Positions 1 to 55,870 of a DNA stretch of 55,870 nucleotides are shown piece by piece. This DNA comes from a virus. Within the stretch, counting starts at the first letter, position 1, and every line of letters begins with the position of its first letter. The notes below the pieces were generated by a model. It ran no database searches. It had not been told where the DNA came from and worked only from the letters and a program-made list of their open reading frames with translations. Location of the stretch: IMG/VR virus record IMGVR_UViG_3300000059_000001, positions 1-55,870 of that record; one strand, written 5' to 3'. Both the position numbers and the translations under genes were made by a program.

Positions 1-105
1 TTACTTCAAGCAAGGCAGATGTTAGAGGTTCCTGCAAACTTAACAGGGATCTTATCCATGGAAGATGTATCGAGTTCATTTTTGGAGGGCAGATATTATC
101 TTACA
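1..105. repeat. Terminal overlap copy 1 (identical to 55766-55870)
   Basis: ttacttcaagcaaggcagatgttagagg...agatattatcttaca read at both window ends. Confidence 0.9.
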
Positions 106-765
106 GAGAGAGAAAGCAAACTGTATGAAAATATCTACCGGATGAAAACTGTAAGTGAAAAATTGGCCGGAATGCGTATACCATACCTTAATTCTATTTT
201 GTTATATGGCGGTAGCGGAACTGGTAAAACGACATTCGGTAAATATGTGGCATATAAAATGGGGCTTCCATTCTGCTATATTAACTTTTCAAATTTGATA
301 GATGCCTATATGGGGAATACAGCAAAAAACATAAGCAAAGTATTTAGATACATATCCACAAACCAATGCGTGTTTATGTTGGATGAGATTGATTGTATCA
401 GCATACGGCGTAGTTCTGCCGGTTCTACTGGCACAGATGGAGAAATGGCAAGAACCACAATTTGTTTGATGCAAGAGTTTGATAATTTGGCAAATGACAT
501 TGTCATAATAGGAGCCACCAACAGAAAAGACATGATGGATGAAGCGTTACTCAGGCGCTTTACTGTAAAACATGAAGTAAAGGTATTGAGTGATGCTGAC
601 AAAATCGCCATGGTAAAAAAATATTTAAATGATATAGGTATAGATATATCGTTCACAAACAACGAAATTCGTGAGGTTTTAAAAATAGGCAATCAATCCA
701 AAATATTAAATTACCTTATCCATAAAATAGCTAAAAAAATTGAGGAGGAGTCAGATGGATTGTAA
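1..765 (+). CDS. AAA+ ATPase, C-terminal part (same gene as 55625-55870; true start ATG 55625 across the junction)
   Basis: Walker A GGSGTGKT, Walker B VFMLDEID, ATNR...LLRRF region; frame open from base 1 and in phase with the 55625 ORF. Confidence 0.85.
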   Translation, partial: LLQARQMLEVPANLTGILSMEDVSSSFLEGRYYLTERESKLYENIYRMKTVSEKLAGMRIPYLNSILLYGGSGTGKTTFGKYVAYKMGLPFCYINFSNLIDAYMGNTAKNISKVFRYISTNQCVFMLDEIDCISIRRSSAGSTGTDGEMARTTICLMQEFDNLANDIVIIGATNRKDMMDEALLRRFTVKHEVKVLSDADKIAMVKKYLNDIGIDISFTNNEIREVLKIGNQSKILNYLIHKIAKKIEEESDGL

Positions 766-901
766 AAGATTAGCAGAAGTAGTAAAGCATTTTGTAGATA
801 TAGATTTTTTGGCGGCAGAAATAAAAGCCTGTGATCAAGAAATCAAAACAATAGAAGAGCTGGTTGAATATTTAGAGAGTGAACTCAGCTATGCAAATTA
901 A
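755..901 (+). CDS. Small hypothetical protein (48 aa, helical/acidic)
   Basis: ATG 755 preceded by GAGGAGGAG (745-753), overlaps the ATPase stop; below ORF-track size cut-off. Confidence 0.45.
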   Translation: MDCKRLAEVVKHFVDIDFLAAEIKACDQEIKTIEELVEYLESELSYAN

Positions 902-921
902 ATAACCAGAAAGGAGCAGTT

Positions 922-949
922 TGCCGGCCGGCAGTAAAGGGCGCCCTTT
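922..949. promoter_or_regulatory. Two GC-rich perfect palindromes upstream of the methyltransferase start
   Basis: tgccggccggca (922-933) and aaagggcgcccttt (936-949), each its own reverse complement, in an AT-rich replicon. Confidence 0.5.
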
Positions 950-960
950 CAGGAGTGACG

Positions 961-1959
961 ATGATTATAAACGGAGATTGCAAAGAAATATTAAAGACAT
1001 TAGAGAGCAACAGCATAAATTGTTGTGTAACATCCCCACCCTATTACGGACTACGTGATTATGGTGTGGAGGGGCAGATTGGCTTGGAGAATACTCCACA
1101 AGAGTACATTGATAAGCTGGTTATGGTGTTTAGAGAGGTTAAGCGAGTTTTAAGGGATGACGGTACTTTATGGGTAAACATTGCGGATACATATTGTTCT
1201 ACGGCGCCTGGGACAAAAGGCGATTCGCACTTTATTAAGGAGTGTAAACAAGCAACAAGAGATGCCCGTAAAAAGTATAGAGTCCAAACTCCGAAAAAGA
1301 TGAAGCCGAAAGACCTGATGGGCATACCGTGGATGTTAGCATTTGCACTGCGGGATGATGGCTGGTATCTCAGACAGGATATTATCTGGCATAAACCTAA
1401 CCCAATGCCAGAAAGCGTGAAAGACAGGTGTACAAAAGCCCATGAGTACATATTTCTTCTGTCCAAGTCAAGGCGTTACTATTTTGACCATGAAGCGATA
1501 AAAGAACCATGTGTCGGATTTAACAATGACCCGCCTGCAGGAAGTTTGGGAACATTCAAACCGAATACCAGACGTAGAAAAGGTAATAATAAAACCTTTC
1601 GTGGCGGTGGAGCATATACAAATAATCAGTCTTTTAATAACCATACGGATGCCCAAAATACTAGTGTTGGTAATAAGCCAAATGAGACCGGATTAAAAAA
1701 TAAACGTAGTGTCTGGACAGTAGGCACAAGAGGATACAAGGGTGCTCACTTTGCCACATTTCCACCGGATTTGATAAAACCTTGTATATTAGCAGGATGT
1801 CCAGAAAATGGAACGGTATTAGACCCATTTTCCGGATCGGGAACAACGGGAGAAGTAGCCGAACAGAGTAAAAGGAAGTACGTAGGGATTGAGTTAAATC
1901 CACAATATTGCGAATTGCAGGAAGACAGATTGCAGTATTGTGGAGAGGTACATATATGA
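961..1959 (+). CDS. DNA methyltransferase, beta-class amino-MTase (N4-cytosine or N6-adenine)
   Basis: Motif IV TSPPYYGLRDY near N-terminus, motif I DPFSGSGTTG near C-terminus; SD CAGGAG before ATG 961 (GTG 955 alternative). Confidence 0.85.
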   Translation: MIINGDCKEILKTLESNSINCCVTSPPYYGLRDYGVEGQIGLENTPQEYIDKLVMVFREVKRVLRDDGTLWVNIADTYCSTAPGTKGDSHFIKECKQATRDARKKYRVQTPKKMKPKDLMGIPWMLAFALRDDGWYLRQDIIWHKPNPMPESVKDRCTKAHEYIFLLSKSRRYYFDHEAIKEPCVGFNNDPPAGSLGTFKPNTRRRKGNNKTFRGGGAYTNNQSFNNHTDAQNTSVGNKPNETGLKNKRSVWTVGTRGYKGAHFATFPPDLIKPCILAGCPENGTVLDPFSGSGTTGEVAEQSKRKYVGIELNPQYCELQEDRLQYCGEVHI

Positions 1960-2228
1960 AATCTGTAAAAGGTCAGATGATGCTTGTATGTCGTGAGACA
2001 AAAAATGATAAAGCAATTATCAAAGAATCATCAGAAAAATACAAAGGAAAGTTAAAGCCTTGTCCCTTCTGTGGTGGTGAAATGGAACCAGAAGTAATGT
2101 GTTGGGAAGTACAAGAGGGGGTTATAAATCCAGATACTATAAAAGTGCATTGCTTCCATTGTGGATCAACAGGTGGAAGTGCATGGACTAAAAAAGAAGC
2201 AGTCGAAAACTGGAACAAGAGAACATAG
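1956..2228 (+). CDS. Lar-family restriction-alleviation zinc-ribbon protein
   Basis: LKPCPFCGG ... CFHCG ... EAVENWNKR pattern; ATG 1956 overlaps the MTase stop (ATGA coupling). Confidence 0.75.
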   Translation: MKSVKGQMMLVCRETKNDKAIIKESSEKYKGKLKPCPFCGGEMEPEVMCWEVQEGVINPDTIKVHCFHCGSTGGSAWTKKEAVENWNKRT

Positions 2229-2277
2229 AAAGGAGCCGGAACCTCCATGGAAAAGTGCGCTGGGTTCCTTTCAAAAA

Positions 2278-3054
2278 ATGGCAAGAACAAAGATTATAGT
2301 ACCAGAGGGAGTACAGACAGATTACACCAGTGTGATTGTTAGTTACTCCAATGGGATAGACAGTACAGGAGCCTTGTATTGGGCCCTGAAAGAGTTTTCA
2401 AAGGATAAAATAATTCTGTTGTACTGCGACACAGGATTTGAGTACCCCGAAAACATACAGATGTTTTACAGGACAGCAAAGTTTATCGGTGTAAAGCCGG
2501 TCATGTTAGAGCATCCGAAAGGGTTTCTTCAACTGTTGTTGGAAGAACGGTTAAAATGGCCAGACATGAAGAATCGGTGGTGCACGGCATACTTAAAGAC
2601 TGGTATCACAGATAAGTGGATACGTGCCAATAGGCATATCTTAGGCACAAAGTGTCTATTTGTTACTGGAGAGCGAAGGGATGAGAGTCGCAGTAGAGCC
2701 ATACTGCCAGAAATTGAGTACCACAGCACTACCTTAAAAACAAAACGTGTGGCAGACTTTACTTGTCACTGGTTCCGCCCGTGTCTCGATTTCGAAAAAG
2801 GTAAAATGTTTGAACAGGGGCGAGAATTAAAAATGGAACCGCACTTTTGTTACGAGTATCTTGGCAGATGTAGCTGTATGGCGTGTATGTTTATGAGCGA
2901 TAAGCACGCCGTGGAAAATATGCGGCGGTACCCAGAGCAAATAAAGCCTTTTATCCAGGCGGAAATCCGGCTAGGCCATACATGGAAAAAAGGTAAAAGC
3001 CTGCAGGAGTTGTGGGATGGATGTATGGACATTGACGACGTAGAGGAGGTATGA
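2278..3054 (+). CDS. PAPS-reductase / PP-loop ATPase family protein (DndC-like superfamily)
   Basis: PP-loop-like VSYSNGIDST, GERRDESRSR, C-terminal Cys cluster CSCMACMF; start uncertain (no SD before ATG 2278; frame open from 2161). Confidence 0.7.
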   Translation: MARTKIIVPEGVQTDYTSVIVSYSNGIDSTGALYWALKEFSKDKIILLYCDTGFEYPENIQMFYRTAKFIGVKPVMLEHPKGFLQLLLEERLKWPDMKNRWCTAYLKTGITDKWIRANRHILGTKCLFVTGERRDESRSRAILPEIEYHSTTLKTKRVADFTCHWFRPCLDFEKGKMFEQGRELKMEPHFCYEYLGRCSCMACMFMSDKHAVENMRRYPEQIKPFIQAEIRLGHTWKKGKSLQELWDGCMDIDDVEEV

Positions 3055-3055
3055 C

Positions 3056-3391
3056 ATGGATATAAAAGATTTTAAAGTAAATCAAACGGTTTTTGTCCTG
3101 AATATGCACATTGGAAGATTAAGGGAACCTGATATCACCGAAGACAGAGTGGCAAAGATGGGCAAAAAATATTTGTATACTACTAGCGGCCGAAGATACA
3201 AAGAAAGCCTGAACGGGCTTATGGAATCCGATATCTGTGGAGAGGGAACGTTGCTGTATCCAACATGGGCAGACGCAGAATCCAGACTTGAAGAATATAA
3301 TCTAAAACGATGGCTAAATAAGCTATCATGGAACGACTTAAAGGGGTGCACCCTTGAACAGTTAAGGCAAGTTAAACAGATAATAGGCTAA
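3056..3391 (+). CDS. Hypothetical protein (111 aa)
   Basis: GAGGAGG SD, ATG 3056 two bases after upstream stop; no motif recognised. Confidence 0.6.
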   Translation: MDIKDFKVNQTVFVLNMHIGRLREPDITEDRVAKMGKKYLYTTSGRRYKESLNGLMESDICGEGTLLYPTWADAESRLEEYNLKRWLNKLSWNDLKGCTLEQLRQVKQIIG

Positions 3392-3444
3392 GAAAGGAGA
3401 CCAGAACCGCTGCAGCGTAAAAGGTACCTGGTTCTCCAAAACAT

Positions 3445-4869
3445 ATGAAACAGACTTATACAAAACAACATTATATTGAGCAGGAAAAATACATTGTTGG
3501 TTGTTTCCAAAAAGGAAAATACCACGGTTTAAAAGAAATTGTTATAGATAACTTCGCTGGTGGCGGCGGTGCTTCCGTTGGGATCGAAATGGCAACAGGT
3601 CATAGTGTCTATGCTGCTATCAATCATGATCCGGAAGCGGTACGGATGCATATGGCAAATCATCCACATACAAAACATTATTGTGAGTCCGTATGGGATG
3701 TGGACCCATTAGAGGTATGCAATGGTAAACCTGTAGGACTTGCGTGGTTTTCTCCTGATTGCAAGCATTTTTCTAAGGCGAAGGGCGGAAAACCAAAGGA
3801 TAAGACGATCAGAGGTCTTGCATGGGTAGCACTTCGATGGGCGGGATTAGTTAGACCCAGAGTAATAATGCTCGAAAATGTGGAAGAGTTTAAAACATGG
3901 GGACCTCTTAACCGCAATCATAATCCCATTAAAGCCAAAAAGGGTGTTACTTTTTATAAATTTGTAAAGCAGCTCCAAAATTTAGGCTATCAGGTAGATC
4001 ACAAGGAGTTAATAGCGGCAGACCACGGAACACCGACACTACGTAAAAGATTTGTGTTGATTGCCCGTTGTGATGGATTACCGATTGTCTGGCCGGAGCA
4101 AACACATGCTGACTGCAATAGTGATGATGTGCTACAAGGCATTAAAAAGCCTTATATACCAGCAGCGGATATCATTAACTGGGATAACTTAGGTAATAGC
4201 ATATTTGGCAGGACAAAGCCATTAAAACCTAAAACAATGACCCGTATAGCGAACGGAGTTATGCAGTTTGTTGTCAACAATCCAAATAGATATATTTTAC
4301 CGGATAACAAGGCTTCCGCTTTTCTGATCCAGTATCACTCAGAAACAAAAAAAGGGCAGGTCAGAGGACAGGAACTAAATAAACCTATGATGACCATTGA
4401 CGGCAGTCCCCGGTATGCATTGATCACAGCATTTATAACTAAGTTTTATAAAACAGGTACAGGACAGGATATTTTACAGCCCTTACATACCATAACAACA
4501 AGCCCTGGACACTTTGGTTTAGTTTCAGCTTTCTTGATCAAGTATTACGGCAATATGACAGCACATGACGTCAGAGAGCCATTGGATACCATTACAACAA
4601 AAGATAGATTCGGTCTTATATCTGTACTGATTGATGGTGAGACATATGTTATCTATGATATCTATCTTAAAATGCTGGAATCATGTGAACTGTATGCGGC
4701 ACAAGGATTTCCGTCGGATTATATTTATGATCATGACATTTTAGGTAAAGAAATAACGGGCACAGAGCAAAAGGCGAAATGCGGCAATGCAGTATGTCCA
4801 CCTTTGGCACAGGCATTAGTTAAGGCAAATCTGCCTGAAATGTGTGTAGGGAGCGATTACCGAACATGA
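3445..4869 (+). CDS. DNA (cytosine-5)-methyltransferase
   Basis: Motif I DNFAGGGGAS, motif IV SPDCKHFS, motif VI MLENVEEF, QGFP, motif X GNAVCPP. Confidence 0.9.
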   Translation: MKQTYTKQHYIEQEKYIVGCFQKGKYHGLKEIVIDNFAGGGGASVGIEMATGHSVYAAINHDPEAVRMHMANHPHTKHYCESVWDVDPLEVCNGKPVGLAWFSPDCKHFSKAKGGKPKDKTIRGLAWVALRWAGLVRPRVIMLENVEEFKTWGPLNRNHNPIKAKKGVTFYKFVKQLQNLGYQVDHKELIAADHGTPTLRKRFVLIARCDGLPIVWPEQTHADCNSDDVLQGIKKPYIPAADIINWDNLGNSIFGRTKPLKPKTMTRIANGVMQFVVNNPNRYILPDNKASAFLIQYHSETKKGQVRGQELNKPMMTIDGSPRYALITAFITKFYKTGTGQDILQPLHTITTSPGHFGLVSAFLIKYYGNMTAHDVREPLDTITTKDRFGLISVLIDGETYVIYDIYLKMLESCELYAAQGFPSDYIYDHDILGKEITGTEQKAKCGNAVCPPLAQALVKANLPEMCVGSDYRT

Positions 4870-4921
4870 GCATAGATTATAGTCAAGAGCAGTTGAGGTT
4901 TGCATGATAGGGAGATGGCTT

Positions 4922-5005
4922 ATGATTGAGATTATAAATTTTCTGGTAGCCATGTTGATTATTTTAATACTGATCGACAGGCTTGATCAGATAAAGAGGA
5001 TATAA
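4922..5005 (+). CDS. Possible 27-aa hydrophobic peptide
   Basis: MIEIINFLVAMLIILILIDRLDQIKRI; GGGAG 7 nt upstream of ATG 4922; very short, unverified. Confidence 0.25.
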   Translation: MIEIINFLVAMLIILILIDRLDQIKRI

Positions 5006-5030
5006 GTAATAGGAGAAAGGAACGACTCAA

Positions 5031-5447
5031 ATGGATCAAATATATGTAGAATCAACCCTAAAAGAAATACAAAAACTAACATATGAAATTAACGAAAAGC
5101 AAATGGCATTATTGCATTTAAGGGAACGTTTTTTTACTGAATTTGAACTTGAAAAATACAGGGAAGCGCTAGTCGGTAAACACTATAAAATTAAAAGTTG
5201 GTATGGTCACTCGGAGATAGAAGATTATTGGTATATCTACCGCAAAATTACAGAAATAACCGATGAAGGGATCATGAAGATCACAGATGTGGAGCAAGAT
5301 ATGAACGGAAAAACAACATATCAAGAAATACGATCTAAGTGCAAATATACAATCATGGACAATTGGATCGAAATTACAAAAGAAGAATATAAAGAAAAGA
5401 CAGTATCTATTATAAGTAAAATTCTGCACAAAGTAATGTCATTATAA
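5031..5447 (+). CDS. Hypothetical protein (138 aa)
   Basis: ORF with AGGAGAAAGG upstream; no motif recognised. Confidence 0.6.
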   Translation: MDQIYVESTLKEIQKLTYEINEKQMALLHLRERFFTEFELEKYREALVGKHYKIKSWYGHSEIEDYWYIYRKITEITDEGIMKITDVEQDMNGKTTYQEIRSKCKYTIMDNWIEITKEEYKEKTVSIISKILHKVMSL

Positions 5448-5534
5448 GGATGATAGAAGCATCACAAATGAAAGCAATAACCTTATGGCAAACATGGTTT
5501 TAGGTTTGACATGGAATTAGGGAGGTGAATAGTA

Positions 5535-5723
5535 ATGAAATATATAGGCCCTTTTGTGTTAGCATCGATTGTAACCATATTTTTTGCTGCATTATTAATT
5601 TTAATGGTTATCAATCCGGGATTAGCATTTTTGCTATTGTGTATTCTTGCTTTAGTAATAATATTTGGATCAGTTTTTACACTGTTAATATTGTATAAGA
5701 AAAGTAAGGGAGGGGATATGTAG
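5535..5723 (+). CDS. Small two-TM membrane protein
   Basis: GGAGGTG SD; two hydrophobic helices then KKSKGGDM tail. Confidence 0.6.
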   Translation: MKYIGPFVLASIVTIFFAALLILMVINPGLAFLLLCILALVIIFGSVFTLLILYKKSKGGDM

Positions 5724-6232
5724 TGTATTTATTTATATTAATTTCATTGTTAATATTTGTATTGATATATGTACTTATCATTAGAGATGTTATGCCAAGT
5801 GAAGGTGTAATGGTAAATATGGGATTCAGTTTATTTTGCGGTTTTATAATAACATTTATAGTTAATATTGCTATAGAAACTATTAGACCACCTGTTCAGA
5901 ATACAGAAATATTGTGCACAGAGACACAAAAGCTTCATTCTTTTACTGAGGGAAATAAATCATATATTGTACGTGAACAGTTAGATTTTAAAGATGTTTA
6001 TCGCTGTATGGTTGAAACCAAAAACGGTGCACACATAGAGGAGTATAATGCTAAAGATGTATATTTGAAAGAAGATACCAATGCAAGAATAGAGACTTAT
6101 AGTAGTGTAACTGTGTTCGAAGGTGGAATTGATGAGAGGTTTAAAAACTGGCTCTTTGTAGCAAAGAGAAGAGATCCAGAGCACTTCATTACTCACTATA
6201 AAATATATGTTCCCAGAAAGGATTTTAAATGA
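5723..6232 (+). CDS. Membrane-anchored protein, paralogue A
   Basis: GTG start after GGGAGGGG; two N-terminal TM helices plus soluble domain ending HYKIYVPRK; similar architecture to 6257-6778. Confidence 0.6.
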   Translation: MYLFILISLLIFVLIYVLIIRDVMPSEGVMVNMGFSLFCGFIITFIVNIAIETIRPPVQNTEILCTETQKLHSFTEGNKSYIVREQLDFKDVYRCMVETKNGAHIEEYNAKDVYLKEDTNARIETYSSVTVFEGGIDERFKNWLFVAKRRDPEHFITHYKIYVPRKDFK

Positions 6233-6256
6233 TGAAACTATAGATAGGAGATTAAC

Positions 6257-6778
6257 ATGTATATAATATTAATAAGCATAACTATTTTCTCGGGAATAAG
6301 AGTTATTGGAATGATTATAGATGATGAAGTTGATAGTATAAGATTTTTTCCCTCTATTTTATCAGGTGCATCTATCGGATTTGTGATTACAGTTATGGGG
6401 AGTTTATTATTAAACCCATTAATTGAGGAGGAGATAGAAATAAAATGTACACAAAGAAATAGATTGATTTTGTTTGACGATAACAACTACATAATTCAAG
6501 AGGGAATAAACGGCAAATATCTATACCAGTGTAAATTTAAAGAAGATGGAGAGATAATCAAGGAGCAATATCTTGCAGAACGGACGTATGTTTTGCAAGG
6601 AAATTATGAACCAACAATAGAGATATATAAGAAAGTGACTATATTCAAAGGCCTTGGCACGATGTTAAATGATTGGTTTTTCCTCCTGCCCAAACCAAAT
6701 GAAGAAATAGAAGCAGAAGATATTGATCATTATAAAATCTACATCCCTAATGGGACAATAAAAGATAAAACAGGATGA
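6257..6778 (+). CDS. Membrane-anchored protein, paralogue B
   Basis: Same layout as 5723-6232; shared C-terminal HYKIYIP and internal Y.C / IE.Y..VT.F.G motifs. Confidence 0.6.
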   Translation: MYIILISITIFSGIRVIGMIIDDEVDSIRFFPSILSGASIGFVITVMGSLLLNPLIEEEIEIKCTQRNRLILFDDNNYIIQEGINGKYLYQCKFKEDGEIIKEQYLAERTYVLQGNYEPTIEIYKKVTIFKGLGTMLNDWFFLLPKPNEEIEAEDIDHYKIYIPNGTIKDKTG

Positions 6779-6839
6779 ATGAGATTCAAAAATAGCTAAG
6801 CAGGAGGGACAAAAATCGGAAACAGAAAAAGAAAAAGAC

Positions 6840-7250
6840 ATTTGGGGTAACGAAGCAAAAAAAGAATACCTCAGATCTTATCAGATAGCGGTTCGTCGAG
6901 AGAAAATACTCCAGGATGAAATACAGCAGTTGCGAGCGGACAAAATGTTTCCGTGCTTGATTTTGAATGATATGCCACATGGGAGTAATCATAATGATTT
7001 ATCAACATATGCCGCCATGCTGGATGATAAGATAACTGAGTTGAAAACAGAATGCTATTCGAAGGTAAAATTATACACAGAAATAAAGTATAGTATCGAT
7101 TGTATGGACAATGATACTGAACAAGATGTGCTTCGGTTGAAATACATCCATGGTATGACATGGGAAAATATAAGTACAGAAATGAATTATACATTCCAAC
7201 ACTTGCACAAAATCCATGCACGAGCACTCAGGAATTTTAAGAGGCGATAG
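6840..7250 (+). CDS. Sigma-70 region-4-like HTH regulator (phage/ICE type), probable ATT start
   Basis: C-terminal VLRLKYIHGMTWENIS...KIHARALRNF; family-typical N-terminal YLRSYQ...NDMPHG lies upstream of TTG 6930; frame open from 6783 with no ATG/GTG/TTG, ATT at 6840. Confidence 0.55.
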   Translation: MWGNEAKKEYLRSYQIAVRREKILQDEIQQLRADKMFPCLILNDMPHGSNHNDLSTYAAMLDDKITELKTECYSKVKLYTEIKYSIDCMDNDTEQDVLRLKYIHGMTWENISTEMNYTFQHLHKIHARALRNFKRR

Positions 7251-7316
7251 AATGCGATACTATGTCTATGATATTATATAAAATATAATAAAAACAAAGT
7301 TCATTTACTACCTCCT

Positions 7317-7362
7317 AAATAAGGGATATCTTGATTCATTCAAGGTGTCCCTTATTTATTTA
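7317..7362 (+). terminator. Hairpin terminator after the first sigma-like gene
   Basis: aaataagggatatcttga / tcaaggtgtcccttattt ~17-bp imperfect stem followed by T-rich run. Confidence 0.55.
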
Positions 7363-7402
7363 AGATTGTACTTATAATTTCACATTCTTGCGGAGTGTAA
7401 CA

Positions 7403-7442
7403 GGGGTACTTGTCTAATATTTGGACAGGTACCCCATTTTTA
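7403..7442 (+). terminator. Promoter-proximal hairpin plus T-run directly upstream of 7465 (possible attenuator)
   Basis: ggggtacttgtc / gacaggtacccc stem then atttttatt; tataat at 7373-7378 upstream. Confidence 0.45.
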
Positions 7443-7464
7443 TTCAAAAAGGGGGAATAATATC

Positions 7465-7914
7465 ATGATAGACAAAAAAATATTAGTTCAATATTGCGAT
7501 TTACAGCAAGAAATCAAAGATTTAAGGCAGCGAATTGAAAAGGTAGAACGGGTACTGCATCGGATGGTAGATGGCAGTAACAATGTATCTGATACCGTCA
7601 AAGGGACACGCAAGGATGGTACTTATGGTTCTATAACGATTAGTGGTATCCCTTACGCTGAAATTGTTAAGAAGGAGCAGCTGATACTGATAAATAAAAA
7701 GAAGCTTGAAATAAAAGTACAGGAGTTATTATCACAATTAAACGAAGTGGAAGATTTTATTGAAGAGATTGAGGACAGTCGTATACGTAGAATCTTCCGA
7801 CACCGATACATAGATAACTTATCATGGATACAGGTTGCTCATCGGATGGGTGGTGGCCATACATCCGAAAGTTGTCGTAATGCCCATGATAGGGCATTAG
7901 GATTAAAAAAATAA
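7465..7914 (+). CDS. Sigma-70 region-4-like HTH regulator, second copy
   Basis: IRRIFRHRYIDNLSWIQVAHRMG...NAHDRAL C-terminus; coiled N-terminus; GGGGGA SD. Confidence 0.6.
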   Translation: MIDKKILVQYCDLQQEIKDLRQRIEKVERVLHRMVDGSNNVSDTVKGTRKDGTYGSITISGIPYAEIVKKEQLILINKKKLEIKVQELLSQLNEVEDFIEEIEDSRIRRIFRHRYIDNLSWIQVAHRMGGGHTSESCRNAHDRALGLKK

Positions 7915-7942
7915 TGTTCGCCCGTTTCGCCCGTTTTTGTCA

Positions 7943-7951
7943 TGCTATAAT
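7943..7951 (+). promoter_or_regulatory. Extended -10 promoter element (TGcTATAAT)
   Basis: tgctataat about 50 nt upstream of ATG 8003, preceded by direct repeat ttcgcccgt x2. Confidence 0.4.
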
Positions 7952-8002
7952 GATATTAGTAAAAAGTGTAATTAACAAAATTCAAATTTAAGGAGAATAA
8001 AC

Positions 8003-8152
8003 ATGGAAAAAATCATTGAAAAAATTATTGATGCAAGAAAGAAAATTGAAGAGTTACAAAATGATAATGAAACACGAAGCAGAGAAAAAGCTTGTGCAAT
8101 TACACATCTTGAAGAAGCAGAGATGTGGTTGCAACGAGAATTAAATAAATAG
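8003..8152 (+). CDS. 49-aa helical-hairpin protein (candidate Acb2/Tad1-hairpin-like anti-defence protein)
   Basis: AAGGAGA SD; MEKIIEKIIDARKKIEELQNDNETRSREKACAITHLEEAEMWLQRELNK; A-I-T-x-L-E-E-A-x-M-W motif recalled from small phage proteins. Confidence 0.5.
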   Translation: MEKIIEKIIDARKKIEELQNDNETRSREKACAITHLEEAEMWLQRELNK

Positions 8153-8159
8153 ATATTAC

Positions 8160-8188
8160 AGCACTCGCAATTTACGGGGTGCTTTTTC
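8160..8188 (+). terminator. Rho-independent terminator
   Basis: agcactc / ggggtgct 7-bp stem (one G-U) followed by ttttt. Confidence 0.5.
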
Positions 8189-8212
8189 TATACTAAAAAC
8201 TATTGAAAGGAG

Positions 8213-8557
8213 GTGAGAAAACAGATTGACATTGATATCAGAAAGCGGATAAAAGAATACATAGAAATTGTTGAATTTCTTAAGAAAGTAGGTGGCAATG
8301 AAGAATTAAAGGTGACGCAAGAATACATTTTCATCACTCGAAAAAGATTAGAACATCTCATGCAGCAATTCGGTAACTACGATATTCCGAGATCAAAATT
8401 GCAAATCTGGAAGAAATTACACTGGATTGAAGCACCGCCTAATCGTCTCACTAACCAAATTCGGGTAGGAGAAAAGCGTGTGCAGCGCGTTAAAATTGAC
8501 CGAAAAATTGCAGAAGAATTGATCGAATTGGGAGGGAAGGATTACAAAGAAGTCTGA
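8213..8557 (+). CDS. Hypothetical DNA-binding-like protein (114 aa)
   Basis: GTG start after GGAGGTG; LQIWKKLHWIEAPPNRLTNQIRVGEKRVQRVKI resembles the C-terminal W..KGL...G..T..V...G....C motif of the DUF927 helicase at 51011-52867. Confidence 0.5.
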   Translation: MRKQIDIDIRKRIKEYIEIVEFLKKVGGNEELKVTQEYIFITRKRLEHLMQQFGNYDIPRSKLQIWKKLHWIEAPPNRLTNQIRVGEKRVQRVKIDRKIAEELIELGGKDYKEV

Positions 8558-8686
8558 TAACTTCTATTTTTTTTTGGCTAAAAATTAGTGCTGACATCGC
8601 AAAAAACAATATTGCGAAAGTCAACGGTAGGAAAGCGTTGATATTACTGAGATAAATAACATTTTGTCTACAGGTAGAGAATAGAC

Positions 8687-8709
8687 AGCCTATTACGTAG
8701 TAATAGGCT
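8687..8709. promoter_or_regulatory. Near-perfect palindrome (10-bp arms, 3-nt spacer) in a 0.5-kb non-coding region
   Basis: agcctattac gta gtaataggct; flanked by smaller hairpins 8597-8617 and 8666-8686. Confidence 0.6.
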
Positions 8710-8794
8710 GGACAGTAATATGATGATGACATGGGTTGATGTTAAGTAGTGGCAGCGGCCTGCAAAGATTGCCAATACGTAGTGGGTTACACGT

Positions 8795-8990
8795 GGTGAG
8801 GAGAGACCGAGGAGCGAGAGCGACGAGGCGAGGGAGCCGGAGGGCGACCGAGGGGTGGCGACCAGGATGGGAGCCAGGGAGGGTGTGGGAGGGCGACTGA
8901 GGGAGAACAGGAAAGGAGGATAGAAGAGTAGAAAATAAAATGGGAGGAGGACAGAAGTGAAATAAAAAAGAGCGAGAAGGTGAGAACAAA
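8795..8990 (+). other. Polypurine (G/A) tract with G-quadruplex-type G-runs
   Basis: By hand count about 35 pyrimidines in ~196 nt; GGG-agcca-GGG-a-GGG-tgt-GGG-a-GGG-cgactga-GGG at 8869-8903; first half strongly GC-rich. Confidence 0.8.
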
Positions 8991-9000
8991 AATTAGTTTT

Positions 9001-9036
9001 GAGAGGTGGCAGTACCACCCCTCTTCTATTTTTTTG
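9001..9036 (+). terminator. Rho-independent terminator at the end of the purine-rich region
   Basis: gagaggtgg cagta ccacccctc stem (one mismatch) followed by ttctattttttt. Confidence 0.6.
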
Positions 9037-9056
9037 ATCAGAAAGGATAATGAAAT

Positions 9057-9557
9057 ATGTACAAAAACAATATGGAAAAATATAAATGGTACGCTTTACA
9101 GTTTGGAAGATCACTTTATTTCATAAACAAATATAGTTATAAAATGCTTAATCAAGCTATGATGGTTATCGGTTTTTTGTTTTTTATTGGCATATCGGTT
9201 GCAAGTGAATACCCACTTACACTAAAAAGATTTTCATCTGTTGATTTTAATATGTTCACCTTGTATGTATTTAACATATTATTAGTTTTGTTTTTAGTAT
9301 TTATAATAATTAAGATACAGTTCCCAAGCAACACATTGAAGGTAAAGGGGGGATCTGCATATCAAATCATACATCTCATATTAGCCATATTACGTTTACA
9401 GATGGTTAGACTTCCAGGTGACATTAGTGTGCATATGTTCTCGCAATTGATGATTTGTTTTATAGCACATATTTGTTTCTATGCATTCGAACACTTCTTT
9501 CATTATTCTTGGGAAGATGGAACATACCTATCAAATGCTAGAAAGGAAGTGAATTAA
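9057..9557 (+). CDS. Multi-pass membrane protein (166 aa)
   Basis: AAAGGA SD; about four hydrophobic helices. Confidence 0.55.
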   Translation: MYKNNMEKYKWYALQFGRSLYFINKYSYKMLNQAMMVIGFLFFIGISVASEYPLTLKRFSSVDFNMFTLYVFNILLVLFLVFIIIKIQFPSNTLKVKGGSAYQIIHLILAILRLQMVRLPGDISVHMFSQLMICFIAHICFYAFEHFFHYSWEDGTYLSNARKEVN

Positions 9558-9675
9558 TGCTATCCATGATTGGACCTTACTTGAAATACCTGAACAAAAC
9601 CTTCTACAGAAAAACAAAAATAAAATTATAAATAGCAATTTTCCGATATTAGGAATTACGAAAGGAGTAGATATA

Positions 9676-10353
9676 ATTAATACGACATTTGACAGACAAA
9701 ATTACGGACTTAAAAAGAATTATAAAACATCAAAGAATTATGAAAACATTAATAAACGTATCTATGATGGGGTAGGAGAATATAACATCCCAGTACTTGA
9801 GCCAGTGAGATATGAGCCATGTGAGTTTGTGGGTTTTAACTATCACAGGGTTTGTAAGGATAAGTCACAGAGAGGATTACATTTCTTTCTTGATGATTAC
9901 CAATTCATGCGACTTTGGAATAACGTAGACCGTTATCTGGACATATGTGCGCAGTATAAATACGTTTTGTCACCGGATTTTAGCCTATATGATGAATTTC
10001 CGGAGGCACTACAAATTTACAACCACTATCGCAAACATTGGATTGGGGCATACTTCCAAGAGCGTGGAATCAATATAATTCCGACTATCTCATGGAGTGG
10101 ACAACACTCATTCCGGTGGTGTTTTGATGGGGAACCGGTTGGCGGCACGGTGGCCATATCCAGTGTTGGGGTACAAAAGCATGGTTGTACAAAGGAATTA
10201 TTTTTAATGGGATATGATGAAATGTTGCGCCAGCTACAACCAGAAACAATACTCTTTTACGGAGATGTCCCAGAAGAATGTACTGGTAATATACTAAGAA
10301 TCCCGGCATATCAAGAACGATTTAGAGAGCGAAAGGAGAAAAATGGGAGGTAG
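9676..10353 (+). CDS. DUF4417-like protein, probable ATT (or ATA 9673) start
   Basis: GLHFFLDDYQF..W, SPDFSLY, NHYRKHWIGAY, IIPTISW pattern; conserved-looking GVGEYNIPVL lies upstream of GTG 9805; AAAGGAG at 9661-9667; no ATG/GTG/TTG in frame 9553-9804. Confidence 0.6.
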   Translation: MNTTFDRQNYGLKKNYKTSKNYENINKRIYDGVGEYNIPVLEPVRYEPCEFVGFNYHRVCKDKSQRGLHFFLDDYQFMRLWNNVDRYLDICAQYKYVLSPDFSLYDEFPEALQIYNHYRKHWIGAYFQERGINIIPTISWSGQHSFRWCFDGEPVGGTVAISSVGVQKHGCTKELFLMGYDEMLRQLQPETILFYGDVPEECTGNILRIPAYQERFRERKEKNGR

Positions 10354-10993
10354 AGGATCATCATACGGCATTGAGGTGATCTCTGCAAAAGGAATCTCTG
10401 CAGAACAAGGTGAGGTAATACCGCTTCATGTTGCAGGGATGACACCCACAGATCAAGGGAGTAGATTCACCAATGCCGAAAAAACATTGAAATACCTTGA
10501 GAGTAAAAAAATGGACTATGATAAGGAGCAATTACAGGTCATAGACAGACATGGTTATGTTACCAGAGCATTTCAAGGAGATGAACATTCAGTAGCTGTA
10601 GACATGGAAACCAGAAATTATATGCGTGGAAAAGTAGTAACTCACAATCATCCAGATACCTATGGTGGTACATTTTCAGATGCAGATATCAGTAGTCTGC
10701 GAATGGGAATGAAAGAACTTCGAGCCTCTGCTAAAGAGGGAAACTATTCTATGCGTGCCATGAAAGCGGCTGATCCAACAGGGCTATATAAGGCATATGA
10801 AAAGGATTCAGATAAACTACAGAATAATATGTATCAAGTGGCAAAGGATATGGCTGCACGAAACTGGGGCTCATACGAAAAGTACAGGCATGAAAATAGA
10901 AAAGCTCAATTACAAGTCATTCACTCATGGTATCAAAAAAATACTGAAAAATATGGATATCAATATTCATTCGAGCCTAGAAAGGATAATTGA
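10343..10993 (+). CDS. Hypothetical protein with JAB/MPN-like motif
   Basis: MGGRGSS N-terminus; THNHPDTYGGTFSDAD resembles the JAMM H-x-H-x7-S-x2-D motif, with one extra spacer residue. Confidence 0.4.
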   Translation: MGGRGSSYGIEVISAKGISAEQGEVIPLHVAGMTPTDQGSRFTNAEKTLKYLESKKMDYDKEQLQVIDRHGYVTRAFQGDEHSVAVDMETRNYMRGKVVTHNHPDTYGGTFSDADISSLRMGMKELRASAKEGNYSMRAMKAADPTGLYKAYEKDSDKLQNNMYQVAKDMAARNWGSYEKYRHENRKAQLQVIHSWYQKNTEKYGYQYSFEPRKDN

Positions 10994-10994
10994 A

Positions 10995-11129
10995 ATGAAG
11001 AGAATTGTTTTAGATAGGGATTTAAACGCCCTAATTGAAGAAAATATTAAAAAAGCTTGGGAGGAGAGGAATAAAGGTACAAAAAATGAATTGGAAGGGG
11101 AAACAGACGATGACAAAGAAGATACATAA
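10995..11129 (+). CDS. Small acidic hypothetical protein (44 aa)
   Basis: ATG 10995 after AAAGGA; the longer 10797 ORF overlaps the preceding gene. Confidence 0.45.
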   Translation: MKRIVLDRDLNALIEENIKKAWEERNKGTKNELEGETDDDKEDT

Positions 11130-11146
11130 AACGAAGGGGGGTAACT

Positions 11147-11311
11147 ATGTTGTGGTTGGCGGTTTCTCCGGATCGATATGAATTACCATATGCGGTAGAG
11201 GATAGCCGAGAATCATTAGCAAAATTATTTCATGTTTCGGAAGATGAATTATTTAAGGCAACTAATAATTATCGCATCATCACAGTGGAGGTGGAAGACG
11301 ACGGAGAATGA
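11147..11311 (+). CDS. Small hypothetical protein (54 aa)
   Basis: GAAGGGGGG SD; stop overlaps the next ATG (ATGA). Confidence 0.5.
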   Translation: MLWLAVSPDRYELPYAVEDSRESLAKLFHVSEDELFKATNNYRIITVEVEDDGE

Positions 11312-12138
11312 AATATGATATCTTACTGCCATTCAAAGACTATTTGCACAAGGAATTTAGCGAAAAGACAGCTAAAAAATATTATTCTCTGGTGGATCGA
11401 GCTTTTAAAGATATGGAAATTAACAGTTTAAAAGATATCGAACCAGAATATATAAAACAATACATGGCGGGGATACGAACCAAGAATGAATTTTCAGCTA
11501 CAAAACAAGGGCTGATGAAACTTAATGAATTCGATCCCTGTTTTCGTTTGCCTGAAAAAGAATTTTTCAGAAAGGAGACAAGGAAAAGGGGGAATAAGCC
11601 ACTGAATCAAGGCGAAGAAATACATCGCGATACTATTATGCGGAAAATAAATAGGGTTAGCAATCCTGATTTACGCCTTGCCTATCGGTTGGCTATGGTA
11701 TCAGGGCTAAGAGTTTCGGAACTGGCAGATTTAAGAGCTACTGATGTAAACATGACAGATGAGCAATTAAAAGTTTTTGTCCGGAATGGGAAAGGAGGGA
11801 AGAGTGGAATAGTCATCTGCCTGAATGATGATTATGTCAAAAATAGGCTAGAGAAATTGTTAAAAAGAAAGGGGGCTGATGAAAGATTGTTTTATTCCAT
11901 TAGCCACATGATGAATGAAGCTAACAGATTAGGCTTTGAATGTCATGATCTCCGACGTATCTTTGCACAAGATTTGGAAAAAGACTTAAAACAACGAGGG
12001 AAAACTAGAAGGGAGGCTGATAAAGAGGTACAAATGGCACTGAGACACAATAAAATGAAAACATCCCAAATCTACTTGAAAGGGAAAAAGGTAATCTATG
12101 GTCAAATGGAAGGAGGGGCAGGAATAAATAAAAAATAA
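11308..12138 (+). CDS. Tyrosine recombinase-fold protein (resolvase or TcpM-like atypical relaxase candidate)
   Basis: GLRVSELADL, HDLRRIFA, LRHNKMKTSQIYL (R..HxxR..H..Y pattern); lies directly upstream of the FtsK-like coupling gene. Confidence 0.7.
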   Translation: MKYDILLPFKDYLHKEFSEKTAKKYYSLVDRAFKDMEINSLKDIEPEYIKQYMAGIRTKNEFSATKQGLMKLNEFDPCFRLPEKEFFRKETRKRGNKPLNQGEEIHRDTIMRKINRVSNPDLRLAYRLAMVSGLRVSELADLRATDVNMTDEQLKVFVRNGKGGKSGIVICLNDDYVKNRLEKLLKRKGADERLFYSISHMMNEANRLGFECHDLRRIFAQDLEKDLKQRGKTRREADKEVQMALRHNKMKTSQIYLKGKKVIYGQMEGGAGINKK

Positions 12139-12175
12139 ATCATTCGAACGGGATATTAATGAGCTTATAGGCTCT

Positions 12176-13738
12176 ATGCTTATCGGTGTTTTTAAATTGG
12201 TAAAATGTGTTTTCAAGGGGTTAAGGGTGCTTAGAGGGTGGTTGGTTGCTGGCTTTGGGATATCTGCAATGTGCTCCATAGCCGCTTATAGTCTAAAAGA
12301 TACATATTATCAGGCGATCAAGGACCTAAATGCTCCCGCATGGGTAGAGTCCATAGGATATTTTTTGTTGCTGTTAATCCCCATCTGGTATTTGATGGCG
12401 ATTGGATTGGCGCAGGAAATGGCACAAGCTGAGTGCCAGAAACAGTTTGAAGCGGTTGGATTTAAGTCCAGAGATGGCAGATTTCCATATCTGGTGAAAA
12501 AAGTCAAGGACAAAAATGGGTTGAAAAAGTCAAAGAAATACAAGGAATTGTATATTTTTAAGTCCAACATACCTCTGACAGAGTGGATTGGAGCAAAAGA
12601 GCGGATTGAGACAGCGATTGATCGCAATATCATACGTTTCTCGGAAGGTGGCAATAAAAAAATATGCCAGATTACTACCGTTCCGCCCGAATGTAAGATT
12701 CCGGACAAGATCAATTGGGATGATGATAAGCTGCAAGATAAAGACGGTGTAGTAATTGTAGGAGAAGGAGCACTTGAAAAACTTACATTTGATCTAAATC
12801 GTACCCCTCACGTCTTAGCCGCCGGAGAGACTGGTTCCGGTAAATCTGTTATTTTAAGGTCTATTTTGTGGCAGTTGATCAGCAAAGGCGCCAGAGTGTA
12901 CATGATTGACTTTAAAGGAGGAGTCGAATTTGGTATCCGCTATGAAAAATATGGCGAAGTCATTACAGAACGACAGAGGGCAGTTGAGGTTCTCACTGAG
13001 CTTTGTGAGGAAAACCAAAAACGATTAGCCTTATTTAGACAAATGGAAGCAAAGAATTTGCCAGAATACAACCGAAAAACCGGAAAAAACCTTTGCAGGA
13101 TTGGTGTTTTCTGCGATGAAATAGCAGAAATGTTAGATAAAAAAGGAGCAATCAAAAAGGATAAAGAGATTATGGAGCAATTAGAGGGCTTAATATCCAG
13201 TCTTGCCAGATTATCTAGGGCAACCGGCATAAACCTGTTTTTGGGTGTCCAGCGTCCTGATGCAAATGTACTCACAGGTCAAATAAAAAACAATGTTCCG
13301 GTTCGTATTTGCGGCCGCTTTGCTGATAAATCGGCATCTGAAATAGTTCTGGGCAATACGGATGCAGTATATCTACCAGAGATCAAGGGGCGGTTTTTAT
13401 TTCGACTGGGGAATGTCACTGAAGAGTTCCAGGCCTACTATTTCGATGACGACTTGCATCTGCATGGTGATGTTCCAGAGGTCGGTCAAATGCTTCTGTA
13501 CCCAGAGCAAGAAGAAAAAGAGAAAATTGAGTGGATACCGATCAATGCAGACCCTGAAGGTGAAGAAGGGGATGATAAAGATCACATAAAAGAGGTTGAC
13601 TCTTTTGCATTTGCAGAAATATCTGAAGGAAGTGATGTAGAAGAGACAGAGAAAATGACTGAAACAACGGTAAAACCTGAAACTCAAGCAGATTCACTTG
13701 ATGATGCTCGATTTACGTGGAGCTGCGAAGAAAAATGA
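12176..13738 (+). CDS. FtsK/SpoIIIE-family conjugative coupling ATPase (TcpA / Tn916 Orf21-like)
   Basis: N-terminal TM helices; Walker A AGETGSGKS; Walker B VFCDEIAEM; RICGRF arginine region; acidic tail; start uncertain. Confidence 0.85.
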   Translation: MLIGVFKLVKCVFKGLRVLRGWLVAGFGISAMCSIAAYSLKDTYYQAIKDLNAPAWVESIGYFLLLLIPIWYLMAIGLAQEMAQAECQKQFEAVGFKSRDGRFPYLVKKVKDKNGLKKSKKYKELYIFKSNIPLTEWIGAKERIETAIDRNIIRFSEGGNKKICQITTVPPECKIPDKINWDDDKLQDKDGVVIVGEGALEKLTFDLNRTPHVLAAGETGSGKSVILRSILWQLISKGARVYMIDFKGGVEFGIRYEKYGEVITERQRAVEVLTELCEENQKRLALFRQMEAKNLPEYNRKTGKNLCRIGVFCDEIAEMLDKKGAIKKDKEIMEQLEGLISSLARLSRATGINLFLGVQRPDANVLTGQIKNNVPVRICGRFADKSASEIVLGNTDAVYLPEIKGRFLFRLGNVTEEFQAYYFDDDLHLHGDVPEVGQMLLYPEQEEKEKIEWIPINADPEGEEGDDKDHIKEVDSFAFAEISEGSDVEETEKMTETTVKPETQADSLDDARFTWSCEEK

Positions 13739-13749
13739 AAGGATGGGAA

Positions 13750-14772
13750 ATGTTTAAAAGAAAAGAAAAAAAGAATAAGCCGGCACTGAAAAAAGATACA
13801 GGTGCAAAAATATTACGCTTCGTGTTGTGGGGGATATTGATTTTCCTGACAGTACGGGGCGTAATTTCTATTGTCAAGCCAGATCAGACAGCAGAAATTA
13901 AGGAAGAAGTAAAGCGCATGGAATCTGATGTAAAAAAGAACGTGGAGCAGAACACGGAAATTTTGGCGTTTGCTGAGCAGTTTGTGAAAGAATGGTATAC
14001 CTACTCCACCGAAGAAGAATTTAAGATCCGTGTGTCTTCGTATGTAATACCAGATATATTATCTCAACAGTATATCCATGATTTTAAAAGTACAGCAATC
14101 GTAACAGATGTAAATGCATACCGTGTTGCTACCTATGCAAATGGTCAGTATGACGTTTACGCATCAGTAACTTACACAAACACAAGATTGGAGGCAGTCA
14201 GTGAAGGAACAGAAGAGGCAAATAATAAAACGCAGAAAAAGTCAAAAACCAAGGATACCATTAAACAAGTGCCAGTTACAACCACAAGTTCCCAGCTTGT
14301 ACAAATACCCATACAAGTTACCGAAAACGATAGATATATCGCTGAGGGAATTCCCTTGGTAGTAAGTGATCCCGAGTATTTGCCAGACAAATACGTTAAA
14401 AATGAAGTATCACTTGCCAAAATTGATGATACATCACTGTATCAAGAAACTGTATCAAATTATTTAAAAGCTTATTACGGAGACACCCAGTCCGTTACAG
14501 ATTACTTTCTTGCAGCGGACGCTGTAAATCGTGAACAACTGTACGGATTTATAGATCCGGGAAAAATAGAATTTGTCACTGTAAACGAAGTAAAAGCCTA
14601 TCGTAAGGCAGAGGGGGAAGCCCTTTGTATCGTTACATATCAAATTAAAGATATTTCAACGCAAACTGTGAGTTTACAGCAATGCAATATCTTGATAGAT
14701 GATCAGTCAATACAGCGTCTTTATATAAAAAACATGGACACTAAAATTTATAATTTAAAGGAGGATAAATAA
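13750..14772 (+). CDS. TcpC / Tn916 Orf13-like conjugal transfer protein
   Basis: Single N-terminal TM (ILRFVLWGILIFLTV) plus ~300-aa soluble region; assignment by architecture and synteny; start 13717/13735/13750 ambiguous. Confidence 0.55.
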   Translation: MFKRKEKKNKPALKKDTGAKILRFVLWGILIFLTVRGVISIVKPDQTAEIKEEVKRMESDVKKNVEQNTEILAFAEQFVKEWYTYSTEEEFKIRVSSYVIPDILSQQYIHDFKSTAIVTDVNAYRVATYANGQYDVYASVTYTNTRLEAVSEGTEEANNKTQKKSKTKDTIKQVPVTTTSSQLVQIPIQVTENDRYIAEGIPLVVSDPEYLPDKYVKNEVSLAKIDDTSLYQETVSNYLKAYYGDTQSVTDYFLAADAVNREQLYGFIDPGKIEFVTVNEVKAYRKAEGEALCIVTYQIKDISTQTVSLQQCNILIDDQSIQRLYIKNMDTKIYNLKEDK

Positions 14773-14775
14773 TAA

Positions 14776-15030
14776 ATGAAAAATAGTATATTATCAACTA
14801 TATTGGCAACAGCAGATTACGGAAAAAACATAGCAAATTGGGGGTTTGATCAACTTTTTTGGGTTATATTGCTAGCTGGTATTGCAGGGGCGGCGGCCGC
14901 CGCAATCAAAAAAAGTTGGGTTGGTGCAGCATTAACCTCAGTTGGTACAGCGCTTATCTGTTACTTCATTAAAAACCCTGAGAGGTTGTCGGATATCGGT
15001 AATACCTTAGCTCAAACTATAGGATTTTAA
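14776..15030 (+). CDS. Small conjugation membrane protein (TcpD-like position)
   Basis: AAGGAGG SD; two TM helices with an Ala/Gly-rich segment; synteny only. Confidence 0.45.
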   Translation: MKNSILSTILATADYGKNIANWGFDQLFWVILLAGIAGAAAAAIKKSWVGAALTSVGTALICYFIKNPERLSDIGNTLAQTIGF

Positions 15031-15047
15031 GAAAGGATAGAGGACAA

Positions 15048-15512
15048 ATGAATAATAGATTAATTATCCGTAGCTATCAAAAGTTATGGAAGTGGAACTT
15101 GAAGATTTATGCATTATCCAAAGATATGCCATTGCCGAGAGCATTACCTATACGCTTTGCGTTGTACCTCATCGTCGGCTTGGGGATGTCTTTTTTATTG
15201 TTTAAAATTCCGTTCCTTCGTGCCGTGCCCTTTGCGATTAAAATAGTTTTTGCAGTAGGCATGGCTAAGTTTTTAGATAGCGTAAAATTAGACGGGAAGA
15301 ACCCAATATTGTTCTTTGGGGGATGTATCAGGTTCTGGTTGCTTGAGAGTGGTACATATTTAGAGGGATTTCAGCGTTACGATAGTAAATTCCGGGAACT
15401 TAAAATGTACTGGAGTGCCGGAACCGTGAAAATGAAAGAAAAAGAATATAAGACTCGACCAATAAAATTATGTTGGTACGGAGGTACGAGAGGAGTGAAT
15501 GCGATTGTTTAA
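15048..15512 (+). CDS. TcpE-family-like conjugal transfer membrane protein
   Basis: RSYQKLWKWNLKIYAL...LPRALP N-terminus followed by two TM helices; overlaps the downstream ATPase start. Confidence 0.5.
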   Translation: MNNRLIIRSYQKLWKWNLKIYALSKDMPLPRALPIRFALYLIVGLGMSFLLFKIPFLRAVPFAIKIVFAVGMAKFLDSVKLDGKNPILFFGGCIRFWLLESGTYLEGFQRYDSKFRELKMYWSAGTVKMKEKEYKTRPIKLCWYGGTRGVNAIV

Positions 15513-17988
15513 ATGCCCAATAAATTATTATCACAACAATCTAGTCTTTAACGCAGACAAGAGTTGCTGGGCAATATTTAAGATACAAGGGGACAATTAT
15601 GAGTTTTTGAGCGAGGCCGGAAAACGGGAACTGAACTGGAGACTCGCCAATTATTTAGGAGGTATTACCTCCGATGCACAGTTACATATCATACCAGTCG
15701 AGCAGGATATTGATGCTCACTATGATAGTATTGTTAATAATTTGGATAAAGCCGACCCTTTATATCCACGTTCTGAGCCGCTTTTCCAGAAACAGCGTAA
15801 TTACTTAAAAAGTAGCATCCAATCAAAAGCAGAAGTAAATGACTATACAAATTACATCTATGTAAAGTTGCAGATGTCAGCTAACCAGCTCGACGTCATG
15901 AAAGAAGCATTTTCATACTTTGTCAAAGATCCAATAAATGCGGTTCACTCATGGCTCAATCTGGACACCAGAGATATTTTGGAATCCAAAATCGAAGAAT
16001 ATCAACACTTGGCAAATGGGTGGCTGGAACAGCAAAGTGAACTTTTGTGCATGACACGAGCGACGGCCAAAGAAACACAGTGGTTGATCAAGCGTGCTGC
16101 TTACAGGGGCATGCCGGAAAATAAAATCAATCTCCTATATGATGACACCGATAAGAAGAACATATGGCAGCCGAAAGCTGAGCTAGAAGATGGTGTATTA
16201 CACCCCCAAAAGTCAATTGTAAATCTCTTTGAGGGGAAAATCACGCCAAAGAACCGATATTTAGAAGTTGAGACAGAAGAGGGCTTATCCTACCAGAGTT
16301 TTATGGTAATGTCGCATTTTCCAGATGAAATCCGAAATCCTGGGCGAGAATGGATTTATAAATTGCTACAAAAGGATGTCAAACCTGAAATCTGCATTCA
16401 TTTCGAAGCAATTGACCCAGAGCGGTCCCTAAAAAAAGTGGAAGGAAAACAGCAGGAGATTGAAAGCCAGACAGAGCATGTCAGAGAGGCCGGCGCACGA
16501 GTTCCAAAGGATCTTAAAGAAGGACTAATGGACGGAATGCAACTCGAAAATGAACTGCGCAACAACCGTGAGCCATTGCTGGTGTCTACCATACAATTTT
16601 GTGTGGCATCCCAAGATAAGGATGACATGCAATCAAGAAGTAAAAAACTTATAAACTTTTTTAAAATGTGGCAATTTGCAGTTGAGCGGCCTGTGGCTGA
16701 TCAGAGCAAATTGTTTTTTAATTTTATCCCATCAGTGACCAATATGGTCAAAGGATATGCTATGCCACTCACGCCACTTGCTGCGGCGAGTGGCATTTTT
16801 AGTACCACACACAACGTTGGGGATTCTAAGGGTCCATATATCGGGACTTTTGGCATGAAAAAGGTATTTTTAGATTTAGCACAAGCTTGTCTTGAAAATA
16901 TGTCAGCTGCGGCAAGTTTTTTCGGCAATCTTGGTGTTGGGAAGTCATACAATGCCAATCTATTGACCATACTGGCGGTACTTAATGGTGCTTCTGGACT
17001 AATAATCGATCCTAAGGGTGAGAGGTCTCACTGGGTAGAAAAATTTGAGTTATTAAAGGGGCATATAAATTTGATCAATATCGGAACTGAAAAAGAAAAT
17101 CGAGGAGTATTAGACCCATACAACATCTATCCAGATGACCTTGAGACAGCCACAGAATTGCTAATTAATATTGTAATTGAGCTTTGCAAGATTGAGTACG
17201 GATCTGAAACATACATTGTGCTCAAAGAGGCGGCAACTAAAGTCAAAAACGGTATTAAAAAACCTTGTATGTACAGTTTAACGGAATACCTGGATGAATG
17301 GGATGAGAAGGATGATGACTATTTTGGTGTAGCGCAGAAACTGGCAAGATTAATCCGCGTTGAAAAAGAAGTTGGCATGGGACAATTAATCTATGGTCAA
17401 GGTGATGAAAAGACAATTAACCTTGACAATCGGTTAAATATAATCCAGATTCAAAATCTCAAAATGCCGGAAAAAGATACACAAAAAGAAGATTATACAT
17501 CAGAGGAGGTCATGTCTTCTGTAATTATTATGATTCTTTCACAGTTTGCCAAGAAATTTGCACTGAAAAACAAAGATAAAATGGAAAAAATATTCCAGGT
17601 TATTTTGTTTGATGAGTCATGGATGCTTGGAAAAACCAAGCAAGGACAAAACATGTATAACTTTTTGGTGCGTATGGGGCGGTCCATGTTCACAGCCCCT
17701 ATATTTAATGGTCACTCTGTAACGGATATCAGTGATGTTGGGGTGCGTAATGGTATTACATACAGATTCTGTTTCCGCACAAACGATGATGATGAGGCCG
17801 AGCGTATGCTTCAATATTTAGGCATGGAGATTTCTCCTAAAAATATCAATTTGATGAAATCCCTACCTAATGCAACATGCATGTTCAGAGATAAGGATGG
17901 TCGAGTTGGCAAATTACATTTTGATGTAGTTTTCAAGGAGCTGCATGATATACTTTCAACCACACCTAAACAAAAGGGGGCCGCTTAA
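15499..17988 (+). CDS. VirB4-like T4SS ATPase (TcpF / Tn916 Orf16-like)
   Basis: 829 aa; Walker A GNLGVGKS; Walker B VILFDESW; position after the TcpE-like gene. Confidence 0.85.
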   Translation: MRLFKCPINYYHNNLVFNADKSCWAIFKIQGDNYEFLSEAGKRELNWRLANYLGGITSDAQLHIIPVEQDIDAHYDSIVNNLDKADPLYPRSEPLFQKQRNYLKSSIQSKAEVNDYTNYIYVKLQMSANQLDVMKEAFSYFVKDPINAVHSWLNLDTRDILESKIEEYQHLANGWLEQQSELLCMTRATAKETQWLIKRAAYRGMPENKINLLYDDTDKKNIWQPKAELEDGVLHPQKSIVNLFEGKITPKNRYLEVETEEGLSYQSFMVMSHFPDEIRNPGREWIYKLLQKDVKPEICIHFEAIDPERSLKKVEGKQQEIESQTEHVREAGARVPKDLKEGLMDGMQLENELRNNREPLLVSTIQFCVASQDKDDMQSRSKKLINFFKMWQFAVERPVADQSKLFFNFIPSVTNMVKGYAMPLTPLAAASGIFSTTHNVGDSKGPYIGTFGMKKVFLDLAQACLENMSAAASFFGNLGVGKSYNANLLTILAVLNGASGLIIDPKGERSHWVEKFELLKGHINLINIGTEKENRGVLDPYNIYPDDLETATELLINIVIELCKIEYGSETYIVLKEAATKVKNGIKKPCMYSLTEYLDEWDEKDDDYFGVAQKLARLIRVEKEVGMGQLIYGQGDEKTINLDNRLNIIQIQNLKMPEKDTQKEDYTSEEVMSSVIIMILSQFAKKFALKNKDKMEKIFQVILFDESWMLGKTKQGQNMYNFLVRMGRSMFTAPIFNGHSVTDISDVGVRNGITYRFCFRTNDDDEAERMLQYLGMEISPKNINLMKSLPNATCMFRDKDGRVGKLHFDVVFKELHDILSTTPKQKGAA

Positions 17989-19059
17989 ATGGATGCTGTA
18001 AAACGCAAACATCCTATTGGCCTATATATCAGTATCGGTGGTGCAGTTCTAGTTTTTGGATTTATCCTGATAGTATTTTTTTTAATTATATCAGTTGCTG
18101 GTAGTAGCGTTACACAAAACGATAACAATAGTACTAACACTAATGTTTCTGGTGTTTACCCACCAAATGGGATGCAAATACCTATGTATTATCAATATGA
18201 TTATCCAGGTATCCTATTTGGTAGTGGAAATATTTCTACGAGCGGCTGTGCTCCGACGACCTTTGCTATGGTTGCCACATATCTATTAGGGAGAGTCATT
18301 ACACCACCTGATGTGGTTGCTTGGTCAGGACCAATCAAATATTATGTACCACCAGCAGGCACACGATGGGACTTCTTCGAGGATGCTACAGAGTATTTTC
18401 AATGCGGTGATGTAAAGCAAACAAATAATCCAACTGAAGTGCTAGAAGCATTATCTGATAATAGACCAGTTATTTGTTCGCAAGGTCCTGGATTATTTAC
18501 ATCGGGCGGCCACTTTATTGTACTTCGTGGTATTACGACAAATGGTAAAGTACTTGTGAATGATCCCAATGATAATGCTAATAAAAATTATATCAATCGC
18601 GAGTTTGAACTGTTTACAGATATACACGCTACAGCCAACGCATATTGGATTTTTGATCAACGACAAACCACCGGGACGGGAGCCTATCAGCCGGATTTTA
18701 CAGATTATACACAAGCTGAATTGGAGCTGATCTGGGCCATCGTCCAACAGGAAGACAATAAGACCTATGAGGGCGCATTGGCGGTAATCAGTTGTGCTGC
18801 AAACCGCGTAGAATCTGCGGCATGGAATTACTGTGGTAATAATATATTAGCTCAACTTACAGCCCCTGGGCAGTTTTGCTATAGCAATGATGCTCATTGG
18901 TTAAAATGGCTTGGTGGAAACGTATACCCGCATGTAAAAATGGCTGTTGAGGATTGTCTGAAACGGGGGATACGCAACCATAATTATACTTGTTTCCGTA
19001 GCACCAACGGCGGCAATTCCGACCGTGAACAGATAGGAGGTAATTGGTATTTTAATTGA
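17989..19059 (+). CDS. Bifunctional peptidoglycan hydrolase (TcpG-like)
   Basis: N-terminal TM; papain/C39-like STSGCAPTTFAMV ... GGHFIVLRG; C-terminal SleB-type cell-wall-hydrolase-like region (ELELIWAIVQQE...ANRV). Confidence 0.65.
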   Translation: MDAVKRKHPIGLYISIGGAVLVFGFILIVFFLIISVAGSSVTQNDNNSTNTNVSGVYPPNGMQIPMYYQYDYPGILFGSGNISTSGCAPTTFAMVATYLLGRVITPPDVVAWSGPIKYYVPPAGTRWDFFEDATEYFQCGDVKQTNNPTEVLEALSDNRPVICSQGPGLFTSGGHFIVLRGITTNGKVLVNDPNDNANKNYINREFELFTDIHATANAYWIFDQRQTTGTGAYQPDFTDYTQAELELIWAIVQQEDNKTYEGALAVISCAANRVESAAWNYCGNNILAQLTAPGQFCYSNDAHWLKWLGGNVYPHVKMAVEDCLKRGIRNHNYTCFRSTNGGNSDREQIGGNWYFN

Positions 19060-19171
19060 GGTACTAGAAGAGACGCTAGAGATTTTGATGGAGCCAGTTA
19101 TTCATTTTATAAGTTTTAAGAGGAGGAAATATTAATGGATAGAGACAAAAAAATAAAGCAAGAAATAGGAG

Positions 19172-19762
19172 ATGGCAATGACAAAGAAAAATAAAATATT
19201 AGTTACATCGCTTGGAGCCTGTATTGCACTAACAGCAGCATGGATGCTATGGGCTAAAGATAACTCTTCAATAAAAACAAGGGAAGAGAAGGCAAAACAA
19301 GTCTCTGAAAACTATTCTCTGGATAAAGGTAAGGATCAAGTAGTCCAGAATCAGGAGAAACCACCACAGATAAGCAAATATGAGGAGAGGCTCACGGACA
19401 TAGAGGTGGACTTAACATATTTAGAGGACTTTATTGGTAGAGGAAAACAATTTATATTAAAACGGCAGATCCAATCACTTATAGATGGAGCCACCAGCGT
19501 AATATGCCTAGAATACCAACGGAGTGTTCCGGATGACATGCGCATGGAGTTCTTTTTTTTATGTGATACAGGAGAAATCCTGAAAGGTTATTACAATTAT
19601 CATACCAGAGAAACATCTGTAGAGTGCACCGATTTATCAGAGGGTGATGTGTGGGCAATGCAAGAAAAGGAAAAAACGGCATTAGAAAAGGAGGAGAACA
19701 AAGCGGTGGAAGGAAATGAAGTTGAAGAACTGCCACCGCAGGAAAGCGAGAGTGATACATGA
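19172..19762 (+). CDS. Membrane-anchored/secreted hypothetical protein
   Basis: N-terminal hydrophobic anchor ILVTSLGACIALTAAWMLW; acidic C-terminus; stop overlaps the next ATG. Confidence 0.55.
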   Translation: MAMTKKNKILVTSLGACIALTAAWMLWAKDNSSIKTREEKAKQVSENYSLDKGKDQVVQNQEKPPQISKYEERLTDIEVDLTYLEDFIGRGKQFILKRQIQSLIDGATSVICLEYQRSVPDDMRMEFFFLCDTGEILKGYYNYHTRETSVECTDLSEGDVWAMQEKEKTALEKEENKAVEGNEVEELPPQESESDT

Positions 19763-22272
19763 AGAAATACATAAAGTTAATAATCATATTTGTACTTCTG
19801 TGCATTTGCATAGTGCAGCAACCCATAGCCACATTGGCTGTTGCACTGCCACCAGAGCAGCGTGAGGAAGTTAATGTGGAAGTACAAGAGGAAGAGGACG
19901 GGGACGAAGAAGCCAGAGAAGAAGAAACTGCAGGGCAATCTGGTGATTATAACAGCAAACAGACCTTTGGTATAGATGAAGAATTTGATAAATTAACCGG
20001 TCATGCAAAATATTTAGGATCGGATTATAGGGATAACTATAATCTTGACCTAGAAGAAACTGGATTGACTGGTATTGTTGATTCTGCCGCAAATGGTTTG
20101 GCAAATGCTTTTTTCATTATGTTAAAAGGTTTTGCGACAGTAGTATGTGCCATTGTTTATTTCTGCTTAGATTTTAGCTTAGCTGATACAATATCGGATT
20201 TTATTACACAGCTACAAACTGGATTAATCAAAGGCATCTTTCAGGAATTATGGATATTATCGGCAGTTGTAATGTTTGTAAGTATCGTTGGTAAACTATT
20301 TAAGCGGCAAATGGCGGAAATACTAAAAGATTTGGCTATGGTGGTTTTCGTAACCGTACTTTCAGTTTTGTTGATGTCACATACCAAAGAGGTTTTAACA
20401 GCCAGTACAAATTTGACTAAGAGTGTATCTAATTCTGTTTTTGTTGGCTTAGATACTGCAACAGGTATGTCCGGAGATGTTGACTATGCCACAAACGCTG
20501 CCGGTTCGCTGTGGACAGATATGATACACGAACCTTGGTTAACACTTGAATTTGGTTCTGTTGCTCCAGATGATGCTGTGGTGGATGAGATATTGTCCTT
20601 AAGGCCTGGAAGCTCTGATCGAGCAGATATTATAAAGGACATGACAAAAGAGACAGGGTGTTTTGATAAAGAGAGAGCTTGGGGGCGTCTTGGTATGATA
20701 TTTGTTTATATGATCCCATTTTTCTTAAAGGGTGTCATATTTATAACAATATCACTATTACAGGCACTGGCTCAAGTTTTGGCGGTGTTTGTAATATTGT
20801 TAGCTGCCTTTGTACTGTTTTTAGCTATTATGCCAAACTATGGCATGGAGATATTAAAAAAATGGATGCAGATGTTTTTTGATGCACACCTTGGCATGGT
20901 AATACTAAGTTTTCTTATGGCAATGATGATCTGGCTTAATAAAGTCCTTTACTCTTTTGCCGGAACTTATGGATGGTTAATATCATTGTTGTTTCAAGCA
21001 GCATTATGTATTGTTCTGTCACTTAACTTCAAGGTAATAATGTTGACCTTGCTGTATCCGCGAAATACGGCAAAAGAATTAAATCGTAAGGTACGACAGT
21101 CTTTGCGAACAGGCGGCAGACACCCTAGTGGGTCTCGAAATAATGACTATAACTATGAAAATGGCTTTGATGAGTATGACGAGTACGATGATTATAATGA
21201 TTATGAAGATTATGACTATGAAGATTATGGGCATCAAAAAACTCATGAATCAAACCGCAGCTCGCTGGAACAGAGTATGTATAAATCAAGTAGTGCTAAT
21301 AAAGCATCTCCAGACAGTGACACTAGAGGTGAACAGGATTATCAATCAGATAATCACCCAACATCTCCCACCGATTATCAAGCAATGCACAATGCTCCGT
21401 CACAGCAGGAGCTATACAACCTCTTTAATAGTAAATCAGGTTTTAGCGAGCCGAACAGAGATGAAGAAGGGATAGGTGAAGAAACGCTGGATAACCAAAA
21501 AAATGACATATATAACAGTGGGGATATGGGTGATAACATACTAGGTGGGAAGTTAATTCCTTTGAATGATAATTCTACAGATGCCACCATACCAGAAGAC
21601 AATTTGGAGCAGCCCGAAAATGATGCCGAACAGAATTCCATTACCGAAGCTGTGAGTCTGGAGGAATCAGATAACGCAGAAGTTGAGAAAATCACCAGAG
21701 AAAAAACAGATGATAGCGAACATGAGGCTTCAGAACCCGAACTAGATGAAAAAACAGTTACTATTGAAAGCGAAGTATCCGGAAACGACGAATCACTCGT
21801 TTGGGATGGAAGCAGTGAGATGCCTGTTGATGTGCCTATTGGCACACATGAAACGGCATTGAGTGAATTATCAGGAGAACAGGAAGAAGCACGAGCATCT
21901 GAAATTAAGAATCCAATAGGAGTGCTGGAACAGGAGATCACACGGGCGGATACTAAACAGCATACGCAAAACCCTATACCAGATACAAGTCAGTCGATGG
22001 TACCTCTGAATATGCCATCTTCTGAAAATCATTTGGTATCAATGGAGAATTCACTGCTGGAACAGACAGTTGAACACATTGAAGAAAGTCAGAGAGGAGG
22101 AAATACATATGAGCAACAACCGGAAATGGCACGGCCTACGAGCAGGGAAGCGGATATACAGACGAATCGTATATCTATGGAGAACCTGCAAGAGGATTAT
22201 CCAGATAACAAAATGGATGAGATAGAACAAGCGGAACCAGAAGAATTGGCAGATTTTTATTGGGATGAATAA
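19759..22272 (+). CDS. VirB6/TcpH-like polytopic membrane protein with long acidic tail
   Basis: 837 aa; signal-like N-terminus, multiple TM helices in aa ~110-440, then low-complexity acidic tail (DYNDYEDYDYEDY...). Confidence 0.6.
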   Translation: MKKYIKLIIIFVLLCICIVQQPIATLAVALPPEQREEVNVEVQEEEDGDEEAREEETAGQSGDYNSKQTFGIDEEFDKLTGHAKYLGSDYRDNYNLDLEETGLTGIVDSAANGLANAFFIMLKGFATVVCAIVYFCLDFSLADTISDFITQLQTGLIKGIFQELWILSAVVMFVSIVGKLFKRQMAEILKDLAMVVFVTVLSVLLMSHTKEVLTASTNLTKSVSNSVFVGLDTATGMSGDVDYATNAAGSLWTDMIHEPWLTLEFGSVAPDDAVVDEILSLRPGSSDRADIIKDMTKETGCFDKERAWGRLGMIFVYMIPFFLKGVIFITISLLQALAQVLAVFVILLAAFVLFLAIMPNYGMEILKKWMQMFFDAHLGMVILSFLMAMMIWLNKVLYSFAGTYGWLISLLFQAALCIVLSLNFKVIMLTLLYPRNTAKELNRKVRQSLRTGGRHPSGSRNNDYNYENGFDEYDEYDDYNDYEDYDYEDYGHQKTHESNRSSLEQSMYKSSSANKASPDSDTRGEQDYQSDNHPTSPTDYQAMHNAPSQQELYNLFNSKSGFSEPNRDEEGIGEETLDNQKNDIYNSGDMGDNILGGKLIPLNDNSTDATIPEDNLEQPENDAEQNSITEAVSLEESDNAEVEKITREKTDDSEHEASEPELDEKTVTIESEVSGNDESLVWDGSSEMPVDVPIGTHETALSELSGEQEEARASEIKNPIGVLEQEITRADTKQHTQNPIPDTSQSMVPLNMPSSENHLVSMENSLLEQTVEHIEESQRGGNTYEQQPEMARPTSREADIQTNRISMENLQEDYPDNKMDEIEQAEPEELADFYWDE

Positions 22273-22276
22273 ATTA

Positions 22277-22313
22277 TCTAGGGTGAATTATATCAATAGT
22301 AGTCCACCCTAGA
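22277..22313. terminator. Hairpin between convergent genes
   Basis: tctagggtg ... caccctaga 9-bp stem. Confidence 0.45.
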
Positions 22314-22338
22314 TAAATGAGAATATATTTGAAACACA

Positions 22339-22896
22339 TTAACCTAAATAAGTAATTTGGTTAAAATCAATTTCAAAGTCATTATATATATTGACCTTTA
22401 CATTATCCTTGAAGGTATATTGCTGTGGCGATAATTCTGTTTCGTCAAAATAATATACCAGTATATTTTGGGACTTTGGATTTACAATCCAATATTCTCG
22501 TACACCAGCATCTTGATATAGATTTAGCTTCGTAATGTAATCATAACCAGAATTACTTGGAGAAGCTATTTCTATAATCCAGTCAGGTGCACCTTTGCAG
22601 CCTTTTCGATTTATTTTATCAGGATCACATACAACACTAATATCCGGCTCCACATAGAATCTGTCGTCGTGTTTCTTAATATACACAGCAAATGGAGCAG
22701 CATAGACCTTACATGGACCCCCTTTTGATTTAATATATTGATTAATCGTAGTTGAAAGTTCCATTGATACTTCTTGATGTACTGAACTAGGTGGAGCCAT
22801 GTAATATATCTGGCCATCAATGAGCTCTGCTCTGGTTCCCTCTGGCAGATCATAAATATCATCGATGGTATAAACTTTGTTTTCTGGTAATGCCAT
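22339..22896 (-). CDS. Uma2-family (DUF820) putative endonuclease
   Basis: AELIDGQIYYMAPP, H-Q, EPDISVVCD, APDWIIEIASPSN, EYWIVNP pattern; AAAGGAAG SD before ATG 22896. Confidence 0.7.
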   Translation of the reverse strand: MALPENKVYTIDDIYDLPEGTRAELIDGQIYYMAPPSSVHQEVSMELSTTINQYIKSKGGPCKVYAAPFAVYIKKHDDRFYVEPDISVVCDPDKINRKGCKGAPDWIIEIASPSNSGYDYITKLNLYQDAGVREYWIVNPKSQNILVYYFDETELSPQQYTFKDNVKVNIYNDFEIDFNQITYLG

Positions 22897-22917
22897 GGAG
22901 ATCACTTCCTTTCAATA

Positions 22918-23151
22918 TTATTTTTTCTTCACATCATCAGCCTCAAAATTGATTGTTTGCGAATCTGAAAGATTTATAAATAATTTTGCATCTAGGTGAT
23001 CACATATTTTTATTAAATCATCCATTGAGAAGCTATCTCTTGTGAATTTGTTACGAACTGCTTGAACTGATATACCAAGAGGTTCTGCTATATCTCGTGG
23101 TCTACTATTTGTTAAATTTAATAACGCTTTTACCTTGTTACTTACTGACAT
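22918..23151 (-). CDS. HTH transcriptional regulator (77 aa)
   Basis: AAGGAG SD; RPRDIAEPLGISVQAVRNKFTR helix-turn-helix. Confidence 0.65.
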   Translation of the reverse strand: MSVSNKVKALLNLTNSRPRDIAEPLGISVQAVRNKFTRDSFSMDDLIKICDHLDAKLFINLSDSQTINFEADDVKKK

Positions 23152-23207
23152 ATTAATCACTCCTTTTAATAAACATAACACATTTGAGTTTAAAAATCAA
23201 TTTATTG

Positions 23208-23278
23208 TTATAATATAATCATAAATGAAATAAATGCATTGACAATTATAATCAAATCGATTATAATATAATCATAAA
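23208..23278 (+). promoter_or_regulatory. Consensus promoter flanked by an 18-bp direct repeat (operator candidates)
   Basis: ttataatataatcataaa at 23208-23225 and 23261-23278; TTGACA 23239-23244, 17-nt spacer, TATAAT 23262-23267. Confidence 0.65.
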
Positions 23279-23309
23279 AGAAATTTATGAATCAGGGGGG
23301 GCAGTTAAT

Positions 23310-23642
23310 ATGTATATCGAAAAATATTTAAACCACTACAAGATTGCAGATCCAATCGTAAAGAATTATGAGGAATATTTCATTATTTATCAAACATACG
23401 ACAAAGATAGGGTTGTAGATTACACGATTCTCTACCATCCAAAGAAGGATGAGTATATGTATGTTGATACTCTGAAAGATATATACCTAACTTGTACATT
23501 CAATAAGGTGAAATATTGGATGTCTTCTGAATCCATTGATAAATTCATCTTTGTTTCCGGAAGTCAATCGGAAACAAAGATGAACAGCTTCTTTAAATTA
23601 ATAATAGGATTCGTAAAAAAATTGAAGGGGGTTAGCATGTGA
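23310..23642 (+). CDS. Hypothetical protein (110 aa)
   Basis: G-run SD (23285-23291) then ATG 23310. Confidence 0.55.
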   Translation: MYIEKYLNHYKIADPIVKNYEEYFIIYQTYDKDRVVDYTILYHPKKDEYMYVDTLKDIYLTCTFNKVKYWMSSESIDKFIFVSGSQSETKMNSFFKLIIGFVKKLKGVSM

Positions 23643-23870
23643 AGTATAGAGTTATAATCTTCCTACACAAAGTACAATAGATAACTAGAAATAAAGCAGA
23701 GAGGAAAGACTAAAAGTCAGGTGGGGAATATCAATGAATAGGATAAGAGATGAAACGAAAAAACTGATTTTATACTATGTGATAATTGTAAAAGGAACAA
23801 TACTGTGATACGGTGCAGATACATAAGTGGATAGGTAATTCCATGCCTTATCCATATCCAAAGAAGGGGA

Positions 23871-24599
23871 ATGACTATGAAAAATAAAATGAGATTACCT
23901 ATTATAATAATGACATTAATATTGTCTTTTACATTTGCACCATTCGCAGAATTAAACCATAACAATATCGCAACAGTGGAAGCAGCTACAATGAAACTGA
24001 GACTGACCAATACCGAGAGTAAGAAAACGATGTACCAGTACTTGACGTATGAAATCAAAGCCAATATCAAGGACTCTAAGATTAAATTCAGTAGCAGTAA
24101 TAAGAAAGTGGCTACTATTAATAAAAAAGGGGTTGTTACCGCAAAGAAAAAGGGAACAACCATTATTACAGTGAAATACGGCAAACAAAGTAAAAAAGTT
24201 AAGTTGACCGTGAAAGCTTCAGGGAAAAACTATTCACCGAAAAGGGTTTGCCAGATAGCGAACCAACGGTTAAAGAATACTAGAAATAAGAACGGTGAAA
24301 AGTTAACCTATATACCAGATGATTTAAAAGCTATGTTAAAGCGCGGTGAGATTACTAAAAAGGAATATAATAAATATTATCCAACAGATGGAACAGGATA
24401 TTTCATTTATTATATTCGTCCGGGGTTTGATAATGCAACTGACATAACAGGACAAAGGCTGAAAAACGAGAGCCAGATAGCGGAATATTTAGTAGGATTC
24501 TACAGGGCAGGCGATGAGAAGTATTTTTATGTGGCTTATGGCGGCAAAGTAAACATTCGTGGTACGGTGTATTATAAATTCCAATTACATCGAGCATAG
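23871..24599 (+). CDS. Secreted Big_2 (bacterial Ig-like) domain protein
   Basis: Signal peptide; KFSSSNKKVATINKKGVVTAKKKGTTIITVKYG Big_2-type motif. Confidence 0.65.
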   Translation: MTMKNKMRLPIIIMTLILSFTFAPFAELNHNNIATVEAATMKLRLTNTESKKTMYQYLTYEIKANIKDSKIKFSSSNKKVATINKKGVVTAKKKGTTIITVKYGKQSKKVKLTVKASGKNYSPKRVCQIANQRLKNTRNKNGEKLTYIPDDLKAMLKRGEITKKEYNKYYPTDGTGYFIYYIRPGFDNATDITGQRLKNESQIAEYLVGFYRAGDEKYFYVAYGGKVNIRGTVYYKFQLHRA

Positions 24600-24641
24600 T
24601 AAACAAATGAAATTAAATATGTATAAACCATTAACTTAGGG

Positions 24642-24667
24642 GAGCCAAGATTGGCTCTTCTTTTTTA
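24642..24667 (+). terminator. Rho-independent terminator
   Basis: gagccaa ga ttggctc stem followed by ttcttttttt. Confidence 0.6.
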
Positions 24668-24768
24668 TGCAAAAAATTATCAAAGAAGGGGAATTGATGG
24701 AAAAAAATAATTTAAAAGAAAAGAAGCAATATATATCATCAAATATTAAATGTGCAAAAGGAGGTCAT

Positions 24769-27700
24769 ATGATAAAAAAATATAAGAGAATAGTAGCATT
24801 TATATTAGTAATGACAATATTCATGACATCAACCGGAATTATAAATATGAAAGTAGAAGCTTCTCAATCAGGGAACTTACTAATATGGAATGCCTCAAAT
24901 AACTCTACAGGTGTAATACCTGAATTAAGTGCTACATACCCACATGAGAAAATGTTATATTGCGTTATCCAAAATGCAGCGGCTTACTGCATGAATTACG
25001 GCAAGTCGGCAAGAAGTGGGCAAGGAATGACAGGTGATGAAAATATGCTTTCCGGTTATTCAGATACACAGCAAAGACAATTGAATCTAGTTTTATACTT
25101 TGGTCATAAGACAGATCACTCAAGTGCGCCAAGCGATGATGCGAAGAACCAGTACATAGCAACACAAGCTTTAGTATGGATTGTCGAAGCTGATTTGTTG
25201 GAAACACAGTTTGCTGATTCTGCTGCGCAAAGAATGTGCTCCGTGGCACCAAACGCGGATGCTTCCTTTGCTTATTATCATTTGGTAAAAAATCAAGTAT
25301 TGACATCTTACCATCATACTGTACCTAGTTTTACCGATAAGCGAGAATCGAAAGCACAAACGTTAACTCTTGAATGGAATAACTCCAAAAACCGCTACGA
25401 GAAAACAGTCACAGACAGCAACAATGTACTAGGTGACTTTAACATCGATATCCCTGGCGTAAGCCAATCAGTGAGCGGAAATAAGGTTACATTCTACACT
25501 AGCAATGTGATTAACACAGCCAAGACAGGCACATTTACTTCTAGCAATGGAAGTGTGGAAATTACAGGTAATTGCCTGTACTGGAATGTACCCGATCCAA
25601 AATTTCAGGAGTTTGTTTCCACTGTGCCCACAGGAGACCCTGTTCGAGCTTACATCAAAGTCAAAACTGAAGCAATGGGACAATGCCACTTGCTCAAAAT
25701 AGATCAAGCAACCGGGGTGCCGCTCAAAGGTGCGGTATATGGGATTTATTCTGACAAGGTTTGTACAGACTTGATCGAAAAAATCACCACGGACAAGGAT
25801 GGCATTGCATTGTCTTCCAGTATGCCAGCCGGAACATACTATCTCAAAGAGCTGGTTGCCCCAAACAAATATACAGTAAGTGATAAGATTCACACGGTTA
25901 AAATCGACGCTGGCAAAACAACAATCGTTGAAGCAGTCGACAAAGAGCAACTTGGCAGCATCACAATTTACAAAGAGGGTGAGACGCTTAGCAACTGGAA
26001 CGGGACTAACTTCATATACGAGAATAAGAAGCTCCCTGGTGCAACATTTAAACTGACGGCTGCTGAAGCCATCTATAGAGCTGATGGCACCAAGGTATAT
26101 AGTAAGGGCGATACAGTAAAGAGCAAGCTCGTGACCGGAGCAGATGGAAGTGTTACGGCAACCAACTTGCATTTGGGCTCTTATACGGTAGCTGAGACAA
26201 AGACAATTGATGGATATACCCTCAACACAACACCAAAGACTGTAACGCTTGAATACAAAGGACAAAGCGTGGAAGTAGTATCTCAATCCACAACGATTAA
26301 AAACCAGCGCCAGAAAGCCAGTGTAAAGGCAATTAAGCAGGATAGCAAGACAAAGGTAGGACTTCCAGGCGGTCAGTACAGCTTATATGCAGGTTCGGAT
26401 ATTAAAAATTATGCCGGCACCGTGATAGTGCGTAAGGATACTCTTTTACAGACTATTTCCACAGATGGATCTGGCAATGCATCCTATACGGTGGATATAC
26501 CTGTCGGCTATAAATACTATATTAAAGAAACGAAAGCGCCAAACCTCTACTACAGAGATACTAATACAATATATAATTTTACATTCAGCGGATTAGAAGA
26601 GACTCAGGCAACAGCAGAATTCAAATACACGTTCGTCAACGATTGGGTGACAGGCGAAGTGAAACTTAAAAAGGTAGATGCAGAAACAGGTAAAAGTATC
26701 GGTCAAGGTGATGCAAATATCAAAGGGGCAGTTTATGGACTGTATGCCCGTGAAGCAATCATTCACCCGGATCAGAAAACAGGGCAAGTGTATGCCAAAG
26801 ATACTTTAGTTGCAAAACTCACAACCAATGATTTGGGTGAGGCTTCTGCTAAAAATCTTTTCTTGGGGAAATATTACCTCAAAGAAATCAGTAGCTCCGA
26901 GGGCTACGAACTTGATCCGACAGCTCACAACATCGATCTTACATACAAAGACGACCTAACCAAAGAAGTGACGATTACAACCACCTCTAAAGAACAAGTG
27001 AAAAAACAGCCATTTTGCTTAATAAAAGCGGCGAACAGTGTTGGTGAAACAGATGCCGATTTACTTGAAGGTGTTGGATTTACTGCTTATCTTAAGTCTG
27101 AATTGAAAAAAGATTCAAATGGCGAGTACGATTTTAAAAATGCAACACCAGTAATTATCACGACAGATGGAGAAACAGAAATGTTTACAGACAATAGGGG
27201 TTACGCCGAATCAATTCCGTTACCATACGGAACTTATGTGGTAATTGAATCAACAATACCTCACAATTTTGATCCAGTGAAACCGTTTGAGGTATCAATC
27301 ACCGAACATAAACCAAATTCACCGCAAGTATGGAGAGTACTACTTGATAAAGAGTTTGCTGCTAAACTTCGTATTATTAAAATCGACAACGATACCAATA
27401 AACCCGTTCTTAAGGCCAACACAGAGTTTAAGATTTTTGATATCAAGCGTAACAAATATGTGGAGCAAATTACCACATACCCTTCAAAGGTTAAACATAA
27501 ATCTTACTTTACAGACAATTCGGGTACATTAACGCTTCCACAAGCTATCCGCCCCGGCAAGTACCGTATCGAAGAAGTGACTGCCGTAGACGGATATGCA
27601 ATCAATCTTCAAACCGTAGAGGTTGACATTGATGCCAATACGTTTCAGGAAGTGGACGAGGAAACAGCGGACATAATCATAACGGCAGAGTTCCCGAACG

Positions 27701-30123
27701 CACCTGTTAAAGGTGAAATCACGATTGAGAAGAGAGGAGAAGTTTTAAAAGATTTTAAAGACAGTATTATATATGAAGAAACAGGGTTAGAAGGTGCCGT
27801 GTATGGGTTGTATGCGAATCAGGATATCTATACACAGGATAACCAAGTAGATGCAGATGGAAACCGCACGAAATACTATTCTAAAGATGATTTAGTAACA
27901 GAATTAATAACTGGCGAAACAGGTAAGGCAATGTTTCAGAACTTACCATTGGGCGAGTATCGCATCGAAGAGATCGAGGCACCAGAAGGATTTGTAATCA
28001 ACGAGGAAGATAAGATATTTACTCTTTCTTATGAGGGGCAGGAAGTCTCGATTGTTTATGCAACCGAGACATTCGTAAACGAGCGTCAAAAGGTATCTTT
28101 TGAAATTATGAAACTGGATGCTGAAACAGGTGAACCAATACCCGGTGCGGAATTCTCTCTTCATGCTACAGAAGACATCGTTAATATTGATGGTGATGTG
28201 ATAATTGCTGCAGATACTCAGGTTGATACAGCAGTATCTGGGGCAGATGGTAAGGTTGTATTCAAGGAGGATCTTCCGTTTGGTAAATACTATGCCATTG
28301 AGACACAGACTCCAGCCGGCTATGTATCTTCCGATGAAAGGATAGACTTTGAGTTTTCATACCATGGACAGGAAACAATAGCAGTTAAGTTTTTAGCAGA
28401 GTTTTTAAATACTCCTACAACCTTTGAGGTAACAAAGACAGATATCACAAATGGTGAGGAACTGGATGGAGCAATGCTTACTGTATTAGATAAGGATGGC
28501 ATTGTGGTTGATACCTGGACTTCAAGTAAGGAAGATCCCCATATTATTAAAAATCTTCATGTTGGCGAGAAATATATCCTACGCGAAGAATTTGCCCCAT
28601 ATGGCTATTTACAAGCTTCTGAGATAGAGTTTACCGTGGAGGACACCGGAGAGGTGCAACATGTAAAAATGGAAGACGACGTACCAACTGGAACTATTAT
28701 CGTTAACAAAGAAGGGGAATTATTACAAAGTGCAAATCCGGTACAGGATGGAGTATTGCAGTTTATTTTTGATTACATCAAAGGAGATTTAGAAGGCGTA
28801 ACCTTTGATCTCTATGCTGCAGAAGATATTGTCAGCCCAGATGGGTTAAACACAATAATCTGCGCCAAAGATGAAAAAATAACAGAAATAGTAACAGATT
28901 CTATGGGAATTGCCAAAATAGAGAACTTACCATTGGGTCAGTACTATTTGATAGAAACTAAGACAATTAAAGACTTTGTACTTGATCCAACACCAATCTA
29001 TGTTGATTTGTCCTACATTGATCAGCATACCGCAGTAGTATATGGAAGTCCTACCATCAACAATGAGCGACAGGAAGTAGATATTAAAGTTGTGAAATTA
29101 GATTCTGAAACCGATAAACCGCTGAAAGGTGCAGTATTTGGATTATATGCAGCAGAAGACATCAAAAATGCAAACGATGAAGTAATCGTTGAAAAAGATC
29201 AGCTTGCGCGTCAGGCAGTATCCAATAAAAAGGGAGTCCTTTATTTTAATTACAAACTTCCTCTTGGCCAATATTACATTAAAGAAGTCACTCCGCCAAC
29301 CGGCTATGTATCAACTGATAGGATTTACAAAGTAGATGCAAGATACCAAGGGCAGGAAAAAGAAGTGCTTAAGTTTGAGTATACTTTTAAAAACAAACCA
29401 ACCAAGACTGAGATTTCTAAGACAGATATTACTGGCGAAAAGGAACTAGAAGGAGCTGTATTATCGGTTATTGATGAAGAGGGTAAACTTATTGAGAAAT
29501 GGACCTCTGGTAGAAAACCGCATTTGATTGATCGTTTACCGATTGGCAGATATGTGCTGCGTGAAGAGTTTGCTCCACAGGGATATGTAGTGGCCAACGA
29601 AATAGAATTTGAGGTTAAGGATTCTAGTAAGGTTCAGAAAGTGCATATGAAAGATGAGTTATCTGTTGGTAAAATCATTGTGAAGAAAACCGATGAGAGC
29701 AACGGAAACCCACTGGAAGATGTAACCTTCGAGATACGCAATGAACAAGGCGAGGTCTTAGATACTCTCGTAACCGATAATAAAGGCATGGCGGAATCAA
29801 AAGAGCTGCCGATTGGTATTTATAACAAAAATGGTACATTCAAGGATTTCATTAAGTATTATGTAATAGAAATTGAAACGAGGGCAGGCTATATACTGGA
29901 TTCCACATCACGGGAAGTTGTTTTTGGATGGGAGAGTAGCACTGAAAGAGTAATAGAGCACTCAATCGAAATCACAAACAAGCCTACCGGAGAGAAGCTG
30001 CCGCAGACTGGGGAGTTACCTATCTGGTTGTTATTTACAGGTGTTGGTGCAAGTCTTGTTGCAACCGGTATATATGTATTAAAAAAGAAAAAATCCTTGA
30101 AGGATGTAGACAAAGGGGAGTGA
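24769..30123 (+). CDS. LPXTG-anchored adhesin: thioester-domain-like N-terminus plus ~13 CnaB/SpaA-type repeats
   Basis: GGAGG SD and signal peptide MIKKYKRIVAFILVMTIFMTS; AYCMNYG and ATQALVW motifs; repeated GAVYGLY...LPxGxY...E..AP.GY units; C-terminal LPQTG + TM + KKKK. Confidence 0.85.
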   Translation: MIKKYKRIVAFILVMTIFMTSTGIINMKVEASQSGNLLIWNASNNSTGVIPELSATYPHEKMLYCVIQNAAAYCMNYGKSARSGQGMTGDENMLSGYSDTQQRQLNLVLYFGHKTDHSSAPSDDAKNQYIATQALVWIVEADLLETQFADSAAQRMCSVAPNADASFAYYHLVKNQVLTSYHHTVPSFTDKRESKAQTLTLEWNNSKNRYEKTVTDSNNVLGDFNIDIPGVSQSVSGNKVTFYTSNVINTAKTGTFTSSNGSVEITGNCLYWNVPDPKFQEFVSTVPTGDPVRAYIKVKTEAMGQCHLLKIDQATGVPLKGAVYGIYSDKVCTDLIEKITTDKDGIALSSSMPAGTYYLKELVAPNKYTVSDKIHTVKIDAGKTTIVEAVDKEQLGSITIYKEGETLSNWNGTNFIYENKKLPGATFKLTAAEAIYRADGTKVYSKGDTVKSKLVTGADGSVTATNLHLGSYTVAETKTIDGYTLNTTPKTVTLEYKGQSVEVVSQSTTIKNQRQKASVKAIKQDSKTKVGLPGGQYSLYAGSDIKNYAGTVIVRKDTLLQTISTDGSGNASYTVDIPVGYKYYIKETKAPNLYYRDTNTIYNFTFSGLEETQATAEFKYTFVNDWVTGEVKLKKVDAETGKSIGQGDANIKGAVYGLYAREAIIHPDQKTGQVYAKDTLVAKLTTNDLGEASAKNLFLGKYYLKEISSSEGYELDPTAHNIDLTYKDDLTKEVTITTTSKEQVKKQPFCLIKAANSVGETDADLLEGVGFTAYLKSELKKDSNGEYDFKNATPVIITTDGETEMFTDNRGYAESIPLPYGTYVVIESTIPHNFDPVKPFEVSITEHKPNSPQVWRVLLDKEFAAKLRIIKIDNDTNKPVLKANTEFKIFDIKRNKYVEQITTYPSKVKHKSYFTDNSGTLTLPQAIRPGKYRIEEVTAVDGYAINLQTVEVDIDANTFQEVDEETADIIITAEFPNAPVKGEITIEKRGEVLKDFKDSIIYEETGLEGAVYGLYANQDIYTQDNQVDADGNRTKYYSKDDLVTELITGETGKAMFQNLPLGEYRIEEIEAPEGFVINEEDKIFTLSYEGQEVSIVYATETFVNERQKVSFEIMKLDAETGEPIPGAEFSLHATEDIVNIDGDVIIAADTQVDTAVSGADGKVVFKEDLPFGKYYAIETQTPAGYVSSDERIDFEFSYHGQETIAVKFLAEFLNTPTTFEVTKTDITNGEELDGAMLTVLDKDGIVVDTWTSSKEDPHIIKNLHVGEKYILREEFAPYGYLQASEIEFTVEDTGEVQHVKMEDDVPTGTIIVNKEGELLQSANPVQDGVLQFIFDYIKGDLEGVTFDLYAAEDIVSPDGLNTIICAKDEKITEIVTDSMGIAKIENLPLGQYYLIETKTIKDFVLDPTPIYVDLSYIDQHTAVVYGSPTINNERQEVDIKVVKLDSETDKPLKGAVFGLYAAEDIKNANDEVIVEKDQLARQAVSNKKGVLYFNYKLPLGQYYIKEVTPPTGYVSTDRIYKVDARYQGQEKEVLKFEYTFKNKPTKTEISKTDITGEKELEGAVLSVIDEEGKLIEKWTSGRKPHLIDRLPIGRYVLREEFAPQGYVVANEIEFEVKDSSKVQKVHMKDELSVGKIIVKKTDESNGNPLEDVTFEIRNEQGEVLDTLVTDNKGMAESKELPIGIYNKNGTFKDFIKYYVIEIETRAGYILDSTSREVVFGWESSTERVIEHSIEITNKPTGEKLPQTGELPIWLLFTGVGASLVATGIYVLKKKKSLKDVDKGE

Positions 30124-30127
30124 TACA

Positions 30128-30787
30128 ATTATCAAAAAAGAAAAATCGACAGATAAAAAAGGGACTAGACGAAAAGAAAAAACTAAATATGGAACTGTAA
30201 TATTAATTATTCTACTGGGGATCACTGTAATGGCGGTTCCCTTTTTTATCAGACAGAAAGGAGAAATGCACAATCGCAGAATTATAAATGAGCTAGAACT
30301 AAGCATGGATCAAGCAGTCCAGTCAGCGAAGACAGAACAGGCGGAAACTGAAGTATCAAAACATAAGCTACAAACGAGCTTACGAAATAATGTACCGGAG
30401 GGTATCATTGGGTATCTGACGATTGATAAGATTGACCTCAAATATGCTATTGTGGAGGGGGCTAGCAATACGGAGCTGTCAAATTACATTGGGCATCTAC
30501 CAGAGACGGCCCAGCTTGGAGGTAATGGTAATTGCGTATTGGCTGGACACCGGGGTGGCAAAAATGCGTTGTTCTTTAAATTCTTAAATAAATTGGAAGT
30601 TGGGGACTCTGTGGAAATTACAAAACGGGCTGGTAAAACGTATGAGTATGAAATCGAAGATATCTATGTTACAGATGCTTATGACAATGCCATTAAAGCA
30701 CAGGACAAAGACAAAAATATTTTAACACTGTTAACTTGCGAAAATAGAGGCACACGACGATTAATTGTTGTGTGCCACAAGAAATGA
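30128..30787 (+). CDS. Sortase-family transpeptidase, probable ATT start
   Basis: LAGHRG and TLLTCE catalytic motifs; N-terminal TM begins upstream of ATG 30230; frame open from 30110 with no ATG/GTG/TTG; AAGGGGAG 7 nt before ATT 30128. Confidence 0.75.
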   Translation: MIKKEKSTDKKGTRRKEKTKYGTVILIILLGITVMAVPFFIRQKGEMHNRRIINELELSMDQAVQSAKTEQAETEVSKHKLQTSLRNNVPEGIIGYLTIDKIDLKYAIVEGASNTELSNYIGHLPETAQLGGNGNCVLAGHRGGKNALFFKFLNKLEVGDSVEITKRAGKTYEYEIEDIYVTDAYDNAIKAQDKDKNILTLLTCENRGTRRLIVVCHKK

Positions 30788-30795
30788 GAGGGGAA

Positions 30796-31026
30796 ATGTG
30801 GAATTTTTTAAATAATGATAAGACCATCATTCAACTACCTGTTCCGTTAGGCTCTACTGTATACCGGATTCATTTAAGTTCTGACAATAATAGATTTATT
30901 GGTACAGAGGAAGTCCAAATGACCCTGTCAAATCTCGATAAAATACTAAATGAATGGAATCAACGGACTTTTGCTGTAAAGACAATGGCTGAAAAACAAG
31001 GAAAAGCGATAGTTAAAGGTCGTTAA
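30796..31026 (+). CDS. Hypothetical protein (76 aa)
   Basis: GAGAGGGGA before ATG 30796; alternative ATG 30784 overlaps the sortase stop. Confidence 0.5.
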   Translation: MWNFLNNDKTIIQLPVPLGSTVYRIHLSSDNNRFIGTEEVQMTLSNLDKILNEWNQRTFAVKTMAEKQGKAIVKGR

Positions 31027-31059
31027 TATTTACTGAAAAACCAACCTACTCTTAGCTCT

Positions 31060-31107
31060 CTTAATACAGATGGAGTGAAAATTATTCTTGATTCCATCTG
31101 TATTAAG
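31060..31107. terminator. Perfect 15-bp hairpin between convergent transcription units
   Basis: cttaatacagatgga (31060-31074) / tccatctgtattaag (31093-31107), 18-nt loop. Confidence 0.6.
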
Positions 31108-31119
31108 GTAATATACATT

Positions 31120-31183
31120 ATTAAATAAATATATATATGATTAAATAAATATATAACTTATAAAATATATATTTATTTAATCA
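31120..31183. repeat. AT-rich direct and inverted repeats flanking the par module
   Basis: attaaataaatatata at 31120 and 31140; tgattaaataaatatata (31138-31155) inverted at 31166-31183. Confidence 0.65.
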
Positions 31184-31217
31184 TTAAATTATAGAGTTAT
31201 AAATATGTATAGTGCAA

Positions 31218-31616
31218 TCAAGAACAATATTCTGGATATCTAATCCTAATCGCTTCCAAAAAATATTTAGCATACTTACAGCTAAATATTTTAGCAATTG
31301 TATAGCGACCACATTCTTGTAATTGCTCACTTTCTTCATCATAGTTATATAAACTTGGAATTCCATCATTATATAAATTGAAAGCTATTCGGATAATCTT
31401 GCCGCTTCCGCTTGTTATCCACTCTTCATGCAAACAGTCAGTTTTTATTTTTCCAGTTCTAAAATCATAAATACTATTAATATTTATTCTAGTATCTATA
31501 TTTAAGCCCAGACAATAAACTAGTGCCATATGATAAACATCTTGTTGTCTGCATTTTATGAGATATCTACTATAAAAATCTTCATGTTCTTGGTCTATAA
31601 ATATTATATTACCCAT
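31218..31616 (-). CDS. DUF6075-like plasmid protein
   Basis: AGGAG SD; FIDQEHEDFY...DVYHMALVYCLG...IYDF...W.TSGS..IIRIAFNLYN pattern recalled from proteins next to plasmid par genes. Confidence 0.45.
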   Translation of the reverse strand: MGNIIFIDQEHEDFYSRYLIKCRQQDVYHMALVYCLGLNIDTRININSIYDFRTGKIKTDCLHEEWITSGSGKIIRIAFNLYNDGIPSLYNYDEESEQLQECGRYTIAKIFSCKYAKYFLEAIRIRYPEYCS

Positions 31617-31652
31617 CACTTTTCTCCTATCTTTTCTGATTACGTTTTTTAA

Positions 31653-32027
31653 TCAATCTTCAGACATTAAATTTATTATATCATCAATACCCGGAAAATT
31701 TTGATCACATAATAGATCAATAGCTTCACAAATTACTTTACTTGAATTTTTTTTGAATTTCTTTGAGTACAAGCCAAGTTTTAAATCTGTTTTCTCGTCT
31801 ATACTGATATTTCGAGTGATTGAAGGATTCGTATTTTTAGGTCGGCCAGGTTTTTTTTTCTGGGAGATATCATCATCCTTCCCTTTTGTACCACTATTTA
31901 TGTTTTTTTTGTTATCAGATATGGTACGGCCTGACATGGCAGCTAGTCTACTATGTTTTGATTCTTCTTGATTGCTCATTATATCATCATTCTTTGGTTT
32001 CTTATTAAAACGGTTTTCCTGACTCAT
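31653..32027 (-). CDS. Small partition/centromere-binding protein candidate (ribbon-helix-helix C-terminus)
   Basis: Basic disordered N-terminus; C-terminal ISIDEKTDLKLGLYSKK...VICEAIDLL; start overlaps the parA stop (TAATG). Confidence 0.55.
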   Translation of the reverse strand: MSQENRFNKKPKNDDIMSNQEESKHSRLAAMSGRTISDNKKNINSGTKGKDDDISQKKKPGRPKNTNPSITRNISIDEKTDLKLGLYSKKFKKNSSKVICEAIDLLCDQNFPGIDDIINLMSED

Positions 32028-32845
32028 TAAAAAATCCCCCTATCAAATAATTCTTGTGTTATACCTTTTATAGCTATAGCCCCCTTAGATTTCGGAGACT
32101 TAAATGTAATACTGTTTCCTTCGGCAGTGCACTCCTTAAAGAGTGTTGTGTGCGGTATATATGTATCCAAAACTATCTCACTAAATATTTCATGATTTTT
32201 TATATAATCCATAAATTCCCTGGAAATATTAGTTCTCTCAACATTGTTGATAACAAAAGCATCAATTTTACTTTCCAATTTCATATATGCACGGAGTTCG
32301 TTCCAAATAGTAGTAAATACATTGCAACCATTCGCCGAATTGACATCTGGATCGCAACACATCACAATATGATCACTCACAACAAAAGCGTTCTGATTAA
32401 TAATTCCGAAATTTGGTCCCGTATCAAAAACTATATAATCGTAGTATTCAAAAAAATGTAAATTGTCTAATATGTAATTTTTGATAATCTGTTCTCTTGC
32501 TGGTAACTGTGTTAACTTCGTTTCTGTCCCATGCAAGAACATAGTCGATGGTATAATATCAAGATTTGGGGCATTTGGGTTTGGTCCAAGTACTATATAT
32601 TTTATAGGTTCAATATCTTTCTTATTAGCGTTTTCTAGAAGATCGCCTATGCTAGGCAAATCATTAGAAAAAATATCTAAATGGCAGTTTGATGATAAGT
32701 TACATTGCGGATCTAAATCAATCATTAAAACCTTTTTTTTCTTGGTAGTCGCTAGATAAAAACTGGTATTATAAGCAACTGTTGTTTTACCTGTGCCACC
32801 CTTAAGCGTTGCTATCGTTATAATTTTAGGTTTTTTATTCGTCAT
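32027..32845 (-). CDS. parA: ParA/Soj-family partition ATPase
   Basis: Deviant Walker A KGGTGKTT; LMIDLDPQ; FDTGP; GGGAGAG SD. Confidence 0.85.
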   Translation of the reverse strand: MTNKKPKIITIATLKGGTGKTTVAYNTSFYLATTKKKKVLMIDLDPQCNLSSNCHLDIFSNDLPSIGDLLENANKKDIEPIKYIVLGPNPNAPNLDIIPSTMFLHGTETKLTQLPAREQIIKNYILDNLHFFEYYDYIVFDTGPNFGIINQNAFVVSDHIVMCCDPDVNSANGCNVFTTIWNELRAYMKLESKIDAFVINNVERTNISREFMDYIKNHEIFSEIVLDTYIPHTTLFKECTAEGNSITFKSPKSKGAIAIKGITQELFDRGIF

Positions 32846-32883
32846 AAGCTCTCCCTTCAGTGGTATGATTTATTATATAAATA

Positions 32884-32989
32884 AATATATAGTTAAAAAG
32901 TTTTATATTTAAATAATATATTATTTAAATATAAAAGTAAATATTTATTTAAAAAAATATATAGTTAAAAAGTTTTATATTTAAATAAC
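32884..32989. repeat. Two perfect 34-bp direct repeats upstream of parA (centromere/operator candidate)
   Basis: aaatatatagttaaaaagttttatatttaaataa at 32884-32917 and 32956-32989 (72-bp period). Confidence 0.75.
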
Positions 32990-33461
32990 CATAAAAATAT
33001 ATCAGTCGTTAATAGTAATAAATCCTCTAATCTACATAAAATAATGGGGTAGCTCATATACATGAAGGATGGGTAGGTGATTTGGATATTTATTATTATA
33101 ACAATTATTATATTCAATTATTAAATCAGTAATTAGATCAATAGTTCCAAATGTGACATGCATAAACCTTTATTTTTAGCGGATCTGCACGTTTTTTAAA
33201 ATTTAAAAATGTATGATAGTAATATAAAATAACTGCATTTATATAAATTAAATGATGTAATGTATATTTTTTTCTACTTATAATATAAAAATTTTTAAAT
33301 AGTTGATATATTATTTTATTTATAGTATAAAAAATTTTTTAATGTGGATAAAAAAATATATACATCACTCCTGAACGAATGAAAGATCAGAAAAACCTTA
33401 GATTTCTGCTAAAAAGAACACTTGATCTTTAAAAAAGGGCGCACGAAATAGACCTCTGGAT

Positions 33462-34604
33462 TTATGCAGCAAGTGTATTGTGATATATTTGATTTGTTAT
33501 TGTCCTAGTTAAAGCCGGTAGATTTAATATAGATATAGTTTTTTCTATGTAAGATTTCTTTATTTCCGCAATGGCCTGCAGTATCAATTTTATAGGATAC
33601 TGAGTGGTGAGGTCGATGATATCCAATACTTCTAAATCTGTAGTTGAGATTTTATTTTCGTGAAGTGATTCTACGATTTTTTTCTTAGATTCTTCTCTTA
33701 CCTTTTCTAAGTCAATTTTAATGGGATACTCGTTTTTTAGCGTATAGAAAATAGTACTTTCAGAAACATAGGACTGAAAGATAGATGGCATATCGGTCTG
33801 GAGAACGGTATATTTATTTTGATAATTTAAATGATCAGGAAGAACTTTTTTAACCTCCTTGATCTTTAATGAATTGGAGTTATCTTCTTCTGAACGTGAT
33901 ATGTTGTCTAATTCAAGCAGTTTTAATAATTCTAGCCGCAGGGAATTTACATTGTGAATGGACAATATTGTTTCTACAGCATCTGCCTTGATGGTAATAT
34001 AACCGGAGCCACCCTCTCGGCCCTTCAAGTGCATTGTATCGTATGCATGTACAATAATGTTGTAATGGTTTTTATCTGTCCCGTGAGAGACTGTGATAAG
34101 CTCGTTTGACTTTAAGAGGTTTAAGCTGCGTCTGACCGTAATTTTATTGACATTTAATTTAGCAGCAAGAGCTTTGATTGGTATATCTCTGATGATGTGT
34201 ATTTGTCCCATCCGTTCCATGGGTACACTAAAGAGCAGTATGTAAAGTTTTACTGCCGTCTTTGGCAATCTCTTCATATCATACTGTTTTTTATAATATT
34301 GGTATGTAACTTTTTCGTTCTGATATTTTTTCTCTACCTGGCAAGCACTACAATTTTTGCAGTGATCATCCAGTGATTCTAATTCTTTATGCAAGATATT
34401 TAATTTATTCATATCCGGATTTTCTTGATCAGATTCCTGTTTTATTCCGGCCACGAGTTTTTCATGCCAGGAATTTTGCTCACATGAGCTGCAGACATCT
34501 TTGTTGCGATGTAAGATGTATCGATATGGAGTCTCATAGTTCATAAGCTTTCCGATGAGACTTCTCAATGAACTTTTATCAATTCTTACGATTGGTTTTA
34601 GCAT
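33462..34604 (-). CDS. Replication-initiator candidate (Cys clusters plus winged-helix)
   Basis: CSSCEQ / HCKNCSACQ clusters; IKALAAKLNVNKITVRRSLNLLKSNELI HTH; next to par and a 0.6-kb AT-rich gap; ATG 34604 after AGAAAGGA (TTG 34634 alternative). Confidence 0.45.
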   Translation of the reverse strand: MLKPIVRIDKSSLRSLIGKLMNYETPYRYILHRNKDVCSSCEQNSWHEKLVAGIKQESDQENPDMNKLNILHKELESLDDHCKNCSACQVEKKYQNEKVTYQYYKKQYDMKRLPKTAVKLYILLFSVPMERMGQIHIIRDIPIKALAAKLNVNKITVRRSLNLLKSNELITVSHGTDKNHYNIIVHAYDTMHLKGREGGSGYITIKADAVETILSIHNVNSLRLELLKLLELDNISRSEEDNSNSLKIKEVKKVLPDHLNYQNKYTVLQTDMPSIFQSYVSESTIFYTLKNEYPIKIDLEKVREESKKKIVESLHENKISTTDLEVLDIIDLTTQYPIKLILQAIAEIKKSYIEKTISILNLPALTRTITNQIYHNTLAA

Positions 34605-34685
34605 GTATTTTCGATCCTTTCTTATTTTTTGCAATAAAAAAACTGTACGGCATAAAATACCACACAGTTTACGGATCGTAAACTA

Positions 34686-34714
34686 TTGACAAGATTACCA
34701 AAATGCAATATAAT
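34686..34714 (+). promoter_or_regulatory. Consensus sigma-A promoter for a plus-strand small RNA
   Basis: TTGACA (34686-34691), 17-nt spacer, TATAAT (34709-34714). Confidence 0.7.
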
Positions 34715-34720
34715 CTAGCT

Positions 34721-34875
34721 AAATAAAGGCATATTTTGGTAGTTGCCTTGCTGGTTCATATTTTATGCTATCTAAGAGTGTATGTCCAGTCGCTTACAAA
34801 GTGTTGGTCGCACTTGTAAGAACTGCCAAAGATGAAATTTACAGGGCTGGAAGCGAAAGTTTTCAGCCTTTTTTT
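34721..34875 (+). ncRNA. Candidate ~155-nt antisense (counter-transcript) RNA opposite the rep leader
   Basis: Bracketed by the consensus promoter and terminator ggctggaa...ttttcagcc + T7 (34845-34875); stem-loops 34726-34749 and 34793-34820; no SD-led ORF. Confidence 0.55.
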
Positions 34876-34894
34876 CATCCTCTAAACTAAATAG

Positions 34895-34923
34895 AGTTTA
34901 GCATATTATGGATATCATGTCAA
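34895..34923 (-). promoter_or_regulatory. Minus-strand promoter candidate for the rep mRNA
   Basis: Minus strand reads TTGACA (34923-34918), 17-nt spacer, TAAACT (34900-34895); transcript would cross the antisense RNA region. Confidence 0.5.
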
Positions 34924-34997
34924 TTTTAAAATTTATTGTGGTATTTTTCAGTTTTTTTCTAGTATATTTAGTATTGCCTCTCATCACGTCTATCCTA

Positions 34998-36629
34998 CTA
35001 ATAAGGATTAATCAGTTGTTTTTCAGCTACTGTCTTCGCTTTTTCAGGTAATTCATACAATAAAAACTCATCGCGCGCAACCTTCAGCTTATAGATTCCT
35101 TTCCCTGTATGGTTAAAACTAATGGACAGAAGGTCCATAAAATAATCTTCTACACAAACAAATAAGATTTCGCTCTTTTCACTTAAAAATCTCATATATT
35201 TATCTTCACTGTATCTCGTATACAGTTGATATTTCATGGATAAAGTCCGTATCTTATTTAAATCTGCAGAAAGGAAAAAACATAAGAGATAGAGCGGCTC
35301 TGTCGGTTCCATATAATCTTTGGATGTAAAATAGGATAAAAATTGTTCAATTCGAATAGAACTCATTATATCTAATGAAAAATGTTCCACAGCAACGTGG
35401 CAACATGCCCTATCCGCCTTTCGATAAGTGAAATCATGGATTAGAATCGTATCACCACTCTGATAGAGGGGTCTGTATTCCTTTAGTTGCAATATGCCGG
35501 CTTTCATCATGTTTAGGTAGCGATTAATATGTAAATACCCATTTGTACTTTCTGGATGAAGGAGTGGAAGAAATAAATTATCATATTTTGCTGGAGAGCA
35601 GTAGATACTTAAACCTTTTAAGGCTAAATATGATAATTGTGATATTGTGTTTGCTTTCTTTACTATTATTTCGCGACGATTTATTAAAAATTCTGTAATC
35701 TTAATCAATCCAATTATATCTGTGTTGGATTGCATAGAAAATAGAAAGTGTAATCCATTTTTTCCATTAAATTGGTTTGTTTCTTTTGGCGGCCATATGA
35801 TCTTTTTTAATTGGAGAGTTTTTTCAAAACGCTCTATTTCGTCCTGAGATAAAGTAATATTCCGATATGAGGAAAATAAAAAAGAAAAGTGCAGGACAGG
35901 ACGATATAAAATATTACTTTTTTCCATAAATAATGTCATATAGTTTTTTAATTTTTGTAAAATGACATTGCTACTTTGATATCCAGTATCCAATTCAAAA
36001 TAAACTTGAATTTCATTTTCATATTGCATAAAAGGAGTGAATGCATAAAACATATCAGAACGAATACCCTCATTATTTTTTGGAATATTATAGGAACGGA
36101 AAGTTGTCTCCGTAGCAGAATATTCCAATTGGCATTTAAAGAGGGACGATGCACTATAGTGTAAGATGGCAGCCAGATGATTTCCGATGGCAGCGGAGTG
36201 CTTTTTGTTTCTAGGTGTTTTAAAACGCTTAGAAGCATAGAGCATAGATATATATTCTGTAATGTCGTGTAGAGTATATATTTTATTATTTGCCATAATA
36301 CCATCCCCGAAAAGGTGCTGCATGGCTTTATTCAATATATACCTTCCAGTTGACGTTGTTCTGTACATTGGACAGGAGGTGTCTTCATCTATAATCTTCA
36401 AATAACTTTTAACAACATAACGCGAAAGAAACTTCCTTGCATAGTTAATCGCATAGTCAGAGTCGGGCTGATCAAACAATAGTATTCTTAGTTGCTCTTT
36501 GGTTATGTAATTGTTCATAAGAATAAAAATAAGAGACTTTGCCAGTTGGCAGTATCTTGTTGCTGTGTTTATATTATTTAATTTTATAAATATATAAATA
36601 AATAACTGATAATCTACATTTTTTGTCAT
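34998..36629 (-). CDS. Replication-relaxation (Replic_Relax)-like protein
   Basis: N-terminal wHTH-like region; HSAAIGNHLAAIL, IRSDMFY, VYFELDTGYQSSNVILQKLKNY resemble the H...pDa...E.D.Gt...l..Kl..Y family pattern; GGAG SD before ATG 36629. Confidence 0.5.
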   Translation of the reverse strand: MTKNVDYQLFIYIFIKLNNINTATRYCQLAKSLIFILMNNYITKEQLRILLFDQPDSDYAINYARKFLSRYVVKSYLKIIDEDTSCPMYRTTSTGRYILNKAMQHLFGDGIMANNKIYTLHDITEYISMLYASKRFKTPRNKKHSAAIGNHLAAILHYSASSLFKCQLEYSATETTFRSYNIPKNNEGIRSDMFYAFTPFMQYENEIQVYFELDTGYQSSNVILQKLKNYMTLFMEKSNILYRPVLHFSFLFSSYRNITLSQDEIERFEKTLQLKKIIWPPKETNQFNGKNGLHFLFSMQSNTDIIGLIKITEFLINRREIIVKKANTISQLSYLALKGLSIYCSPAKYDNLFLPLLHPESTNGYLHINRYLNMMKAGILQLKEYRPLYQSGDTILIHDFTYRKADRACCHVAVEHFSLDIMSSIRIEQFLSYFTSKDYMEPTEPLYLLCFFLSADLNKIRTLSMKYQLYTRYSEDKYMRFLSEKSEILFVCVEDYFMDLLSISFNHTGKGIYKLKVARDEFLLYELPEKAKTVAEKQLINPY

Positions 36630-36825
36630 ATGAATTCTCCAAATGTTGTGTGGTATTAAAGTAAAAAATCTATTTAAAACCAGATGGGAAATAGGATGTT
36701 CATGGTTACTGTTACATTATCTTCGTATTAATCCTATGTTTGTCAAGCATAAATTTCTATTTTTTATTTTTTTTATTTAATAACAACTATTTTTTATAAT
36801 TTCAAGGTATGTATGTGTTACAATC

Positions 36826-36913
36826 GTCTCTCTAAAAGGGCAAAAATTAAGAGAGATATCGCATCTCTCTTAAAAATGTATATGTAAGTGAGACGCATGT
36901 CTCTCTTAAAAGG
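36826..36913. promoter_or_regulatory. Repeat cluster upstream of the replication-relaxation gene (oriT or operator candidate)
   Basis: tctctc(t)taaaa x3 (36826, 36863, 36899); 11-bp inverted repeat ttaagagagat / atctctcttaa (36847-36873); palindrome gagacgcatgtctc (36890-36903). Confidence 0.6.
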
Positions 36914-37102
36914 TCATTGTTGCCGCTATTTTCAGGCATTTCGACTTTTCTAAGTTACGAGCATTATTATAGAAATTTAATTATAAAAATATAGAATCTA
37001 ACAAGATTATATAACAGAACTAGTACAAATATTTCTTTTCAACACTTGTACAATTTTAAACTAATTGATATGTATCAATTTATATATTGATTCACTTTTC
37101 TT

Positions 37103-37429
37103 TTAAAAAATAATTGCCCTTCCATCTGGAACTTGATCCAAACCGAATGAAGTTAACCTCAAAGATTGCCCATCCAGATAAAAGTAATCTGTTTTGCTTA
37201 ATAATTTCTTTGCATGTTGCAATGTTTCTTTTTCGTACTCTTCAAAATTATCCATACCCAACATAGTATTAAATTTAAGTGTACCAATCATCTGTGCATC
37301 TTCTTTATTGCTTTCTTCATTGGCCTCTGTTAATTCTAGGCATAATTTGATATGCTGCCTAAGTTTGATAATAAAAATAACTTCGATATCCTTAAAATCT
37401 GCATTAGATGTTACATCAATCCGAAACAT
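37103..37429 (-). CDS. Hypothetical protein (108 aa)
   Basis: GGAGG SD before ATG 37429 (ATG 37444 alternative). Confidence 0.5.
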   Translation of the reverse strand: MFRIDVTSNADFKDIEVIFIIKLRQHIKLCLELTEANEESNKEDAQMIGTLKFNTMLGMDNFEEYEKETLQHAKKLLSKTDYFYLDGQSLRLTSFGLDQVPDGRAIIF

Positions 37430-37573
37430 TCTTTCTACCTCCATGTTTTTCTGTTTATTTTATCACAGAAAGACTAGGGACACCATTTTTAAATAATAAA
37501 CATAGTCCCAATACCTTTTATGGCGCTGGCAACCAAATATTAAATAAAATATAAAATTATAGATTTAATAATT

Positions 37574-37629
37574 AAAATATCCCTCATCATCAGTTAACTA
37601 TGTATCATTTTAATGATGAGGGATATTTT
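37574..37629. terminator. 17-bp perfect hairpin with A/T runs on both sides (bidirectional terminator)
   Basis: aaaatatccctcatcat (37574-37590) / atgatgagggatatttt (37613-37629). Confidence 0.65.
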
Positions 37630-37725
37630 CTGTAAGTCAAAACTGTGCCAGCATTATTCTAGTAAATTCTTAAAGCAGAAAAACAGATGGATTCTCTGGA
37701 AATAGTGATCATACAACAAAAGTTG

Positions 37726-37980
37726 CTATTTTAAATATTGTTTTAATTTACTAAGGCATTCTTCTCTTTCTGCTTTTGTTTTTTTTGCCAATTTGATGTC
37801 ATTTTCGTATATATCGTAACTTTTGATTCTTAGGTTTATTAATGCCCTCTCAAATCTTTCTTTTTTAATTCCTGATTTTTTATTTAACAGAGACCATAGT
37901 CCCTGCCGCGTATACCCTGTTATTTCCGCAATATCTTTAGTTTGTATATGGAATGCCTGTTTTAACTCATCGACTGTCAT
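37726..37980 (-). CDS. Small HTH protein (84 aa)
   Basis: AGGAG SD; TKDIAEITGYTRQGLWSLLNKK helix-turn-helix. Confidence 0.6.
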   Translation of the reverse strand: MTVDELKQAFHIQTKDIAEITGYTRQGLWSLLNKKSGIKKERFERALINLRIKSYDIYENDIKLAKKTKAEREECLSKLKQYLK

Positions 37981-38164
37981 ATCTAATCATCTCCTTTTTA
38001 GTATATAATTGAATATTTTTATACATAAAACGAGATATCCATCTGTTAATTATCATTTTTTCATAATATTGATAGTTTTATTCTCATAATTTCTATTGAG
38101 TGAATATTGAAATAAACTTAACTACAAAATCCAAATAGTCAAAAAAAAGCCTTGCTATCAAGCA

Positions 38165-38220
38165 GGCCTCAATGGCATCAACCAGTTCGTTTTAATGCGA
38201 GCTGGTTGATGCCATTGGCC
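38165..38220. terminator. Long GC-rich hairpin (16-bp perfect core)
   Basis: caatggcatcaaccag / ctggttgatgccattg, extended by ggcc...ggcc; A-run before and T-run after. Confidence 0.6.
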
Positions 38221-38520
38221 TCTTTTAAGAAAAGGCTCTTTTGTGTTATAAGTTTATTTACTATTAAAAATATGTTAGCGGAAAGTAGTATATCATAAAT
38301 ATATTTTTTTGAGCAATACATAGATTTCATGATTACCCTAGCTCGGAGTACTCATCCGGCCAAACTGAGGGTTAGGAACACTTTGCTGAGAAAAATGTAA
38401 GATCCAGCTGAAGGTTCAAAGATATTTTTTGCCTGTAGTCATGACGGGAACAGTGCTTGAATATTTTTGTTAAGGAGTGATGTGAACTGGCCCGTGAAAT
38501 CATTTGATTGGCTACAAAGG

Positions 38521-39192
38521 TTAACGATTTATGGATCTGAAAATTTTATCAATATCCCTCAAGCTCATTTCAATATTAGTGTTTGAAACATAATCGAACG
38601 GTATGTCACGGTTACGTAGCAAGTCGATAACCTTATAATAGGTAGCGTGATCAAAATAAGATACACTAAAGATTACAATATCCGCATTTGTAATTACATT
38701 TGCATTAATGCTAACTCCTGGTGCATAAAATACCCATTCAAACAGCTTTTCTTTTAGTTTATTCTGCCAGTTTGGATGACCTCCAACAATGACTCCTCTT
38801 ACATCATTTAGAGCGCTTAAATCAATCGTTGATTCTTCTGGCATATCCACATTTTCCGAAGCTGAGAGATTAAAAAGAAGATTACGTAATTTTTTTACCT
38901 CTATGGAATCGGATACTGTTTGCGATAATTTATCTTCCAAATTTTTGATTTTTTTCAACAGAGTTGCATTTTCATTTTGTAGATCCTCTAACTCTTTATT
39001 CTCTTTATTCTTAATTTCGGTTATTTTAAATTTCTCAGTATTTAATTGGAATTTTGTTTCTTTCAGTTCACGTTCCAGAGCTGCAATTTGGGGATACATG
39101 GTTTCTCTATTGTACTTAAAATATGTTTCTTTGACGATACCATATGCTTTTAACAATGCCTTGATATGAAATGCCGGGATAACATATTTCAT
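38521..39192 (-). CDS. Coiled-coil protein with DUF2325-like C-terminal domain
   Basis: ATG 39192 overlaps the upstream stop (ATGA); central heptad-rich segment; C-terminal VIVGGHPNWQ...ADIVIFSVSYFDHATYYKV pattern. Confidence 0.5.
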   Translation of the reverse strand: MKYVIPAFHIKALLKAYGIVKETYFKYNRETMYPQIAALERELKETKFQLNTEKFKITEIKNKENKELEDLQNENATLLKKIKNLEDKLSQTVSDSIEVKKLRNLLFNLSASENVDMPEESTIDLSALNDVRGVIVGGHPNWQNKLKEKLFEWVFYAPGVSINANVITNADIVIFSVSYFDHATYYKVIDLLRNRDIPFDYVSNTNIEMSLRDIDKIFRSINR

Positions 39193-39965
39193 GACAGGTA
39201 TATCATAACCATAGTACTTTTGACCAAGTATGTAAGTATATACAATTTCCTCCAAATCTTTTTTTCTAGCTTGATATCCTCTAAAATAGATAACGAAAGT
39301 TTTTCAACATCATATAAAAAATGATATGGTGATTCATATTTTTCCTCAGATGAAAAAATTTGGGATAATATACCACGTGGTATCTGTTTCATAATTTCGT
39401 TGATTTCATTTCTTTGTTCTATTTTGTTTACACCAGTGAAACGTCTGTAACCATTGTAATGCATGGTTCTTTCGTTGAGTAGTAATAGAATATCATCGAT
39501 ATTTATTATATTTCTACTGATTTCGCCATGACACAAGGCAAAGAAGATCCCAGCAGTTACAAAGCCATTTAAAGCCTCATCGCTTGCTTTAACTATTGTA
39601 GGACGTAAAAAATGTAAGAAGTCCTTCATATCAATAATTACATCTTTTGGCATGTTTTTAAAAAAAGCATAAGATTTTTTATACCCTTTTTTGAAAACAT
39701 TGTACAGCATATTTTGGATTTCATAAGCTCTATCAGAATCATTTTTGTTGATAAACATTAGTATACCGAGTGATTTCTTGAAGTATTCTTCACGCAGCAA
39801 AGAACCTTCTTTAGCGATGGGAGAGTTATAATGTTCGCTTTCTTTAGCGTATATGTAAAATTCTTCTTTGTGTAATTTATAAATATTATCGATATCTTCA
39901 CGAATAAATGGTGGATATGATAAAGCTTCAGCGTAATATGGGGTCATATCTAAAGTAGTAGTCAT
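39189..39965 (-). CDS. Hypothetical protein (258 aa), first gene of a coupled pair
   Basis: GAAGGGA SD; no motif recognised. Confidence 0.55.
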   Translation of the reverse strand: MTTTLDMTPYYAEALSYPPFIREDIDNIYKLHKEEFYIYAKESEHYNSPIAKEGSLLREEYFKKSLGILMFINKNDSDRAYEIQNMLYNVFKKGYKKSYAFFKNMPKDVIIDMKDFLHFLRPTIVKASDEALNGFVTAGIFFALCHGEISRNIINIDDILLLLNERTMHYNGYRRFTGVNKIEQRNEINEIMKQIPRGILSQIFSSEEKYESPYHFLYDVEKLSLSILEDIKLEKKIWRKLYILTYLVKSTMVMIYLS

Positions 39966-40020
39966 AATAAAATTTCCCTTCTAACTTATATTATAGTTAT
40001 GGTATCATAAAAACACGAAT

Positions 40021-40046
40021 AAAAAAACCCTGCAAAAACAGGGTTT
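40021..40046 (-). terminator. Rho-independent terminator (minus strand)
   Basis: Minus strand reads aaaccctg ttttt cagggttt followed by a T-run. Confidence 0.65.
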
Positions 40047-40063
40047 AATTTCATAAGTAGGCT

Positions 40064-40723
40064 TTATTCTTTTATTCTATCTTGTAGGTTTTTCCAATAT
40101 ACCGGATAATTCGCTATATACCATTGGCAAAAATCAGGGCCTATATGTTTTTCCGCTTCCTTTCTTGCCCTTATTGCATCTTCTTGGAGTTCATAATTCC
40201 CCAAGTTATATACCTGGTTATCAAATCCTATTTGAGCCCTCCAATAATTACCTGATTGATTTTTATTGACACCACGTGTTTCCTTTATTTTGTTTTTCCG
40301 TTTTACTATTTCGGGATGTCTTATTTCATACCATCCTGTAAAATCCCCTTCTAGGACTTTTTCCGCTTCCAAGCGTGCTTTCCACGCCATATCTTCGGTT
40401 TCATAGGTGCCTAGAGAGAATTGTTGCTTATCAAAACTAATGTATGATAACCAACAATTCTTTGTTTTGTCATATGCTATACCCTTTTTCTTATTTGGCA
40501 CATCGATCAATTCTTTTGATTCTATCGAATTGCTTTTACGGATAGAATCTTTTATTAATTGTTGAGCCCTTTGAGTGGAACAGCCCAATTCTTTTCCAAT
40601 ATCCGAATAAATACGTCTTTCTAATCTCATTTTCACTGCCAGACGTTCTTTATCATTGAGGATATCTGGATTAATATTTTTTAAGGTTTTTTCCTCTTCT
40701 TTTGATATTCTTGCTGTTTTCAT
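40064..40723 (-). CDS. Sigma-region-4-like HTH plus two AP2 DNA-binding domains
   Basis: ERLAVKMRLERRIYSDIGKELGCSTQRAQQLI; two repeats of G..Y.K....W.A.I.F...Y.LG.YE..E.A..AR.EAE. Confidence 0.65.
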   Translation of the reverse strand: MKTARISKEEEKTLKNINPDILNDKERLAVKMRLERRIYSDIGKELGCSTQRAQQLIKDSIRKSNSIESKELIDVPNKKKGIAYDKTKNCWLSYISFDKQQFSLGTYETEDMAWKARLEAEKVLEGDFTGWYEIRHPEIVKRKNKIKETRGVNKNQSGNYWRAQIGFDNQVYNLGNYELQEDAIRARKEAEKHIGPDFCQWYIANYPVYWKNLQDRIKE

Positions 40724-40872
40724 TTTTTCCTTTCCATCATTTTTATATTATTCTTTCGCCCATGCGACTATGGCCTATCCTCAATAGTGGGAACCTCACG
40801 TAAACAGATATACCCATCTCTGTCCTTATATTTGCATGGTATTCTTTAATGTGCATGATAGTTTTTTGTTTT

Positions 40873-41343
40873 TTATCCATATTTTTCTCCTTTATTTTTA
40901 TCTATCTGAGCTTTTGCATTGCCGTGTACACAAGCAGAGTCAGAAACATATACATTGCCGTCGAGCTTTGCATAGCCATATATTTTTGCGAAGTCAATAA
41001 CCTCCGTATCGCCACCAATCTGTGCAAAACCAGAAATCTTTGCTTTGCCAGAAATCTTTGCATTGCCATAAAGCCATGTATCGCCTTCAACCTTTGCATA
41101 CCCTATTACCTTTGCATGCCCTGTTACCTTTGCATTACCCCTAATCACTGCATCATTGTAAACTTCTGAATCGTCATAAACCCATGCATCGCCATACTGC
41201 GAAAGATTCTCTTCTTTTTCGATCCATCCTCCAAGGTCTCCGACTTTTATTATTCCAATGCATCTTATTGCACGGATCCTATTTAGGGTTATTCCCTCAT
41301 TCTCTAGTCTTTTGGTTTCTCCTGTAAATTCATATTTTTTCAT
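40873..41343 (-). CDS. Beta-helix (hexapeptide-type repeat) protein
   Basis: GNAKVTGHAKVIGYAKVEGDTWLYGNAKISGKAKISGFAQIGGDTEV...: about ten 6-residue repeats, visible as 18-nt periodicity in the DNA. Confidence 0.6.
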   Translation of the reverse strand: MKKYEFTGETKRLENEGITLNRIRAIRCIGIIKVGDLGGWIEKEENLSQYGDAWVYDDSEVYNDAVIRGNAKVTGHAKVIGYAKVEGDTWLYGNAKISGKAKISGFAQIGGDTEVIDFAKIYGYAKLDGNVYVSDSACVHGNAKAQIDKNKGEKYG

Positions 41344-41409
41344 AGTTGCCTTCTTTCTCCCCTGTTAAGTTACAGGGGACAGCAATTTAATTTAAAAGTC
41401 ATCCAACCC

Positions 41410-41727
41410 CTATGCAGGGATATAAACATATATATTTACCCAACTTTTGTCTATACTGAACGGATTTTCCTTTTCATCCGTTTTAATTTCAACCATGAGT
41501 GGTTTGCACTCATTGAAAACTGGTTCTACATACTTGGAATGATCATGATATCGATCAAATTCATCCAAGCCAAATTCACAATCACCGAGCAATATCTTGC
41601 CAGTTTCTTTTGTGTATACCCCATTGCAGTCGTACATATAGTACAATGCAATGATATCAAACATGTAATTGCAATCATCAATTACTACCACATTGTATGG
41701 CATATCGCTCTTGTAGGCATTCTGCAA
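41410..41727 (-). CDS. Hypothetical protein (97-105 aa)
   Basis: TTG 41727 or ATG 41703 start; overlapped at its 5' end by the 42-aa ORF at 41685-41813. Confidence 0.45.
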   Translation of the reverse strand: MQNAYKSDMPYNVVVIDDCNYMFDIIALYYMYDCNGVYTKETGKILLGDCEFGLDEFDRYHDHSKYVEPVFNECKPLMVEIKTDEKENPFSIDKSWVNIYVYIPA

Positions 41728-41813
41728 TAGAGCGGTTTTAATGATATAACTGGTAAATTATTGGATTTGTATAATTCAACTGCTTCTTTTTTTATTTCAT
41801 TTAATTTATTCAT
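41685..41813 (-). CDS. Possible 42-aa ORF led by the hairpin-SD cassette
   Basis: ATG 41813 preceded by GGGAGAAAGAAGGTAAACT; MNKLNEIKKEAVELYKSNNLPVISLKPLY...; overlaps the next ORF in another frame. Confidence 0.3.
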   Translation of the reverse strand: MNKLNEIKKEAVELYKSNNLPVISLKPLYCRMPTRAICHTMW

Positions 41814-41856
41814 AGTTTACCTTCTTTCTCCCAGTAGCCCTGCTGGGAATAACCAT

Positions 41857-42285
41857 TTAGAAATTGTTATCTTTGAATGTGTAATATGCTAAATAGATAA
41901 CACTCTCTATACTTGAGTATTTTTTCTTCCAGCGTGTTACGCATTTTTTATTTATGAATCTCCATAAATTGGAGAAACAATGAAATGATACTTGATGCCT
42001 TTCATTATTTATTTTGAAATTAAAATACACAATGAAGCAGTGCCTATCACCTCTTAGAGTCCTATCTATTTTAATATGATAGAAAAAACCACTGTTTGGT
42101 TTTTTCTGGATTGCCTTTATCGCATTTAAGATGCAAGCATCTTTAGCGATGTACCCTTTTTTGCTATAAAGTTCCCCTAAAGGGATCAGGGAGGAAATAC
42201 GTGATAGTGTAGTATTGATATGTTTTCCTCCATCTGACGCAATTTGGGCTAATATTATTTGCTTTGAAATATATTTATCCAACAT
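41857..42285 (-). CDS. Hypothetical protein (142 aa)
   Basis: AAAGGGGA SD; FIVYFNFKINNERHQVSFHCF...W segment; family not recognised. Confidence 0.55.
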   Translation of the reverse strand: MLDKYISKQIILAQIASDGGKHINTTLSRISSLIPLGELYSKKGYIAKDACILNAIKAIQKKPNSGFFYHIKIDRTLRGDRHCFIVYFNFKINNERHQVSFHCFSNLWRFINKKCVTRWKKKYSSIESVIYLAYYTFKDNNF

Positions 42286-42592
42286 TACTTTTCCCCTTTA
42301 TGACTATGACGTTGTCACCGTGTCTATTGGCAATGCGGAGCGACAAACCTCAAGATAATATTTCAATTATCGTATATGGCATAAAAAAATTATGCCGCCT
42401 CTAGCCTTTGTGCATACTCCCAGAATACAAAGACACTCGTTATCTCACTAACGATAATGGATAGTGCTCGGTCACTATCTACCGTAAGATTATAGATCTA
42501 GCAGTTCCGACCAGGACTTCTTATTCTTACAATAGCTTGTTTCATTTCATACCTCTTTCTCCCTAGTTTAGCTACTGGGGGCAGTAAAACCT
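42286..42592 (-). other. Structured non-coding element (RNA or single-strand DNA signal)
   Basis: No ORF of 60 aa or more on either strand; consecutive stem-loops 42378-42396, 42406-42432, 42438-42453, 42460-42479; looks more GC-rich than its flanks. Confidence 0.5.
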
Positions 42593-42946
42593 TTAATCTA
42601 CAAGTGTGCACTCAACACGAATCTGTTTGAACACTTCTTTGCGGATGCTGTGCTCACTGTCCAGATCGGTACCAACTAGTGCTTCACCTACTGTTTCCAT
42701 CACATACTCGGCTCCATAAATGGATTCGAGCTCTTTTTGCTCTTCGTCATCGGCAGTAGCGAGAGAAAAGTACTCTTCCCACCACTCATATTCTTCTTGC
42801 GAGATATGAAAAGTTTCATCATCTTCGCAATATGAGACAGTTGCATTTGTTGCATTTAAAACCATCTCCTCTGAACAATCCACTCCATTCCTCCATATAT
42901 ATTTTAATTCTTGGCTTTCTCCTGTTTCCTTTATTGTTAGTTTCAT
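42593..42946 (-). CDS. Acidic hypothetical protein (117 aa)
   Basis: AAAGGAG SD; D/E-rich with the segment HISQEEYEWWEEYF. Confidence 0.55.
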   Translation of the reverse strand: MKLTIKETGESQELKYIWRNGVDCSEEMVLNATNATVSYCEDDETFHISQEEYEWWEEYFSLATADDEEQKELESIYGAEYVMETVGEALVGTDLDSEHSIRKEVFKQIRVECTLVD

Positions 42947-43037
42947 AATTATTCTCCTTTTAGTGACCTATATGCTATAGTAAGTGTCTGCTCCATATCG
43001 GTGTGAACCCAGCAGATAAGTAAGTTATCATAACAAA

Positions 43038-43451
43038 TTACCACTCGTTGATTTCTTTTTTATATTCTTCGACCCATGTTCCCTCGAAGATCCATCCGAG
43101 GTTACTGTAGTCCATATCAGGTGCGTATCCGTATTTATTAATGAAGCTATCAAATGCTGCATCTACTATGTCTGTTACATCTTCGCATACTTCCATTGAG
43201 AAATCTAATTCCCCTTCATTATCCAATAAACGAAGTGCTTCAATCCTGTGCGAACCGGTTATTAATCCGCTGTCAATGAACAATATGGGAGCACCAATCC
43301 TGTGCGAACCGGTTATTAATCCGCTGTCAATGAACAATATGGGAGCACCAATCCATCCGTTATTTTTTATTAATTCCGCAATTGTGTTGACTTTATCAAT
43401 ATCAACTGCGTTTATAGTACCATAACTTTCTATATTTTTAAATGTTCCCAT
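43038..43451 (-). CDS. ParB/Srx-fold nuclease-like protein carrying an 18-aa tandem duplication
   Basis: AAGGAGA SD before ATG 43451; GAPILFIDSGLITGSHRI occurs twice; the GSHRIEA motif resembles the ParB N-terminal DGHHR box. Confidence 0.6.
   Translation of the reverse strand: MGTFKNIESYGTINAVDIDKVNTIAELIKNNGWIGAPILFIDSGLITGSHRIGAPILFIDSGLITGSHRIEALRLLDNEGELDFSMEVCEDVTDIVDAAFDSFINKYGYAPDMDYSNLGWIFEGTWVEEYKKEINEW
43241..43348. repeat. Perfect 54-bp tandem duplication (2 copies, plus 6 bp of a third)
   Basis: caatcctgtgcgaaccggttattaatccgctgtcaatgaacaatatgggagcac at 43241 and 43295. Confidence 0.9.
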
Positions 43452-43564
43452 ATTATTCTCCTTCTTAGATCTTGTTATATTGTCCATCTTTAACCAATTT
43501 GTGGGTTGCTTCTGTAGAAATGGATACTCTGACAGGAGCGTTTTGGAGCTACTGTTGTTCTTTG

Positions 43565-43663
43565 CTATGTACATAGTATACCATTTACCATGTACGTTGT
43601 AAATTGGTAAAAGCCAACAAACTATGTACGTTGTTTTAGTGCAATATAACTATGTACATAGTA
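43565..43663. promoter_or_regulatory. Four ATGTAC-core boxes in a divergent promoter region (operator candidates)
   Basis: ctatgtacatagta at 43565 and 43650 (contains 10-bp palindrome tatgtacata); (c/t)atgtacgttgt at 43589 and 43623. Confidence 0.6.
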
Positions 43664-43718
43664 AATTCAATAAGTTATACTTATTATGATACTAAACAAA
43701 AATGAAAAGAGGTGTTAC

Positions 43719-43904
43719 ATGGCATATAATGAGAATAAGGCTAAGTACAATATAGAATATGCAAAAGCTAAATTAAAGCGCATTCCCTTAGATGTCCAGA
43801 AAGAAAAATATGAGCAAATTAGGGCCGCTGCTGATTCTGCAGGGGAAAAAGTGAATGCTTATATAAAGAAAGCCATCGATGAGCGCATAGAACGTGAAAG
43901 ATAG
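43719..43904 (+). CDS. Ribbon-helix-helix (Arc/CopG-like) protein
   Basis: AGAGGTG SD; LKRIPLDVQKEKYEQIRAAADSAGEKVNAYIKKAIDERI. Confidence 0.55.
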   Translation: MAYNENKAKYNIEYAKAKLKRIPLDVQKEKYEQIRAAADSAGEKVNAYIKKAIDERIERER

Positions 43905-44058
43905 CCCTACCAGGGCAAAGAAAATGCACAATTGGGGATATTTACAATCTACAAAAGGTGCTATAGTATTCCATACAAAAAATAATTTACCTCTATACAA
44001 CAAACATATATTCTGATACAATAACCAGAACATACGTTTAATAAATAGAGGTTTTTTT

Positions 44059-44367
44059 ATGCCATTTATGACAGAGCACAGTAACTGGGTAAAAGACTAC
44101 ACACCCAGAGAATACAAGAGAACAAAGAAAATAGCAGTTTTATGTATGATGTATGATGGTAAAATTACTCCCTATCTTATTAAATTAGAGGACGAATATG
44201 GAGTAATCCAAACCATAGATAAAATAAAATTGCTTTATGATGAGCGGAAATACTATCAAAATACCTTAACATTTGAGCACCATTGCCTTATTCTGATACA
44301 GAACCGGCAGTACGATGTGTTGTTGATATACTATCCAAGTGACAGTAGGTGGACCATGGTTTATTAA
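44059..44367 (+). CDS. Hypothetical protein (102 aa)
   Basis: ORF only; AGAGG upstream. Confidence 0.45.
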   Translation: MPFMTEHSNWVKDYTPREYKRTKKIAVLCMMYDGKITPYLIKLEDEYGVIQTIDKIKLLYDERKYYQNTLTFEHHCLILIQNRQYDVLLIYYPSDSRWTMVY

Positions 44368-44592
44368 TTTGCTCAAGCATAGCATACAAAACTAAAAAAC
44401 CAACAGCTGATCAATAAGAAAATCGATTGAGCAATGCAGAGGGCTTTTGATGCCTGACCAATATTACCATACTCCTTGAGTAAAAATCAAACTGGCATAA
44501 TCTGTTATATTTTCTTTTTTTCCCTGATTACTGCTATTTTTATCTATGATAGTATATTATTTAGAGATTCTACTTGATAGGAGATAGATACT

Positions 44593-45288
44593 ATGAAACA
44601 AATGTGCCTTGCAAAGCCATATTTTAAAACGGCTAGAATACAGGCCGGCTATACCCAGACCAAACTTGCATATATACTTGATTGTCCCGCCTCTTATATT
44701 AATATGATTGAGTTCGGGAAGCAGCGCTTAAATATTACACTGGCAACTACGCTGTGTGATTTATTATCCGTTAAACTTGAAGATACTTTTACTCTTATTC
44801 CATTACCAATATCTAAAAAAGTTGAAAAGAATAAATCAAAGAATTTGCTTTCTTATCCTGACAATTTATTCAAAGCAATTGGAGTTCCAAAAGAAGAAGC
44901 AACTGTCAAAACATTGGAACAACTGGAATACTGTTTAACGCCTACTCAACTGATTGTGATTCGCGCTATTTACAAATTAACTCTCCGACCTAAAGAAATT
45001 AGCATGATTAGAAATACTACTATAGATAACATATCATCCGTAAAAAGAAACTCTATTAAAAAAATGCAAAAGAGATTTTTGCATTTTGACGAGGATATCA
45101 GAGAAATGAAACTCAGCACACGAACGTACACTGTTTTACATAAAGCTGGAATAAAAAATATAAATCAATTATTAACTGCCATTGAATATAATCGACTTAT
45201 TCAAATCAATAATTGCAGTGAGAATACTATGAGTGAAATCTTAAAAGCGTTAGATACTTATTATCACAATAAAAAAGAGTTAGCCTAG
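44593..45288 (+). CDS. Composite regulator: XRE HTH + sigma-region-4-like segment + RNAP alpha-CTD-like helix-hairpin-helix
   Basis: ARIQAGYTQTKLAYILDCPASYINMIEFGKQ; LTPTQLIVIRAIY...ISSVKRNSIKKM; MKLSTRTYTVLHKAGIKNINQLL...NCSENTMSEILKAL. Confidence 0.6.
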   Translation: MKQMCLAKPYFKTARIQAGYTQTKLAYILDCPASYINMIEFGKQRLNITLATTLCDLLSVKLEDTFTLIPLPISKKVEKNKSKNLLSYPDNLFKAIGVPKEEATVKTLEQLEYCLTPTQLIVIRAIYKLTLRPKEISMIRNTTIDNISSVKRNSIKKMQKRFLHFDEDIREMKLSTRTYTVLHKAGIKNINQLLTAIEYNRLIQINNCSENTMSEILKALDTYYHNKKELA

Positions 45289-45365
45289 TCGAGGATCGAT
45301 GTACCAGATCTAAACCTTATAAATATAGTAATAGGATATACCACAGAAGATGATATATATTTATA

Positions 45366-45461
45366 AAAGTATACTTTTTTACAGATATGTCTTTAAATTT
45401 GATTATATATATAAGGACATCTGTAAAATTAATTATAGATATATTTGTAAAAGTATACTTT
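45366..45461. promoter_or_regulatory. Two copies of the 12-bp palindrome AAAGTATACTTT, 84 bp apart
   Basis: 45366-45377 and 45450-45461; an imperfect inverted repeat ttacagat(a)tgtc / gacatctgtaa lies between them. Confidence 0.65.
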
Positions 45462-45599
45462 TATAGATAACATCGTAAATCTATTTTTGTTGCTTCTCTT
45501 GCTTAAAGCTTTGTAGATACCATGAATTACCTGTTTTCATATTTATTTATTGTATGTTAGTATATAAAAGATTGAATAAAAAAAGAGAAGGAGAAAAAT

Positions 45600-46400
45600 A
45601 TGGAACAAAACTTAGCTATGGTGATCTACATAAATATTTTCGAAAATTTCGGAATGGCTTGCGTGGTCTTTGCACTGAACGGCATGAAGATTAAAGATAT
45701 TATCGAAAAAATTAAACAGGTGAAACCTATTTTACTGACTATGTTTTTTGTTGTTCTGTTCGGGACTGTGAATGGATTTATTGCATATAAAGTCAATTTA
45801 AACAATTATAAATTTATTATATACATATCTGCTTTCTTATCTATTCTTGTGCTGAATCAATTATGTCAAAAAGAATTACCTCGTTACCGCTTAAAAAAAA
45901 TATTTGCACAATTGGATTTATTACATGTTTTATATATGTTTTGTATTACTTTCATTTTACAATATGTTTTCCAGGTGGTGGCAGTCAGAGCCGCGGAGCC
46001 CTTGAAATTGTACAGTGAGATACAATTTATGATATTTACAGTGGTACTCATGGTGGTGCTATCAGTAATTTCTTATATACAACCACTCTCATTAAGTAAA
46101 ATTATTTTGATGGCAAAACAAAGAATCCTTTATCGCTTGTATCTGTTTGCAACATTAGCAGCAGTAATATATGTAACCTATGGGTACAATATGCTAATAA
46201 AGCACTCTCAGTATATTGTATTTTGGATCGCAGTAGTTGGACTTTTTGGTATCTTTGTAAAAGATATGGTATTAAAAAAAGATACCTATGAAAATTTTGG
46301 GAAAATAAATAATAAGGATAATATAAAATATCTAAAAGGACTCACGGACGAAATGGGACATCAAGAGAATAAATACAACGATTTAGGAGAGGAGGATTAA
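45600..46400 (+). CDS. Polytopic membrane protein (266 aa)
   Basis: GGAGAAAAA SD; about 6-7 TM helices and a charged C-terminal tail; family not recognised. Confidence 0.6.
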   Translation: MEQNLAMVIYINIFENFGMACVVFALNGMKIKDIIEKIKQVKPILLTMFFVVLFGTVNGFIAYKVNLNNYKFIIYISAFLSILVLNQLCQKELPRYRLKKIFAQLDLLHVLYMFCITFILQYVFQVVAVRAAEPLKLYSEIQFMIFTVVLMVVLSVISYIQPLSLSKIILMAKQRILYRLYLFATLAAVIYVTYGYNMLIKHSQYIVFWIAVVGLFGIFVKDMVLKKDTYENFGKINNKDNIKYLKGLTDEMGHQENKYNDLGEED

Positions 46401-46831
46401 TCCCCCTCTCCTAATAAATTTGTAATCATGGCATCTATCACATCCTGTCCGCTTTGATTAAGACGTTCGATGCGTTCAATGCGTTCCAATTCTATTTCTT
46501 TTGACTTTCTCTTTAACATATCTCTTAATCGTTGTCTACCCGGACTACTAAGTGTATGTATATCCAATAGTAGTGCAAAATCTTCTCTACCTGTTTGTTC
46601 CATTGATACCCTATCCATTGGAACATCTTTTCCTCTAAGCCAATCTTCACTTACATTGAGAGCCTCTGCTAGTTTTTCTATATTTTTCGGCTTTGGTTCA
46701 TAATCCCCCGAAATATAGGTACTGATGGAAGATTTACCAATTTTAGTCCTCTTTACTAAATCAGCTTGCTTCATATCTCTAATACTCATTGCTTTTTGTA
46801 TTCTATTAGAGATTGTATCCATAGTATTCAT
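46397..46831 (-). CDS. XRE/CI-like repressor
   Basis: MKQADLVKRTKIGKSSISTYISGDYEPK HTH; divergent from the Cro-like gene. Confidence 0.7.
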   Translation of the reverse strand: MNTMDTISNRIQKAMSIRDMKQADLVKRTKIGKSSISTYISGDYEPKPKNIEKLAEALNVSEDWLRGKDVPMDRVSMEQTGREDFALLLDIHTLSSPGRQRLRDMLKRKSKEIELERIERIERLNQSGQDVIDAMITNLLGEGD

Positions 46832-46940
46832 CACTTCCCTTCTTACATTTAACCTTTAAAGTATAATACCATATATGTTCAGAAAATACAACGTTATATA
46901 GAAAAAACAGAAAAAAGTTCAGCAAAGAGGAAAAAAGTAT

Positions 46941-46969
46941 TTGACACAGAACGTCATACATGTTACCAT
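46941..46969 (+). promoter_or_regulatory. Promoter of the Cro-like/antirepressor operon, with GTTCAGNAA repeats nearby
   Basis: TTGACA 46941-46946, 17-nt spacer, TACCAT 46964-46969; gttcag(a/c)aa at ~46878, ~46917 and ~46971. Confidence 0.5.
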
Positions 46970-47004
46970 GAGTTCAGAAACAAGAACGAATAGAGGTGAA
47001 AGAC

Positions 47005-47238
47005 ATGCAATATGATTACAGCAAGCTTAGGGAAAGAATCAGAGATGTATTTCATACACAATCCCGATTTGCGGATGCAATCGGGATGGGACGAGTATCT
47101 TTGAACTTGAGCCTTAATAACAAGAGACCTTTTAACCAACATGAAATTCAGAAAGCTTATACAGAGTTAGGTTTTGAATTAGCCGAGGTACCGGCATATT
47201 TTTTTACAGAAAAAGTTCAGAAACAGGAACAAAAATAA
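47005..47238 (+). CDS. DUF739/Cro-like small HTH protein
   Basis: YSKLRERIRDVFHTQSRFADAIGMGRVSLNLSLNNKRPF..HEI...YFF pattern; AGAGGTG SD. Confidence 0.6.
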   Translation: MQYDYSKLRERIRDVFHTQSRFADAIGMGRVSLNLSLNNKRPFNQHEIQKAYTELGFELAEVPAYFFTEKVQKQEQK

Positions 47239-47281
47239 TCCAGTAATATCAAACAACAGAAAACATCAGGAGGACAAAAGA

Positions 47282-48064
47282 ATGGACAGAACACAAACAG
47301 TAGAAATTTATAATCAGGAAGTAGCAGTAAAGGAGTACGGAGGCAAAAGAGTTGTAACATTTAAAGATATCGATACCGTACATCAACGCCCCATCGGAAC
47401 AGCAAACAAAAGGTTTTTGGATAATAGGGATAAATTTATTGCAGGAGTTGATTTCTTCAAAATTAGTTATTCCGAAATTCGGAAAAACAAAATAATGCAA
47501 ATTTCTGGGTCAACACGCAGGGATGTAACATTTGTTACAGAGTCGGGGTACTTAATGTTGGTAAAATCATTTACGGATGATTTGGCCTGGAGAGTGCAGC
47601 GTGAATTAGTAAATTCATATTTTGGGAAAACACCAGAAGTACAAAATGTTTACCCAGAACAATCTGATCCAGGTTTTGATTTTTATCTTAAAGCGGCAGA
47701 AATCATTGCTGGCCTGTCAGTCAATGACCAGTATGTTATCAATTGTCTACGGCATGTAATTCCTGATATTGATGTAAATTGTAGCCAAAAACAAAATGAG
47801 AACGAAGACATAAATACTAAAATCGAAAAATCTCAACCGAAATTCTGGAAACCAGGTGTTAATATTGATCGAAGGTTACTCCGTTCGGTAATGGTAAAAA
47901 GAGCTTTAAGTAAAGCAAAACTTGCCCAAATGGTCGGTGTATCTGCGCTTACTATAGATAATTGGTTGACGGGAAAGACAAGACCAGAACAAAAAAACTT
48001 TCATAATTTGTGTAGGGTGCTAGGTAAGGATTTAAATTATTTCACATTAAATAAAATAGCGTAA
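47282..48064 (+). CDS. ORF6N/antirepressor-like N-terminal domain fused to a C-terminal XRE HTH
   Basis: RVVTFKDIDTVHQRP..TANKRFLDNRDKFIAGVDFF...TESGYLMLVKSF; C-terminal KLAQMVGVSALTIDNWLTGKTRP. Confidence 0.6.
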   Translation: MDRTQTVEIYNQEVAVKEYGGKRVVTFKDIDTVHQRPIGTANKRFLDNRDKFIAGVDFFKISYSEIRKNKIMQISGSTRRDVTFVTESGYLMLVKSFTDDLAWRVQRELVNSYFGKTPEVQNVYPEQSDPGFDFYLKAAEIIAGLSVNDQYVINCLRHVIPDIDVNCSQKQNENEDINTKIEKSQPKFWKPGVNIDRRLLRSVMVKRALSKAKLAQMVGVSALTIDNWLTGKTRPEQKNFHNLCRVLGKDLNYFTLNKIA

Positions 48065-48266
48065 ATTTGGCATTTCTTTACCAGATGATTTTGTAAAGAT
48101 GCTGGATGATTAAATGATATATCACTGTACATTGAAAATTTCATAAAAAATAAAATAGTAACCAAAAGGAACACTTGTTCGAAAAATGTGTTTACAAACT
48201 ATAATTATAATGATATTATAGAACACGTGTTTTGATTTTTGAATTCTAATTAAGGAGGAATATACA

Positions 48267-48662
48267 ATGAAAGAACGTACACGAAACATTATATCGCTAA
48301 GAGAAAGAGGCATGTCATACCAAGAAATTGCTAACATATACAATGTTTCAAGGCAGCGGATACATCAGATCTTGAAATACCAGCCACATTTAAATTACAT
48401 AGAAAAAGTAGTGGTATATCCAAATCTGAAGAAGTGGATGAAAGAAAATAATTGTAATATATCAGAATTGAACCACCTAATGGGATTTAATAAAAATCAT
48501 AAAGCTATTCTGGGTAAAAAGCTAAAGGGGAAAGCAGACTTGAAGCTCATCGAAGCCCACAAGTTGCTAGAAGTCACAGGATTAAGTTTTGAAGAGTGTT
48601 TTTGTAAAGAGGACATAGCAGGCGACCAACCAAAGGCTATGTCCAATAATAAGACTGCTTAA
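48267..48662 (+). CDS. HTH protein (sigma-region-4/resolvase-type HTH)
   Basis: AAGGAGG SD; RERGMSYQEIANIYNVSRQRIHQIL. Confidence 0.55.
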   Translation: MKERTRNIISLRERGMSYQEIANIYNVSRQRIHQILKYQPHLNYIEKVVVYPNLKKWMKENNCNISELNHLMGFNKNHKAILGKKLKGKADLKLIEAHKLLEVTGLSFEECFCKEDIAGDQPKAMSNNKTA

Positions 48663-48756
48663 ATAAAGCGATATATGCATTATGTGATGCTCATTTTAGA
48701 TAACTGAATAGTTAATTGAATAATTAACAAATAGGACTCTCACGTCTTCTAATAGA

Positions 48757-49113
48757 TTACAAATCTGATTTCTGCTTAATATGATTTTTGTACATATTAA
48801 CCATATTTAGAATATACAGTTGTTCTTCTTCTGATAATTCTTTCGCAGTAGAATAAATCTCTGATAATATTTTTGCACTTTTCATAGATTCTGTACTATT
48901 TGTCATATCTCCTTCATTATATAACAGCCATTCTATATTTATATTTAGAGTTTGACAAATAGCATTAATTACAATTTTTTGGGGATCAGTCGTTTTATCT
49001 TTCTCGATATTATAGATTACACCTCTTGAAACACCAATAGTATCAGCTAAAGCTTCTTGCGTGAAACCATTTTTTTTTCGAGCTACAACTAAGCGCTCAC
49101 CTAGAGTACTCAT
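48757..49113 (-). CDS. XRE-family repressor
   Basis: CAGGAGG SD before ATG 49113; LGERLVVARKKNGFTQEALADTIGVSRGVIYNIEKDK. Confidence 0.7.
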   Translation of the reverse strand: MSTLGERLVVARKKNGFTQEALADTIGVSRGVIYNIEKDKTTDPQKIVINAICQTLNINIEWLLYNEGDMTNSTESMKSAKILSEIYSTAKELSEEEQLYILNMVNMYKNHIKQKSDL

Positions 49114-49172
49114 CAAATCACCTCCTGAAGTAAATATATCATAGCAAAAATTCATTGTCAAATCATTTTTTC

Positions 49173-49250
49173 ATTAACAAAGCAATACTTTTAATTTGTG
49201 ATTCATTGACAAAGCATTTTAGAGATGTTAAAATGCAATTACAAAGCAAT
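49173..49250. promoter_or_regulatory. Three ATT(A/G)ACAAAGCA(A/T)T boxes overlapping a plus-strand promoter
   Basis: Boxes at 49173-49186, 49205-49218 and 49238-49250; TTGACA 49206-49211, 17-nt spacer, TAAAAT 49229-49234. Confidence 0.6.
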
Positions 49251-49267
49251 AGAAAGGAGGAGATGCT

Positions 49268-49441
49268 ATGTCAATGCAAAATAAACAAAATCATTCAAAC
49301 AAAGTTTTGGATAAAATAATAGCTAATGCAACAGAGCTCCCATATGACTATCAAGAACGAATACGAGATATAGTAGATGCAATGGCATATACAAAAAGCG
49401 TTAAAGAGAAAACTGAAAAATTTACTCAACCCCTTGTATAA
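49268..49441 (+). CDS. Small hypothetical protein (57 aa)
   Basis: AGGAGG 8 nt before ATG 49268; below ORF-track cut-off. Confidence 0.5.
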   Translation: MSMQNKQNHSNKVLDKIIANATELPYDYQERIRDIVDAMAYTKSVKEKTEKFTQPLV

Positions 49442-49478
49442 AGCATCTACCATTACTAATTTAATTTTTTATAATATT

Positions 49479-49520
49479 CTTTCTGCGTAAATAAGGAGAA
49501 ATTTTCATTTACGCAGAAAG
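49479..49520 (+). promoter_or_regulatory. 14-bp perfect hairpin whose 3' arm overlaps the SD of the 49531 gene
   Basis: ctttctgcgtaaat (49479-49492) / atttacgcagaaag (49507-49520); no T-run follows. Confidence 0.5.
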
Positions 49521-49530
49521 GATGTAGAAG

Positions 49531-49776
49531 ATGACAAATTTAGAAACAGCTGAAGTTAAATGGGCCATAGACATATCAATCTATAAAGATGGTCTTCCTT
49601 CGCTTAGTGCAAGGGAAGTCAATCCAGACGAAAAAGAGGATAGCGAAGTTTTTCCGTTCAGTTATAACCGGACATTAATTTTTAATAACAAAAGCGAGGC
49701 GCTACAATTTGCTTGTGACTATAATTTTGCCATGCGCTTATTAAGTTGTGAAGGGGGTGGTAGAAATGGTTCCTGA
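49531..49776 (+). CDS. Hypothetical protein (81 aa)
   Basis: ORF with AAAGGA SD. Confidence 0.5.
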   Translation: MTNLETAEVKWAIDISIYKDGLPSLSAREVNPDEKEDSEVFPFSYNRTLIFNNKSEALQFACDYNFAMRLLSCEGGGRNGS

Positions 49777-49963
49777 TAAGATGGGATCTTTATTAAGGGA
49801 ATACCGAACTCAATATCAAAAATGGATTACATTACTTGATTCGGAATACAACATCGGGCTGGAAATGCCCGATAATAAAGTATTGATGAAAATTGCCTTA
49901 CATGAAGCAACGAAGAAAATGCAGAAATTGAACAATATACTTGAAGGTGGGATTGATGGTTAA
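49766..49963 (+). CDS. Hypothetical protein (65 aa)
   Basis: GAAGGGGGTGG before ATG 49766; overlaps the upstream stop. Confidence 0.45.
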   Translation: MVPDKMGSLLREYRTQYQKWITLLDSEYNIGLEMPDNKVLMKIALHEATKKMQKLNNILEGGIDG

Positions 49964-50083
49964 TATGTTGCGCAAATGATCAAGGACATAGCAGGCGGCA
50001 ACCTAGCTATGTCCAATAAAAAAACAAACCTAACACAATTATAATGGTTACAAATTATAATTGCAAATAAAAGAGGAAAAATT

Positions 50084-50368
50084 ATGGATGAAATCAATAA
50101 ATGTCCCTATAAGGAGGGGGTTCGCATACTGGTTATTGCATGGACATCATACTATTTTGCCTTTCCGAAGCTACAAAAAAGGCAATTTGTATTGAACTAT
50201 GAAATTGAAGACATTGTTAGACTGCAGAACAAGAAAGATGGCAACATCATAAATGTATACAGGTTTAAGGGGCTAAAGGGATTCTTTACTTTAAAACCTA
50301 TTCCTGATAAAACCTTTCTGAGGATGGTAAAGGTAAAAATAAAAAAATACATGTATGCGGATTCATAA
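50084..50368 (+). CDS. Hypothetical protein (94 aa)
   Basis: AGAGGA SD; no motif recognised. Confidence 0.5.
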   Translation: MDEINKCPYKEGVRILVIAWTSYYFAFPKLQKRQFVLNYEIEDIVRLQNKKDGNIINVYRFKGLKGFFTLKPIPDKTFLRMVKVKIKKYMYADS

Positions 50369-50379
50369 TTTACAATACT

Positions 50380-50418
50380 ACCCCCTCTCTTACATAACAC
50401 TTGCGTAAGGGGGGGGGT
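50380..50418 (+). terminator. Hairpin containing a G9 homopolymer
   Basis: accccctctcttac ... gtaagggggggggt; G run at 50409-50417. Confidence 0.45.
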
Positions 50419-50509
50419 ATAAAAGTATGATATTAAATCCTACTGCCTTCCGGAATTAAGGCAGTAGGGGTAAGGAGTTCGAGAAATATTAGTTATTGGG
50501 TGGTGAGTT

Positions 50510-51004
50510 ATGACAGTTGAAGAAATAAAACAGACGTACACAATGACAGACATTCTTGAGAAATATCATTATCCGAAACCAAATAAAATAGGCTTCATAT
50601 GCTGTCCATTCCATGGAGAAAAAACAGCTTCTATGAAGATCCACCAAAACTATTATTATTGTTTTGGATGTGGAGAAACTGGAGATATATTTACCTTTGT
50701 CCAGAGGGCTTTAAATTTATCCTTTAAAGAAGCCTTCTTGGAATTAGGTGGATCGTATGAGGATAAGACAAATTCAGAAAGTTTTTCTGCAAAATTAAAA
50801 AAATACCATACGCAGAAAATGCAGTCAATGAAAAAGAACAAAGCTGCTCAACTCCAAAAGGACAGAGATCTAAACAATTTATTAATTGATATTTATCGAA
50901 AAAATTTAGAGATATTACAACCATTGACAGAGGATTGGGGATATTTGTATAACGCCCTACAGTATCAGCTGTACATACATGAAGAACTAAATAATTTGAG
51001 GTGA
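50510..51004 (+). CDS. CHC2 (DnaG-type) zinc-finger protein
   Basis: CPFHGEKTASMKI...YYCFGCGETGDIFTFV. Confidence 0.75.
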   Translation: MTVEEIKQTYTMTDILEKYHYPKPNKIGFICCPFHGEKTASMKIHQNYYYCFGCGETGDIFTFVQRALNLSFKEAFLELGGSYEDKTNSESFSAKLKKYHTQKMQSMKKNKAAQLQKDRDLNNLLIDIYRKNLEILQPLTEDWGYLYNALQYQLYIHEELNNLR

Positions 51005-51010
51005 TAGGTG

Positions 51011-52867
51011 ATGACAACGGAACAATTAAATAAATTAACAGCTAAAACTATTTTGGCAGAGGAGATTTTTGAGGAAGTATTTTCGCAGGAAGATGAAATA
51101 TTAAAGGCCCGTATGCTGTTGTCATTAACTGATAGGGCAGAAATATTAAAAGTAAAATCAAAATTTCTGGAATTAGTGAAAGCCTATAAACGGGTAGAAC
51201 GAGATATCCGGAAAAAAGAAAGCAAGCGCCAGTTATCGATGAATGATAACTGGACGAATTTTAGTGGTCCTTACAACAATATGTACTGCGGATCATGGAT
51301 TGCTGGAGAAGATGGCATATATGCACAAACAACCGGAACGACAGATGTTGTTGCATGTCACCATCCGATTATGCCACTAGAGAGATTGCGTAATCTGGAA
51401 ACAGGAGATGAGCAGATAAAAATTGCTTACAAGCGCAACAGTAAGTGGACAGAGATTATTGTACCAAAAACAATGATTGCGTCCGCAAACAAAATTATTT
51501 CTCTTTCTGGCAGGGGGATATTGGTGAATAGCGAGAATGCCAAGTATCTGGTGAGGTATTTGACAGACATAGAGAGCTACAATGACAGCAATATCGATGT
51601 TCGTTATTCGACGTCGAAGTTAGGATGGATTAAGGGTGGATTTATCCCCTATGATACAGACATTATTTTCGACGGGAACAGCCGTTTTAGGCAGGTTTAT
51701 GAAAGTATCGGAGAACATGGAATCAAGGAAACTTGGTATGACCATGTAAGACAGTTAAGACAAACTGGCAGGATGGAAATTAAATTTATGCTGGCAGCAT
51801 CGTTTGCAAGTGTACTAGTTGGATTACTGGGAGGGCTTCCTTTTGTTGTGGACCTTTGGGGGGAAACAGAAGGAGGTAAATCGGTTACTTTAATGTTAGC
51901 AGCATCTGTGTGGGCCGATCCGGATGAGAGTCGCTATATTGGCGATTTCAAATCCACGGAGGTTTTGCTAGAGGTGCGGGCCGATCTCCTGAATCATCTA
52001 CCAATGATGCTCGATGACACAAGTAAGGTAAGTACACGGATTCGGGATAACTTTGAAGGCTTTGTATATGATCTCTGTTCTGGAAAAGGAAAAAGTCGTT
52101 CGAACAAAGATCTCGGAATGAACAGGGAAAACCATTGGAAGAACTGTATTTTGACCAATGGGGAAAGACCTTTAAATTCATATGTGAACCAGGGTGGGGC
52201 TATAAATCGAATCATCGAAATCGAATGTAGTGAAAGTGTTTATCAAGATCCACAATATACAGCAGATCTATTAAAAAAGCATTATGGATTTGCTGGAAGA
52301 GACTTTATCAAGATCATTAATGAAATCGGACTGGATGAGATCAAAAGAATACAACAAGATTTTCAAAAGCGATTATTTGATATTGATAAAATGCAGAAAC
52401 AGAGTATTTCTTTGTCCATTGTTCTGACTGCTGATAAAATCGTCACAGATTATCTATTCAAAGATAACCAATATATCTCCATAGAGGATGCTAAAAAGGT
52501 TCTCATTGATAAAAATGAGCTTTCCGACAATGAAAGGTGCTACCAGTTTATTCTAGGCGAGATTGCTATGAATAAAGTTAGGTTTCAGTCGGATTGTCCG
52601 ACTGAACGTTGGGGGGTTATTCAGAAGGGCTATGCAATTATTATAGGAAATGTGGTAGATAATCTATGTAAAAAAGGCGGTTTCAGCAAAAAGTCTTTTC
52701 TTAATTGGGCAGATAAAAAAGGCTTATTGGAAACTCAAGGTAAGTATAAAACAAAAGTAAAAAACTTTGAGGGGCACTCGATTAAATGTGTGTTCCTCAA
52801 AATGGAAGAGGAAAAAACTGAGTTTATGAGCGTGGATGAATGCCAGGAGAGGTTGCCTTTTAATTAA
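51011..52867 (+). CDS. DUF927 / Cch-like replicative helicase (P-loop NTPase)
   Basis: N-terminal PIMPLERL...IAYKRNSKW...LSGRGILV region; Walker A GETEGGKS; Walker B-like LPMMLDDTS; C-terminal W..KKGLL...K.K motif. Confidence 0.7.
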   Translation: MTTEQLNKLTAKTILAEEIFEEVFSQEDEILKARMLLSLTDRAEILKVKSKFLELVKAYKRVERDIRKKESKRQLSMNDNWTNFSGPYNNMYCGSWIAGEDGIYAQTTGTTDVVACHHPIMPLERLRNLETGDEQIKIAYKRNSKWTEIIVPKTMIASANKIISLSGRGILVNSENAKYLVRYLTDIESYNDSNIDVRYSTSKLGWIKGGFIPYDTDIIFDGNSRFRQVYESIGEHGIKETWYDHVRQLRQTGRMEIKFMLAASFASVLVGLLGGLPFVVDLWGETEGGKSVTLMLAASVWADPDESRYIGDFKSTEVLLEVRADLLNHLPMMLDDTSKVSTRIRDNFEGFVYDLCSGKGKSRSNKDLGMNRENHWKNCILTNGERPLNSYVNQGGAINRIIEIECSESVYQDPQYTADLLKKHYGFAGRDFIKIINEIGLDEIKRIQQDFQKRLFDIDKMQKQSISLSIVLTADKIVTDYLFKDNQYISIEDAKKVLIDKNELSDNERCYQFILGEIAMNKVRFQSDCPTERWGVIQKGYAIIIGNVVDNLCKKGGFSKKSFLNWADKKGLLETQGKYKTKVKNFEGHSIKCVFLKMEEEKTEFMSVDECQERLPFN

Positions 52868-52898
52868 TGGTGACTAAAACTACCAAAGAATACAAATC

Positions 52899-53111
52899 TT
52901 GGTAATGGAGAAAATCCAGTATTTACAAGGGTTCCAGGCAATAGTTACCAAATTACCCTAGTTACTGCCGAAAACCCTACTATATACAGAAAAATAAAAA
53001 ATAGAAATTTTGATAAATATGTATATTTTTTATTTTCTTATATAGGAAAAGTGATGGTAACTTGGTAACTAAACAAGAAAAAATCCTTAAAACCCAGTAT
53101 TTGCAAGGGTT
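52899..53111. promoter_or_regulatory. Origin-like region downstream of the helicase gene
   Basis: 23-bp direct repeat aaaa(t/c)ccagtattt(a/g)caagggtt at 52911 and 53089; GGTAAC/GTTACC-type boxes; AT-rich core ~52985-53045. Confidence 0.45.
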
Positions 53112-53178
53112 AGCGGGATTACGGTTTGTGAGTAACATTATTATGAAAATGGTATTTCGGGTAATATGAGGTGAATAA

Positions 53179-53397
53179 ATGACAGAAAAAGAGTTCAAAG
53201 GAAAATACTTTGATTTAATTGGTGACGCCTATAGATTCATGTTAAAACATAAGGCGCCCACCTTGAATGATGAATACTGGGAACAACTTAGCAAAGAAGC
53301 AGATGAGTTGTATGCAAAACATGAAAAGACAGCATTTTCAAAAGAATTGATTGTAGCTATTTTATTGGAAATAGAGCGGATTGCGAAAGGAGTGTAA
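53179..53397 (+). CDS. Hypothetical protein (72 aa)
   Basis: GAGGTG SD. Confidence 0.5.
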   Translation: MTEKEFKGKYFDLIGDAYRFMLKHKAPTLNDEYWEQLSKEADELYAKHEKTAFSKELIVAILLEIERIAKGV

Positions 53398-53401
53398 GGA
53401 T

Positions 53402-53665
53402 ATGGCATTAAAAAATAAAAAACGAAACCAAGAAATATATGAATTACATAAACAGGGATATTCGGATGAGGCAATAGGCGTTAAATACAATTTGCATCCT
53501 AAAAGTGTTTATGGAATAGTTGCACCTTACAAAAAGTCTAGGTATCAACTTAAAGATGAGGAGACAAATAATTTACAACGTGCAAAGCTTCCCCCTAGAA
53601 CAGAAACGATACTGGTTAATGGGCGCTTTATGACAGATATATTTTATCAAGTCTGTGGATGGTAA
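53402..53665 (+). CDS. Small HTH protein
   Basis: AAAGGAG SD; RNQEIYELHKQGYSDEAIGVKYNLHPKSVYGIV. Confidence 0.5.
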   Translation: MALKNKKRNQEIYELHKQGYSDEAIGVKYNLHPKSVYGIVAPYKKSRYQLKDEETNNLQRAKLPPRTETILVNGRFMTDIFYQVCGW

Positions 53666-53683
53666 AAGATAGGAGGGGTAAAT

Positions 53684-54145
53684 ATGTGCATATACTGCGG
53701 TAAAAAATCATGTTTTCTAACCAAAGAGCAAGCTGTAAATTATGGTCCAATACTGGAAGATGAAACATGTGGTATAGGATGTGCATCTACAAACGATACA
53801 CCTCAGACATATGTATTCACTTCGTTTCCGGAATATTTAAGTGGCAGTGCCCTGATTCCAGATAAGGGCAATAAAAATCCACATGCTTATTTACGGTATA
53901 TATACGACCAAAAAACATGTGAAGGAGAATGGATACATCCAACAATAATAGATCCACTAAATTGGTTTACCGAAAAGGAGTTACTTGAACTGAGGTGGAC
54001 TATTCTGAAGACAATTATATTTTTGTATGTGATTTCTTTGGGATCTCAGATAGTGTACAGTTTGATCCGGGAACCCATATATGCAGGAATAGCAGCATTG
54101 TTTTTATGCTTAGGCACTATAGTGCTAATAATCAACAAAAATTGA
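53684..54145 (+). CDS. Hypothetical protein with an N-terminal Cys pair and a C-terminal double-TM anchor
   Basis: AGGAGGGG SD; CIYCGKKSC; two C-terminal hydrophobic helices. Confidence 0.5.
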   Translation: MCIYCGKKSCFLTKEQAVNYGPILEDETCGIGCASTNDTPQTYVFTSFPEYLSGSALIPDKGNKNPHAYLRYIYDQKTCEGEWIHPTIIDPLNWFTEKELLELRWTILKTIIFLYVISLGSQIVYSLIREPIYAGIAALFLCLGTIVLIINKN

Positions 54146-54159
54146 AGGAGAATAATAAA

Positions 54160-54552
54160 ATGAAAAAGAAATTTGTATTAATAATTTTAGTGCTTGCAAT
54201 AATAGGTATGGCTTTAGCTGGCTGTGATCGACAGGCTGATCGAGTATCATACAACGTTTCACAGGAGGCTGACAATTTTAATGTCATTCGCCGGCTTGTG
54301 GTTCTCAATGCCAGAACTGATAAGCCAATGTTTGAAATGGTGGGAGCATTTTCTTTCACCCTGGAAAACAACCGCATAGTTGCAATTGTAGAAACAGGGC
54401 CAGGAGAGTATAAAAAACACTCCGTTGGACTAAATGAATGGACGTTATGGTCAATTGAGGATATCAGTGGAGCTGAAGTAGATAAATATCGATATGAAGT
54501 AAATTTTCTTCCTGAAATGATCGTCCCAGTGACCTTTGTGAGTGAGGATTAA
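54160..54552 (+). CDS. Lipoprotein (beta-sandwich lipoprotein-like)
   Basis: AAGGAGAA SD; signal peptide plus lipobox MALAGC; YNVSQEADNFNVIRRL...YKKHSVGLNEW...YEVNFLPE pattern. Confidence 0.6.
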   Translation: MKKKFVLIILVLAIIGMALAGCDRQADRVSYNVSQEADNFNVIRRLVVLNARTDKPMFEMVGAFSFTLENNRIVAIVETGPGEYKKHSVGLNEWTLWSIEDISGAEVDKYRYEVNFLPEMIVPVTFVSED

Positions 54553-54586
54553 TATATTTTATCAAATTATTGAATGGTGAGTATGT

Positions 54587-54706
54587 ATGAAAAAAAAGAA
54601 GAAGGATAATTACAAGCCTAAAATATGTTATATCTGCTCCATGGAGATATACGAAGATTGCCAGTATATAAAAACAATACAGGAGGACGGCAATGACGAA
54701 CATTGA
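54587..54706 (+). CDS. Possible 39-aa Cys-containing peptide
   Basis: GGTGAG before ATG 54587; MKKKKKDNYKPKICYICSMEIYEDCQY...; overlaps the next gene's start. Confidence 0.3.
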   Translation: MKKKKKDNYKPKICYICSMEIYEDCQYIKTIQEDGNDEH

Positions 54707-55142
54707 AACTCATATTATATCATGGCTAACGATTCTGTTCTCGATATGGTTACTGGGAATGCTTCTTAAATTAATTCACCATAGACCAATTAAGGAGGGT
54801 GAGAGGTTGAAAGCAATATTACATACAAATGGGCTTGAATACGAGGATTGTTCCGTAGATAATAAAGAATTTGAACTTTGGCAGAACATTTATCATCTCA
54901 TTGATGGTGAGGAAGCTCTCATCGCTAGGGAAAACGATGATGAATATACATTAATCAGCCTGATAAATCCAGATGAAAATAAGAAATTTCACTGGTTGCT
55001 TGGGCAGGATGCTGAGTTAGGAAGTTATATTAACGACTACAAACACTTTGAAGACGATTGGGACAATGGAAACTATTCATTTGATAGTTTCATTATCTTG
55101 AATAAGCGGAATGTTGAGTTGATTCATGAAAGGGGAAAATAA
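54693..55142 (+). CDS. Membrane-anchored hypothetical protein (149 aa)
   Basis: CAGGAGGA SD; one N-terminal TM helix. Confidence 0.5.
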   Translation: MTNIETHIISWLTILFSIWLLGMLLKLIHHRPIKEGERLKAILHTNGLEYEDCSVDNKEFELWQNIYHLIDGEEALIARENDDEYTLISLINPDENKKFHWLLGQDAELGSYINDYKHFEDDWDNGNYSFDSFIILNKRNVELIHERGK

Positions 55143-55439
55143 ATGGCCTGTAAATATGCGAAACGAACAGATCAGTATCATGGATGGGAATGCACAGTAA
55201 CAGAGGGCTCATGTATGTTTATAATTCCTGATAGTAAGAGGTGTGCAGAAGAATATGATGAGGGTCCAGATGCAAATGATTATGAAAATGAAAAGTACTG
55301 GCAGTGTAATGATTGTGGGAAACGATACCCTGACACAGAAACAAGAGAGGGATGTCCTGAGTGTGGTGCCGTACTTTGTGGACATTGTTTTGACTGGGGG
55401 TGCGGTGACTGTGCATTCACGGATGGATTGGAGGATTAA
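55143..55439 (+). CDS. Cys-rich zinc-ribbon-like protein (98 aa)
   Basis: CNDCGKRY...CPECGAVLCGHCFDWGCGDC. Confidence 0.55.
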   Translation: MACKYAKRTDQYHGWECTVTEGSCMFIIPDSKRCAEEYDEGPDANDYENEKYWQCNDCGKRYPDTETREGCPECGAVLCGHCFDWGCGDCAFTDGLED

Positions 55440-55442
55440 ATT

Positions 55443-55616
55443 ATGAGTTGGAGATATGTATTTGATGCTAATAACCATTATAACATTTTAAAACAGGCCG
55501 CAGAAGCAGTAAATAAAACATACTATCAATTCTTCATTTTTAATGACAAAGTATATTTTATTACACCATCGGGCGAGTATTATCCTACACATTTTAAAAT
55601 AAGTGATTTGATTTAG
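55443..55616 (+). CDS. Small hypothetical protein (57 aa)
   Basis: GGAGGA SD before ATG 55443; below ORF-track cut-off. Confidence 0.45.
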   Translation: MSWRYVFDANNHYNILKQAAEAVNKTYYQFFIFNDKVYFITPSGEYYPTHFKISDLI

Positions 55617-55624
55617 GGGGTATT

Positions 55625-55870
55625 ATGGGATTAACAGAAAATCAAATGAGTTTGATAAAGAGCGTATCGCAAAATGATATGACAACAGCTAGAGAAATGG
55701 CAGTTAAGTGCTTAGAAGCGGATACTACAGCTAAGAACAGTAGGTTTTGTAGTCACTACAAGGATTTACTTCAAGCAAGGCAGATGTTAGAGGTTCCTGC
55801 AAACTTAACAGGGATCTTATCCATGGAAGATGTATCGAGTTCATTTTTGGAGGGCAGATATTATCTTACA
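55625..55870 (+). CDS. AAA+ ATPase, N-terminal part (continues at base 106 of the window on the circle)
   Basis: AGGGGG SD, ATG 55625; 55766 minus 55625 is 141 nt, so it is in phase with the ORF open from base 1. Confidence 0.8.
   Translation, partial: MGLTENQMSLIKSVSQNDMTTAREMAVKCLEADTTAKNSRFCSHYKDLLQARQMLEVPANLTGILSMEDVSSSFLEGRYYLT
55766..55870. repeat. Terminal overlap copy 2 (identical to 1-105)
   Basis: Same 105 nt as the window start. Confidence 0.9.

What the first reader, a model, noticed from the sequence alone, without database searches (positions are those of the whole stretch)
8795..9036. ~200-nt polypurine, G-run-rich tract ending in a terminator, with no credible ORF
The plus strand here is roughly four-fifths G/A by hand count. 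Its first half is far more GC-rich than the plasmid. It contains imperfect repeats (gggagccNg.agg..gggcgacYgaggg) and six GGG runs with 1-7 nt loops at 8869-8903, a canonical G-quadruplex pattern. It ends in a hairpin plus T-run (9001-9036) just before the SD of 9057. A purine-only strand cannot self-pair. Options include a G4 or R-loop-forming leader, an H-DNA/triplex element, a single-strand DNA signal during transfer, or a protein-sponge RNA. I know of no described element of this kind.
Basis: seen in the sequence. Interest (0 to 1): 0.7.

Follow-up and report, generated by a model that had tools for sequence, protein, structure and literature searches.

The report
Purine-rich spacer beside a plasmid transfer origin
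The G-rich, almost pyrimidine-free stretch is real; it sits directly next to the origin of transfer of a pCW3-like conjugative plasmid and is most likely an untranslated leader ending in a terminator, so it is an unusual variant of known arrangements rather than a new kind of element.

Summary
Window 8795-9000 is 80% purine and 8795-8905 is 72% GC in a 36% GC circular plasmid. It carries the window's only canonical G4 motif and ends in a + strand intrinsic terminator just before the SD of ORF 9057. No gene is called there.

ORF 8213-8557 is a TcpK-family oriT-binding protein. Positions 8588-8735 match the pCW3-type oriT layout: repeat boxes, a conserved GA(T/G)AATAG core, and a perfect palindrome with a GTA loop whose stem varies in a compensated way across five lineages. 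TcpM and TcpA homologues lie downstream. The tract is therefore the spacer between oriT and the first transfer-side gene.

In four related lineages the same position is G-rich and C-poor, but with little conserved sequence, no canonical G4 and no terminator; it runs straight into the next gene's SD. In two other clades, including pCW3, the position holds hairpins that fold better on the + strand.

Best reading (about 0.4): a transcribed, purine-loaded, poorly structured leader, poor in Rho-loading sites, closed by an attenuating or insulating terminator. Main rival (about 0.25): a DNA-level G-rich signal for the coupling protein, as reported for plasmid pIGRK. Function is unproven. Interest is moderate.

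The parts
8213..8557 (+). tcpK homologue: a TcpK-family winged-helix oriT-binding protein, 114 aa
   Evidence: NCBIfam NF052334 scores 65.8 bits against a cutoff of 45. A profile of the family hits PDB 5vfx TcpK at E 2.5e-13.
8549..8575 (+). Weak terminator-like hairpin (AGAAGT/ACTTCT) plus a T9 run straight after tcpK. Its tail CTTCTATTTTTTT is identical to 9023-9035.
   Evidence: Read from the sequence; 13-nt direct repeat D5.
8588..8735 (.). Putative oriT core region. It holds box GTGCTGACA (8588-8596), a degenerate copy at 8724-8732, the conserved core GAGAATAG (8677-8684) and a perfect palindrome (8686-8710).
   Evidence: The block is conserved in relatives. Relatives carry 5 clustered GCTGACA/TGTCAGC boxes. 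The layout matches the pCW3 oriT. The ssDNA fold of 8575-8800 gives z -5.1.
8686..8710 (.). Perfect 11-bp-arm palindrome with a GTA loop (CAGCCTATTAC GTA GTAATAGGCTG)
   Evidence: Five lineages have different stems that all stay perfectly paired. The GTA loop and the upstream GA(T/G)AATAG are invariant (also L054).
8751..8757 (+). GGCAGCG word, found 37-47 nt after the hairpin in all five G-rich lineages
   Evidence: The background frequency of GGCAGC is 0.16-1.2 per kb.
8795..8905 (+). G-run-rich half of the tract (72% GC, 56% G, 5% T), including the G4 motif at 8869-8903 and the imperfect 25-mer repeat
   Evidence: R-loop-forming criteria of the QmRLFS type are met only here in the window.
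8906..9000 (+). A/G-rich half (82% purine, 35% GC) with SD-like motifs (GAAAGGAGG at 8911-8919, GGGAGGAGGA at 8942-8951) and no credible ORF
9001..9036 (+). Intrinsic terminator: an 8-bp stem with one mismatch, a 5-nt loop and a U-rich tail. It works on the + strand only.
   Evidence: Hairpin energy is -11.7 kcal/mol.
9042..9557 (+). SD (9042-9047) and a 166-aa ORF, membrane-like by its hydrophobic sequence, with no family match. This slot holds different cargo genes in relatives.
   Evidence: Relatives carry PemK, a 57-aa ORF, a 118-aa ORF, or nothing at this position.
11308..12138 (+). tcpM homologue: a tyrosine-recombinase-like relaxase
   Evidence: 35% identity over 151 aa to pCW3 TcpM, E 2e-27. 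Pfam Phage_integrase.
12176..13738 (+). tcpA homologue: an FtsK/SpoIIIE-type coupling protein. TcpC, TcpE and a VirB4-like ATPase follow.

Best explanation
The tract is the non-coding spacer between the origin of transfer of a pCW3-like (TcpK/TcpM/TcpA) circular conjugative plasmid and the first gene on the transfer side.

It is most likely transcribed rightward, on the + strand, as an untranslated leader. Transcription would come either from read-through of the weak tcpK terminator across oriT, or from an unrecognised oriT-associated promoter.

With no coding constraint, the sense strand has been driven to extreme purine loading. The resulting RNA is poorly structured for its GC content. It has very few YC dinucleotides on which Rho could load. 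It is full of SD-like GGAGG words.

The intrinsic terminator at 9001-9036 lies 6 nt before the SD of ORF 9057. It would then attenuate or insulate the downstream transfer-side genes from transcription crossing oriT. This mirrors the terminator-before-first-gene arrangement described for other Gram-positive conjugation operons.

Shown here: the composition, the oriT context, the terminator, the absence of genes, the position-specific G-richness in relatives, and the + strand bias of structure in hairpin-type relatives.

Inferred: transcription itself, Rho avoidance, ribosome binding, and attenuation.
For: Context: TcpK homologue, oriT-like block, and TcpM/TcpA homologues.

The terminator works only on the + strand and sits immediately before an SD. 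No sigma-70-like + strand promoter is predicted between it and ORF 9057, so expression of 9057 needs read-through.

In L006, L013 and L007 the G-rich stretch runs without a terminator straight into the SD and ATG of the next gene, as a 5' UTR would.

The position is G-rich and C-poor for 200-250 nt in five lineages, whatever the genome GC.

In the L015 clade the same position holds hairpins with compensatory changes. Their consensus energy is -59.0 kcal/mol on the + strand and -43.6 on the minus strand. pCW3-type plasmids have three hairpins that are 5-10 kcal/mol better on the + strand. In L053 the three hairpins are kept although their sequence is entirely different.

The + strand tract has 5 YC dinucleotides per 200 nt against a mean of 14.9. 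Tract MFE is -33.6 against -63.5 for GC-matched symmetric sequence.

Precedents: the 456-nt pLS20 leader with its attenuator, and terminators close upstream of the first gene in many of the 423 other Gram-positive plasmids screened, 339 of which have a predicted terminator within 500 bp upstream (PMC13401043); the Tn916 insulating terminator T1 (PMC11658703).
Against: There are no transcript data and no recognisable + strand promoter in 8575-8800.

The terminator is present only in this plasmid, not in relatives.

Complementarity between the tract and the terminator's 3' arm (-21 kcal/mol) is exactly what shuffled tracts give, at the 50th percentile. There is therefore no evidence for a designed antiterminator.

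Low YC content is not the window minimum.

The + strand bias of the relatives' hairpins fits a + ssDNA T-strand as well as it fits RNA.

A leader does not obviously need 72% GC with clustered G runs in a 36% GC plasmid.
Confidence: 0.4

Rival explanations
1. DNA-level accessory element of oriT. The G-rich + strand would be the transferred strand just 3' of the nick. It forms G4 or another G-structure when unwound, and acts as a recognition, oligomerisation or ATPase-stimulating signal for the FtsK-type coupling protein TcpA, as proposed for the G-rich oriT segment of pIGRK.
For: The tract starts 85 nt from the oriT hairpin. It holds the window's only G4 motif and its top G4Hunter score. G-run enrichment without C runs recurs at this position in L006 (top 1%), L049 (1.5%), L013 (4.8%) and pCW3 (2.6%); pCW3's plasmid-wide G4Hunter maximum also lies here. 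In pIGRK (33% GC, tyrosine-recombinase-like relaxase MobK) the G-rich oriT sequence is needed for mobilisation but not for nicking, and the authors cite binding of G4 DNA by TrwB and by FtsK-like TraB (PMC8152469; PMC7434980). The + strand bias of structure in relatives also fits a + strand T-strand.
Against: No relative has a canonical G4, even allowing 12-nt loops. The L015 clade and L053 show no G-run enrichment. By my mapping, the pCW3 minimal 151-bp oriT excludes its G-rich hairpins. The tract is about 200 nt, far more than a G4 needs. The A-rich half and the U-tailed terminator are unexplained. The transferred strand is unknown for any TcpM system.
Confidence: 0.25
2. No specific function. 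The variable cargo slot next to oriT has accumulated a spacer. General sense-strand purine bias and local duplication or slippage have pushed it to an extreme.
For: Sequence is not conserved beyond about 8810. Internal imperfect duplications occur here, and a 3 x 21-nt tandem array lies in the E. bolteae counterpart. The slot between oriT and DUF4417 holds different genes in each lineage. The whole + strand is already purine- and G-biased.
Against: The tract is an outlier for the window (3.7 sd; next best purine fraction 0.71). G-richness recurs at the same position in five lineages with backgrounds of 36-51% GC. 72% GC in a 36% GC plasmid is hard to maintain against mutation bias without selection.
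Confidence: 0.2
3. R-loop or primer element. Rightward transcription yields a purine-rich RNA that stays hybridised to the pyrimidine-rich minus strand. The hybrid either opens oriT or, if the minus strand is transferred, primes complementary-strand synthesis from the last-transferred end. This would work like an sso or like a retroviral polypurine tract.
For: R-loop-forming criteria (G-cluster initiation zone plus a >=40% G extension zone) are met only here in the window, and only on the + strand. Purine-RNA/pyrimidine-DNA hybrids are unusually stable (established knowledge). Upstream genes include orphan methylases and an Acb2/Tad1-like ORF, typical of leading regions, which would fit a minus-strand T-strand. 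A terminator could define the primer's 3' end.
Against: R-loop criteria are not met in any relative. Hairpins in related clades favour the + strand, not the minus strand. No ssDNA promoter is evident. There is no precedent at an oriT.
Confidence: 0.08
4. An independent small RNA (from about 8700 to 9036). It would act in trans as a sponge for a protein or for ribosomes, or as a relaxosome cofactor like the SGI1 sgm-sRNA.
For: A terminator lies on each side (8549-8575 and 9001-9036), which could define a separate unit. GGA and GGAGG motifs are dense. SGI1, with its tyrosine-recombinase-type relaxase MpsA, needs an RNA encoded between oriT and the relaxase gene (PMC9299015).
Against: No promoter is predicted. 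There is no Rfam match even at E<=10. No complementary target exists elsewhere in the plasmid. Relatives lack the terminator. No CsrA-, Hfq- or ProQ-like gene was seen among the ORFs scanned.
Confidence: 0.07

Closest known systems
pCW3 oriT region (tcpK - oriT - tcpM) of Clostridium perfringens Tcp plasmids
   Same: A TcpK-family gene lies directly upstream. Lineage-specific repeat boxes occur with inverted copies. A CG(T)AT(T/A)ATAG core is followed by a perfect palindrome. A comparatively GC-rich, + strand-biased spacer precedes the next gene. TcpM and TcpA lie downstream.
   Different: In pCW3 the spacer is three hairpins leading directly to tcpM. Here it is a 200-nt purine tract plus a terminator, and five cargo ORFs separate it from tcpM. 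Box sequences differ, and only one exact box copy is seen in this plasmid.
G-rich putative G4 within the minimal oriT of pIGRK (MobK, a tyrosine-recombinase-like relaxase)
   Same: A low-GC plasmid with a local G-rich segment between the oriT repeats and the downstream gene. The relaxase belongs to the same atypical class. A G4 is predicted (PMC8152469).
   Different: The pIGRK deletion that removed the putative G4 was 29 bp, inside a 186-bp minimal oriT with experimental support. Here the tract is about 200 nt, mostly outside the region homologous to the pCW3 minimal oriT, untested, and its G4 motif is not conserved in relatives.
Leader attenuators of Gram-positive conjugation operons (pLS20 cATT zipper attenuator; Tn916 T1/canT)
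   Same: A long untranslated leader before transfer genes, with an intrinsic terminator a few nucleotides upstream of the first gene's SD (PMC13401043; PMC11658703).
   Different: Those leaders are highly structured, with a long central stem and a specific antiterminator pairing. This one is nearly pyrimidine-free and shows no above-chance antiterminator complementarity. No conAn1-like gene was identified.
SGI1 sgm-sRNA
   Same: A non-coding RNA function encoded next to the oriT of an element with a tyrosine-recombinase-type relaxase (PMC9299015).
   Different: There is no sequence or structural resemblance. sgm-sRNA is processed from the 3' end of a longer transcript. Nothing here shows a discrete RNA.

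Membership tests
TcpK/TcpM-type oriT region (pCW3 family) | tcpK gene immediately upstream of oriT | tested here: met
   ORF 8213-8557 matches NF052334 above its cutoff and PDB TcpK at E 2.5e-13.
TcpK/TcpM-type oriT region (pCW3 family) | Clustered direct and inverted copies of a short TcpK box | tested here: inconclusive
   Relatives have 5 GCTGACA/TGTCAGC copies within about 210 nt. This window has one exact GTGCTGACA plus degenerate copies, and 1-mismatch matches across the window are at chance level.
TcpK/TcpM-type oriT region (pCW3 family) | Conserved core followed by a perfect palindrome inside the minimal oriT | tested here: met
   GA(T/G)AATAG plus a palindrome with a GTA loop and compensated stems in 5 lineages. 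pCW3-type plasmids have TCGTATTATAG plus a palindrome inside the mapped 151-bp oriT. Homology between the two cores is judged by eye.
TcpK/TcpM-type oriT region (pCW3 family) | TcpM relaxase and FtsK-type TcpA encoded downstream | tested here: met
TcpK/TcpM-type oriT region (pCW3 family) | Nicking and mobilisation activity | not testable with these tools
   Needs mating and nicking assays.
oriT-associated G4 element (pIGRK type) | Local G-rich segment with a predicted G4 in a low-GC plasmid, next to the oriT repeats | tested here: met
   Canonical motif at 8869-8903 and G4Hunter 1.72, both window-unique or window-maximal.
oriT-associated G4 element (pIGRK type) | Feature kept in related elements | tested here: not met
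   No canonical G4 in any relative, even with loops up to 12 nt. G-run enrichment is seen in 4 of 5 G-rich lineages and is absent in the L015 clade and L053.
oriT-associated G4 element (pIGRK type) | Required for transfer but not for nicking | not testable with these tools
   Experimental.
Zipper-type leader attenuator (cATT, pLS20) | Intrinsic terminator 0-26 nt upstream of the SD of the first gene | tested here: met
   The terminator ends at 9036 and the SD is at 9042.
Zipper-type leader attenuator (cATT, pLS20) | Long imperfect central stem-loop, extended by specific pairing of an upstream segment with the terminator | tested here: not met
   There is no long stem in a purine-only leader. 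The pairing with the terminator's 3' arm equals that of shuffled controls.
Zipper-type leader attenuator (cATT, pLS20) | Followed by the conAn1/conAn2 antitermination genes | not tested
   No dedicated search was run. ORF 9057 has no Pfam or NCBIfam match.
Described RNA families (Rfam 15) | Covariance-model match | tested here: not met
   No hit at gathering thresholds in the window. Only chance-level hits at E<=10 in 8400-9200.
R-loop-forming sequence (QmRLFS-type definition) | G-cluster initiation zone followed by >=100 nt with >=40% G on the non-template strand | tested here: met
   Two hits, both in the tract on the + strand. None elsewhere in the window and none in relatives. Actual transcription and hybrid formation are untested.

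The most novel reading that the evidence does not exclude
G-rich, strand-specific structure immediately flanking the nick region is a general requirement of oriTs served by tyrosine-recombinase-like relaxases (TcpM, MobK, MpsA). It would be read on the unwound T-strand by the coupling ATPase (here FtsK-type TcpA). This plasmid would carry an expanded polypurine/G4 version of that signal, which doubles as a transcribed leader.
Probability: 0.15. Interest if true: 0.7.

Novelty: new variant of a known kind. Interest (0 to 1): 0.4.

Why it matters
Tcp-type plasmids spread toxin and resistance genes in clostridia and, as these metagenomic relatives show, also occur in human gut metagenomes and in the gut species Enterocloster bolteae. 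How their atypical relaxase and FtsK-type coupling protein find and process oriT is still open. TcpM nicks without sequence specificity in vitro.

A strand-asymmetric G-rich flank recurs at the same position in several lineages and echoes the transfer-essential G-rich segment of pIGRK. This gives a concrete, cheap test of whether DNA structure next to the nick is part of substrate recognition.

If the tract is only a leader, it is still a clean natural example of an almost pyrimidine-free untranslated RNA. That would be useful for studying Rho avoidance, 30S binding to SD-like repeats, and insulation of transfer genes from transcription crossing oriT.

Tried and rejected
**Searches that returned nothing**
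- Rfam at gathering and permissive thresholds gave nothing meaningful.
- blastn of 8560-9060 against the phage and plasmid collections gave no match.
- No tRNA was found.
- Exact-pattern scans for the palindrome in genome, metagenome and viral collections gave 0 hits.
- A protein-guided scan of GTDB genomes gave no relatives.
- Closest relatives L003-L005 are 100% identical over the region and so carry no information.

**Explanations considered and rejected**
- Coding explanation. No gene is called in four assemblies. The + strand ORF (54 aa, TTG start) is rich in AGG/CGA/GGG codons, which I expect to be rare in a low-GC host (not measured here). The minus-strand ORFs are stop-free artefacts of a pyrimidine strand.
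- Tandem-repeat or iteron array. TRF finds only a 2.6-copy, 75%-match 10-mer.
- Replication origin. The ParA/wHTH module and the primase-zinc-finger/DUF927 helicase module lie 24-43 kb away.
- Designed antiterminator. Pairing of the tract with the terminator's 3' arm is no better than in shuffles.
- Trans-acting antisense target. No significant complementarity elsewhere in the plasmid.
- AGCGA motifs, noted in the pIGRK oriT. They occur three times here but are not consistent across relatives.
- H-DNA. Only a 17-nt interrupted mirror repeat (GGGAGGGTGTGGGAGGG) is present, which is too short and impure.

**Checks that could not be completed**
- A first fuzzy-regex scan timed out.
- pIGRK and the two JBC G4 papers, Matilla 2010 and Amado 2019, could not be fetched. 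Those points rest on citing papers.

Full report
**1.

- Window 8795-9000 is 80.1% purine (A74, G91, C22, T19).
- The first half, 8795-8905, is 72% GC. The second half, 8906-9000, is 82% purine and 35% GC. The window as a whole is 36% GC and 54% purine (profile).
- The best 200-nt purine window of the whole 55.9 kb is 8793-8992 at 0.82. That is about 3.7 sd above the mean, and the runner-up is 0.71.
- Six GGG runs at 8869-8903, with loops of 1-7 nt, form the only canonical G4 motif on either strand. G4Hunter peaks here at 1.72.
- A 25-mer is repeated imperfectly, 84% identical and 49 nt apart. There is no true tandem array.
- A + strand intrinsic terminator occupies 9001-9036. An SD follows at 9042 and the ATG of a 166-aa ORF at 9057.
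- Gene callers behind four assemblies placed no gene in 8558-9056.
- The tract is not completely unable to pair. Its few C residues give z -3.2 against dinucleotide shuffles. It is still far less structured than GC-matched sequence.

**2. What surrounds it**

The window is a metagenome contig with a 105-nt terminal overlap, so it is a circular replicon of about 55.77 kb. It carries these genes:

- partition and replication genes: ParA, a wHTH protein, and a CHC2 zinc-finger protein next to a DUF927 helicase;
- a Tcp-type conjugation set: a TcpM-like relaxase (35% identical to pCW3 TcpM, E 2e-27), FtsK-type TcpA, TcpC, TcpE, a VirB4-like ATPase, a peptidase, an LPXTG adhesin and a sortase.

The ORF immediately upstream of the finding, 8213-8557, is a TcpK-family protein. 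It scores 65.8 bits on NCBIfam NF052334 against a cutoff of 45. A profile of the family hits the TcpK crystal structure at E 2.5e-13.

In pCW3, tcpK lies directly upstream of the 150-bp oriT. That oriT begins with tandem TcpK boxes (GGAACTTTA) and contains inverted repeats (PMC6137059).

**3. The block 8588-8735 looks like that oriT**

Relatives were reached in two ways. TcpK homologues gave L006, L007-L012, L013 and L054, and an Enterocloster bolteae plasmid (L049). The conserved JAMM-motif protein gave L014-L048.

All of them (except loci too short to include the region) show the same order:

- a TcpK-like gene;
- a cluster of short boxes;
- the motif GA(T/G)AATAG;
- a perfect palindrome with a GTA loop.

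The palindrome stems differ between lineages but stay perfectly paired:

- CAGCCTATTAC
- CAGCCTATATAC
- CGGCCTATATAC
- GCTATATAAC
- GCTACAAATAT

This argues for a hairpin or cruciform under selection.

Four C. perfringens Tcp plasmid lineages show the same logic. Each has its own box sequence (GGAACTTTA, GGGGACA, GGTTACA or GTGCAAC). An inverted copy abuts a conserved TCGTATTATAG core, followed by an AT palindrome. By my mapping, all of this lies inside the experimentally defined oriT.

The finding therefore starts 85 nt beyond the oriT hairpin. It occupies the spacer between oriT and the first downstream gene.

**4. What is and is not conserved in that spacer**

- In the window, L006, L013, L007 and L049, the 200-250 nt after the hairpin carry 22-29 G and 3-10 C per 50 nt. 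Backgrounds are 36-51% GC.
- G runs are enriched and C runs absent.
- A GGCAGC word lies 37-47 nt after the hairpin in all five lineages.
- Beyond about 8810 the sequence does not align.
- No relative has a canonical G4, even with 12-nt loops, or meets R-loop-forming criteria.
- No relative has a terminator. Their G-rich stretch runs into the SD and ATG of the next gene.
- The gene after the spacer differs in every lineage: a 166-aa hydrophobic (membrane-like) protein, PemK, a 57-aa ORF, a 118-aa ORF, or none.

In the L015 clade the spacer is a pair of hairpins with compensatory changes. Their consensus energy is -59.0 kcal/mol on the + strand and -43.6 on the minus strand.

In pCW3-type plasmids the spacer is three hairpins, 5-10 kcal/mol better on the + strand. 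The three hairpins are retained with unrelated sequence in L053.

pCW3's plasmid-wide G4Hunter maximum (G6AATG6) also lies at this position.

**5. Most likely mechanism**

The features that point in one direction are:

- extreme purine loading on the sense strand;
- a terminator that works only on the + strand, placed 6 nt before an SD, with no room for a separate promoter;
- relatives in which the tract behaves as a 5' UTR;
- + strand-biased structure in the other clades.

Together these are best explained by rightward transcription across oriT into an untranslated leader.

Such an RNA would be poor in Rho-loading YC dinucleotides (5 per 200 nt against a mean of 14.9). By contrast, the antisense strand is the richest YC site in the window (74 against a mean of 23). 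The RNA would also be weakly structured and dense in SD-like words.

The terminator would attenuate or insulate the transfer-side genes. This resembles the terminator-before-first-gene arrangement of pLS20-type and many other Gram-positive conjugation operons (PMC13401043) and the Tn916 T1 insulator (PMC11658703).

Several things are missing. There are no transcript data and no promoter. I found no evidence of a specific antiterminator: pairing with the terminator's 3' arm equals that of shuffled controls. I put this reading at about 0.4.

**6. Rivals**

- **DNA-level oriT accessory signal (0.25).** pIGRK is a 33% GC plasmid with a relaxase of the same tyrosine-recombinase-like class. Its minimal oriT contains a G-rich putative G4. 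Deleting it abolishes mobilisation but not nicking, and its authors propose recognition by the coupling protein. They cite G4 binding by TrwB and by FtsK-like TraB (PMC8152469; PMC7434980). Here the coupling protein is FtsK-type TcpA. The lack of G4 conservation, the length of the tract, its A-rich half and the terminator all weigh against this.
- **No function (0.2).** The tract would be a spacer exaggerated by strand bias and duplication.
- **R-loop or primer model (0.08).** Criteria are met only in this plasmid, and the strand bias of relatives points the other way.
- **Independent sRNA (0.07).** This would resemble the SGI1 sgm-sRNA (PMC9299015).

**7. Verdict**

The finding is a real and locally extreme sequence feature. 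Its setting is now known, and two classes of precedent exist. I rate it a new variant of a known kind and of moderate interest (0.4).

The most novel reading still open is a general structural signal on the T-strand for coupling proteins in tyrosine-recombinase-type oriTs. I give it about 0.15.

Noticed in passing
window 1-105 and 55766-55870: The two ends are identical over 105 nt, so the contig is a closed circle of about 55,765 bp. ParA, wHTH and primase-zinc-finger/DUF927 helicase modules are present, which makes it a plasmid rather than an ICE fragment.
   Followed up: partly
window 8003-8152 (+): A 49-aa ORF matches the Acb2/Tad1 hairpin domain (Pfam PF24729, 34 bits against a cutoff of 27). 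It sits just upstream of tcpK, downstream of two orphan DNA methylases, a PAPS-reductase-like gene and two DUF1492 sigma-like genes. This looks like an anti-defence 'leading region'.
   Followed up: no
window 8561-8573 and 9023-9035: An identical 13-mer, CTTCTATTTTTTT, forms the tail of both the tcpK terminator and the tract terminator, bracketing oriT plus the tract (462 nt apart). It could be a duplication, gene conversion or an insertion footprint.
   Followed up: no
window 10343-10993 (+): A 216-aa protein with a JAMM-like motif (HNHPD...GGTFSDAD) has no Pfam or NCBIfam hit. It is 60-72% conserved next to DUF4417 in all relatives. No relatives were found in GTDB representative genomes.
   Followed up: partly
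window 7403-7435 and 16773-16794 (+): A strong 15-bp-stem terminator lies between the two DUF1492 sigma-like genes, and a 9-bp GC-rich terminator-like hairpin lies inside the VirB4-like ORF. Internal terminators hint at a processive antitermination system, as in pLS20 and Tn916. The overall terminator count is not above chance.
   Followed up: no
window 8795-8994, minus strand: The antisense strand of the tract has 74 YC dinucleotides per 200 nt, the maximum of the whole window (mean 23, sd 8.5). It would be an ideal Rho-loading site for any leftward transcript heading into oriT.
   Followed up: partly
L049 6050-6117 (Enterocloster bolteae plasmid NZ_CP022465.2): Three tandem copies of a 21-mer (GAGAGTAGAGTAGCAGCCTGG, 97% matches) lie inside the G-rich spacer after the oriT hairpin.
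   Followed up: no
L050-L053 (C. perfringens Tcp plasmids), between tcpK and tcpM: TcpK box sequences differ by plasmid lineage (GGAACTTTA, GGGGACA, GGTTACA, GTGCAAC). Each has an inverted copy abutting the conserved TCGTATTATAG core, which suggests co-evolution of TcpK and its box. Three hairpins before tcpM are conserved in structure but not in sequence in L053.
   Followed up: partly
window 8641-8721: A 9-bp perfect inverted repeat (ATATTACTG / CAGTAATAT) encloses the oriT palindrome and a TGTCTA/TAGACA hairpin, giving a branched ssDNA fold (z -5.1). The outer stem is not obviously kept in relatives.
   Followed up: partly
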